A stretch of 27,280 bases of DNA, from IMG/VR virus record IMGVR_UViG_2534681604_000001. One strand, 5' to 3'. The notes under the pieces are model-generated. The model did not search any database and was not told where the DNA came from. It saw only the letters and a list, made by a program, of their open reading frames with translations. The position numbers were made by a program, and so were the translations under genes. How positions within the stretch are numbered: position 1 is the first letter of the stretch; the number at the start of each line of letters is the position of its first letter. This document shows, in pieces, positions 1 to 27,280 of the stretch. Origin of the DNA: a virus (taxonomy: Duplodnaviria; Heunggongvirae; Uroviricota; Caudoviricetes).

Positions 1-81
1 GAGCACGAACCTGATTTTAAGGAGTGTCGCCAGAGTGCCGCGATGAAACGGGTATTGGCAGTATATGGAGTTAAAAGATGA
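1..81 (+). CDS. 3' end of upstream CDS, truncated by window start (possibly ren-like)
   Basis: Frame 1 is open from base 1 to TGA at 79-81 (…EHEPDFKECRQSAAMKRVLAVYGVKR). Its position just upstream of ninB matches lambda ren; identity is from memory only. Confidence 0.35.
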   Translation, partial: EHEPDFKECRQSAAMKRVLAVYGVKR

Positions 82-106
82 CCATCTACATCACTGAGCT
101 AATAAC

Positions 107-138
107 AGGCCTGCTGGTAATCGCAGGCCTTTTTATTT
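107..138 (+). terminator. Intrinsic terminator, tR2-like (between replication genes and nin region)
   Basis: Perfect 8-bp stem aggcctgc/gcaggcct (107-114 / 123-130), 8-nt loop, then ttttattt (131-138). Position matches lambda tR2. Confidence 0.6.
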
Positions 139-154
139 GGGGGAGAGGGAAGTC

Positions 155-595
155 ATGAAAAAACTAACCTTTGAAATTCGATCTCCAGCACATCAGCAAA
201 ACGCTATTCACGCGGTACAGCAAATTCTTCCAGACCCAACCAAACCAATCGTAGTAACCATTCAGGAACGCAACCGCAGCTTAGACCAGAATCGAAAGCT
301 TTGGGCTTGCCTTGGTGACGTCTCTCGTCAGGTTGAATGGCATGGTCGCTGGCTGGATGCAGAAAGCTGGAAGTGTGTGTTTACCGCAGCATTAAAGCAG
401 CAGGATGTTGTTCCTAACCTTGCCGGGAATGGCTTTGTGGTAATAGGCCAGTCAACCAGCAGGATGCGTGTAGGCGAATTTGCGGAGCTATTAGAGCTTA
501 TACAGGCATTCGGTACAGAGCGTGGCGTTAAGTGGTCAGACGAAGCGAGACTGGCTCTGGAGTGGAAAGCGAGATGGGGAGATCGGGCTGCATGA
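155..595 (+). CDS. ninB: NinB recombination protein
   Basis: ORF-track protein from MKKLTFEIRSPAHQQNAIHAVQQ… recognised as lambda NinB. ATG at 155 is preceded by gggagaggga; the track's upstream TTG at 137 is unlikely to be the start. Confidence 0.9.
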   Translation: MKKLTFEIRSPAHQQNAIHAVQQILPDPTKPIVVTIQERNRSLDQNRKLWACLGDVSRQVEWHGRWLDAESWKCVFTAALKQQDVVPNLAGNGFVVIGQSTSRMRVGEFAELLELIQAFGTERGVKWSDEARLALEWKARWGDRAA

Positions 596-1119
596 CTATC
601 AAATCAAATACGCCAGCACACGACAAGGACTGCTGGCAAACGCCGCTTTGGCTTTTTGATGCACTGGATATTGAGTTTGGATTCTGGCTGGATTCGGCAG
701 CGAGCGACAAAAATGCTCTGTGTGCTCACTGGCTAACTGAGGCCGACGACGCGCTCAATTCTGAGTGGGTAAGCCACGGTGCAATCTGGAATAACCCACC
801 GTACAGCAATATCAGGCCGTGGGTGGAAAAAGCCGCTGAGCAGTGCATACAACAGCGACAGACGGTAGTTATGCTTGTGCCAGAGGATATGTCAGTCGGA
901 TGGTTCAGCAAGGCTCTGGAGAGTGTCGACGAAGTTCGCATTATCACTGATGGACGGATTAATTTTATCGAACCATCGACAGGGCTGGAGAAGAAGGGAA
1001 ACAGCAAAGGTTCCATGCTGCTGATTTGGCGACCGTTCATCAGTCCTCGACGGATGTTTACTACCGTATCCAAAGCGGCATTGATGGCGATCGGGCAGGG
1101 CGTCAGGAGGGCAGCATGA
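592..1119 (+). CDS. Phage Dam-family DNA N6-adenine methyltransferase (orphan)
   Basis: Contains the NPPY catalytic motif (…[10 protein letters not shown]…). ATG at 592 overlaps the ninB stop as ATGA. Start trimmed from the ORF-track start at 532. Confidence 0.75.
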
Positions 1120-1292
1120 GACGACAGCGACGAAGTATCACCGACATCATCTGCGAAAACTGCAAATACCTTCCAACGAAACGCTCCAGAAATAAACGCA
1201 AACCAATCCCAAAAGAATCTGACGTAAAAACCTTCAATTACACGGCTCACCTGTGGGATATCCGGTGGCTAAGACATCGTGCGAGGAAATGA
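1116..1292 (+). CDS. ninE: NinE
   Basis: [58 protein letters not shown] recognised as lambda NinE. ATG at 1116 overlaps the methylase stop as ATGA. Confidence 0.85.
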
Positions 1293-1294
1293 CA

Positions 1295-1672
1295 ATGGAT
1301 TATTCACAGTTAAGTGATTTTGAAATTAACGTGGCGGTATTCGAAGCCATTCATAACGGATCACCGGATTACAAAGAAGGTGAGAATGGCGATATGGTGT
1401 TTGTCTCATTTGAGGGAGACATTGTAAACGGAGACGCAGTTGAAGTAGAAGTTGAGCGCGGATCCTTTAACCCATGCGCAAACCCAGCAGACGCATGGCC
1501 GATTATCACTGAAAACAACATCAGCATAATTTTAGACAATCCCTCAATGCCGTGCGCCACAGACAACGCAAGGGACTTGTTTGATGATGCCTTACCGAAT
1601 GTTGGTGTCGCATATGACAATCCACTCCGTGCCGCCATGATTGTCTTTCTCATGATGCGGAGAATCCAATAA
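1295..1672 (+). CDS. Acidic hypothetical protein, possibly NinX-like (DUF2591)
   Basis: ORF between ninE and ninF, the position of ninX in the P22 nin region. ATG at 1295 has gagga 7 nt upstream; in-frame ATG at 1289 is the alternative. Family assignment is from memory and uncertain. Confidence 0.5.
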   Translation: MDYSQLSDFEINVAVFEAIHNGSPDYKEGENGDMVFVSFEGDIVNGDAVEVEVERGSFNPCANPADAWPIITENNISIILDNPSMPCATDNARDLFDDALPNVGVAYDNPLRAAMIVFLMMRRIQ

Positions 1673-1851
1673 TGCTTAGCCCATCCCAATCCCTTCAATA
1701 CCAGAAAGAAAGCGTCGAGCGAGCTTTAACGTGCGCTAACTGCGGTCAGAAGCTGCATGTGCTGGAAGTTCACGTGTGTGAGCACTGCTGCGCAGAACTG
1801 ATGAGCGATCCGAATAGCTCAATGTACGAGGAAGAAGACGATGGTGATTAG
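1672..1851 (+). CDS. ninF: NinF
   Basis: 59-aa ORF MLSPSQSLQYQKESVERALTCANCGQKLHVLEVHVCEHCCAELMSDPNSSMYEEEDDGD matching lambda NinF (Cys-rich). Below the 60-aa cutoff of the ORF track; found by direct translation. Confidence 0.85.
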   Translation: MLSPSQSLQYQKESVERALTCANCGQKLHVLEVHVCEHCCAELMSDPNSSMYEEEDDGD

Positions 1852-2233
1852 CCGATATGGACAAATAACGTTTAAACATTTTCAAGACAATCCAACATGG
1901 GCTGCTGCGGCTGGATATGACTTTAATTATTTTGATTGTCTGTCAGTAGCATGTATTGCAACTACCAATGTTGCTAACAACATAATCGATGAATTCTTGG
2001 ATTTTCCAGAATATCAGGTCAGAGAGTTGCCTGCATTTTTTGTGAAAGTATCTGTTGCTACAGCTCTGTTATTTATTTTGTTATTCGCATATCCATTGCT
2101 TGCCGTATTTGTTTATGTGAGATGCAAGCACTCACAAAAGGAATACAGCGGAGAGCATACCGATATTACCAGCACAAATATGCGAGTGTGGTTGAGGAGA
2201 TGCCAAGAGAATTGGGGGAGACGTCATGGCTAA
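1841..2233 (+). CDS. Hypothetical single-pass membrane protein (AT-rich moron)
   Basis: 130-aa ORF with one hydrophobic helix (FFVKVSVATALLFILLFAYPLLAVFVYV) followed by basic residues. Markedly AT-richer than flanking nin genes. gagg lies about 9 nt upstream of ATG 1841. Not recognised as any lambda gene. Confidence 0.45.
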   Translation: MVISRYGQITFKHFQDNPTWAAAAGYDFNYFDCLSVACIATTNVANNIIDEFLDFPEYQVRELPAFFVKVSVATALLFILLFAYPLLAVFVYVRCKHSQKEYSGEHTDITSTNMRVWLRRCQENWGRRHG

Positions 2234-2516
2234 CCTACGCAAAGAAGCTCGCGGCAGAGAATGCCAGGTACGTATTTACGGCGTATGCAATGGCAACCCT
2301 GAAACTACAGTTCTGGCACATTACCGGATGGCTGGAATTTGCGGAACGGGAATGAAGCCTGACGACCTGATCGGCGCATGGGCTTGTAGCGCGTGTCACG
2401 ATGAAATCGACCGACGCACCCATAATCTCGACAACAAAGACGCCAGACTTTACCACCTCGAAGGCGTGATCAGGACGCAGGCGATACTGCTGAAGGAGGG
2501 GAAGATTAAGTCATGA
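2226..2516 (+). CDS. ybcO: YbcO-like protein (DUF1364, putative nuclease)
   Basis: 96-aa protein MANLRKEARGRECQVRIYGVCNGNPETTVLAH… with Cys/His cluster, resembling DLP12 YbcO. Strong SD ggggga upstream of ATG 2226. Immediately precedes rusA as in DLP12. Confidence 0.7.
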   Translation: MANLRKEARGRECQVRIYGVCNGNPETTVLAHYRMAGICGTGMKPDDLIGAWACSACHDEIDRRTHNLDNKDARLYHLEGVIRTQAILLKEGKIKS

Positions 2517-2908
2517 AAACCTACCGAATAAAATTGCCGTGGCCTCCTTCAAACAACCGATATTGGCGACACTCAAGAGGGATCCACTACATCAGCGACT
2601 GGGGTAAGAGATACCAAGAAGAAGTAATCGAATTAATCCAGCAACAACAGCTAGACATCAAAATCACACCTCGCATCAGAATAACCATCCACGCAGCACC
2701 TCCCGATAACCGCAAACGAGATTTGGACAATCTGCCAAAAGCCGTTTTTGACGCACTCACCAGTGCGGGCTTCTGGCTGGATGACGGTCAGATAGACGAT
2801 ATGCGCGTCATTCGCTATCAGGCGATTAAAGGTGGAATGCTTTTGTTGGTTGTGACTGAAACATGCGGCAGTTTGCCAATGATTACAGAGCTACTGGAGG
2901 CCGCATGA
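2513..2908 (+). CDS. rusA: RusA Holliday junction resolvase
   Basis: MKTYRIKLPWPPSNNRYWRH…RDLDNLPKAVFDALTSAGFWLDDGQIDDMRV… matches the RusA family. ATG overlaps the ybcO stop as ATGA. Confidence 0.9.
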   Translation: MKTYRIKLPWPPSNNRYWRHSRGIHYISDWGKRYQEEVIELIQQQQLDIKITPRIRITIHAAPPDNRKRDLDNLPKAVFDALTSAGFWLDDGQIDDMRVIRYQAIKGGMLLLVVTETCGSLPMITELLEAA

Positions 2909-3111
2909 CGTTCTCAGTAAAAACCATTCCAGACATGCTCGTTGAAGCATACGGAAACCAGACAGAAGTAGCACGCAGACTGAAATGTAGTCGCGGCACG
3001 GTCAGAAAATACGTTGATGATAAAGACGGGAAAATGCACGCCATCGTCAACGACGTTCTTATGGTTCATCGCGGATGGAGTGAAAGAGATGCGCTATTAC
3101 GAAAGAATTGA
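2905..3111 (+). CDS. ninH: NinH (small DNA-binding protein)
   Basis: [39 protein letters not shown]… recognised as lambda NinH. ATG at 2905 overlaps the rusA stop as ATGA. Confidence 0.85.
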
Positions 3112-3760
3112 TGGCAGCAAATACCGAAATATTTGGGTAGTTGGCGATCTGCACGGATGCTACACGAACCTGATGAAAAAACTGGAGACGATAGGATTCG
3201 ACACCAAAAAAGACCTGCTTATCTCGGTTGGCGATTTGGTCGATCGCGGTGCAGAGAACGTCGAATGCCTGGAATTAATCACATTCCCCTGGTTCAGAGC
3301 TGTACGTGGAAACCATGAGCAAATGATGATTGATGGCTTATCAGAGCGCGGAAACGTCAATCACTGGATGCTTAATGGCGGTGGCTGGTTCTTTAATCTC
3401 GATTACGACAAAGAAATTCTGGCTAAAGCTCTTGCCCATAAAGCAGATGAACTTCCGTTAATCATCGAACTGGTGAGTAAAGGTAAAAAATATGTCATCT
3501 GCCACGCCGATTATCCTTGTGACGAATACGAGTTTGGAAAGCCAGTTGATCATCAGCAGGTAATCTGGAACCGCGAACGAATCAGCAACTCACAAGACGG
3601 GATCGTGAAAGAAATCAAAGGAGCGGACACGTTCATCTTTGGTCATACGCCAGCAGTGAAACCACTCAAGTTTGCCAACCAGATGTATATCGATACCGGC
3701 GCAGTGTTCTGCGGAAACCTCACATTGATTCAGGTACAGGGAGAAGGCGCATGGGCATAA
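3089..3760 (+). CDS. ninI: NinI serine/threonine protein phosphatase (lambda PPase type)
   Basis: [29 protein letters not shown]…GDLVDRG…GNHE… carries calcineurin-like metallophosphatase motifs and is recognised as lambda NinI. ATG at 3089 is preceded by gaaagag. Confidence 0.9.
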
Positions 3761-4269
3761 GAGAACTAAACCTCACCAAAGAGCAGCACGAGTGGCTGAA
3801 TGGCTGGCTTGAACTGTGGGGCGCATGGGTTTATTCAGGTCGTCTGGAAAAGCGCATGAGCAGCGTAATAGCGAAGTTCATGGAGAGCGTAGAGCCGGGA
3901 AGAGTTATGACAAGGCCAATGTGCAATGATGATGATGGAATGTTGATTTCTCAGGTCGTCGATTCCGTCATGTACATTGACAAAAAAGCCTTTGGCATCC
4001 TCCTCAGCTACTACGCTCATGGTTCATCTAAGCGAGCAATTGCATCCTACTATCACGCGACTGCAAAGCCACGCAAGATGTGTGGACGTGGTGGCGAGGG
4101 ATGGAGAAAACCTTCACTGGCAACCTGTAGAAACGAAATTGACGACATCCTGAAAGCGTCATTATTTGTTTTATACCAGCCAATGCAAAATGCTTTCAAA
4201 ATGCGTAAACGTGTTGAGAAAGTTAAGCATATTGCTGTTAAAAGCCTTGACATGCAATTAGCCATTTAG
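3751..4269 (+). CDS. Late-gene antiterminator Q, non-lambda type (QuuD / Phage_antitermQ-like)
   Basis: WLELWGAWV and CNDDDG motifs resemble the DLP12 QuuD-type antiterminator. Sits in the canonical Q position between ninI and the lysis genes. Confidence 0.7.
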
Positions 4270-4276
4270 CCATAAT
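4247..4276 (+). promoter_or_regulatory. Candidate sigma70 late promoter (PR'-like)
   Basis: -35 ttgaca (4247-4252), 18-nt spacer, -10 cataat (4271-4276), straddling the Q stop codon. Function not verifiable from sequence. Confidence 0.35.
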
Positions 4277-4286
4277 TAGCAGGTAA

Positions 4287-4328
4287 GCTGCCGTTAGTGA
4301 CTCTTAAGTTGCAACGGTGGCTTTTTTT
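4287..4328 (+). terminator. Intrinsic terminator after Q (tR'-like)
   Basis: 9-bp stem gctgccgtt/aacggtggc (including 2 G-U pairs), then seven T's at 4322-4328. Confidence 0.55.
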
Positions 4329-4332
4329 ATTT

Positions 4333-4407
4333 GGGTCAGTCGTATAAAGGTCATTACGGAAGGCTGTTAACCTTCTTATCGTGGTTCGAGTCCACGCTGT
4401 CCCGCCA
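4333..4407 (+). tRNA. tRNA-Asn-like (anticodon GUU), acceptor stem has one U-U mismatch
   Basis: Hand-folded cloverleaf: acceptor gggtcag/ctgtccc with U4-U69 mismatch; anticodon stem gaagg/ccttc, loop ctGTTaa; T arm cgtgg-ttcgagt-ccacg; discriminator G; encoded CCA. Anticodon loop and T loop match E. coli tRNA-Asn. Confidence 0.55.
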
Positions 4408-4412
4408 AACAT

Positions 4413-4488
4413 GCTGGTTTAGCTCCAATGGTAGAGCAGTCGCCTTGTAAGCGAATGGGTAGCGGTTCAAGTCCGTTAACCAGCACCA
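4413..4488 (+). tRNA. tRNA-Thr (anticodon UGU)
   Basis: Hand-folded 76-nt cloverleaf: acceptor gctggtt/aaccagc; D arm gctc-caatggta-gagc; anticodon loop ctTGTaa; T arm agcgg-ttcaagt-ccgtt; discriminator A; encoded CCA. Confidence 0.7.
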
Positions 4489-4576
4489 TAACTGAGCCGT
4501 AGCCACTGGCTATCCTGAATTCATCAGTGATAGTTATGCTGCGGCCTTCTACACATGACCTTCGTGAAAGCGGGTG

Positions 4577-4609
4577 GAAGGAGGTCGCGCTAACAACCTC
4601 CTCCGTTTT
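4577..4609 (+). terminator. Stem-loop with short U-tract (weak terminator or processing structure)
   Basis: 7-bp stem aggaggt/acctcct around a 10-nt loop, followed by gtttt. The 5' arm is an SD-like aaggaggt with no start codon downstream. Confidence 0.3.
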
Positions 4610-4709
4610 GCCCGTGCATATCGGTCACGAACAAATCTGATTACTAAACACAGTAGCCTGGATTTGTTCTATCAGTAATCGACCTTATTCCTAATTAAAT
4701 AGAGCAAAT

Positions 4710-4725
4710 CCCCTCAATGAAGGGG
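4710..4725 (+). promoter_or_regulatory. Hairpin sequestering the holin ribosome-binding region (sdi-like)
   Basis: cccct-caatga-agggg hairpin ends 6 nt before the first holin ATG (4732) and contains the purine-rich aagggg that would serve as SD. Confidence 0.4.
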
Positions 4726-4731
4726 TAGAGC

Positions 4732-4935
4732 ATGTACCGTATGGACAAAATCAGAGAATGGTTCAGTTACAGCTTCGGAGGACTGACTGCGATGGGTGGC
4801 ATTCTCTCCCTGAATGACTGGGCTGTCATCATTGGTATTCTTTGTACTGTCGGCACATTTGGCATCAACTGGTACTACAAGCGCAAAGAGCGCGAGGACA
4901 GATTGAATGGCAATGTCACCGGCACTACGAAATAG
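4732..4935 (+). CDS. Class II holin / pinholin (phage 21 S-type) with dual start
   Basis: Small protein with two TM segments, starts MYRMDKI… with ATGs at 4732 and 4741. Immediately precedes a SAR endolysin. Resembles S21 (MKSMDK…) dual-start architecture. Confidence 0.75.
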
Positions 4936-5410
4936 CGTAATAGCGGCGATAAGTGGCGGGGCTATTGCTATAGCATCTGTGTTAATCACTGGGCCAAGTG
5001 GTAACGATGGTCTGGAAGGTGTCAGCTACATACCATACAAAGATATTGTTGGTGTATGGACTGTATGTCACGGACACACCGGAAAAGACATCATGCTCGG
5101 TAAAACGTATACCGAAGCAGAATGCAAAGCCCTCCTGAATAAAGACCTTGCCACGGTCGCCAGACAAATTAACCCGTACATCAAAGTCGATATACCGGAA
5201 ACAACGCGCGGCGCTCTTTACTCGTTCGTCTACAACGTGGGGGCTGGCAATTTCAGAACATCGACGCTTCTTCGCAAAATAAACCAGGGCGATATCAAGG
5301 GCGCATGTGACCAGCTACGTCGCTGGGCATACGCTGGCGGTAAGCAATGGAAAGGCCTGATGACTCGTCGTGAGATTGAGCGTGAGGTCTGTTTGTGGGG
5401 GCAACAATGA
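4907..5410 (+). CDS. R: SAR endolysin (phage 21 R-type, T4 E-like lysozyme, GH24)
   Basis: N-terminal Gly/Ala-rich signal-anchor-release domain ([21 protein letters not shown]), followed by [23 protein letters not shown] catalytic region. Recognised as phage 21 R-like. gagga 8 nt upstream of ATG 4907. Confidence 0.9.
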
Positions 5411-5874
5411 GCAGGGTAACCGCGATTATCTCCGCTCTGGTTATCTGCATCATCGTCTGCCTGTCATGGGCTGTTAATCATTACCGTGATAATGCAATCG
5501 CCTACAAAGAACAGCGCGATAACAAGGCCAGTGAACTGGAGAAGGCGAACGCCACCATTACTGACATGCAGCAGCGCCAGCGTGATGCTGATGCACTCGA
5601 TGATAAATACACGAAGGAGTTAGCTGATGCGAAAGCTGAAAATGATGCTCTTCGGCGCAAGCTTGATAATGGTGGTCGGGTGCTCGTCAAAGGAAAATGC
5701 CCTGTGCCATCCTCAGCCGAAACCTCCAGCGCCTCCGGCATGGGCAATGATGCCACCGTCGAACTCTCTCCAGTTGCTGGACGAAACGTTCTCGGTATCC
5801 GGGACGGAATTATCCGCGACCAAACAGCACTGAGAACGCTTCAGGAATACATCAGGACGCAATGCCTTCGATGA
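5407..5874 (+). CDS. Rz: Rz i-spanin
   Basis: [31 protein letters not shown]… recognised as lambda Rz (N-terminal TM, coiled coil). ATG at 5407 overlaps the endolysin stop as ATGA. Confidence 0.9.
5627..5833 (+). CDS. Rz1: Rz1 o-spanin (lipoprotein, embedded in +1 frame of Rz)
   Basis: [23 protein letters not shown]… has a lipobox (VVGC) and Pro-rich region. Lies entirely inside Rz in another frame; aaggag 7 nt upstream of the ATG. Confidence 0.85.
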
Positions 5875-6048
5875 TAGCGATAATTTTACTCATCATCCTT
5901 CACATCTGGCTCTGTAGACAGGGTGGTGCTCACTTCTGGAGTGAATCCAGATTAAACATCTCATTGCTGATGCTTGATATTGAGCATTTTGCGCGCGGTA
6001 AGGGGCTGCGTTGAGATAAGAACCAGTCATTACAAATACCAGGATTTA

Positions 6049-6073
6049 GCCTCGCATTCGCGGGGCTTTTTAT
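6049..6073 (+). terminator. Intrinsic terminator downstream of the lysis cassette
   Basis: 7-bp GC-rich stem gcctcgc/gcggggc, 4-nt loop, then ttttt at 6067-6071. Confidence 0.55.
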
Positions 6074-6085
6074 TGCCATTACAAA

Positions 6086-6107
6086 AGCCACTTCCTACAG
6101 AGTGGCT
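6086..6107 (+). promoter_or_regulatory. Second hairpin (weak terminator-like)
   Basis: Perfect 7-bp stem agccact/agtggct with 8-nt loop, followed by only ttt. Confidence 0.3.
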
Positions 6108-6365
6108 TTGATAATGGTTTATACCCTACACGGGATAACTTAACTGATATCCCTTTTAAAGGATAAAGGTATTCAAGCCTGACACATCATGCGCTGTATC
6201 GTCGCCGTATTCCCGTATTAACAGAGACCGTAGCCCGACGGGGAACTCCTTCTGCGCGAGTGTGCGGGAATAATCAAAAACGATGCACACCGGGGTTACC
6301 GGGTACACATATTTCATCATGCCAGCGAGTCCGGTTCTGGCACGGAAGAAACCGGACGTTATGAT

Positions 6366-6776
6366 TTAGTGCGGAAATATTTGTGTAGTGTTCTGAATGT
6401 TCTCAGTAAAGAGTAATGAATTATCAAAGGTATAGTAATACCTTTTGTTTTCGTGGATATTTGTAATCCATCTGAAAACCCCTGCTGTAGCAAGATTTTT
6501 CCTGTATTCGTAAAATGATAACTCTCCTGATTTGAATCCTTTTAAGGTGGCTTCTATAAGGCATTTATTTTTTGAAAATCTTACATTTACAACCTTACCC
6601 TGTCCTTTTATTAAAACCGTATTATCGTTTTCAAGAACAAGATGAATATTCTCTGTAGCTAAATAGTAAATGTAATGTGAGACATTGTGACGTTTTAGTT
6701 CAGAATAAAACCAGTGATAGTTTAAATTATTTCGCACTTTATCGAATATTTGTTTAAAAATGGCAACCTGAGCCAT
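6366..6776 (-). CDS. Hypothetical protein, possibly YbcV-like (DUF1398), in AT-rich island
   Basis: Minus-strand ORF. Preferred start is the second ATG ([16 protein letters not shown]…), which has ggaagg 7 nt upstream; the ORF-track start at 6791 has no SD. Strongly AT-rich. Resemblance to DLP12 YbcV is from memory. Confidence 0.5.
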
Positions 6777-6832
6777 TGTAGTACCTTCCATGTGATATGA
6801 GGGGCGTAGTCTGCACGATTATCTAAATTGCT

Positions 6833-7066
6833 TCAATCTGGTCTGATCTGTTTTCTGAGCAATTCAGTAATGTCACTCTTTTCTTTGTTTGCTTCAGGAG
6901 AAACTCTTTTTTCTGAGCACAGTCTCCGGCGGCAGGCTTCAATGACCCAGGCTGAGAAATTCCCGGACCCTTTTTGATCAAGAGCGATGTTAATTTGTTC
7001 AATCATTTGGTTAGGAAAGCGGATGTTGCGGATTGTTGTTCTGCGGGTTCTGTTCTTCGTTGACAT
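6833..7066 (-). CDS. Small basic protein, possibly YlcI-like (DUF3950)
   Basis: 77-aa ORF MSTKNRTRRTTIRNIRFPNQMIEQINIALDQKGSGNFSAWVIEACRRRL…, basic N-terminus, just upstream of cos on the minus strand. Resemblance to DLP12 YlcI is from memory. Confidence 0.5.
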   Translation of the reverse strand: MSTKNRTRRTTIRNIRFPNQMIEQINIALDQKGSGNFSAWVIEACRRRLCSEKRVSPEANKEKSDITELLRKQIRPD

Positions 7067-7234
7067 GAGGTTGTCCCGTATTTAGTGTCGCTGATTTGTA
7101 TTGTCTGAAGTTGTTTTTACGTTAAGTTGATGCAGATCAATTAATATGATACCTGCGTCATAATTGATTATTTGACGTGGTTTGATGGCGTAGATGCACG
7201 TTGTGACATGCAGATGATAATTATTATCATTTTG

Positions 7235-7445
7235 CGGGTCCTTTCCGGCGATCCGACAGGTTACGGGGCGGCGACCTCGCGGGTTTTCGCTATTTATGAA
7301 AAATTTCCGGTTTAAGGCGTTTCCGTTCTTCTTCGTCATAACTTAATGTTTTTATTTAAAATACCCTCTGAAAAGAAAGGAAACGACAGGTGCTGAAAGC
7401 GAGCTTTTTGGCCTCTGTCGTTTCCTTTCTCTGTTTTTGTCCGTG
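7235..7445 (+). other. cos region (cosQ - cosN - cosB with Nu1 binding repeats)
   Basis: Sequence around ggtcctttccgg…gatccgacaggttacg GGGCGGCGACCT cgcgggttttcgctatttatg… matches the joined lambda right and left ends; cosB repeats (e.g. cgtttccgttcttctt, tgtcgtttcctttctc) precede Nu1. Confidence 0.85.
7266..7277 (+). other. cosN cohesive-end sequence (12-nt GGGCGGCGACCT)
   Basis: Exact lambda 12-nt cohesive end, 178 bp upstream of the Nu1 start. Confidence 0.85.
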
Positions 7446-7454
7446 GAATGAACA

Positions 7455-7974
7455 ATGGAAGTCAACAAAAAGCAGCTGGCTGACATTTTCGGTGCGAGTA
7501 TCCGTACCATTCAGAACTGGCAGGAACAGGGAATGCCCGTTCTGCGAGGCGGTGGCAAGGGTAATGAGGTGCTTTATGACTCTGCCGCCGTCATAAAATG
7601 GTATGCCAAAAGGGATGCTGAAATTGAGAACGAAAAGCTGCGCCGGGAGGTTGAAGAACTGCGGCAGGCCAGCGAGGCAGATCTCCAGCCAGGGACTATT
7701 GAGTACGAACGCCATCGACTTACGCGTGCGCAGGCCGACGCACAGGAACTGAAGAATGCCAGAGACTCCGCTGAAGTGGTGGAAACCGCATTCTGTACTT
7801 TCGTGCTGTCGCGGATCGCAGGTGAAATTGCCAGTATTCTCGACGGGATCCCCCTGTCGGTGCAGCGGCGTTTTCCGGAACTGGAAAACCGACATGTTGA
7901 TTTCCTGAAACGGGATATCATCAAAGCCATGAACAAAGCAGCCGCGCTGGATGAACTGATACCGGGGTTGCTGA

Positions 7975-8000
<26 letters not shown>
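7455..8000 (+). CDS. Nu1: Terminase small subunit Nu1
   Basis: MEVNKKQLADIFGASIRTIQNWQEQGMPVLRGGGKGNEVLYD… recognised as lambda gpNu1. Confidence 0.95.
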
Positions 8001-11681
<3,681 letters not shown>

Positions 11682-11701
<20 letters not shown>

Positions 11702-13001
11702 TCTCCCGCATATTGCCAGCATGGCCTTTAATGAGCCGCTGATGCTTGAACCCGCCTATGCGCGGGTTTTCTTTTGTGCGCTTGCAGGCCAGATTGGGAT
11801 AAGCCGCCTGACGGATGCGGTGTCAGGTGACAGCCTGACTGCCGGAGAGTCACCCGCGACGCTGGCGTTATCCGGTGATGATGACGGGCCACGACAGGCC
11901 CGCAGTTATCAGGTCATGAATGGCATCGCCGTGCTGCCGGTGTCCGGCACGCTGGTCAGCCGGACGCGGGCGCTGCAGCCGTATTCGGGGATGACCGGTT
12001 ACAACGGCATTATCGCCCGTCTGCAACAGGCTGCCAGCGATCCGATGGTGGACGGCATTCTGCTCGATATGGACACGCCAGGCGGGATGGTGGCGGGGGT
12101 ATTTGATTGCGCTGACATCATCGCCCGTGTGCGTGACATAAAACCGGTATGGGCGCTGGCCAACGACATGAACTGTAGTGCAGGTCAGCTGCTTGCCAGT
12201 GCCGCCTCCCGGCGTCTGGTCACACAGACCGCCCGGACAGGCTCCATCGGCGTCATGATGGCTCACAGTAATTACGGTGCTGCGCTGGAGAAACAGGGCG
12301 TGGAAATCACGCTGATTTACAGCGGCAGCCATAAGGTGGATGGCAACCCCTACAGCCATCTTCCGGATGACGTCCGGGAAACACTGCAATCCCGGATGGA
12401 TGCAACCCGCCAGATGTTTGCGCAGAAGGTATCGGCATATACCGGCCTGTCCGTGCAGGCTGTTCTGGATACCGAGGCTGCAGTGTACAGCGGTCAGGAG
12501 GCCATTGATGCCGGACTGGCTGATGAACTTGTTAACAGCACCGATGCGATCACCGTTATGCGTGAGGCACTGGATGCACGTAAATCCCGTCTCTCAGGAG
12601 GGCGAATGACCAAAGAGACTCAATCAACAACTGTTTCAGCCACTGCTTCGCAGGCTGATGTTACTGATGTGGTGTCAGCGACGGAGGGCGAAAACGCCAG
12701 CGCGGTGCAGCCGGACGTGAACGCGCAGATCACCGCAGCGGTTGCGGAAGAAAACAGCCGCATTATGGGGATCCTCAACTGTGAGGAGGCTCACGGACGC
12801 GAAGAACAGGCCCGCGTGTTGGCAGAAACCCCCGGTATGACCGTGGAAACGGCACGCCGCATTCTGGCCGCAGCACCACAGAGTGCACAGGCGCGCAGTG
12901 ACACTGCGCTGGATCGTCTGATGCAGGGGGCACCGGCACCGCTGGCTGCAGGTAACCCGGCATCTGATGCCGTTAACGATTTGCTGAACACACCAGTGTA
13001 A
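11682..13001 (+). CDS. C: Head maturation protease / scaffold protein C
   Basis: Protein from (V/M)TAELRNLPHIASMAFNEPLMLEP… recognised as lambda gpC. GTG at 11682 is preceded by ggaggag; the ORF-track start at 11547 lies inside B and is not the real start. Confidence 0.9.
12606..13001 (+). CDS. Nu3: Scaffolding protein Nu3 (nested in-frame in the 3' part of C)
   Basis: In-frame internal ATG at 12606 (MTKETQSTTVSATASQ…) with aggagg 5 nt upstream, as in the lambda C/Nu3 nested arrangement. Confidence 0.65.
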   Translation: MTKETQSTTVSATASQADVTDVVSATEGENASAVQPDVNAQITAAVAEENSRIMGILNCEEAHGREEQARVLAETPGMTVETARRILAAAPQSAQARSDTALDRLMQGAPAPLAAGNPASDAVNDLLNTPV

Positions 13002-13010
13002 GGGATGTTT

Positions 13011-13343
13011 ATGATGAGCAAAGAAACCTTTACCCATTACCAGCCGCTGGGCAACAGTGACCCGGCTCATACCGCAACCGCGCCCGGCGGATTGAGTGCG
13101 AAAGCGCCTGCAATGACCCCGCTAATGCTGGACACCTCCACCCGTAAGCTGGTTGCGTGGGATGGCACCACTGACGGTGCTGCTGTTGGCATTCTTGCGG
13201 TTGCTGCTGACCAGACCAGCACCACGCTGACGTTCTACAAGTCCGGCACGTTCCGTTATGAGGATGTGCTCTGGCCGGAGGCTGCCAGCGACGAGACGAA
13301 AAAACGGACCGCGTTTGCCGGAACGGCAATCAGCATCGTTTAA
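13011..13343 (+). CDS. D: Head decoration protein D
   Basis: M(M)[31 protein letters not shown]… recognised as lambda gpD. Three closely spaced ATGs (13005, 13011, 13014); 13011 has the best SD spacing. Confidence 0.9.
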
Positions 13344-13360
13344 CTTTACCCTTCATCACT

Positions 13361-13385
13361 AAAGGCCGCCTGTGCGGCTTTTTTT
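13361..13385 (+). terminator. Terminator-like hairpin between D and E
   Basis: aaa-ggccgc-ctgt-gcggc-ttttttt: GC stem, 4-nt loop, seven T's, with flanking A's. 14 nt upstream of the E start. Confidence 0.5.
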
Positions 13386-13398
13386 ACGGGATTTTTTT

Positions 13399-14424
13399 AT
13401 GTCGATGTACACAACCGCCCAGCTGCTGGCGGCAAATGAGCAGAAATTTAAGTTTGATCCGCTGTTTCTGCGTCTCTTTTTCCGTGAGAGCTATCCCTTC
13501 ACCACGGAGAAAGTCTATCTCTCACAAATTCCTGGACTGGTAAACATGGCGCTGTACGTTTCGCCGATTGTTTCCGGTGAGGTTATCCGCTCCCGTGGCG
13601 GCTCCACCTCTGAATTTACGCCGGGATATGTCAAGCCGAAGCATGAAGTGAATCCGCAGATGACCCTGCGTCGCCTGCCGGATGAAGATCCGCAGAATCT
13701 GGCGGATCCGGCTTACCGTCGCCGTCGCATCATCATGCAGAACATGCGTGACGAAGAGCTGGCCATTGCCCAGGTCGAAGAGATGCAGGCAGTTTCTGCC
13801 GTGCTTAAAGGCAAATACACCATGACCGGTGAAGCCTTCGATCCGGTTGAGGTGGATATGGGCCGCAGTGCGGCGAATAACATCACGCAGTCCGGCGGCA
13901 CGGAGTGGAGCAAGCGTGACAAGTCCACGTATGACCCGACCGACGATATCGAAGCCTACGCGCTGAACGCCAGCGGTGTGGTGAATATCATCGTGTTCGA
14001 TCCGAAAGGCTGGGCGCTGTTCCGTTCCTTCAAGGCCGTCAAGGAGAAGCTGGATACCCGTCGCGGCTCTCATTCCGAGCTGGAGACAGCGGTGAAAGAC
14101 CTGGGTAAAGCGGTGTCCTATAAGGGGATGTATGGCGATGTGGCCATCGTCGTGTATTCCGGACAGTACGTGGAAAACGGTGTCAAAAAGAACTTCCTGC
14201 CGGACAACACGATGGTGCTGGGGAACACTCAGGCACGCGGTCTGCGCACCTATGGCTGTATTCAGGATGCGGATGCATTGAGTGAGGGTATTAATGCGTC
14301 TCCCCGTTATCCGAAAAACTGGAAGACATCCGGCGATCCGGCGCGTGAGTTCACCATGATTCAGTCAGCACCGCTGATGCTGCTGGCTGATCCTGATGAG
14401 TTCGTGTCCGTACAACTGGCGTAA
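13399..14424 (+). CDS. E: Major capsid protein E
   Basis: MSMYTTAQLLAANEQKFKFDPLFLRLFFRESYPF… recognised as lambda gpE. ATG at 13399; the ORF-track upstream start is not used. Confidence 0.95.
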   Translation: MSMYTTAQLLAANEQKFKFDPLFLRLFFRESYPFTTEKVYLSQIPGLVNMALYVSPIVSGEVIRSRGGSTSEFTPGYVKPKHEVNPQMTLRRLPDEDPQNLADPAYRRRRIIMQNMRDEELAIAQVEEMQAVSAVLKGKYTMTGEAFDPVEVDMGRSAANNITQSGGTEWSKRDKSTYDPTDDIEAYALNASGVVNIIVFDPKGWALFRSFKAVKEKLDTRRGSHSELETAVKDLGKAVSYKGMYGDVAIVVYSGQYVENGVKKNFLPDNTMVLGNTQARGLRTYGCIQDADALSEGINASPRYPKNWKTSGDPAREFTMIQSAPLMLLADPDEFVSVQLA

Positions 14425-14426
14425 TC

Positions 14427-14447
14427 ATGGCCCTTCGGGGCCATTTT
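14427..14447 (+). terminator. UUCG-tetraloop hairpin with short U-tract directly after E
   Basis: atggccc-ttcg-gggccat (7-bp stem, UUCG loop) then tttt. Starts 3 nt after the E stop. Confidence 0.45.
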
Positions 14448-14465
14448 CTCTCTGTGGAGGAGTCC

Positions 14466-14864
14466 ATGACGAAAGATGAACTGATTGCCCGTCTCCGCTC
14501 GCTGGGTGAACAACTGAACCGTGATGTCAGCCTGACGGGGACGAAAGAAGAACTGGCGCTCCGTGTGGCAGAGCTGGAAGAGGAGCTTGATGACACGGAT
14601 GACACTGCCGGTCAGGACACCCCTCTCAGCCCGGAAAATGCGCTGACCGGGCATGAAAATGAGGTGGTATCAGCGCAGCCGGACACCGTGATTCAGGATG
14701 CGGCTGAACTGGTCACGGTCGTGGCACTGGTGACGCTGCATACTGATGCACTTCACGCCATCCGGGATGAACCTGTGGCATTTGTGCTGCCGGGAACAGC
14801 GTTCCGTGTCTCTGCCGGTGTGGCAGCCGAAATGACAGAGCGCGGCCTGGCCAGAATGCAATAA
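14466..14864 (+). CDS. FI: Head assembly / DNA packaging protein FI
   Basis: MTKDELIARLRSLGEQLNRDVSLTGTKEELALRVAELEEELDD… recognised as lambda gpFI. ggagga upstream of ATG 14466. Confidence 0.9.
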   Translation: MTKDELIARLRSLGEQLNRDVSLTGTKEELALRVAELEEELDDTDDTAGQDTPLSPENALTGHENEVVSAQPDTVIQDAAELVTVVALVTLHTDALHAIRDEPVAFVLPGTAFRVSAGVAAEMTERGLARMQ

Positions 14865-14875
14865 CGGGAGGCGCT

Positions 14876-15229
14876 GTGGCTGATTTCGATAACCTGTTCG
14901 ATGCTGCCATTGCCCGCGCCGATGAAACGATACGCGGGTACATGGGAACGTCAGCCACCATTACATCCGGTGAGCAGTCCGGTGCGGTGATACGTGGTGT
15001 TTTTGATGACCCTGAAAATATCAGCTATGCCGGACAGGGCGTGCGCGTTGAAGGCTCCAGCCCGTCCCTGTTTGTCCGGACTGATGATGTGCGGCAGCTG
15101 CGGCGTGGAGACACGCTGACCATCGGTGAGGAAAATTTCTGGGTAGACCGGGTTTCGCCGGATGATGGCGGAAGCTGTCATCTCTGGCTTGGACGGGGCG
15201 TACCGCCTGCCGTTAACCGTCGCCGCTGA
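14876..15229 (+). CDS. FII: Head-tail connector protein FII
   Basis: (M)ADFDNLFDAAIARADETIRGYMGTSATITSGEQ… recognised as lambda gpFII. GTG start with gggagg upstream. Confidence 0.9.
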   Translation: MADFDNLFDAAIARADETIRGYMGTSATITSGEQSGAVIRGVFDDPENISYAGQGVRVEGSSPSLFVRTDDVRQLRRGDTLTIGEENFWVDRVSPDDGGSCHLWLGRGVPPAVNRRR

Positions 15230-15240
15230 AAGGGGGATGT

Positions 15241-15819
15241 ATGGCCATAAAAGGTCTTGAGCAGGCCGTTGAAAACCTCAGCCGTATCAGCAAAACGGCG
15301 GTGCCTGGTGCCGCCGCAATGGCCATTAACCGCGTTGCTTCATCCGCGATATCGCAGTCTGCGTCACAGGTTGCCCGTGAGACAAAGGTACGCCGGAAAC
15401 TGGTAAAGGAAAGGGCCAGGCTGAAAAGGGCCACGGTCAAAAATCCGCAGGCCAGAATCAAGGTTAACCGGGGGGATTTGCCCGTAATCAGGCTGGGTAA
15501 TGCGCAGGTTGTCCTGTCCCGCCGCAGGCGTCGTAAAAAGGGGCAGCGTTCATCCCTGAAAGGTGGCGGTAGCGTGCTTGTGGTGGGAAACCGTCGTATT
15601 CCCGGCGCGTTTATTCAACAACTGAAAAATGGCCGGTGGCATGTCATGCAGCGTGTGGCCGGGAAAAACCGTTACCCCATTGATGTGGTGAAAATCCCGA
15701 TGGCGGTGCCGCTGACCACGGCGTTTAAACAGAATATTGAGCGGATACGGCGTGAGCGTCTTCCGAAAGAGCTGGGCTATGCGCTGCAGCATCAACTGAG
15801 AATGGTAATAAAGCGATGA
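15241..15819 (+). CDS. Z: Tail completion protein Z
   Basis: MAIKGLEQAVENLSRISKTAVPGAAAMAINRVASS… recognised as lambda gpZ. Confidence 0.9.
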   Translation: MAIKGLEQAVENLSRISKTAVPGAAAMAINRVASSAISQSASQVARETKVRRKLVKERARLKRATVKNPQARIKVNRGDLPVIRLGNAQVVLSRRRRRKKGQRSSLKGGGSVLVVGNRRIPGAFIQQLKNGRWHVMQRVAGKNRYPIDVVKIPMAVPLTTAFKQNIERIRRERLPKELGYALQHQLRMVIKR

Positions 15820-16211
15820 AACATACTGAACTCCGTGCAGCCGTACTGGATGCACTGGAGAAGCATGACACCGGGGCGACGCTTTTTGATGGTCGCCCAG
15901 CTGTTTTTGATGAGGAAGATTTTCCGGCAATTGCCGTTTATCTCACCGGCGCTGAATACACGGGCGAAGAGCTGGACAGCGATACCTGGCAGGCGGAGCT
16001 GCATATTGAAGTTTTCCTGCCTGCTCAGGTGCCGGATTCAGAGCTGGATTCGTGGATGGAGTCCCGGATTTATCCGGTGATGAGCGATATCCCGGCACTG
16101 TCAGAGTTGATCACCAGTATGGTGGCCAGTGGCTATGACTACCGACGCGACGATGATGCGGGCCTGTGGAGTTCAGCCGATCTGACTTATGTCATTACCT
16201 ATGAAATGTGA
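15816..16211 (+). CDS. U: Tail terminator protein U
   Basis: [48 protein letters not shown]… recognised as lambda gpU. ATGA overlap with Z. Confidence 0.9.
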
Positions 16212-16218
16212 GGACGCT

Positions 16219-16959
16219 ATGCCTGTACCAAATCCAACAATGCCGGTGAAAGGTGCCGGGACCACACTGTGGGTTTATAAGGGGAACGGTGACCCTTATG
16301 CGAACCCGCTTTCAGACGTGGACTGGTCGCGTCTGGCAAAAGTTAAAGACCTGACGCCCGGCGAACTGACAGCTGAGTCCTATGACGACAGCTATCTCGA
16401 TGATGAAGATGCGGACTGGACTGCGACCGGGCAGGGGCAGAAATCAGCCGGAGATACCAGCTTCACGCTGGCGTGGATGCCCGGAGAGCAGGGGCAGCAG
16501 GCGCTGCTGGCGTGGTTTAATGAAGGTGATACCCGTGCCTATAAAATCCGCTTCCCGAACGGCACGGTCGATGTGTTCCGTGGCTGGGTCAGCAGTATCG
16601 GTAAAGCGGTGACGGCTAAGGAAGTGATCACCCGCACGGTGAAGGTCACCAATGTGGGACGCCCGTCGATGGCTGAAGATCGCAGTACGGTGACGGCAGC
16701 AACCGGCATGACGGTAACGCCAGCCAGTGCTTCCGTAGTGAAAGGGCAGAGCACCACGCTGACCGTGGCATTCCAGCCGGAAGGTGTAACCGACAAGAGC
16801 TTCCGTGCGGTGTCTGCGGATAAAACAAAAGCCACCGTGTCGGTCAGTGGTATGACCATCACCGTGAACGGCGTTGCTGCAGGCAAGGTCAACATTCCGG
16901 TTGTATCCGGTAATGGTGAGTTTGCTGCGGTTGCAGAAATTACCGTCACCGCCAGTTAA
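16219..16959 (+). CDS. V: Major tail tube protein V
   Basis: [36 protein letters not shown]… recognised as lambda gpV, including the C-terminal Ig-like region. gagga upstream of ATG 16219. Confidence 0.95.
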
Positions 16960-16974
16960 TCCGGAGAGTCAGCG

Positions 16975-17397
16975 ATGTTCCTGAAAACCGAATCATTTGA
17001 ACATAACGGTGTGACCGTCACGCTTTCTGAACTGTCAGCCCTGCAGCGTATTGAGCATCTTGCCTGGTTGAAAGAGCAGGAAAAAAAGGCTGAATCCAGT
17101 GGCAACCTGCAGGTGTCTGTAGAGGATCTTATCAGAGGCGGGGCGTTTCTGGTGGCGATGTCTCTGTGGCATAACCATCCGCAGAAGACAAAGCTGCCGT
17201 CCATGAATGAAGCCATTACGCAGATTGAGCAGGAAGTGCTTACCACCTGGCCCACGGAGGCAATTGCTCAGGCTGAAAACGTGGTGTTACGTCTGTCCGG
17301 AATGTCTGAGTTTGTGGTGAATAATGCCCCTGAACAGGCAGAGGACGCCGGGCCTGCAGAGCCTGTTTCTGCGGGAAAGTGTTCGACGGTGAGCTGA
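16975..17397 (+). CDS. G: Tail assembly chaperone G
   Basis: MFLKTESFEHNGVTVTLSELSALQRIEHLAWLKEQ… recognised as lambda gpG. Confidence 0.9.
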   Translation: MFLKTESFEHNGVTVTLSELSALQRIEHLAWLKEQEKKAESSGNLQVSVEDLIRGGAFLVAMSLWHNHPQKTKLPSMNEAITQIEQEVLTTWPTEAIAQAENVVLRLSGMSEFVVNNAPEQAEDAGPAEPVSAGKCSTVS

Positions 17398-17813
17398 GTT
17401 TTGCCCTGAAACTGGCGCGCGAGATGGGGCGACCCGACTGGCGCGCCATGCTTGCCGGGATGTCATCCACGGAGTATGCCGACTGGCACCGCTTTTACAG
17501 TACCCATTATTTTCATGATGTTCTGCTGGATATGCACTTTTCCGGGCTGACGTACACCGTGCTCAGCCTGTTTTTCAGCGATCCGGATATGCATCCGCTG
17601 GATTTCAGTCTGCTGAACCGGCGTGAGGCTGACGAAGAGCCTGAAGATGATGTGCTGATGCAGAAAGCGGCAGGGCTTGCCGGAGGTGTCCGCTTTGGCC
17701 CGGACGGGAATGAAGTTATCCCCGCTTCCCCGGATGTGGCGGACATGACGGAGGATGACGTAATGCTGATGACAGTATCAGAAGGGATCGCAGGAGGAGT
17801 CCGGTATGGCTGA
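16975..17813 (+). CDS. T: Tail assembly chaperone G-T fusion via programmed -1 frameshift
   Basis: Slippery heptamer G GGA AAG at 17373-17379 in the G frame. The -1 frame stays open to 17813 (…FDGELSFALKLAREMGRPDWRAM…), matching the lambda G/GT arrangement. Confidence 0.8.
17373..17379 (+). promoter_or_regulatory. Programmed -1 ribosomal frameshift slippery site (GGGAAAG)
   Basis: X XXY YYZ heptamer in the correct phase of G, 6 codons before the G stop. Confidence 0.8.
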
Positions 17814-20367
17814 ACCGGTAGGCGATCTGGTCGTTGATTTGAGTCTGGATGCGGCCAGATTTGACGAGCAGATGGCCAGAGTCAGGCGTCATTTTTCCGG
17901 TACGGAAAGTGATGCGAAAAAAACAGCGGCAGTCGTTGAACAGTCAATGAACCGGCAGGCGCTGGCTGCACAGAAAGCGGGGATTTCCGTCGGACAGTAT
18001 AAAGCCGCCATGCGTATGCTGCCTGCACAGTTCACCGACGTGGCCACGCAGCTTGCAGGCGGGCAAAGTCCGTGGCTGATCCTGCTGCAACAGGGTGGTC
18101 AGGTTAAGGACTCCTTCGGCGGGATGATCCCCATGTTCAGGGGGCTTGCCGGTGCGATCACCCTGCCGATGGTGGGGGCCACCTCGCTGGCGGTGGCGAC
18201 CGGTGCGCTGGCGTATGCCTGGTATCAGGGCAACTCAACCCTGTCCGATTTCAACAAAACGCTGGTCCTTTCCGGCAATCAGGCGGGACTGACGGCAGAT
18301 CGTATGCTGGTCCTGTCCAGAGCCGGGCAGGCGGCAGGGCTGACGTTTAACCAGACCAGCGAGTCACTCAGCGCACTGGTTAAGGCGGGGGTAAGCGGTG
18401 AGGCTCAGATTGCGTCCATCAGCCAGAGTGTGGCGCGTTTCTCCTCTGCATCCGGCGTGGAGGTGGACAAGGTCGCTGAAGCCTTCGGGAAGCTGACCAC
18501 AGACCCGACGTCGGGGCTGACGGCGATGGCACGCCAGTTCCATAACGTGACGGCGGAGCAGATTGCGTATGTTGCTCAGTTGCAGCGTTCCGGCGATGAA
18601 GCCGGGGCATTGCAGGCGGCGAACGAGGCCGCAACGAAAGGGTTTGATGACCAGACCCGCCGCCTGAAAGAGAACATGGGCACGCTGGAGACCTGGGCAG
18701 ACAGGACTGCGCGGGCATTCAAATCCATGTGGGATGCGGTGCTGGATATTGGTCGTCCTGATACCGCGCAGGAGATGCTGATTAAGGCAGAGGCTGCGTT
18801 TAAGAAAGCAGACGACATCTGGAATCTGCGCAAGGATGATTATTTTGTTAACGATGAAGCGCGGGCGCGTTACTGGGATGATCGTGAAAAGGCCCGTCTT
18901 GCGCTTGAAGCCGCCCGAAAGAAGGCTGAGCAGCAGACTCAACAGGACAAAAATGCGCAGCAGCAGAGCGATACCGAAGCGTCACGGCTGAAATATACCG
19001 AAGAGGCGCAGAAGGCTTACGAACGGCTGCAGACGCCGCTGGAGAAATATACCGCCCGCCAGGAGGAACTGAATAAGGCACTGAAAGACGGAAAAATCCT
19101 GCAGGCAGATTACAACACGCTGATGGCGGCGGCGAAAAAGGACTATGAATCGACGCTGAAAAAGCCGAAGCAGTCCGGCGTGAAAGTGTCTGCGGGCGAT
19201 CGTCAGGAAGACAGTGCTCATGCTGCCCTGCTGACGCTTCAGGCAGAACTCCGGACACTGGAGAAGCATGCCGGAGCGAATGAGAAAATCAGCCAGCAGC
19301 GCCGGGATTTGTGGAAGGCAGAAAGTCAGTTCGCAGTACTGGAGGAGGCGGCACAACGTCGCCAGCTGTCCGCACAGGAGAAATCCCTGCTGGCGCATAA
19401 AGATGAGACGCTGGAGTACAAACGCCAGCTGGCTGCACTTGGCGATAAGGTCACGTATCAGGAGCACCTGAACGCGCTGGCGCAGCAGGCGGATAAATTC
19501 GCACAGCAACAACGGGCAAAACGGGCCGCCATTGATGCGAAAAGCCGGGGGCTGACTGACCGGCAGGCAGAACGGGAAGCCACGGAACAGCGCCTGAAGG
19601 AACAGTATGGCGATAATCCGCTGGCGCTGAATAACGTCATGTCAGAGCAGAAAAAGACCTGGGCGGCTGAAGACCAGCTTCGCGGGAACTGGATGGCAGG
19701 CCTGAAGTCCGGCTGGAGTGAGTGGGAAGAGAGCGCCACGGACAGTATGTCGCAGGTAAAAAGTGCAGCCACGCAGACCTTTGATGGTATTGCGCAGAAT
19801 ATGGCGGCGATGCTGACCGGCAGTGAACAGAACTGGCGCAGCTTCACCCGCTCCGTGCTGTCCATGATGACAGAAATTCTGCTTAAGCAGGCAATGGTGG
19901 GGATTGTCGGGAGTATTGGCAGCGCCATTGGCGGGGCTGTTGGTGGTGGCGCATCGGCGTCAGGCGGTACAGCCATTCAGGCAGCTGCGGCGAAATTCCA
20001 TTTTGCGACCGGAGGATTTACGGGAACCGGTGGCAAATATGAGCCAGCGGGGATTGTTCACCGTGGTGAGTTTGTCTTCACGAAGGAGGCAACCAGCCGG
20101 ATTGGTGTCGGCAACCTGTACCGCCTGATGCGGGGCTATGCGGAGGGTGGTTATGTGGGCGGTGCCGGAAGTCCGGCGCAGATGCGGCGGGCTGAAGGCA
20201 TTAATTTTAATCAGAACAATCACGTGGTGATTCAGAACGACGGTACGAATGGTCTGCCAGGTCCACAGATGATGAAGGCAGTGTATGACATGGCCCGCAA
20301 GGGTGCCCGTGATGAAATTCAGACACAGATGCGCGATGGTGGTCTGTTCTCCGGAGGTGGACGATGA
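17806..20367 (+). CDS. H: Tail tape measure protein H
   Basis: 853-aa protein MAEPVGDLVVDLSLDAARFDEQMARVRRHF… recognised as lambda gpH. Confidence 0.95.
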   Translation: MAEPVGDLVVDLSLDAARFDEQMARVRRHFSGTESDAKKTAAVVEQSMNRQALAAQKAGISVGQYKAAMRMLPAQFTDVATQLAGGQSPWLILLQQGGQVKDSFGGMIPMFRGLAGAITLPMVGATSLAVATGALAYAWYQGNSTLSDFNKTLVLSGNQAGLTADRMLVLSRAGQAAGLTFNQTSESLSALVKAGVSGEAQIASISQSVARFSSASGVEVDKVAEAFGKLTTDPTSGLTAMARQFHNVTAEQIAYVAQLQRSGDEAGALQAANEAATKGFDDQTRRLKENMGTLETWADRTARAFKSMWDAVLDIGRPDTAQEMLIKAEAAFKKADDIWNLRKDDYFVNDEARARYWDDREKARLALEAARKKAEQQTQQDKNAQQQSDTEASRLKYTEEAQKAYERLQTPLEKYTARQEELNKALKDGKILQADYNTLMAAAKKDYESTLKKPKQSGVKVSAGDRQEDSAHAALLTLQAELRTLEKHAGANEKISQQRRDLWKAESQFAVLEEAAQRRQLSAQEKSLLAHKDETLEYKRQLAALGDKVTYQEHLNALAQQADKFAQQQRAKRAAIDAKSRGLTDRQAEREATEQRLKEQYGDNPLALNNVMSEQKKTWAAEDQLRGNWMAGLKSGWSEWEESATDSMSQVKSAATQTFDGIAQNMAAMLTGSEQNWRSFTRSVLSMMTEILLKQAMVGIVGSIGSAIGGAVGGGASASGGTAIQAAAAKFHFATGGFTGTGGKYEPAGIVHRGEFVFTKEATSRIGVGNLYRLMRGYAEGGYVGGAGSPAQMRRAEGINFNQNNHVVIQNDGTNGLPGPQMMKAVYDMARKGARDEIQTQMRDGGLFSGGGR

Positions 20368-20693
20368 AGACCTTCCGCTGGAAAGTGAAACCCGGTATGG
20401 ATGTGGCTTCGGCCCCTTCCGTCAGGAAAGTGCGCTTTGGTGATGGCTATTCCCAGCGAGCGCCTGCCGGGCTGAATGCCGACCTGAAAACGTACAGCGT
20501 GACGCTGTCTGTCTCCCGTGAAGAGGCCACGGCGCTGGAGTCGTTTCTGGCTGAGCACGGGGGCTGGAAGGCCTTTCTGTGGACGCCGCCTTATGGTTAC
20601 AGGCAGATAAAGGTGACCTGCGCAAAATGGTCGTCGCAGGTCCGTATGTTGCGTGTTGAGTTCAGCGCAGAGTTTGAACAGGTGGTGAACTGA
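20364..20693 (+). CDS. M: Tail tip protein M
   Basis: MKTFRWKVKPGMDVASAPSVRKVRFGDGYSQRAPAGLNA… recognised as lambda gpM. ATGA overlap with H. Confidence 0.9.
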   Translation: MKTFRWKVKPGMDVASAPSVRKVRFGDGYSQRAPAGLNADLKTYSVTLSVSREEATALESFLAEHGGWKAFLWTPPYGYRQIKVTCAKWSSQVRMLRVEFSAEFEQVVN

Positions 20694-21391
20694 TGCAGGA
20701 TATCCGGCAGGAAACACTGAATGAATGCACCCGTGCGGAGCAGTCGGCCAGCGTGGTGCTCTGGGAAATCGATCTGACAGAGGTCGGTGGAGAACGTTAT
20801 TTTTTCTGTAATGAGCAGAACGAAAAAGGTGAGCCGGTCACCTGGCAGGGGCGACAGTATCAGCCGTATCCCATTCAGGGGAGTGGTTTTGAACTGAATG
20901 GCAAAGGCACCAGTACGCGCCCCACGCTGACGGTTTCTAACCTGTACGGTATGGTCACCGGGATGGCGGAAGATCTGCAGAGTCTGGTCGGCGGAACGGT
21001 GGTCCGGCGTAAGGTTTACGCCCGTTTTCTGGATGCGGTGAACTTCGTCAACGGAAACAGTGACGCCGATCCGGAGCAGGAGGTGATCAGCCGCTGGCGC
21101 ATTGAGCAGTGCAGCGAACTGAGCGCGGTGAGTGCCTCTTTTGTACTGTCCACGCCGACGGAAACGGACGGCGCTGTTTTTCCGGGACGTATCATGCTGG
21201 CCAACACCTGCACCTGGACCTATCGCGGCGATGAGTGCGGTTATCACGGTCCGGCGGTCGCGGATGAATATGACCAGCCGACGTCCGATATCACGAAGGA
21301 TAAATGCAGCAAATGCCTGAGCGGTTGTAAGTTCCGCAATAACGTCGGCAACTTTGGCGGCTTCCTTTCCATTAACAAACTTTCGCAGTAA
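20693..21391 (+). CDS. L: Tail tip protein L
   Basis: MQDIRQETLNECTRAEQSASVVLWEIDLTEVGGERYFFCNEQ… recognised as lambda gpL, including the C-terminal Cys cluster. Confidence 0.9.
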   Translation: MQDIRQETLNECTRAEQSASVVLWEIDLTEVGGERYFFCNEQNEKGEPVTWQGRQYQPYPIQGSGFELNGKGTSTRPTLTVSNLYGMVTGMAEDLQSLVGGTVVRRKVYARFLDAVNFVNGNSDADPEQEVISRWRIEQCSELSAVSASFVLSTPTETDGAVFPGRIMLANTCTWTYRGDECGYHGPAVADEYDQPTSDITKDKCSKCLSGCKFRNNVGNFGGFLSINKLSQ

Positions 21392-21396
21392 ATACC

Positions 21397-22140
21397 ATGA
21401 CACAGACAGAATCAGCGATTCTGGCGCACGCCCGGCGATGTGCGCCAGCGGAGTCGTGCGGCTTCGTGGTGAGAACGCCGGAGGGGGAAAGATATTTCCC
21501 CTGCGTGAATATCTCCGGTGAGCCGGAGGCGTATTTCCGGATGTCGCCGGAGGACTGGCTGCAGGCAGAAATGCAGGGTGAGATTGTGGCGCTGGTCCAC
21601 AGCCACCCCGGTGGTCTGCCCTGGCTGAGTGAGGCCGACCGGCGGCTGCAGGTGCAGAGTGATTTGCCGTGGTGGCTGGTCTGCCGGGGTGAGATTCATA
21701 AATTCCGCTGTGTGCCGCATCTCACCGGGCGGCGCTTTGAGCACGGGGTGACGGACTGTTACACGCTGTTCCGGGATGCTTATCATCTGGCGGGGATTGA
21801 GATGCCGGATTTTCATCGCGAGGATGACTGGTGGCGTAACGGTCAGAATCTCTATCTGGATAATCTGGAGGCCACAGGGCTGTATCAGGTGCCGTTGTCA
21901 TCAGCACAACCGGGCGATGTGCTGCTGTGCTGTTTTGGTTCATCGGTGCCGAATCATGCCGCCATTTACTGTGGTGATGGCGAGCTGCTGCACCATATTC
22001 CTGAACAACTGAGCAAACGAGAGAGGTATACCGACAAATGGCAGCGACGCACACACTCCCTCTGGCGTCACCGGGCATGGCGCGCATCTGCCTTTACGGG
22101 GATTTGCAACGATTTGGCCGCCGCATCGACCTTCGTGTGA
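21397..22140 (+). CDS. K: Tail tip assembly protein K (MPN/JAMM plus NlpC/P60-like)
   Basis: ORF with a P-x-E-x-C-G segment and HSHPGG…S..D JAMM-like motif, recognised as lambda gpK. ATG 21397 sits 6 nt after the L stop; an internal Met at codon 49 is an alternative start. Confidence 0.85.
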   Translation: MTQTESAILAHARRCAPAESCGFVVRTPEGERYFPCVNISGEPEAYFRMSPEDWLQAEMQGEIVALVHSHPGGLPWLSEADRRLQVQSDLPWWLVCRGEIHKFRCVPHLTGRRFEHGVTDCYTLFRDAYHLAGIEMPDFHREDDWWRNGQNLYLDNLEATGLYQVPLSSAQPGDVLLCCFGSSVPNHAAIYCGDGELLHHIPEQLSKRERYTDKWQRRTHSLWRHRAWRASAFTGICNDLAAASTFV

Positions 22141-22709
22141 AAACGGGGGCTGAAGCCATCCGCGCACTGGCCATACAGCTCCCGGTGTTTCGTCAGAAAC
22201 TGAGCGACGGCTGGTATCAGGTACGGATTGCCGGGCGGGACGTCAGCACGTCCGGGTTAACGGCGCAGTTACATGAGACTCTGCCTGATGGCGCTGTGAT
22301 TCATATTGTTCCCAGAGTCGCCGGGGCCAAGTCAGGTGGCGTATTCCAGATTGTCCTGGGGGCTGCCGCCATTGCCGGATCATTCTTTACCGCCGGAGCC
22401 ACCCTTGCAGCATGGGGGGCAGCCATTGGGGCCGGTGGTATGACCGGCATCCTGTTTTCTCTCGGTGCCAGTATGGTGCTCGGTGGTGTGGCGCAGATGC
22501 TGGCACCGAAAGCCAGAACTCCCCGTACACAGACAACGGATAACGGCAAACAGAACACCTATTTCTCCTCACTGGATAACATGGTTGCCCAGGGCAATGT
22601 TCTGCCGGTTCTGTACGGTGAAATGCGCGTGGGGTCACGCGTGGTTTCTCAGGAGATCAGCACGGCAGACGAAGGGGATGGTGGTCAGGTTGTGGTGATT
22701 GGTCGCTGA
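22038..22709 (+). CDS. I: Tail tip assembly protein I
   Basis: MAATHTLPLASPGMARICLYGDLQRFGRRIDLRVKTGAEAIRALA… recognised as lambda gpI. Overlaps the 3' end of K; the true start may be the internal ATG at 22077. Confidence 0.85.
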   Translation: MAATHTLPLASPGMARICLYGDLQRFGRRIDLRVKTGAEAIRALAIQLPVFRQKLSDGWYQVRIAGRDVSTSGLTAQLHETLPDGAVIHIVPRVAGAKSGGVFQIVLGAAAIAGSFFTAGATLAAWGAAIGAGGMTGILFSLGASMVLGGVAQMLAPKARTPRTQTTDNGKQNTYFSSLDNMVAQGNVLPVLYGEMRVGSRVVSQEISTADEGDGGQVVVIGR

Positions 22710-22726
22710 TGCAAAACGTTTTATGT

Positions 22727-22747
22727 GAAACCGCCTGCGGGCGGTTT
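22727..22747 (+). promoter_or_regulatory. Hairpin with flanking A/U tracts between I and J
   Basis: aaa-ccgcc-tgcg-ggcgg-tttt, 22 nt upstream of the J start. Confidence 0.4.
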
Positions 22748-22769
22748 TGTCGTATATGGAGCATGACGA

Positions 22770-25700
22770 ATGGGTAAAGGCAGCAGTAAGGGGCATACCC
22801 CGCGCGAAGCGAAGGACAACCTGAAGTCCACGCAGTTGCTGAGTGTGATCGATGCCATCAGCGAAGGGCCGATTGAAGGTCCGGTGGATGGATTAAAAAG
22901 CGTGCTGCTGAACAGTACGCCAGTGCTGGACAGTGAGGGGAATACCAACATCTCCGGCGTCACGGTGGTGTTCCGGGCAGGTGAGCAGGAGCAGACACCG
23001 CCTGAGGGGTTTGAATCCTCCGGCTCCGAGACGGTGCTGGGTACGGAAGTGAAATACGACACGCCGATCATCCGGACCATCACGTCGGCAAACATCGACC
23101 GTCTGCGTTTTACCTTCGGTGTGCAGGCTCTGGTGGAAACCACCTCAAAAGGGGACCGGAATCCATCGGAAGTCCGCCTGCTGGTTCAGATACAACGTAA
23201 CGGTGGCTGGGTGACGGAAAAAGACATCACCATTAAGGGCAAAACCACCTCGCAGTATCTGGCATCGGTAGTGGTGGATAACCTGCCGCCGCGCCCGTTC
23301 AATATCCGGATGCGCAGGATGACACCGGACAGCACCACAGACCAGTTGCAGAACAAAACGCTCTGGTCGTCATACACCGAAATCATCGATGTGAAACAGT
23401 GCTACCCGAACACGGCACTGGTTGGCGTACAGGTGGACTCAGAGCAGTTCGGCAGTCAGCAGGTGAGCCGTAATTATCATCTTCGCGGGCGTATTCTGCA
23501 GGTGCCGTCGAACTATAACCCGCAGACGCGGCAATACAGCGGTATCTGGGACGGAACGTTTAAGCCAGCATACAGCAACAACATGGCCTGGTGTCTGTGG
23601 GATATGCTGACCCATCCGCGCTACGGCATGGGGAAACGTCTTGGTGCGGCGGATGTGGACAAATGGGCGCTGTATGTCATCGGCCAGCATTGCGATCAGT
23701 CGGTGCCGGACGGTTTTGGCGGCACGGAGCCGCGCATCACCTGTAATGCGTACCTGACCACACAGCGCAAGGCGTGGGATGTGCTCAGTGATTTCTGCTC
23801 TGCGATGCGCTGTATGCCGGTATGGAACGGGCAGACGCTGACGTTCGTGCAGGACCGGCCATCGGATAAGGTGTGGACCTATAACCGCAGTAATGTGGTG
23901 ATGCCGGATGATGGCGCGCCGTTCCGCTACAGCTTCAGCGCCCTGAAGGACCGCCATAATGCCGTTGAGGTGAACTGGATTGACCCGAATAACGGCTGGG
24001 AGACGGCGACAGAGCTTGTTGAAGATACGCAGGCCATTCTCCGTTACGGTCGTAATGTCACGAAGATGGACGCCTTTGGCTGTACCAGCCGGGGGCAGGC
24101 ACACCGAGCCGGGCTGTGGCTGATTAAAACGGAGCTGCTGGAAACGCAGACCGTGGATTTCAGCGTGGGCGCAGAAGGGCTTCGCCATGTACCGGGCGAT
24201 GTCATTGAAATCTGCGATGATGACTATGCGGGGATCAGCATCGGCGGGCGTGTGCTGGCGGTGAACAGCCAGACCCGGACACTGACGCTCGACCGTGAAA
24301 TCACGCTGCCATCTTCCGGCACCACGCTGATAAGCCTGGTTGACGGACAGGGGAATCCGGTCAGCGTGGAGGTCCAGTCCGTCACCGACGGCGTGAAGGT
24401 GAAAGTGAGCCGGGTTCCTGACGGCGTTGCCGAGTACAGCGTGTGGGGGCTGAAGCTGCCGACGCTGCGCCAGCGCCTGTTCCGCTGTGTGAGTATCCGT
24501 GAGAATGACGACGGCACGTATGCCATCACCGCCGTGCAGCATGTACCGGCAAAAGAGGCCATCGTGGATAACGGGGCGCACTTTGACGGTGACCAGAGCG
24601 GCACGGTGAATGGTGTCACGCCGCCAGCGGTGCAGCACCTGACCGCCGAAGTCACCGCAGACAGCGGGGAATATCAGGTGCTGGCGCGCTGGGACACGCC
24701 GAAGGTGGTGAAGGGCGTGAACTTCCTGCTTCGCCTGACCGTGGCTGCGGATGATGGCAGTGAACGGCTGGTCAGCACGGCCCGGACGACGGAAACCACA
24801 TACCGCTTCAGGCAACTGGCGCTGGGAAATTACAGGCTGACAGTCCGGGCGGCAAATGCCTGGGGGCAGCAGGGCGATCCGGCATCGGTATCGTTCCGGA
24901 TTGCCGCACCGGCAGCGCCGTCGCGGATTGAGCTGACGCCGGGCTATTTTCAGATAACCGCCACGCCGCATCTTGCCGTTTATGACCCGACGGTACAGTT
25001 TGAATTCTGGTTCTCGGAAAAGCGGATTGCGGATATCAGGCAGGTTGAAACCACAGCCCGCTATCTTGGCACGGCGCTGTACTGGATAGCTGCCAGTATC
25101 AATATCAAACCGGGCCATGATTATTATTTTTATGTTCGCAGTGTGAACACCGTTGGCAAATCGGCATTTGTGGAGGCTGTTGGTCAGCCGAGTGATGATG
25201 CGTCCGGCTATCTGGATTTTTTCAAAGGAGAGATAGGGAAAACCCATCTGGCTCAGGAGCTGTGGACGCAGATTGATAACGGTCAGCTTGCGCCTGACCT
25301 GACTGAAATCAGGACGTCCATAACGGATGTCAGCAATGAAATAACACAGACCGTCAATAAGAAACTGGAAGACCAGAGTGCAGCGATCCAGCAGATACAG
25401 AAGGTTCAGGTTGATACAAATAATAACCTGAACAGCATGTGGGCAGTGAAGCTGCAGCAGATGCAGGACGGACGCCTTTATATTGCGGGTATCGGTGCCG
25501 GTATTGAGAACACCCCCGACGGCATGCAGAGTCAGGTGCTGCTGGCTGCAGACCGGGTGGCATTTATTAACCCGGCGAATGGTAACACCACTCCTGCACT
25601 GGTCACACAGGGCGGACAGACGTTTATTAATGAGGCGCTGATCAAGTTCCTTATTGCTCCCACGATTACCAGTGGTGGCAATCCTCCGGCATTCTCCCTG

Positions 25701-26246
25701 ACACCTGACGGAAAGCTGACTGCTAAAAATGCGGATATCAGTGGCAGTGTGAATGCGAACGCCGGGACGCTCAACAACGTCACGATTAATGAGAGCTGTA
25801 CTATTAAGGGGATGCTTGATGCTAACCAGGTGCGTGGTGATTTTGTAAAAACGACAGGGCATCGATTTCCGCACCCCGGAGAATACCCACAGGGTTCACT
25901 TACCGTTCATATTAAGGACGATCATGCCTTTGACAGGCAGATTATAATTCAACCAATCATGTACGGTGCACCACCATATTTTAGTAAAAATGATGGCGCT
26001 AATATCTACGATACCTGCAGATTAATTGTGCGCAAAAATGGCAATGTAATCTATGACAAATCCACTAGTGGTTCGAAAAGGACAACAGTCGTGTACAGCA
26101 ATATCATTGATATGCCAGTGGGGGACGGAGATGTAATATTAACATTTGAAGTTCAGTCGAGCGGCAGTGGAGATCCCAGAACATGGATCAGTGATTTAAT
26201 GGTCTCGGTAACGAAAAAAGCCGCATCCGGTATCAGTATCAGTTGA
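22770..26246 (+). CDS. J: Tail tip / host-specificity protein J, with a divergent C-terminal domain
   Basis: 1158-aa protein. The N-terminal ~1000 aa are recognised as lambda gpJ; the last ~150 aa differ from lambda J as I recall it, and the encoding DNA is AT-richer. Confidence 0.9.
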
Positions 26247-26266
26247 AATTTTTATAACCCCAATAC

Positions 26267-26293
26267 GGGCGCCAGAAATGGCGCCTTTTTTAT
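26267..26293 (+). terminator. Intrinsic terminator after J
   Basis: ggcgcc-agaaat-ggcgcc perfect 6-bp GC stem, then ttttttatt. Confidence 0.65.
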
Positions 26294-26315
26294 TGCAGAA
26301 AAGCGAGAGGTAATT

Positions 26316-26915
26316 ATGCGTAAAGTTTGTGCAGCCATTTTTTCCGCAGCCATCTGTCTGGCCGTATCCGGTGCGCCTGCATGGGCGTCTGAACATCAGT
26401 CCACACTGAGCGCAGGGTATCTTCATGCCCGTACGAACGCACCCGGCAGCGATAATCTGAACGGGATTAACGTGAAATACCGTTATGAATTTACGGACAC
26501 GCTGGGGCTGATTACGTCTTTCAGTTATGCCGACGCAGAAGATGAACAAAAAACGCATTACAGCGATACCCGCTGGCATGAAGATTCCGTGCGTAACCGC
26601 TGGTTCAGCGTGATGGCGGGGCCGTCTGTGCGCGTGAATGAATGGTTCAGCGCGTATGCGATGGCGGGGGTGGCTTACAGCCGTGTTTCGACCTTCTCCG
26701 GGGATTATCTGCAGGTGACCGACAGCAAGGGGAAAACGCACGATGTGCTGACCGGAAGTGATGACGGTCGCCACAGCAACACGTCTCTGGCGTGGGGAGC
26801 TGGCGTGCAGTTTAACCCGACCGAATCCGTGGCCATTGATATTGCTTATGAAGGCTCCGGCAGTGGTGACTGGCGCACTGACGGTTTCATCGTGGGTGTC
26901 GGTTATAAATTCTGA
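26316..26915 (+). CDS. lom: Lom-like outer-membrane beta-barrel protein (Ail/Lom family)
   Basis: Signal peptide MRKVCAAIFSAAICLAVSGAPAWA and conserved C-terminus …AYEGSGSGDWRTDGFIVGVGYKF, in the lambda lom position between J and stf. Confidence 0.85.
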   Translation: MRKVCAAIFSAAICLAVSGAPAWASEHQSTLSAGYLHARTNAPGSDNLNGINVKYRYEFTDTLGLITSFSYADAEDEQKTHYSDTRWHEDSVRNRWFSVMAGPSVRVNEWFSAYAMAGVAYSRVSTFSGDYLQVTDSKGKTHDVLTGSDDGRHSNTSLAWGAGVQFNPTESVAIDIAYEGSGSGDWRTDGFIVGVGYKF

Positions 26916-26941
26916 TTAGCCAGGTAACACAGTGTTATGAC

Positions 26942-26970
26942 AGCCCGCCGGTTCAGGCGGGCTTTTTTGT
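26942..26970 (+). terminator. Intrinsic terminator after lom
   Basis: agcccgcc-ggttcag-ggcgggct 8-bp stem, then tttttt. Confidence 0.65.
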
Positions 26971-26979
26971 GGGGTGAAT

Positions 26980-27280
26980 ATGGCAGTAAAGATTTCAGGT
27001 GTACTGAAAGACGGCACAGGGAAACCGGTACAGAACTGCACCATTCAGCTGAAGGCAAAACGTAACAGTACCACGGTCGTGGTGAACACGCTGGCCTCAG
27101 AAAATCCGGATGAAGCCGGGCGTTACAGCATGGACGTTGAGTACGGTCAGTACAGCGTTATTCTGATGGTGGAAGGATTCCCGCCGTCACATGCCGGGAC
27201 CATCACCGTGTATGAGGATTCAAAGCCGGGGACGCTGAATGATTTTCTCGGTGCCATGACGGAGGATGATGCCCGTCGGA
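26980..27280 (+). CDS. stf: Side tail fiber protein Stf, N-terminal part (truncated by window end)
   Basis: MAVKISGVLKDGTGKPVQNCTIQLKAKRNSTTVVVNT…YSMDVEYGQYSVIL… recognised as the lambda Stf N-terminus. No stop before the window end, so absent from the ORF track. Confidence 0.85.
   Translation, partial: MAVKISGVLKDGTGKPVQNCTIQLKAKRNSTTVVVNTLASENPDEAGRYSMDVEYGQYSVILMVEGFPPSHAGTITVYEDSKPGTLNDFLGAMTEDDARR

Follow-up and report, generated by a model that had tools for sequence, protein, structure and literature searches.

Gene content of the locus

We analyzed a 27,280-nucleotide stretch of phage DNA (here, referred to as the window) with respect to a 130-codon open reading frame (ORF) between ninF and ybcO (Table 1). 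Beyond rusA, the next named gene downstream of ybcO, come a NinH-like gene, the NinI phosphatase gene, the Q gene, two tRNA genes, and a holin-lysozyme pair. The same Asn/Thr tRNA pair is also present in a related prophage (L002). Among the genes of this nin stretch, the 130-aa protein is the only membrane protein. Its gene lies outside the lysis cassette; the holin and lysozyme genes are 2.5 kb downstream, past Q and the two tRNAs.

A preliminary description of this DNA had singled out the ORF as AT-richer than its neighbors, and its composition agrees: the GC content is 39.4% (GC3, 35.1%), against approximately 46 to 53% in the surrounding genes (ninX, 45.7%; rusA, 47.7%; ninF, 50.6%; ybcO, 52.9%) and 53.8% in the whole window. 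The overlap with the ninF stop codon (11 nt) and the usable Shine-Dalgarno sequence (GAGGA, 8 nt upstream of the ATG) that it had reported are likewise present. The 3' end of ninF is the source of the ribosome-binding site and the start codon at this position.

A second ORF of 77 aa, read in another frame (window 2122-2355, + strand), spans the junction between the 130-codon ORF and ybcO, which is a mosaic boundary. This 77-aa ORF is almost certainly not a gene, and its recurrence in 12 loci is merely an artifact of the neighbor analysis.

Table 1. Coordinates of features at the ninF-ybcO locus and in the downstream lysis region of the window
Feature	Position	Strand	Basis and remarks
NinX gene	1253-1672		Pfam
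ninF, upstream gene	1672..1851	+	Pfam NinF, E=1.9e-12
Shine-Dalgarno-like GAGGA	1828..1832	+	Within ninF coding sequence, 8 nt 5' of the ATG of the ORF; read from sequence
PHROG 2638 coding sequence, 130 aa	1841..2233, stop codon included	+	ATG start; ORF list and sequence
Left junction, 11-nt ninF/ORF overlap	1841..1851	+	ATG within last ninF codons and stop (ATGGTGATTAG)
Near-invariant N-terminal motif T-F-K-H-F-x-D-x-P-x-W-A-A-A-A-G-Y-D-F-N-x-x-D-C-x-S	Codons 10-35, 1868..1945	+	Alignments
Single hydrophobic (transmembrane) helix	Codons 64-93, 2030..2119	+	Hydropathy; conserved Pro at residue 85
Basic tail (R-C-K..., net +4)	Codons 94-130, 2120..2230	+	Ends in helix 108-129
Right junction ATGGCTAA	2226..2233	+	ORF stop and ybcO start overlap
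ybcO (DUF1364, putative nuclease), downstream gene	2226..2516	+	Pfam YbcO, E=1.8e-44
RusA gene	2513-2908		Pfam
Two tRNA genes, Asn-GTT and Thr-TGT	4333-4488		Between Q antiterminator gene and lysis cassette
Holin-like 67-aa ORF	4732-4935		Part of lysis cassette
Lysozyme gene	4907-5410		Part of lysis cassette

Conservation and selection

At this composition, 130 open codons are expected by chance with a probability of approximately 2e-4 per reading frame start. ORF length by itself is weak evidence for a gene; conservation and purifying selection are decisive. The preliminary description had made its interpretation depend on the ORF being conserved and on its lacking clear homology to a characterized Nin protein. 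The ORF DNA is present in 37 of 5,426 complete E. coli genomes at 97 to 99.5% identity, including EPEC E2348/69 and several ST131 strains. Klebsiella phage phiKp_30, which is P22-like, carries a copy as well, as do many IMG/VR contigs. Strain CFSAN064035 encodes a protein identical to that of the window, and the E2348/69 copy is 95% identical. This conservation means that the condition set in the preliminary description does not refute its interpretation. The identical protein has been deposited from E. coli, always as "hypothetical protein," and its 90% cluster takes in Salmonella copies. Three RefSeq entries of that name (WP_000237097.1, WP_000237094.1, and WP_000237093.1) belong with PHROG 2638.

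Comparison of a Buttiauxella-prophage copy with a metagenomic copy gave a dS of 0.68 and a dN of 0.051, for a dN/dS ratio of 0.075. Between near-identical E. coli copies the ratio is 0.4 to 0.9, a range calculated from only 2 to 11 substitutions, and the substitutions in this E. coli clade fall mostly in the C-terminal tail. Given the conservation and the purifying selection at dN/dS 0.075, we regard the reality of the gene as settled. The contrary reading, in which the ORF is a chance frame or a decaying remnant in AT-rich imported DNA, could appeal to the higher E. coli ratios and to truncated copies in a few genomes. It is hardly credible, and conservation effectively refutes it: the ratio is low at greater divergence, approximately 75 clusters, some with identity as low as 25%, keep the frame at full length, the AlphaFold model has high confidence, and the ORF begins and ends in precise coupling with its neighbors. 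Overall, we are highly confident that the ORF is a real, horizontally exchanged phage accessory gene belonging to PHROG 2638, and that it is carried as a promoterless cassette in a cargo slot at the 3' end of ninF, within the delayed-early pR operon of a lambdoid prophage.

Family membership and distribution

The 130-aa protein matches phrog_2638 with an E value of 5e-54 (182.8 bits), residues 9 to 127 of 130 aligning with profile positions 2 to 120 of 120, and all 29 of the 29 aligned relatives match the same profile. PHROG 2638 is a family that has already been cataloged, without an assigned function or structure. Relatives at 25 to 56% identity were recovered as 12 clusters by single-sequence search, 25 representatives by exhaustive phmmer search of 1.84 billion representatives, and approximately 75 clusters by profile search. 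All of these relatives are 105 to 134 aa long, and neither a Pfam domain, nor a name, nor a differing architecture was found among them by word-indexed, exhaustive phmmer, or profile searches.

Annotation searches gave phrog_2638 as the only match. In Pfam, the best hit of the 130-aa protein was Kinocilin at E=0.15, below threshold, while its neighbors matched NinX, NinF, YbcO, and RusA cleanly. NCBIfam returned no match, PADLOC-DB returned 0 defense families at E<=10, and a sequence-profile search of the PDB found nothing below E=0.18. Pfam and PHROG searches matched the protein to none of the NinB, D, E, F, G, H, X, Y, Z, YbcO, and RusA families, which is in keeping with the preliminary statement that it is not any characterized lambda, P22, or DLP12 nin protein. 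The same searches run over the 29 aligned members found no Nin family and no annotated PHROG; the other matches were sub-threshold and of transmembrane type, including weak matches to a LapA-type transmembrane domain in four members. Sequence and structure searches revealed no similarity to the superinfection-exclusion families Imm, Sp, SieA/SieB, gp15-like, and Cor, nor to defense, anti-defense, holin, or toxin families. Structure searches with the confident AlphaFold model found no specific structural neighbor and no DNA-binding fold. Literature searches by accession, by PHROG identifier, by nin-region terms, and in an accessory-gene screen preprint yielded nothing on the protein.

All homologs come from Enterobacterales phages or prophages, of the lambdoid, P22-like, P1-like, Yersinia, and Proteus phage groups. 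Their GC content ranges from 30% (a Proteus phage) to 50%, roughly tracking that of their hosts and surrounding DNA; therefore, the low GC content in the window marks import from a lower-GC phage pool rather than a trait of the family. Outside the lambdoid group, the family occurs in early or accessory clusters of other phages. In the P1-like phage-plasmids SJ46 and RCS47 (L010 and L011, approximately positions 3498-3872), the homolog adjoins ead/Ea22, eaa, DUF551, and ASCH genes; further carriers are Yersinia phage P840, Proteus Gorganvirus phages, and a Morganella phage. Members of the P1-like subfamily are 124 to 128 aa long and approximately 35% identical to the window protein. This subfamily is widespread, with 895 member sequences in one 90% cluster, and it is found in P1-like phage-plasmids from E. 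coli, Shigella, Salmonella (including Typhi), and other Escherichia species, in a lambdoid-type early accessory block. Across 90 loci, we found no conserved partner gene: the neighbors differ among the lambdoid, P1-like, Yersinia, and Proteus contexts. Because no neighboring gene is common to these contexts, the protein is taken to act alone.

A cargo slot at the 3' end of ninF

Whenever the gene occurs in a lambdoid or P22-like prophage, ninF precedes it and ybcO or ninG comes next. The preliminary description had located it where lambda carries ninG, a placement that does not stand: the gene is inserted upstream of ninG/ybcO, and in 12 related loci ninG is found directly downstream of it, so it is an addition to ninG and not a substitute for it.

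Comparison with related prophages, which the preliminary description had proposed as a way to define the insertion, gave exact boundaries, from the ATG in the 3' end of ninF to ATGGCTAA. The window was compared with L013, L014, and L015 at the left junction and, at the right junction, also with L001, L002, L005, and L008. On the left, similarity to prophages with other cargo ends just past the common ATG (1841-1843). Prophages whose ninF and ybcO are 98 to 99% identical to those of the window diverge immediately after the common GAAGAAGACGATG and rejoin at ATGGCTAA, an 8-mer that in identical form begins ninG in other carriers. The start region of every alternative cargo gene in the slot is GAGGAAGAAGACGATG. 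These alternatives are a 70-aa ORF (L013, 1670-1882), an 89-aa ORF (L014, 1670-1939), and a 241-aa Rha/KilAC antirepressor (L015, 1670-2395). Within a spread sample of the 1,816 matching records, every ninF-ybcO record carried cargo and none had an empty junction, while a direct ninF-ninG junction, as in lambda, was common.

A consensus scan of positions 1200-2900 found three promoter-like sites, compared to 2.9 +/- 2.0 in shuffled sequences, none of them placed to drive the ORF, and zero terminators; a weak or atypical promoter could escape such a scan. A repeat scan of the AT-rich segment revealed no flanking repeats, terminal repeats, or transposon ends, and Rfam returned no RNA family there. 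Given that promoters and terminators do not exceed background and that repeats, transposon ends, and Rfam matches are absent from these scans, the cassette is promoterless, translationally coupled, and exchanged by recombination at gene boundaries. The slot itself is defined by sequence: its left side is a common ribosome-binding site with the ATG and its right side is ATGGCTAA, and it could be mined systematically for accessory genes.

Several carriers show rearrangements at or near this position. Downstream of the homolog in phiKp_30 (L003, 3386-3450), the first 29 nt of ybcO are fused to a ninF tail (AGGAAGACGATG), and the fusion continues with the first codons of the KilAC-antirepressor cargo of L015 (MNELING...). 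Next come approximately 170 nt of different sequence, a distinct Rha/KilAC gene, and finally an intact ybcO. This recombination scar looks like a relic of serial cassette exchange. The E. coli E2348/69 prophage (L004) has two copies of ninF, from a duplication, that are separated by part of an HNH-endonuclease gene (2299-3011); further downstream, a truncated antiterminator gene is followed by lpxR (lipid A deacylase) on the opposite strand (4217-5391). In E. coli NZ_CM142769.1 and NZ_CP107178.1, the gene is truncated, matching no more than query positions 98-393 and 152-393, and adjoins ybcO or ninG, and one of these two genomes has four matching places. The truncated copies suggest that recombination has occurred inside the gene in some prophages.

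Expression

The preliminary description had placed the ORF for expression from the early-right transcript, as does its position within the operon. In a P22-like lysogen transcriptome, ninE, ninF, and ninH were not detectably expressed during lysogeny (PMC12922286). From the silence of the nin genes in that lysogen, we infer that the 130-aa protein would be made only after induction or infection.

Protein anatomy and predicted topology

The protein divides into four parts, three of which are given in Table 1. Conservation of the N-terminal motif was scored from alignments A1, A2, and A3, with percentages taken over 68 sequences: P18, G25, and Y26 are invariant, and T10, H13, F14, D16, A21, D32, and C33 are kept in at least 90%. 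The motif is followed by a variable helix and then by an (F)P(D)xE(V)RELP turn. As the preliminary description had noted, a single transmembrane helix is followed by a basic stretch: residues 64 to 93 are hydrophobic, with the Kyte-Doolittle 19-residue mean peaking at 2.61 over residues 75 to 93, and the tail has a net charge of +4. This hydrophobic segment is present in all aligned family members and is helical in the AlphaFold model. Past an R/K-C-K junction, the basic tail has conserved residues Y102, N113, W117, and C120, the last three spaced as one helix face. Many relatives have their first residue where the window protein has residue 9; since the window lacks a start codon at that site, its start is the ATG at 1841.

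Two candidate assignments did not hold. The "FDC(L)S" at a helix N terminus, together with a C-terminal transmembrane segment, had pointed to a permuted NlpC/P60- or LRAT-like Cys-His enzyme, which does not fit a domain that is far too small and has no beta-sheet. A His/Cys3 zinc site formed by H13, C33, C95, and C120 was also considered; the cysteines are not kept together across the family.

Charge is distributed asymmetrically about the hydrophobic segment. The window protein has a net charge of -5 before the segment and +4 after it. Across 79 family sequences, the 15-aa C-terminal flank has 3.84 K/R and 0.6 D/E, and the 15-aa N-terminal flank has 1.54 K/R and 2.6 D/E; the net charge of the family is -2.9 in the N-terminal part and +6.1 in the C-terminal part. 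This bias is found in 78 of 79 members, and by the positive-inside rule it predicts a periplasmic N-terminal domain and a cytoplasmic tail.

An AlphaFold2 model built with 29 sequences (pLDDT 85.6, pTM 0.69) comprises a short hairpin (residues 2-9) and helices 11-16, 18-23, 30-53, 60-101, and 108-129, with the hydrophobic segment forming part of the long helix 60-101. Modeled alone, the N-terminal domain has a pLDDT of 72, below that of the full-length protein. We used covariation (APC-corrected mutual information) to ask whether the N-terminal domain contacts the tail or the transmembrane helix. This analysis gave weak pairs between helix 30-53 and residues 65-76, a result that is underpowered, with approximately 63 effective sequences dominated by subfamily signal, and confounded by phylogeny. 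Considering the lower pLDDT of the isolated domain together with these weak pairs, part of the nominally soluble domain may be packed against the hydrophobic helix, and the topology may be less simple than the N-out/C-in picture. It is uncommon for a 63-aa N-terminal domain to cross the membrane without a signal peptide.

Proposed function and alternatives

We tentatively propose that PHROG 2638 proteins are early lytic envelope effectors. The gene would be transcribed along with the nin genes in lytic growth or on induction and at no other time, with its translation coupled to that of ninF, and the product would span the inner membrane once. Its acidic N-terminal domain of approximately 60 aa, bearing the HF-D-P-WAAAAGYDFN-DC motif, would lie on the periplasmic side, and its basic tail of approximately 35 aa on the cytoplasmic side. 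Through the conserved motif, the protein would bind some envelope or inner-membrane component that is conserved among Enterobacterales, and it would work alone, without a partner gene. The likeliest outcome would be that the envelope of the infected cell is guarded against secondary infection (compare T4 Imm/Sp and P22 SieA), or some other takeover of the envelope that favors the phage. Within this mechanism, we infer the time of expression, the topology, the existence of a host target, and the phenotype.

We favor an envelope effector because the protein is early and single-pass, its acidic domain is conserved and predicted to be periplasmic, it has no partner gene, and its family is found only in Enterobacterales phages, a restriction that fits a lineage-specific host target. 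The interchangeable accessory cargo of the slot also counts for this mechanism, and the lack of similarity to exclusion, defense, anti-defense, holin, or toxin families in our searches counts against it, as do the uncommon transfer of an N-terminal domain without a signal peptide and the hints of a less simple topology. Temperate phages usually express their exclusion genes from the prophage. The 130-aa gene apparently is not so expressed, which counts against an exclusion role. The preliminary description had pointed to exclusion, abortive infection, or anti-defense; PADLOC-DB, the PHROG annotations, and the structure searches lend these conjectural roles no support, nor do our results refute them. 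Taken as a whole, with exclusion as the best-precedented outcome by analogy, the mechanism is a possible reading that we hold with well under even confidence.

A host-takeover or anti-defense factor is somewhat unlikely. Under this alternative, the N-terminal motif, on either side of the membrane, would inhibit a host inner-membrane protein (a divisome component, FtsH/HflKC, or a transporter, for example) or a membrane-bound defense effector, aiding lytic growth instead of excluding other phages. An invariant motif in an otherwise fast-diverging protein (25 to 55% identity) typically marks a contact surface for a conserved host protein; the gene has an early-operon position and no signals of lysogenic expression, the family occurs in many unrelated phage backbones, including the Proteus Gorganvirus phages, and neighboring cargo in the slot is regulatory (the Rha/KilAC antirepressor). 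However, no known anti-defense or host-inhibitor family was matched, the PADLOC, Pfam, and PHROG annotations being silent, and the data point to no nameable target. We consider it improbable that the protein is a membrane-damaging effector, that is, a small toxic protein serving abortive infection or lysis timing through the membrane potential. Its small size, its one long (30-aa) hydrophobic helix, its basic amphipathic C-terminal helix, and the LapA-type matches in four members would suit that role, but the gene is outside the lysis cassette at 4732-5410, its homologs in other phages likewise occupy early regions, we found no conserved antitoxin-like partner, and the strongly conserved 35-residue N-terminal motif is unexpected for a simple membrane disruptor.

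Less probable still is a membrane tether comparable to phi29 p16.7, whose basic cytoplasmic tail would hold DNA, or a nin protein of recombination or replication, at the membrane by binding to it. The gene is indeed embedded among recombination and nuclease genes (NinB, Dam, YbcO, and RusA/NinG), and the tail is rich in R, K, and W, with a net charge of +4 to +6. Against this, these neighbors are not conserved beyond the lambdoid group, no DNA-binding fold was detected in the structure searches, and the most conserved part of the protein is the acidic N-terminal domain rather than the tail, where the E. coli clade substitutions cluster.

The 130-aa protein is an ordinary conserved phage accessory protein, one of thousands, and nothing indicates an unusual mechanism. 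Because its motif is unusually conserved, its model is confident and without structural relatives, and it is carried by several phage lineages, it is a somewhat better candidate for experiments than most. A more far-reaching version of the envelope-effector proposal, in our judgment unlikely, would make PHROG 2638 the first of a new class of N-out single-pass phage envelope effectors whose motif docks on a conserved periplasmic or inner-membrane machine of Enterobacterales. This machine could be, for example, a DNA-entry route or an envelope-biogenesis complex used by many phages, which, if true, would explain why the gene is carried by lambdoid, P22-like, P1-like, and Proteus/Yersinia phages. 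If the target were found, the protein would become a further means by which phages manipulate the enterobacterial envelope or exclude competitors, and the finding would annotate the family in prophages of ST131, EPEC E2348/69, and Salmonella and in P1-like phage-plasmids.

Comparison with known systems

T4 Imm and Sp, P22 SieA, and HK97 gp15 are small phage inner-membrane proteins that are non-essential and act alone at the envelope. The likeness of the 130-aa protein to them is one of functional analogy only: it has no sequence or fold similarity to any of them, and it combines an acidic, predicted N-out domain with one transmembrane helix and a basic tail. In T4, imm and sp belong to the early lytic genes, as the 130-aa gene would. 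[quoted passage not shown]

With the nin genes of lambda and P22 (ninA to ninI, ninX/Y/Z, and NinG/Rap), the gene has in common its operon, its overlapping starts and stops, and a dispensable accessory character. Its product, however, is unrelated to any Nin Pfam family, and the gene adjoins ninG/ybcO while replacing neither.

A moron, in the definition of Juhala and Hendrix, is a gene that has been inserted together with a promoter and a terminator of its own and deviates in base composition. The preliminary description had classed the ORF among small membrane morons, and this holds in part: like a moron, the ORF is low in GC content, precisely inserted between conserved genes, and present or absent among near-identical prophages. 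Unlike a moron, it has no flanking promoter or terminator by consensus scan, overlaps both neighbors, and is translationally coupled, and it is better termed a cassette in a mosaic exchange slot.

Follow-up and report, generated by a model that had tools for sequence, protein, structure and literature searches.

Tandem genes for an Asn(GUU) and a Thr(UGU) tRNA downstream of the antiterminator gene Q were described in the genome paper of phage SfI (2013), which noted one or both of these tRNAs in Sf6, ST64T, PS3 and p21 and called the tRNA-Asn's significance 'not clear'. Two nucleases characterized in 2025 target the same isoacceptors in the host. Govande et al. (NAR 2025; PMC12445682) found that P2-Old is lethal because it cuts the anticodon arm off host tRNA-ThrU at paired CNG motifs (nucleotides 28–30 and 40–42), and that phage Thr(UGU) tRNAs rescue cells exposed to it. 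The tRNA of phage 21 ('tRNA-Thr21') protected cells against P2-Old and resisted cleavage in vitro; its rescue of P2-Old toxicity was obtained with plasmid expression, and its resistance was put down to an anticodon stem that is shorter and to changed pairs close to the two cut sites (PMC12445682). Protection by the related tRNA-Thr6 required the UGU anticodon and worked by restoring ACA decoding, thrU being the sole UGU decoder in E. coli, and host tRNA-Asn(GUU) was among the tRNAs followed for the kinetics of P2-Old cleavage (PMC12445682). [quoted passage not shown] Its targets have in common the motif U36-A-A-U39-C40, substitution of U39 abolishes cleavage of tRNA-Lys, and the T5 variants of tRNA-Lys, of tRNA-Thr(UGU) and of tRNA-Asn(GUU) together neutralise PARIS (PMC12409363).

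Here we analysed a 27,280-bp stretch of caudoviral DNA (hereafter the window). Scanning the whole window, ARAGORN found exactly two tRNA genes, both on the plus strand and both with an encoded CCA: tRNA-Asn(GUU) at 4,333–4,407 (75 nt) and tRNA-Thr(UGU) at 4,413–4,488 (76 nt), separated by the 5-nt spacer AACAT (4,408–4,412, plus strand). Rfam model RF00005, which has a gathering score of 29, matched each gene at full length (cmscan, model positions 1–71), with 55.3 bits for the Asn gene (E = 1.4e-9) and 61.5 bits for the Thr gene (E = 3e-11). Because two independent predictors call both, with scores far beyond chance, these are genuine tRNA genes. A preliminary description of this DNA, made from its sequence, had proposed two cloverleaf tRNAs with encoded CCA ends at 4,333–4,488; ARAGORN confirmed the coordinates, the CCA ends are seen in the sequence, and neither ARAGORN nor Rfam rejected either fold. 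The spacing is itself conserved, as a 5-nt Asn–Thr offset was found in 102 of the 108 loci with a Thr gene in our allele survey.

The preliminary description also placed the pair between Q and the lysis genes, directly after the post-Q terminator, and the surrounding annotation agrees. Upstream lies a late antiterminator gene of the Q21 family (3,751–4,269, plus strand, 172 aa; Pfam Phage_antitermQ, 90.3 bits), and its product shares 99% identity with Sf6 gp59 and 85% with the Q protein of phage 21. The end of this reading frame is overlapped by a late promoter, pR' (4,247–4,276, plus strand; TTGACA-18-CATAAT, 11 of 12 matches in a promoter scan), at a position that corresponds in alignment to the annotated pR'/QBE of phage 21 and to 'P R'' of Sf6. 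Between the hexamers we found the direct repeat ATTAGCC/TTTAGCC (about 4,257–4,271), by its position a candidate Q-binding element. RNA folding placed an intrinsic terminator, tR', at 4,285–4,332 (plus strand), with a hairpin at 4,285–4,323 (−20.2 kcal/mol, z = −3.6) and a U-tract that ends at 4,332, one base before the first nucleotide of tRNA-Asn; it is identical to the terminators that are annotated in phage 21 and Sf6. Behind tRNA-Thr runs a structured untranslated leader of 243 nt (4,489–4,731, plus strand; minimum free energy −83.4 kcal/mol, z = −5.4) with homology to the leader that precedes S in lambda. When 4,200–4,760 was searched permissively against Rfam, nothing beyond the two tRNAs was returned, the leader having no match. 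Genes for a holin (4,732–4,935; Pfam Phage_holin_2_3), a lysozyme (endolysin; 4,907–5,410; Phage_lysozyme) and Rz (5,395–5,874; Phage_lysis), all on the plus strand, follow in the same transcription unit, and lambda-type virion genes come after them.

The promoter scan showed no further promoter-like site between tR' and the tRNAs. Since pR' is the only promoter-like site upstream and tR' abuts tRNA-Asn, expression of the tRNAs is probably Q-dependent. RNA polymerase starting at pR' would normally stop at tR', and polymerase modified by Q would read through it, so that the two tRNAs would form the first part of the late transcript. Host RNase P would then cut at the first nucleotide of each tRNA, endo- and exonucleases would trim the 3' sides to the encoded CCA, and AsnRS and ThrRS would charge the products, steps that we take from standard E. 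coli tRNA maturation.

As the literature suggests, the pair is already known: it is annotated in phage records and in RefSeq and has been published since at least 2013. Over the segment 4,280–4,520, phage 21, Sf6, BTP1 and several dozen Salmonella phages of the P22-like group match at 99–100% identity, and many of the matching phage records carry annotations for both tRNA-Asn and tRNA-Thr. The segment matches 833 of 5,426 complete E. coli genomes (~15%), with both tRNAs annotated by RefSeq in 20 of 20 records among the E. coli matches listed; the closest records to the window are E. coli chromosomal prophages. Across the surveyed loci, the arrays were of the types Asn–Thr (96 loci), Asn–Gly (7), Asn–Phe–Thr–Arg with or without Gly (7) and Asn alone (3). 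The terminator upstream of the array varies, and tRNA-Asn is the constant member. Phage L/ST64T retains tRNA-Asn, whereas its second tRNA is degenerated, annotated as Leu(UAA) and not called by ARAGORN.

Phage lambda is 96% identical to the window over 84% of the first 25 kb of the window, yet its Q–S interval contains no tRNA detectable by ARAGORN and no tRNA remnant detectable by a permissive Rfam search. Directly past the 3' end of tRNA-Thr the window becomes homologous to lambda again, marking a mosaic junction. Because homology restarts right behind tRNA-Thr, the tRNAs belong to an exchangeable Q/pR'/tR' module, and the two travel as a cassette with late modules of the Q21 type. We rejected the idea that lambda retains a vestige of the cassette: no remnant was found, and the short similarity at the junction is the mosaic boundary. 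The late genes of lambda are ~96% identical to those of the window; since lambda manages without the tRNAs, such genes do not need them for ordinary decoding.

The preliminary description held that the Asn gene keeps the anticodon loop, T loop and discriminator of E. coli tRNA-Asn, and comparison with asnT bears this out (anticodon loop CUGUUAA, T loop UUCGAGU, G73-CCA). It had also remarked on a U4–U69 mismatch and a short D arm; cmscan flags both 4–69 and 13–22 as non-standard pairs ('v'), the U13–U22 opposition leaving a D stem of three Watson–Crick pairs, and the D arm is unformed in the minimum-energy fold of the bare sequence. The gene further has a 4-nt variable loop and G1–C72 alongside G73. 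The identity set of E. coli AsnRS includes G34, U35 and U36 of the anticodon together with the discriminator G73. All four are present in the predicted tRNA, as are U8, A14, G18–G19, U33, A37, the T loop and the CCA end.

The predicted tRNA-Thr has the acceptor stem GCUGGUU/AACCAGC, the anticodon UGU and A73. E. coli ThrRS recognizes G1–C72, C2–G71, G35 and U36, and the sequence of the gene supplies each of these. This tRNA does not fold quite as cleanly as the preliminary description held: in its anticodon stem a G27–A43 mismatch leaves 4 bp, with U28–A42 and G39, a shortening to which the published work assigns importance for function. None of the 14 sampled Thr alleles of phage or recombinant type has the 27–43 pair, which occurs only in host thrU and in a single host-like recombinant.

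To characterize conservation, we surveyed alleles at ~120 loci drawn from IMG/VR, GenBank phages and species-representative genomes, the last of which contributed 6 loci only and added little covariation. The Asn allele of the window is dominant (96 of ~120 sampled copies identical) and occurs in Escherichia, Salmonella, Shigella and Shimwellia. Compensatory double changes mark 6–67, 7–66 and 28–42 in the allele of a Klebsiella prophage, in which U4–U69 persists. Single alleles have G69 (phage Oslo, giving a U–G pair) or G4 (giving a G–U pair), and rare variants have C69, A71 or an altered discriminator. Although allele numbers were small (12 for Asn and 16 for Thr), 4 Asn pairs had changed on both sides, a count matched by 0 of 500 shuffles and compared with 0–1 pairs in controls with slid partners. 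For Thr, 8 pairs had changed on both sides (3–70, 5–68, 6–67, 28–42, 29–41, 31–39, 49–65 and 50–64; 25 cells), compared with 0–2 in slid controls. Paired cells made up 88% for Asn, against 19–55% with slid partners (Asn and Thr controls together), and 94% for Thr, against 19–51% in slid controls. The helices of both tRNAs are maintained by compensatory substitutions among homologues.

The D arm, 4-nt variable loop and C39 of the Asn gene recur in tRNA-Asn of a Mosigvirus, an Erwinia jumbo phage and a Klebsiella phage. In these three (vB_EcoM_WFK, pEa_SNUABM_50 and KP13-16), the D arm UCGUAUAAAGGUYAUUAC is shared with the window, and the variable loop length, C39, G73 and U4 are also as in the window. 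The Asn gene thus belongs to a phage-borne tRNA-Asn lineage. The virulent phages have a U4–G69 wobble where the lambdoid gene has U4–U69; because 4–69 is already a U–G wobble in their tRNA-Asn, the U–U opposition is a one-step change at an already weak pair and no sign of decay, although it could reduce the activity of the tRNA. The preliminary description had left the Asn gene as functional, decaying or a structured processing signal. Judged from conservation and compensatory change, the evidence favours a functional tRNA over the other two: the allele is near-invariant, its helices show compensatory changes, and it is the Thr gene, not the Asn gene, that decays in phage L/ST64T. That the host was a recent source was rejected for both tRNAs, which are ~55% (asnT) and ~70% (thrU) identical to their host counterparts and nearer to other phage tRNAs. 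An origin as an attP or tRNA fragment was likewise rejected, as each gene is complete, CCA included, and sits in the late leader, not beside int.

Base for base, the Thr gene of the window is phage 21 tRNA-Thr21. Resistance to P2-Old and rescue of exposed cells have therefore been published for the identical sequence. More generally, the two window tRNAs share their anticodons (UGU and GUU) with host tRNAs targeted by the nucleases, and both are altered from thrU and asnT at the published cleavage determinants of P2-Old and AriB. Host thrU has CUG/CAG at 28–30/40–42, a paired CNG, and UAAUC at 36–40; the window tRNA-Thr has UCG/CGA, with no CNG on either strand, and UAAGC, in addition to its G27–A43 mismatch. 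Host asnT has CGG/CCG, again a paired CNG, and UAAUC; the window tRNA-Asn has AAG/CUU, with no CNG, and UAACC. Position 37 is A in all four. Because AriB cuts Thr(UGU) and Asn(GUU), and the P2-Old work includes ThrU and Asn(GUU), the cassette comprises exactly the two non-Lys targets common to both nucleases.

We therefore favour, with a probability of about 0.6, the reading that these tRNAs are late-expressed, nuclease-resistant spares, a role that is published for Thr and that we infer for Asn. Their altered anticodon stems would escape cutting by P2 Old or PARIS AriB, so that the late genes for lysis and virion proteins could still have their ACA and AAC/AAU codons read. For tRNA-Asn, the whole anti-nuclease role is predicted from its sequence. 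We suggest tentatively, with less than even confidence, that it may complete a counter-defence kit of two tRNAs borne by the Q21-type late module of lambdoid phages, and may, as tRNA-Thr21 does, withstand Toprim nucleases that cut the anticodon stem (P2 Old, PARIS AriB and relatives). Such a kit, if real, would explain why hundreds of prophages in E. coli and Salmonella have Asn together with Thr(UGU). None of the papers searched claims a counter-defence role for the lambdoid tRNA-Asn.

Several observations speak against tRNAs acting as spares. Loss of CNG is not universal, as the Asn alleles of Klebsiella and Phytobacter keep a paired CNG (CAG/CUG). The cassette contains no tRNA-Lys(UUU), the prime PARIS target, and because of this absence could not neutralise PARIS alone. 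Rescue from P2-Old toxicity by Thr tRNAs is only partial, with colonies staying small (PMC12445682). As to timing, the tRNAs would be made late, but the trigger of Old is the early Gam protein.

Other tRNases were also considered. tRNases that attack the acceptor stem, for instance CdiA-CT(EC869), might cut tRNA-Asn poorly on account of its atypical stem. This toxin requires G73 and a weak 1–72 pair, which host tRNA-Asn offers (U1–A72 with G73), and it cleaves a G1–C72 variant of tRNA-Gln inefficiently; the window tRNA-Asn combines G73 with G1–C72 and U4–U69. As a selective agent, HepS, the lambda J-triggered anticodon nuclease of Gifsy-1 that cuts Thr tRNAs, was not favoured, because it mainly targets Thr(GGU) and the phage tRNA-Thr has the same anticodon loop as the host tRNA.

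A different account is that the tRNAs boost decoding of codons overused in late genes (ACA, and AAC/AAU), speeding synthesis of virion proteins. Codon usage of the late genes against the host, which the preliminary description had named as a check, gave a divided answer, with ACA mildly enriched and AAC not. Among Thr codons, the share of ACA was 14.4% in late genes and 26.8% in the nin–Q genes, compared with 10.5% in a sample of 15,080 codons from one 50-kb segment of E. coli K-12 (Fisher exact test for late genes, P = 0.04). The SfI paper likewise gave 17.3% ACA in the phage and 7.1% in the host, the phage L paper reported AAC as 24 of 25 Asn codons in the capsid gene, and E. coli has no UGU decoder besides thrU (PMC12445682). 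Late genes exceed the host sample in ACA by a small margin, however, and the account fails for Asn: the share of AAC among Asn codons is 56.5% here and 64.5% in the host sample, Asn codons overall number 38 per 1,000 compared with 35 in that sample, and the SfI authors also saw no Asn bias. Moreover, lambda expresses its ~96% identical late genes without any tRNA, and the cassette moves with the Q module and not with a structural-gene set, the same tRNAs occurring in lambda-like, P22-like and other phages. With AAC not enriched, and with lambda producing almost identical late proteins in the absence of these tRNAs, codon supplementation seems a weak and at most partial explanation, unlikely to be the main one, although it may contribute given the mild ACA enrichment.

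Two further accounts play down the decoding role of one or both cloverleaves. In one, only tRNA-Thr is useful and tRNA-Asn is a partly disabled hitch-hiker between the terminator and the selected Thr gene, as its two non-standard pairs, its unformed D arm in the bare-sequence fold, the absence of Asn codon bias and the rare variants at 69, 71 and the discriminator might suggest. This we consider improbable: the 96 sampled copies are identical although flanks and partner tRNAs vary, Asn is constant in arrays while Thr decays in phage L/ST64T, compensatory changes occur at three Asn pairs, the AsnRS identity elements and conserved tRNA positions are intact, and 4–69 is already a weak U–G in related phage tRNA-Asn. 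In the other, both cloverleaves are mainly RNA-processing signals, with cuts by RNase P and RNase E freeing the late mRNA from its paused or terminated leader and defining a stable 5' end for the lysis message, and decoding would be incidental. The location of the tRNAs at the extreme 5' end of the late transcript, with the first nucleotide abutting the terminator U-tract and a highly structured leader downstream, fits such a function. Yet lambda and P22 have homologous late operons and leaders without any tRNA, a pure signal would not require the conserved anticodons, discriminator bases and encoded CCA, and the identical Thr tRNA protects against P2-Old, with protection by tRNA-Thr6 needing the UGU anticodon (PMC12445682). 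We regard a mainly processing role as very improbable, and retain resistant spare tRNAs as the preferred reading.

The pair itself adds nothing new and is useful here as an example that is well understood. With the 2025 work on P2 Old and PARIS, a feature called unclear in 2013 becomes a probable phage counter-defence. If tRNA-Asn is nuclease-resistant as well, temperate lambdoid phages would possess a minimal kit against tRNases, controlled by Q and directed at the defences of competitors of the P2 and P4 types.

The closest described system is phage 21 (GenBank OL657228 and AJ237660), which is 100% identical to the window over both tRNA genes (4,333–4,488), has the same tR' and the same position between Q and the lysis genes, and in its record shows the tRNAs directly after the pR' promoter, QBE and terminator. 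The window differs from it in having Q and QBE of the Sf6 type, with a different repeat between the hexamers, a holin of a different family, and a leader past tRNA-Thr that is lambda-like and ~120 nt longer. The Sf6 record likewise gives tRNA-Asn followed by tRNA-Thr, labelled 'similar to phage 21'. In Sf6, BTP1, the P22-like phages (Lederbergvirus) and SfI, the late-leader DNA that holds the Asn and Thr pair is 99.6–100% identical to the window across 4,280–4,520, but these are podoviruses or myoviruses with unrelated virion genes, whereas the window encodes a lambda-type head and tail.

Stx phages of the 933W type, which carry the tRNA genes ileZ-argN-argO between Q and stx, are comparable in that their tRNAs also lie just past a lambdoid late promoter and terminator and are expressed with the late genes. 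Those tRNAs differ from the present pair in being rare Ile and Arg decoders, and their classical explanation is rare-codon supplementation. The three virulent phages with related tRNA-Asn have no paired CNG in any of the three genes; they differ in that two of the three lack the encoded CCA that the window tRNA-Asn has, and in keeping the gene in large tRNA clusters where the window has it in a Q-controlled leader. T5 tRNAs resemble the window pair in being phage copies of targeted isoacceptors substituted around the 40|41 cut, and position 39 is not U in the tRNA-Thr and tRNA-Asn of either T5 or the window. T5, however, is virulent, encodes over 20 tRNAs that have promoters of their own and provides tRNA-Lys, which the window cassette lacks, and its Asn gene is of a different sequence lineage from that of the window.

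Ten loci, one in E. albertii NBRC 107761 (about 5553-5628) and nine in IMG/VR, carry recombinant tRNA-Thr(UGU) alleles in which the 5' half is that of the phage tRNA-Thr and the 3' half resembles host thrU; the 3' half is fully host-like at one locus. A tRNA-Gly(UCC) lies next downstream. Most of the recombinant alleles have UCAUC rather than UCAGU at positions 39-43, so that one CNG motif is disrupted and the anticodon stem keeps just three pairs. ARAGORN made no tRNA call for these alleles. Nor did it give a call for the second tRNA of phage L/ST64T, annotated as tRNA-Leu(UAA) (781-852 in the phage L cII-101 locus). In alignment with the Thr gene, this sequence lacks 4 nt and is altered at many positions of the anticodon arm; it has the appearance of a Thr gene that has decayed, not of a Leu tRNA.

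In Klebsiella phage ST16-OXA48phi5.2 the array is expanded to Asn-Phe(GAA)-Thr(UGU)-Arg(UCU), at 701-1020 of its locus, where both the upstream Q and the terminator are different. In its Asn allele, the paired CNG motif of the anticodon stem is restored (CAG/CUG); by contrast, the Thr allele of the same array retains the shortened stem. The Q-terminator-Asn-Thr cassette was also found, enterobacterial and near-identical, in two contigs from gut metagenome-assembled genomes (MAGs) labelled Segatella copri (L132) and Collinsella (L136). These MAGs are assigned to Bacteroidota and Actinomycetota; most probably, prophage DNA from Enterobacteriaceae was mis-binned into them as these contigs.

A 2026 paper describes an anticodon nuclease, HepS of Gifsy-1, that is triggered by lambda J and whose substrates are Thr tRNAs, GGU most strongly, with UGU and CGU also cleaved. 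Among the window's genes is one for a lambda-type J tail-tip protein (22770-26246, + strand).

Comparison with lambda showed that the Q21-type module gives way to lambda-like sequence at a mosaic junction located at about 4488-4495 of the window (lambda, about 44,930), with lambda homology beginning at AACTGAGCC. The junction is within a few bases of the 3' end of tRNA-Thr, a position suggesting that late-regulatory modules recombine with the end of this tRNA, or its flank, as their boundary. Between tRNA-Thr and the holin start runs an untranslated leader of 243 nt (4489-4731, + strand), which we assessed by minimum free energy (MFE) folding and shuffling. Its MFE is -83.4 kcal/mol (z = -5.4), a fold that none of 200 shuffled sequences equalled. 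The leader matched no Rfam family; the lambda leader upstream of S is approximately 95% identical to it.

Follow-up and report, generated by a model that had tools for sequence, protein, structure and literature searches.

The minus-strand unit between the lysis genes and cos of this prophage is best explained as two separable accessory genes, a reading to which we assign a probability of roughly 0.55. On this reading, YlcI is probably an Arc/Mnt-like regulator, and the DUF1398 gene is an AT-rich moron that is probably silenced and stress-responsive and that encodes a non-enzymatic protein of orphan fold. Both genes occupy the slot between lysis genes and cos that is variable among lambdoid phages. 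The window, meaning the whole 27,280-nucleotide stretch analyzed here, is a lambda-like E. coli prophage with the gene order Q-like region, tRNA-Asn/Thr, holin, endolysin, Rz, cos, nu1, A and lambda-type head and tail genes. The sequence of this copy is 100% identical to that of many deposited prophages. The features of the region are as follows, in window coordinates.

6048 to 6072, plus strand: intrinsic-terminator-like hairpin with a T-run (z-score -6.2), at the boundary with the lysis genes
6075 to 6308, minus strand: conserved non-coding 3′ region of the minus-strand unit, with a terminator-like hairpin at its end
6084 to 6109, minus strand: that terminator-like hairpin, followed by UUUU, about 255 nt past the DUF1398 stop
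6309 to 6925, no strand: replaceable AT-rich cassette (DUF1398 gene and ylcI 3′ tail), with flanks common to an Stx2a phage that lacks DUF1398
6366 to 6776, minus strand: DUF1398 gene (YbcV/YdfO/lambdap78 family), 136 aa; the reading frame is open to 6791 (141 aa)
6777 to 6832, minus strand: spacer between ylcI and DUF1398, containing a GGAAGG Shine-Dalgarno sequence read directly from the sequence
6833 to 7066, minus strand: ylcI/ynfO-family gene, 77 aa, with PF13132 and NF041551 matches
7136 to 7168, no strand: candidate operator, a perfect 8-bp inverted repeat ATCAATTA-N17-TAATTGAT, 70-100 nt upstream of ylcI
7203 to 7230, plus strand: promoter-like site GTGACA-N16-TATCAT, pointing at cos and nu1 and overlapping the next feature
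7216 to 7234, no strand: Fur-box-like palindrome matching at 16 of 19 positions, with 0.01 matches expected by chance in the window
7266 to 7277: cosN (GGGCGGCGACCT)
7455 to 8000: nu1

Both minus-strand reading frames proposed by the first-pass annotation are present where it placed them, at 6366-6791 (141 aa) and 6833-7066 (77 aa), antisense to the late operon. Its family names also hold in profile searches. The larger product matches Pfam PF07166 (DUF1398) along the full profile (positions 1-119 of 119), scoring 147 bits where 22 is the cut-off (E 3.3e-43). The smaller scores 74.7 bits with PF13132 (DUF3950; cut-off 25, E 5e-21) and 35.7 bits with the NCBIfam model YlcI_YnfO_N (NF041551), whose cut-off is 30. 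For the DUF1398 gene we choose the second ATG, at 6776, with GGAAGG 7 nt upstream; the resulting 136-aa form also appears in the RefSeq annotation of identical prophages. Purifying selection is indicated by pairwise dN/dS, which is 0.12-0.35 for DUF1398 and, when lambda-type copies of ylcI are compared with Stx-type ones, about 0.1 over the first 52 codons. Both genes, including the N-terminal domain of YlcI, are therefore real and constrained.

The small protein is basic, as had been claimed, with a pI of 10.6 and 17 lysines and arginines against 9 aspartates and glutamates. The proposed AT-rich island stands for the DUF1398 gene, whose 31.1% GC (window 53.8%) is lower than that of any other 411-bp stretch in the 27 kb (z = -3.9). 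The island is uneven, however: ylcI deviates more mildly at 43.6% GC, falling from 47.5% in the conserved 5′ portion to 37.6% in the 3′ tail. Seeing the region as an accessory, moron-like unit is likewise correct in outline, as some related phages carry the cassette and others lack it, with conserved sequence on both sides, and its GC is deviant. This is seen most directly in Stx2a_WGPS8, which lacks 6309-6925. The two sequences have in common only 7066-6926 (86.5% identity) and 6308-6075 (89.8% identity) by blastn, and the step in composition coincides with the cassette boundaries. At the place of DUF1398 and the ylcI tail, Stx2a_WGPS8 carries an unrelated AT-rich stretch of 320 bp that includes a terminator.

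The conserved block downstream of the cassette (6075-6308) has a counterpart of about 90% identity in the Stx phage, and parts of it are conserved in lambda. A 54-aa reading frame at 6156-6320 on the minus strand was rejected as a gene: it has a neutral substitution pattern, has no match in Pfam, NCBIfam or PHROG, and is broken in both lambda and the Stx phage, and the block is therefore taken as non-coding. Its minus-strand hairpin at 6084-6109 faces the plus-strand hairpin at 6048-6072, and these terminator-like structures bound the unit on the side of the lysis genes. Between ylcI and DUF1398, the terminator scan found no terminator-like hairpin on the minus strand, and the spacer measures 56-59 nt in 152 of 153 related viral contigs. 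A weak -10-like GATAAT lies in the spacer at 6818-6823. The promoter scan returned no convincing sigma-70 promoter upstream of either gene, the best matches of 8-9 of 12 positions being at chance or shuffled expectation. The two genes are probably co-transcribed in the window, from the strand opposite to the late operon. An Rfam search of 5700-7500 found no credible RNA family.

Comparison with lambda places the unit in a familiar setting. Bor is absent from the window, in agreement with the first-pass annotation: tblastn with lambda Bor, a serum-resistance lipoprotein, gives a best E of 0.44, located elsewhere in the window. The further proposal that the two genes replace bor does not survive, since lambda has bor together with a DUF1398 gene and a YlcI homologue between bor and cos. 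In the DE3 and NC_001416 records, the region from Rz to cos contains bor, lambdap78, the plus-strand gene lambdap79 (ybcW-like) and a 64-aa YlcI reading frame. It is instead a segment of about 315 bp (5875-6190) that takes bor's place in the window. The lambda YlcI homologue is intact, lies at λ 48109-48303 immediately to the left of cos, and has no feature in RefSeq; its first 55 residues are 93% identical to those of the window protein. The DUF1398 homologue, lambdap78, is over-extended to 177 aa in the annotation, with the 136-aa form corresponding to the complement of λ 47042-47452. By blastn, the window matches lambda at 82.5% identity over 6190-6849 and at 98% over 6904-8200, and the window DUF1398 allele is about 24% diverged from that of lambda.

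The principal difference in layout lies between the two genes. Lambda and DLP12 carry about 0.5 kb with the convergent gene ybcW (lambdap79) between ylcI and DUF1398, and in K-12 RNA-seq ybcW and ylcI form a convergent overlapping transcript pair (PMC12288877). No lambdap79-like sequence is found in the window by tblastn; without this segment of about 0.5 kb, ylcI and DUF1398 abut, as ynfO and ydfO do in Qin. The K-12 relatives of the DUF1398 protein are YbcV (DLP12), YdfO (Qin; PDB 2HH8) and YcgX. YlcI (DLP12), YnfO (Qin) and the lambda 64-aa product are 93-100% identical to the window protein over the N-terminal 50 residues, and all of these genes, like that of the window, adjoin cos and are divergent from nu1, nohD or nohA. 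The window YlcI tail is of the 77-aa Qin type (…VSPEANKEKSDITELLRKQIRPD), unlike the short tail of lambda.

YlcI combines a nearly invariant N-terminal domain with C-terminal tails that vary by context. Residues 1-50 are conserved and very basic (pI 11.5), carry the Arc/Mnt-like motif RNIRFP...GSGNFS, and include an invariant N36-F37-S38. The variable tails beside this near-invariant domain are what recombination within the 3′ end of ylcI would produce, and on the preferred reading the tail is simply the junction at which ylcI is joined to downstream cargo. Residue by residue, TTxRNIRFP-NQMIEQINIALDQK-GSGNFS-AWVIEACRRRL of YlcI aligns with QFNLRWP-REVLDLVRKVAEEN-GRSVNS-EIYQRVMESF of P22 Arc, in the order strand, helix A, loop, helix B, and the same alignment holds for Mnt. 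Like YlcI, the immI repressors Arc and Mnt (Pfam PF03869) are small and show the motif h-N-h-R-h-P, helix A, G-x-x-N/x-S and helix B in the same register. They differ in that YlcI has an extra basic N-terminal arm.

Profile comparison points in the same direction at low significance. In hhalign, YlcI and the Arc/Mnt profile align in the ribbon-helix-helix register with P values of 0.005-0.007 and a probability of only 5-7%, which is not significant and is low because both profiles are shallow. HMMER profile searches with YlcI against PDB and Pfam returned no ribbon-helix-helix family or chain. A single-sequence model places helices at 18-32 and 38-49, where helices A and B of a ribbon-helix-helix are expected, at low confidence (pLDDT 55). 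A resemblance to sigma-70 region 2.4/3.0 (TIRIPVHMIETIN; E 0.5-1.2) was taken as chance. Taken as a whole, YlcI likely folds as an Arc/Mnt-type ribbon-helix-helix, an assignment that is statistically not secure, and it is probably a small basic regulator that binds DNA. Its N-terminal 50 residues would most likely form the dimer through which such a small transcriptional regulator contacts DNA, and its most obvious target would be its own promoter region beside cos.

Both the inverted repeat at 7136-7168, the candidate operator, and the Fur-box-like palindrome at 7216-7234 lie between ylcI and cosN; the former is kept in lambda, and its 8-mer has no other copies in the window. Reportedly, nohA is mentioned in a 2007 paper on clusters of Fur sites. 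An 85-aa reading frame at 7082-7339 on the minus strand spans cosN and was not accepted as a gene. Upstream of ylcI, lambda-type and Stx-type phages have unrelated sequences, and there is accordingly no conserved operator in support of YlcI autoregulation.

The position of ylcI raises the alternative of a phage-cycle role tied to packaging, with YlcI acting as a lysogen-phase repressor or cos-proximal DNA binder that silences the terminase genes or cos, and DUF1398 as co-transcribed cargo. This explanation is unlikely, yet it ranks first among the rivals, ahead of defense or superinfection exclusion, then a toxin-antitoxin pair, and last a structural role. The gene is divergent to the first packaging gene both in the lambda Nu1/A system with cos and in the Stx-type HNH-TerS-TerL module, two terminase systems that are unrelated; in Stx2a_WGPS8, ylcI stands alone, 41 bp from that module. 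In satellites it is divergent to an icd-primase operon, and in the window the plus-strand promoter-like site, the Fur-box-like palindrome and the inverted repeat all fall between ylcI and cosN. However, the association may merely mark a module boundary at which morons accumulate, and the intergenic sequences of lambda-type and Stx-type phages have nothing in common. In addition, minimal lambda cos function is classically defined as cosQ-cosN-cosB, without ylcI, which counts against a role in packaging.

A broader version of this idea would make YlcI/YnfO an unrecognized Arc/Mnt-type repressor of lambdoid phages and satellites, serving as a prophage brake on the adjoining lytic operon and controlling DUF1398 as stress-responsive cargo. 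Distant YlcI-family genes (38-50% identity) occur in plasmid-borne P4-like or PICI-like satellites, where they alone run opposite to the other genes, with antA/B on one side and the icd-…-primase operon on the other, and DUF1398 is absent from the vicinity. The neighboring antirepressor (antA/B) and icd genes recall immI regions. In both settings, YlcI would be the lone opposite-strand gene heading a long lytic operon, of terminase genes in phages and of icd-primase in satellites, and it might for example prevent stray terminase expression and cos cleavage in the prophage. We consider this proposal doubtful and give it a small share of the probability.

The separability of the two genes shows in how they are distributed. 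Among 5426 complete E. coli genomes, 2173 have ylcI joined directly to DUF1398 and 1362 have ybcW between them, as in lambda and DLP12; partial matches to the 1.7-kb region occur in 4903 genomes. By tblastn, YlcI is found in 154 deposited phage records and DUF1398 in 43. Many matches in unrelated taxa represent contamination by lambda control DNA. At least 25 distant DUF1398 genes stand isolated in varied chromosomal neighborhoods, with YlcI absent from the 4 kb around them; their hosts include E. coli (ycgX), Citrobacter, Klebsiella, Kluyvera, Raoultella, Pseudocitrobacter and Salmonella diarizonae. Prophage copies of DUF1398 with enough flanking sequence all have ylcI upstream, the sole exception examined being an IS5-mediated deletion, and this leaves room for some functional link. 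As ylcI occurs without DUF1398 in phages and satellites while these prophage copies of DUF1398 follow ylcI, the relation is asymmetric: YlcI is the backbone element and stays beside the packaging genes, whereas DUF1398 represents one among several alternative cargoes downstream of it.

The DUF1398 product is a soluble cytoplasmic protein (GRAVY -0.41, no hydrophobic leader). It is 76% identical to YdfO, whose NMR solution structure has been solved (PDB 2HH8), and belongs to the same fold, an internally duplicated alpha/beta arrangement of a two-helix and three-strand unit. This fold is an orphan, with no match among other solved folds. The family shows no conserved catalytic-type residues, for which reason the protein is likelier to be a binding or modulator protein than an enzyme. 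It is also tiny: out of 1.84 billion representatives it accounts for 189 clusters at 50% identity, of which many are fragments, and it is restricted to Enterobacteriaceae. A match to HEPN_AbiA_CTD (E 0.014) fell under the cut-off and was dismissed as chance.

Published work links DUF1398 proteins only loosely to stress phenotypes. The homologues ycgX, ybcV and ydfO have been noted as such (PMC3509220), and ynfO and ydfO are still listed among uncharacterized genes (PMC11551758). The K-12 cryptic-prophage copies of both genes are transcribed (PMC7660256, PMC4077768, PMC12288877). In a pdhR mutant, ybcV and ybcW mRNA is about 10-fold lower, and a PdhR site lies between the two genes (PMC7660256). 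The gene most strongly induced by an ionic liquid was ydfO, at about 117-fold by qPCR, and the same paper cites increased oxidative-stress resistance from YdfO overexpression (PMC4077768). In the ASKA overexpression set, ybcV was associated with altered glycogen accumulation (PMC2853380). Expression of T4 MotB raised ybcV/ybcW more than 1000-fold in a DE3 lysogen with late genes induced (PMC7827196), and this induction makes the rise ambiguous as to H-NS control. The stress phenotypes come from overexpression or transcript screens of paralogues and not of the window's gene.

On the preferred reading, DUF1398 is an AT-rich moron, probably silenced by H-NS and de-repressed under particular stresses. 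Once expressed, it would change host physiology, namely stress tolerance as reported for the K-12 paralogues. A different benefit to the lysogen would be anti-phage defense or superinfection exclusion, in which one or both proteins block incoming phages or satellites. The slot is a variable accessory one used by other lambdoid morons, antisense to the late genes, and the unit, itself AT-rich, is very widespread and evolves under purifying selection. Furthermore, lambdap78 is non-essential in a genome-wide CRISPRi map of lambda and is thus dispensable for lytic growth (PMC10695390). Yet 5027 PADLOC models (PADLOC-DB v2) gave only a chance-level match to Csx23 (E 0.025, 12.6 bits), and the DUF1398 fold is unlike that of any solved defense protein. 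The small, Enterobacteriaceae-restricted family and its standalone paralogues such as ycgX, in non-defense neighborhoods, also argue against this role, and no phenotype of that kind appears in the literature found. Defense is thus an improbable function.

The first-pass annotation had speculated about a regulator-effector or toxin-antitoxin-like unit, and this suggestion is not supported either. In its type II form, YlcI would be a ribbon-helix-helix antitoxin and autorepressor whose tail neutralizes a DUF1398 toxin, so that the prophage is stabilized or infection aborted. Order and sizes are suitable, with a small basic putative DNA binder upstream of a protein of about 136 aa on the same strand, separated by a 56-nt spacer that lacks a terminator. 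The surroundings are AT-rich and mobile, and ylcI precedes all prophage-type DUF1398 genes with enough flank. However, each gene is widespread without the other, ylcI in Stx phages and satellites and DUF1398 in chromosomes, and the 0.5-kb insert with its convergent gene separates them in the 1362 genomes of lambda and DLP12 layout. This separability makes a toxin-antitoxin or obligate regulator-effector pair unlikely. Neither protein matches toxin, toxin-antitoxin or defense models in Pfam, NCBIfam or PADLOC, and DUF1398 has a fold unrelated to known toxins as well as no conserved catalytic-type residues. YdfO could be produced for NMR (2HH8), and overexpression of YbcV and YdfO (ASKA and other) gave viable cells with phenotypes (PMC2853380, PMC4077768). 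The IS5-mediated loss of DUF1398 with ylcI intact was tolerated, although loss in this direction is expected to do no harm in any toxin-antitoxin pair. Overall, the pair is very improbable as a toxin-antitoxin system.

A structural role for DUF1398, favored by the labels alone ("head protein" in PHROG 413 and RefSeq, "putative envelope protein" in older lambda annotation), has next to no probability, given a gene on the strand opposite to the late operon that is non-essential in lambda (PMC10695390) and retained in cryptic prophages and as chromosomal paralogues, and a soluble protein (GRAVY -0.41, no hydrophobic leader, NMR solution structure) with no capsid-like or envelope-like fold match in structure comparison.

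The preferred reading, of a backbone regulator with separable cargo, is in keeping with lambdoid morons such as bor and lom, accessory genes that are expressed in the lysogen from signals of their own. Like the cassette, bor and lom are present or absent between conserved flanks, have deviant composition, and are opposite to or independent of the late operon; like lambdap78 (PMC10695390), they are dispensable for lytic growth. They differ in that Bor and Lom are outer-membrane proteins with a virulence-related role, whereas the DUF1398 protein is cytoplasmic and its gene has no clear predicted promoter.

The pair itself is already known, as annotated families of unknown function that thousands of E. 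coli genomes carry, as do phage lambda and the K-12 cryptic prophages DLP12 and Qin. The value of the present analysis is mostly curatorial: the YlcI gene is missing from the lambda reference, and lambdap78 is annotated as too long and under the unsupported labels "head protein" and "envelope protein". At the same time, YlcI and DUF1398 belong to the y-ome of function-unknown genes, and a large share of E. coli genomes carry them. Only one thread is modestly interesting, namely the conserved, cos-adjacent YlcI gene that is unannotated in lambda, together with its recurrence as a lone antisense gene heading the lytic operons of phages and satellites. For the best-studied phage, a defined role of a YlcI regulator beside cos would be a real, if modest, addition.

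The stretch flanking the DUF1398 gene (6366-6776, minus strand) and ylcI (6833-7066, minus strand) holds the following features.

4333-4488, tRNA-Asn(GTT) and tRNA-Thr(TGT) genes, with the Q-like region on one side and the lysis genes on the other
5862-6014, plus strand, 50-aa ORF with a hydrophobic N-terminus, overlapping the end of Rz; hypothetical in RefSeq
6048-6072, plus strand, strong intrinsic-terminator-like hairpin after the 50-aa ORF
6075-6308, non-coding block downstream of DUF1398, 90% identical in the Stx2a phage that lacks DUF1398
7082-7339, minus strand, 85-aa ORF matching PHROG 9395 and spanning cosN and the lambda left end
7136-7168, perfect 8-bp inverted repeat, ATCAATTA-N17-TAATTGAT, 70-100 nt upstream of ylcI
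7203-7230, plus strand, promoter-like site GTGACA-N16-TATCAT, pointed toward cos and nu1
7216-7234, Fur-box-like palindrome matching GATAATGATAATCATTATC at 16 of 19 positions, with 0.01 expected per window

The interval between ylcI and cosN contains candidate control elements shared with lambda. The 8-mer of the inverted repeat occurs in the window only as these two copies, and the repeat, which is kept in lambda, is a possible operator. The Fur-box-like palindrome overlaps the plus-strand promoter-like site, an arrangement that lambda also retains. Fur sites have reportedly been found near nohA, and the palindrome may be linked to them. The 85-aa ORF crosses both cosN and the lambda left end and is almost certainly a spurious call that has spread through phage annotations.

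Downstream of DUF1398, the non-coding block is closed by a minus-strand terminator-like hairpin (6084-6109) and could represent a 3'UTR or a small-RNA element. In lambda it is partly conserved, lying upstream of bor; a 54-aa ORF inside the block showed no conservation. The place of bor is taken in the window by the 50-aa ORF together with 6015-6190. The tRNA genes are placed as in many Stx-type lambdoid phages.

Lambda itself encodes an intact 64-aa YlcI/YnfO homologue directly to the left of cos (48109-48303, complement; 2210-2404 in locus L236), for which the reference genome NC_001416.1 carries no annotated feature. In the same reference, lambdap78 is labelled a 'head protein' and annotated at 177 aa, whereas the conserved protein has 136 aa. 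Many apparent DUF1398/YlcI hits come from Pseudomonas, Staphylococcus, Kitasatospora, Paenibacillus, Acinetobacter and others (genome contigs L171-L207; plasmids H142-H150). The records concerned, contigs or 'plasmids' either ~3.5 kb or ~48.5 kb long, have the same sequence as the right end of lambda and are lambda control-DNA contamination of public assemblies.

Residues 11-27 of YlcI (TTRNIRFPNQMIEQINI; window 7016-7066) resemble sigma-70 region 2.4/3.0 (QARTIRIPVHMIETINK) at a non-significant E-value of 0.5-1.2, probably by chance. Distant YlcI-family genes (38-50% identity) are found in P4-like/PICI-like satellites (loci L233, 3501-3695, and L234, 3453-3635). There, each is the sole gene on the opposite strand, flanked by antA/B (or a small ORF) and an icd-like-to-primase operon; switch regulators typically occupy such a position.

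Follow-up and report, generated by a model that had tools for sequence, protein, structure and literature searches.

A divergent receptor-binding domain allele of the tail-tip protein J in a lambda-like prophage and its probable exchange as a cassette

The window, which is the whole 27,280-nucleotide stretch of DNA that was analyzed, is a lambda-like prophage. We found that the 3' end of its tail-tip gene J (~25790-26246) probably constitutes an exchangeable specificity cassette, and it encodes a divergent, homologous gpJ receptor-binding domain (RBD). The cassette would have entered by homologous recombination between a left junction block and a right flank that extends from the J stop across the intergenic region to lom. 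We place the probability of the whole explanation, that is, an exchangeable cassette, homologous recombination between its flanks, a conserved trigger and a likely trimeric-porin receptor, at about 0.85. Mosaicism of the J specificity region is well documented and belongs to textbook lambdoid biology; the allele itself is uncharacterized.

Identity and distribution of the C-terminal domain

Gene J and its downstream surroundings were organized as follows:
22770..26246, + strand: J, tail-tip / central tail fibre protein, an intact ORF of 1158 aa (ORF list and translation)
25788..26243, + strand: RBD, J aa 1007-1158, PF12421 Ig_GpJ_C (Pfam, PDB matches and AF2/Foldseek)
26267..26296, + strand: terminator-like hairpin (26267-26286) and T-run in the J/lom intergenic region (consensus scan)
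26316..26915, + strand: lom, Ail/Lom outer-membrane beta-barrel gene (PF06316, E 1e-125), outside the swapped cassette

In the rest of the window, genes for lysis and for the tail accompanied a head gene set of lambda type. An 853-aa ORF located directly upstream of the small tail-tip genes had the length of the lambda tape-measure protein gpH, and the morphogenesis gene set appeared complete. The lom gene was 82-100% identical to lom in many phages, with one short dip to ~60%; the annotation of mEp460 places a rho-independent terminator at the matching position between J and lom. A J protein identical to that of the window is on record from Escherichia fergusonii (WP_000515401.1 / EGC08272.1); accordingly, the window is most probably a lambdoid E. 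fergusonii prophage.

The J product contained the Pfam domains FNIII-A_GpJ, Phage-tail_3, Ig_J, Ig_J_second, Phage_Tail_Tip and Ig_GpJ_C. When it was compared with lambda J (NP_040600) by BLASTP, the overall identity was 82%, and this identity was distributed very unevenly along the protein:
J aa 1-805: ~97% identical to lambda J
J aa ~806-960: diverged from lambda J, with a 26-aa insertion
J aa ~962-1006: near-identical to lambda J again, the near-identity reaching at least aa ~997
J aa 1007-1158: 43% identical to lambda J, with four indels

The initial annotation had described the product as recognizable lambda gpJ up to the boundary near 25790. This description held for the near-identity that extends to ~997, but the segment at 25230-25660 was already non-lambda and had been overlooked. 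It had further stated that the sequence beyond the boundary no longer resembles lambda J. The alignment to lambda J that it had proposed was performed and revealed that the C-terminus is not the lambda allele, as the identity drops to 43%; nevertheless, the C-terminus aligned with lambda J from end to end, which identifies it as a homologue, albeit a divergent one, rather than as an unrelated domain.

The profile and structural searches were in agreement with this assignment. PF12421, which is described in Pfam as the C-terminal receptor binding domain of tip attachment protein J, matched J aa 1038-1158 with 106.7 bits (cutoff 26.2) and an E-value of 1.2e-30, covering profile positions 17-135 of 135. 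The beta-prism domain PF09327 (Phage_Tail_Tip) occupied aa 872-1000, after which PF12421 extended to the last J residue, and the full lambda-like J architecture was present upstream of PF12421. A PDB sequence search returned "A8 gpJ 713" (9wca, 9wcb) as the best match with an E-value of 1e-62, together with lambda gpJ (8xcj, 8xck, 8iyk and others) with an E-value of 3e-51, both of which were aligned to the last residue. An AF2 monomer model of aa 968-1158, with a mean pLDDT of 76.7 (moderate confidence), contained eight beta strands in the RBD. Upon searching with Foldseek, the top four matches were 8xck, 8xcj, 9wca and 9wcb (E ~4e-18 to 8e-17, TM 0.62-0.65), and the fifth match was far weaker (E 2e-5), by thirteen orders of magnitude. 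Additionally, the motifs DD..F[DN]RQ, NG and DMP.G.G were kept in every RBD class compared. On the basis of the model and these matches, the C-terminus is a homologous gpJ RBD with the predicted beta-sandwich fold of lambda and A8 gpJ.

The ~152-aa RBDs of representative phages were then compared pairwise. Their identities to the window RBD, and the receptors of the characterized groups, were as follows:
lambda RBD: 43%; LamB, taken as established
434 / mEp460 / PhiR42_1 RBD: 51-54%; 434 uses OmpC (PMC11101478)
A8 / Stx1 / YYZ-2008 RBD: 49%; A8, which equals the Stx1-phage allele, uses OmpC (PMC11338833; 9wcb was solved with OmpC)
phage 21 / ev017 RBD: 48%; phage 21 natively uses LamB (PMC11336670)
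PhiR40_1 / Stx2a_JNE / JLK-2012 (1A2) RBD: 45-46%; 1A2 uses OmpC (PMC11338833)
1162-aa J class from E. fergusonii and Salmonella: 45%
1720a-02 RBD: 41%

The window RBD, with indels relative to lambda in all four of the loops defined below, thus did not belong to the lambda allele. The other RBD classes were mostly 39-48% identical to one another, with the pair phi21/A8 and 1A2/JLK-2012 reaching 62-68%; as the window RBD was at least as far from the other classes as these were mutually, it was assigned to a separate class. Identity within the classes of the OmpC-specific alleles 434, A8 and 1A2 was 88-100%, and the window RBD fell outside all three. Megablast and blastn searches of 50,697 phage records gave no DNA-level match to the core of the RBD gene segment (25830-26210), and the 243 phage records that a tblastn search with the last 151 aa matched all stayed below 49% identity. 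In contrast to its absence from these records, the allele was present at ≥99% identity in 23 of 5426 complete E. coli genomes and at 98-99% in six IMG/VR prophage contigs, and a cluster of 80 partial NCBI proteins carried it at 96%. By these comparisons, the window RBD is an allele class of its own that is absent from sequenced isolated phages.

The nearest protein found anywhere, at 57% identity, was the 208-aa product P0002 on a 6.5-kb Logan contig. The neighbours on this contig had Pfam matches to a helicase (UvsW_N/ResIII/DEAD) and to Peptidase_M15_3; they were judged not to look lambdoid, and the contig offered no clue to the receptor. A scan of the GTDB species-representative genomes with the RBD returned no relative and no clue to a donor lineage, and DNA probes of the allele gave no match in the supplementary sequences of the gpJ chimera paper (PMC11338833). 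In a machine-read fragment of that supplement, the last ~80 aa at the 3' end of 1A2 matched the JLK-2012 class. Blastn of the same fragment against the phage panel gave no match, as the fragment contains reading errors and its DNA is unlike that of the panel phages.

Boundaries of the cassette and mosaic structure of J

The segments that define the mosaic structure at the 3' end of J were as follows:
25230..25660, + strand: earlier mosaic segment, J aa ~820-963, covering the alpha-helical shaft and upper beta-prism by alignment to the lambda domain map (domain names follow PMC11101478), with 26 aa more than lambda
25671..25800, + strand: conserved junction block, the proposed left recombination substrate, ~82-98% identical to lambda, 434 and mEp460 (25680-25784)
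25830..26210, + strand: unique AT-rich cassette core, 29-73% identical to all panel phages (45-nt windows)
26220..26330, + strand: last J codons, intergenic region and start of lom, the proposed right recombination substrate

In 60-nt windows, the DNA identity to lambda was 0.93-0.97 over 25680-25769, 0.62 over 25770-25829 and 0.37-0.57 beyond, so that it stepped from >90% to ~50% inside ~60 nt, and it rose again at the 3' end. Megablast alignments to the closest sequenced phages revealed that homology stops at 25798-25850 and restarts at ~26173-26220, with the restarted homology spanning the last J codons, the intergenic region and lom. The right flank (26220-26330) was ~71-100% identical to PhiR42_1, mEp460, 434, Stx1_1649 and JLK-2012, reaching 98-100% by 26280. 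The boundary originally placed at 25790 was off by no more than a few tens of bases, as the codon for aa 1007 starts at 25788, and it matched the point, lambda gpJ aa 964, at which the domain is swapped both in nature and by engineering (PMC11338833). Engineered gpJ chimeras were fused at this lambda residue, which is the same junction (PMC11338833).

The base composition changed at the same place. The GC profile across J suggested by the initial annotation confirmed a drop at 25800-26199, where 200-nt windows had a GC content of 0.39-0.445, compared with 0.55-0.66 in most of J. In particular, the RBD core (25830-26210) had a GC content of 0.428 versus 0.571 in the remaining J, and its GC3 was 0.40 versus 0.68, in accordance with the claim that the DNA turns AT-rich after the boundary. 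Low GC was nevertheless dropped as decisive proof of foreign origin, as ~5% of equal-sized windows across the 27-kb window were as AT-rich as the RBD core and most non-lambda RBD alleles were also AT-shifted (GC 0.47-0.51).

Upstream of the junction block, the DNA of the shaft and upper prism segment at 25230-25660 showed gapped identities of 10-65% to lambda. The portion at 25200-25540 was ~100% identical to PhiR42_1, 89-100% (mostly ≥96%) identical to phage 21 and ~45% identical to lambda, 434 and mEp460, and the portion at 25560-25660 was only ~60% identical to every panel phage. The prophages that carry the RBD differed in their backbones. Five E. coli prophages with this RBD were 99-100% identical to the window over 25770-26246 and 91-99% identical over upstream J. 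The carrier in strain Z1323CEC0004 encoded a J of 1130 aa and was only 21-69% identical to the window over 25170-25720, two further E. coli carriers were 73-80% identical over 25470-25720, and the carrier in strain Santai had an HK97-type head module in place of that of lambda. Conversely, the protein cluster to which the window J belongs, defined at 90% identity, contained at least three different RBDs. Since the window RBD was present on distinct backbones, and backbones that are nearly the same carried distinct RBDs, the sequence comparison indicates that the J RBD is exchanged as a cassette at the conserved junction block. The proposal that the C-terminal receptor-binding module is replaced relative to lambda was thus borne out by the sharp break, the GC3 shift and the independent assortment of RBD and backbone.

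We considered whether the same pattern could have arisen by gradual divergence of a vertically inherited J in place, without recombination, or whether the C-terminus could be a non-functional part of a decaying prophage relic. The former would be in keeping with the fast evolution of the J specificity region under diversifying selection (PMC6646904) and with the hypervariability of residue 1135 within the allele. However, it does not fit an identity step that takes place within ~60 nt with a return of identity at the 3' end, or a GC3 shift from 0.68 to 0.40 that touches synonymous sites, and it is contradicted by the free combination of RBDs and backbones described above; divergence in place is accordingly highly improbable. 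Decay would explain why the allele was seen in prophages only and never in a plaque-forming isolate, and IS elements are present in the adjacent side-fibre gene of some carriers. Yet the J ORF is intact over its 1158 aa, the 152 codons of the RBD are 98-100% conserved between the E. coli, E. fergusonii and IMG/VR prophages, whose backbones differ, the changes within the allele are concentrated in loops (five of six residues), and the morphogenesis gene set in the window appears intact. We therefore regard a relic as scarcely credible and retain cassette exchange as the preferred reading.

Predicted receptor-facing loops and candidate receptors

Four loops of the RBD were predicted to face the receptor, with the bottom and top loops assigned from strand alternation in the monomer AF2 model and from the match to published hotspots:
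25863..25892, + strand: predicted loop L1, aa 1032-1041 (AF2 model), aligned to the lambda hotspot at residue 1012; RBD classes differ here by an indel of 6 columns
25971..26012, + strand: predicted loop L2, aa 1068-1081, aligned to the lambda 1048/1049 hotspot; 8 indel columns
26064..26081, + strand: predicted loop L3, aa 1099-1104 (TSGSKR), at the lambda 1077/1078 hotspot; 3-aa insertion versus most classes
26163..26195, + strand: predicted loop L4, aa 1132-1142, aligned to lambda D1107; holds the hypervariable codon 1135 (26172-26174, GAT)

A previous comparison of 1207 natural J homologues revealed four peaks of indels and entropy at lambda residues 1012, 1048/9, 1077/8 and 1107 (PMC6646904), and L1-L4 coincided with these four hotspots in the alignment to lambda J. 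The lambda RBD inserts four bottom loops into LamB (PMC11101478), and the loop count in our model, four, agreed with this number. Most of the variation between classes was located in these loops, which held 20 of the 21 indel columns of the class alignment and were 17-29% identical to the other classes (7-21% for L2), compared with 48-50% in the strands and in the loops on the opposite (top) side. The conserved motifs DD..F[DN]RQ, NG and DMP.G.G were located in the loops opposite L1-L4. Judging from the model, L1-L4 are putative receptor-contacting loops.

The variation within the allele followed the same distribution. Among 17 copies, which are not independent of one another, six residues were variable (1073, 1074, 1076, 1103, 1119 and 1135), and five of these were located in L2-L4: 1073, 1074 and 1076 in L2, 1103 in L3 (K1103R) and 1135 in L4, with 1119 outside. 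Residue 1135 was D, E, A, Q or N in these non-independent copies, and the other 151 codons were almost invariant. The corresponding lambda residue, D1107, is one of two residues needed for the laboratory gain of OmpF use (PMC6646904).

In lambda, three RBDs at the fibre tip dock on the trimeric porin, whereupon the bottom of the trimer spreads and its top closes (PMC11101478); the beta-prism then twists, the helical shaft flips, the FNIII strings separate and the tip opens (PMC11101478). For the window phage, we infer an RBD homotrimer, its docking on a porin and the identity of the receptor by analogy. Three beta-sandwich RBDs at the tip of the central fibre would place their four bottom loops in the mouth of a trimeric porin on its extracellular side, and porin binding would push the three RBDs apart. 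This movement would be relayed via the conserved top of the RBD into the beta-prism and helical shaft, and the tail tip would open and allow DNA ejection. Because the window J retains the framework, the prism junction and the motifs in its top loops but has different sequence in all four bottom loops, the trigger is probably unchanged, and the mechanism would operate as in lambda with a different surface being recognized.

All five characterized RBD allele groups use LamB or OmpC, both of which are trimeric porins, with OmpC used by three of the five. By analogy, the receptor of the window phage is most likely a trimeric porin as well. A receptor other than that of lambda is plausible, but the suggestion that a different receptor follows from the divergence could not be upheld on that ground alone, as the phage 21 RBD is 48% identical to lambda and nevertheless natively uses LamB. 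The same RBD was 81% identical to that of A8, an OmpC user, and its use of LamB despite this resemblance indicates that sequence distance between RBDs is no predictor of the receptor; prediction of the receptor from the nearest allele was dropped on account of this counter-example. Specificity can also change in few steps, since one mutation confers OmpC use on phage 21, which evolves both OmpC and OmpF use (PMC11336670). Our single best guess is OmpC or a subset of OmpC variants, although we give it somewhat less than even odds. More tentatively, and on balance doubtfully, the receptor could be an outer-membrane protein new to lambda-type gpJ, for instance another trimeric porin such as OmpF, PhoE, NmpC or OmpN in the role of native receptor, or a narrow avian/E. 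fergusonii subset of OmpC, with residue 1135 serving as a specificity switch. A porin other than OmpC and LamB is, as such, rather unlikely.

Two further possibilities bear on the receptor, one being that the window RBD is a divergent LamB binder with the same receptor as lambda. As phage 21 uses LamB at 48% identity to lambda, the window RBD, with 43% to lambda and 48% to phage 21, is no more distant than a known LamB user, and the fold and trigger motifs are conserved. On the other hand, OmpC is the receptor in three of the five characterized groups, the closest characterized relatives (the 434 class, 51-54%) are OmpC users, and all four loops are unlike those of both LamB-using alleles in length or sequence; we consider a shared LamB specificity unlikely. 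The other possibility is a receptor that is not a porin: FhuA, BtuB or a similar protein of the outer membrane, for instance one of the monomeric TonB-dependent transporters. The J protein of Gifsy-1 has been reported to bind OmpX and BtuB besides OmpC (PMC12312913), and therefore non-porin contacts by J proteins are possible. However, the characterized PF12421 RBDs all dock three-fold on trimeric porins. FhuA and BtuB users, which the initial annotation had recommended as comparators, also proved a poor choice. HK022, a user of FhuA, has a J that ends after PF09327, without PF12421 and without similarity to the window C-terminus, and the additional C-terminal region of HK97 J is unrelated to the window RBD. 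Moreover, HK022 carries the Cor superinfection-exclusion gene (cor), whereas the annotation of the prophages carrying the allele shows no cor downstream of J, lom, stf and tfa, which argues against FhuA. A non-porin receptor is thus quite improbable, and a trimeric porin remains the preferred candidate.

Significance and comparison with known systems

The gpJ RBD is a classic model of host-range evolution (PMC6646904, PMC11336670), and gpJ RBD modules already serve in the retargeting of DNA delivery vectors based on lambda (PMC11338833). The window allele is a natural candidate module that is fusable at the established junction, and it would add one more specificity to this toolbox. Residue 1135 additionally offers a natural test of whether the lambda-1107 laboratory hotspot also tunes specificity in nature. 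The allele leaves the current picture of tail function as it is.

The closest characterized class was that of 434, mEp460 and PhiR42_1, which nearly shared the first ~20 RBD residues and the C-terminal tail with the window. The DNA of the 434 class was 76-80% identical to the window up to ~25845, and the shaft and prism segment upstream was ~100% identical in PhiR42_1. In contrast, the core DNA was only 29-73% identical between the 434 class and the window, and the lengths of the loops differed by 6 aa in L1 and 4 aa in L2. The A8 and 1A2 chimeras (PMC11338833; A8 PDB 9WCA, 9WCB) represent swaps of the same domain at the same junction. The L1 loop of A8 was equal in length to that of the window, with RBDs that were 49% identical. 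In phage 21, the shaft and prism segment (25200-25540) was 89-100% identical to the window and the RBD was 48% identical; unlike the window, phage 21 has no lom downstream of J.

The lambda gpJ RBD (aa 980-1132; 8XCJ, 8XCK) was similar to the window RBD in its family, its position after Phage_Tail_Tip, its fold as predicted for the window, its junction and its motifs. The two domains differed in that they were only 43% identical, with all four hotspot loops differing in length or sequence, and in that the GC content was 0.43 in the window RBD and 0.55 in the lambda RBD.

Variation within the tail-tip protein J

Upon comparison of copies of the J receptor-binding domain (RBD; J residues 1007-1158), a single hypervariable codon was found at J position 1135 (window 26172-26174), which encoded D, E, A, Q or N in a small sample of copies that were not independent of one another. 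The surrounding RBD allele was otherwise 98-100% conserved. A further RBD class was present in a J protein of 1162 residues (containing FPHDPRESEFKPWPSGT) from E. fergusonii and Salmonella Rissen, represented by proteins P0029, P0031, P0035 and P0036. The backbone of this protein was at least 90% identical to that of the window J, and the two RBDs shared 45% identity; the class is apparently uncharacterised.

Carriers of the RBD allele

As judged from the isolation sources of hits H61-H80 among complete E. coli genomes, the carriers of the RBD allele were enriched, in a purely descriptive sense, for isolates from poultry and other animals (duck, chicken, turkey and mink); some carriers were human isolates. 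In the carrier E. coli Z1323CEC0004, the side tail fibre gene located downstream of lom was interrupted by an ISVsa5-family IS4-like element (L015 5691-7223). In E. coli SM107, the prophage region of the window was found on a 111-kb non-chromosomal record (NZ_CP130669.1; hits H64 and H122), which showed 99.2% identity across 92% of the window, and the chromosome of this strain also contained the RBD segment 25790-26320 at 100% identity. A phage-plasmid or a duplicated region could account for this, as could an artefact of the assembly.

A reverse-strand reading frame near the lysis genes

An open reading frame lay between the lysis genes on one side and the terminase small subunit gene on the other, in the stretch where the window is richest in AT (GC 0.34-0.36).

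4907-5410, lysozyme gene, one of the flanking lysis genes
5395-5874, Rz gene, one of the flanking lysis genes
6366-6791, reverse strand, DUF1398-family reading frame of 141 residues (family match E 3e-43)

The DUF1398-family frame looks like a moron.

Comparison of the J shaft and prism with known phages

A second mosaic segment was observed within J (window 25230-25660), located in the alpha-helical shaft and the upper beta-prism; among E. coli prophages, this segment and the RBD assorted independently. Identity to each of the compared phages was only about 60% across 25560-25660. Across 25200-25540, identity was approximately 100% to PhiR42_1 and 89-100%, mostly at least 96%, to phage 21. 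Compared with lambda J, segment 25230-25660 carried an insertion of 26 residues.
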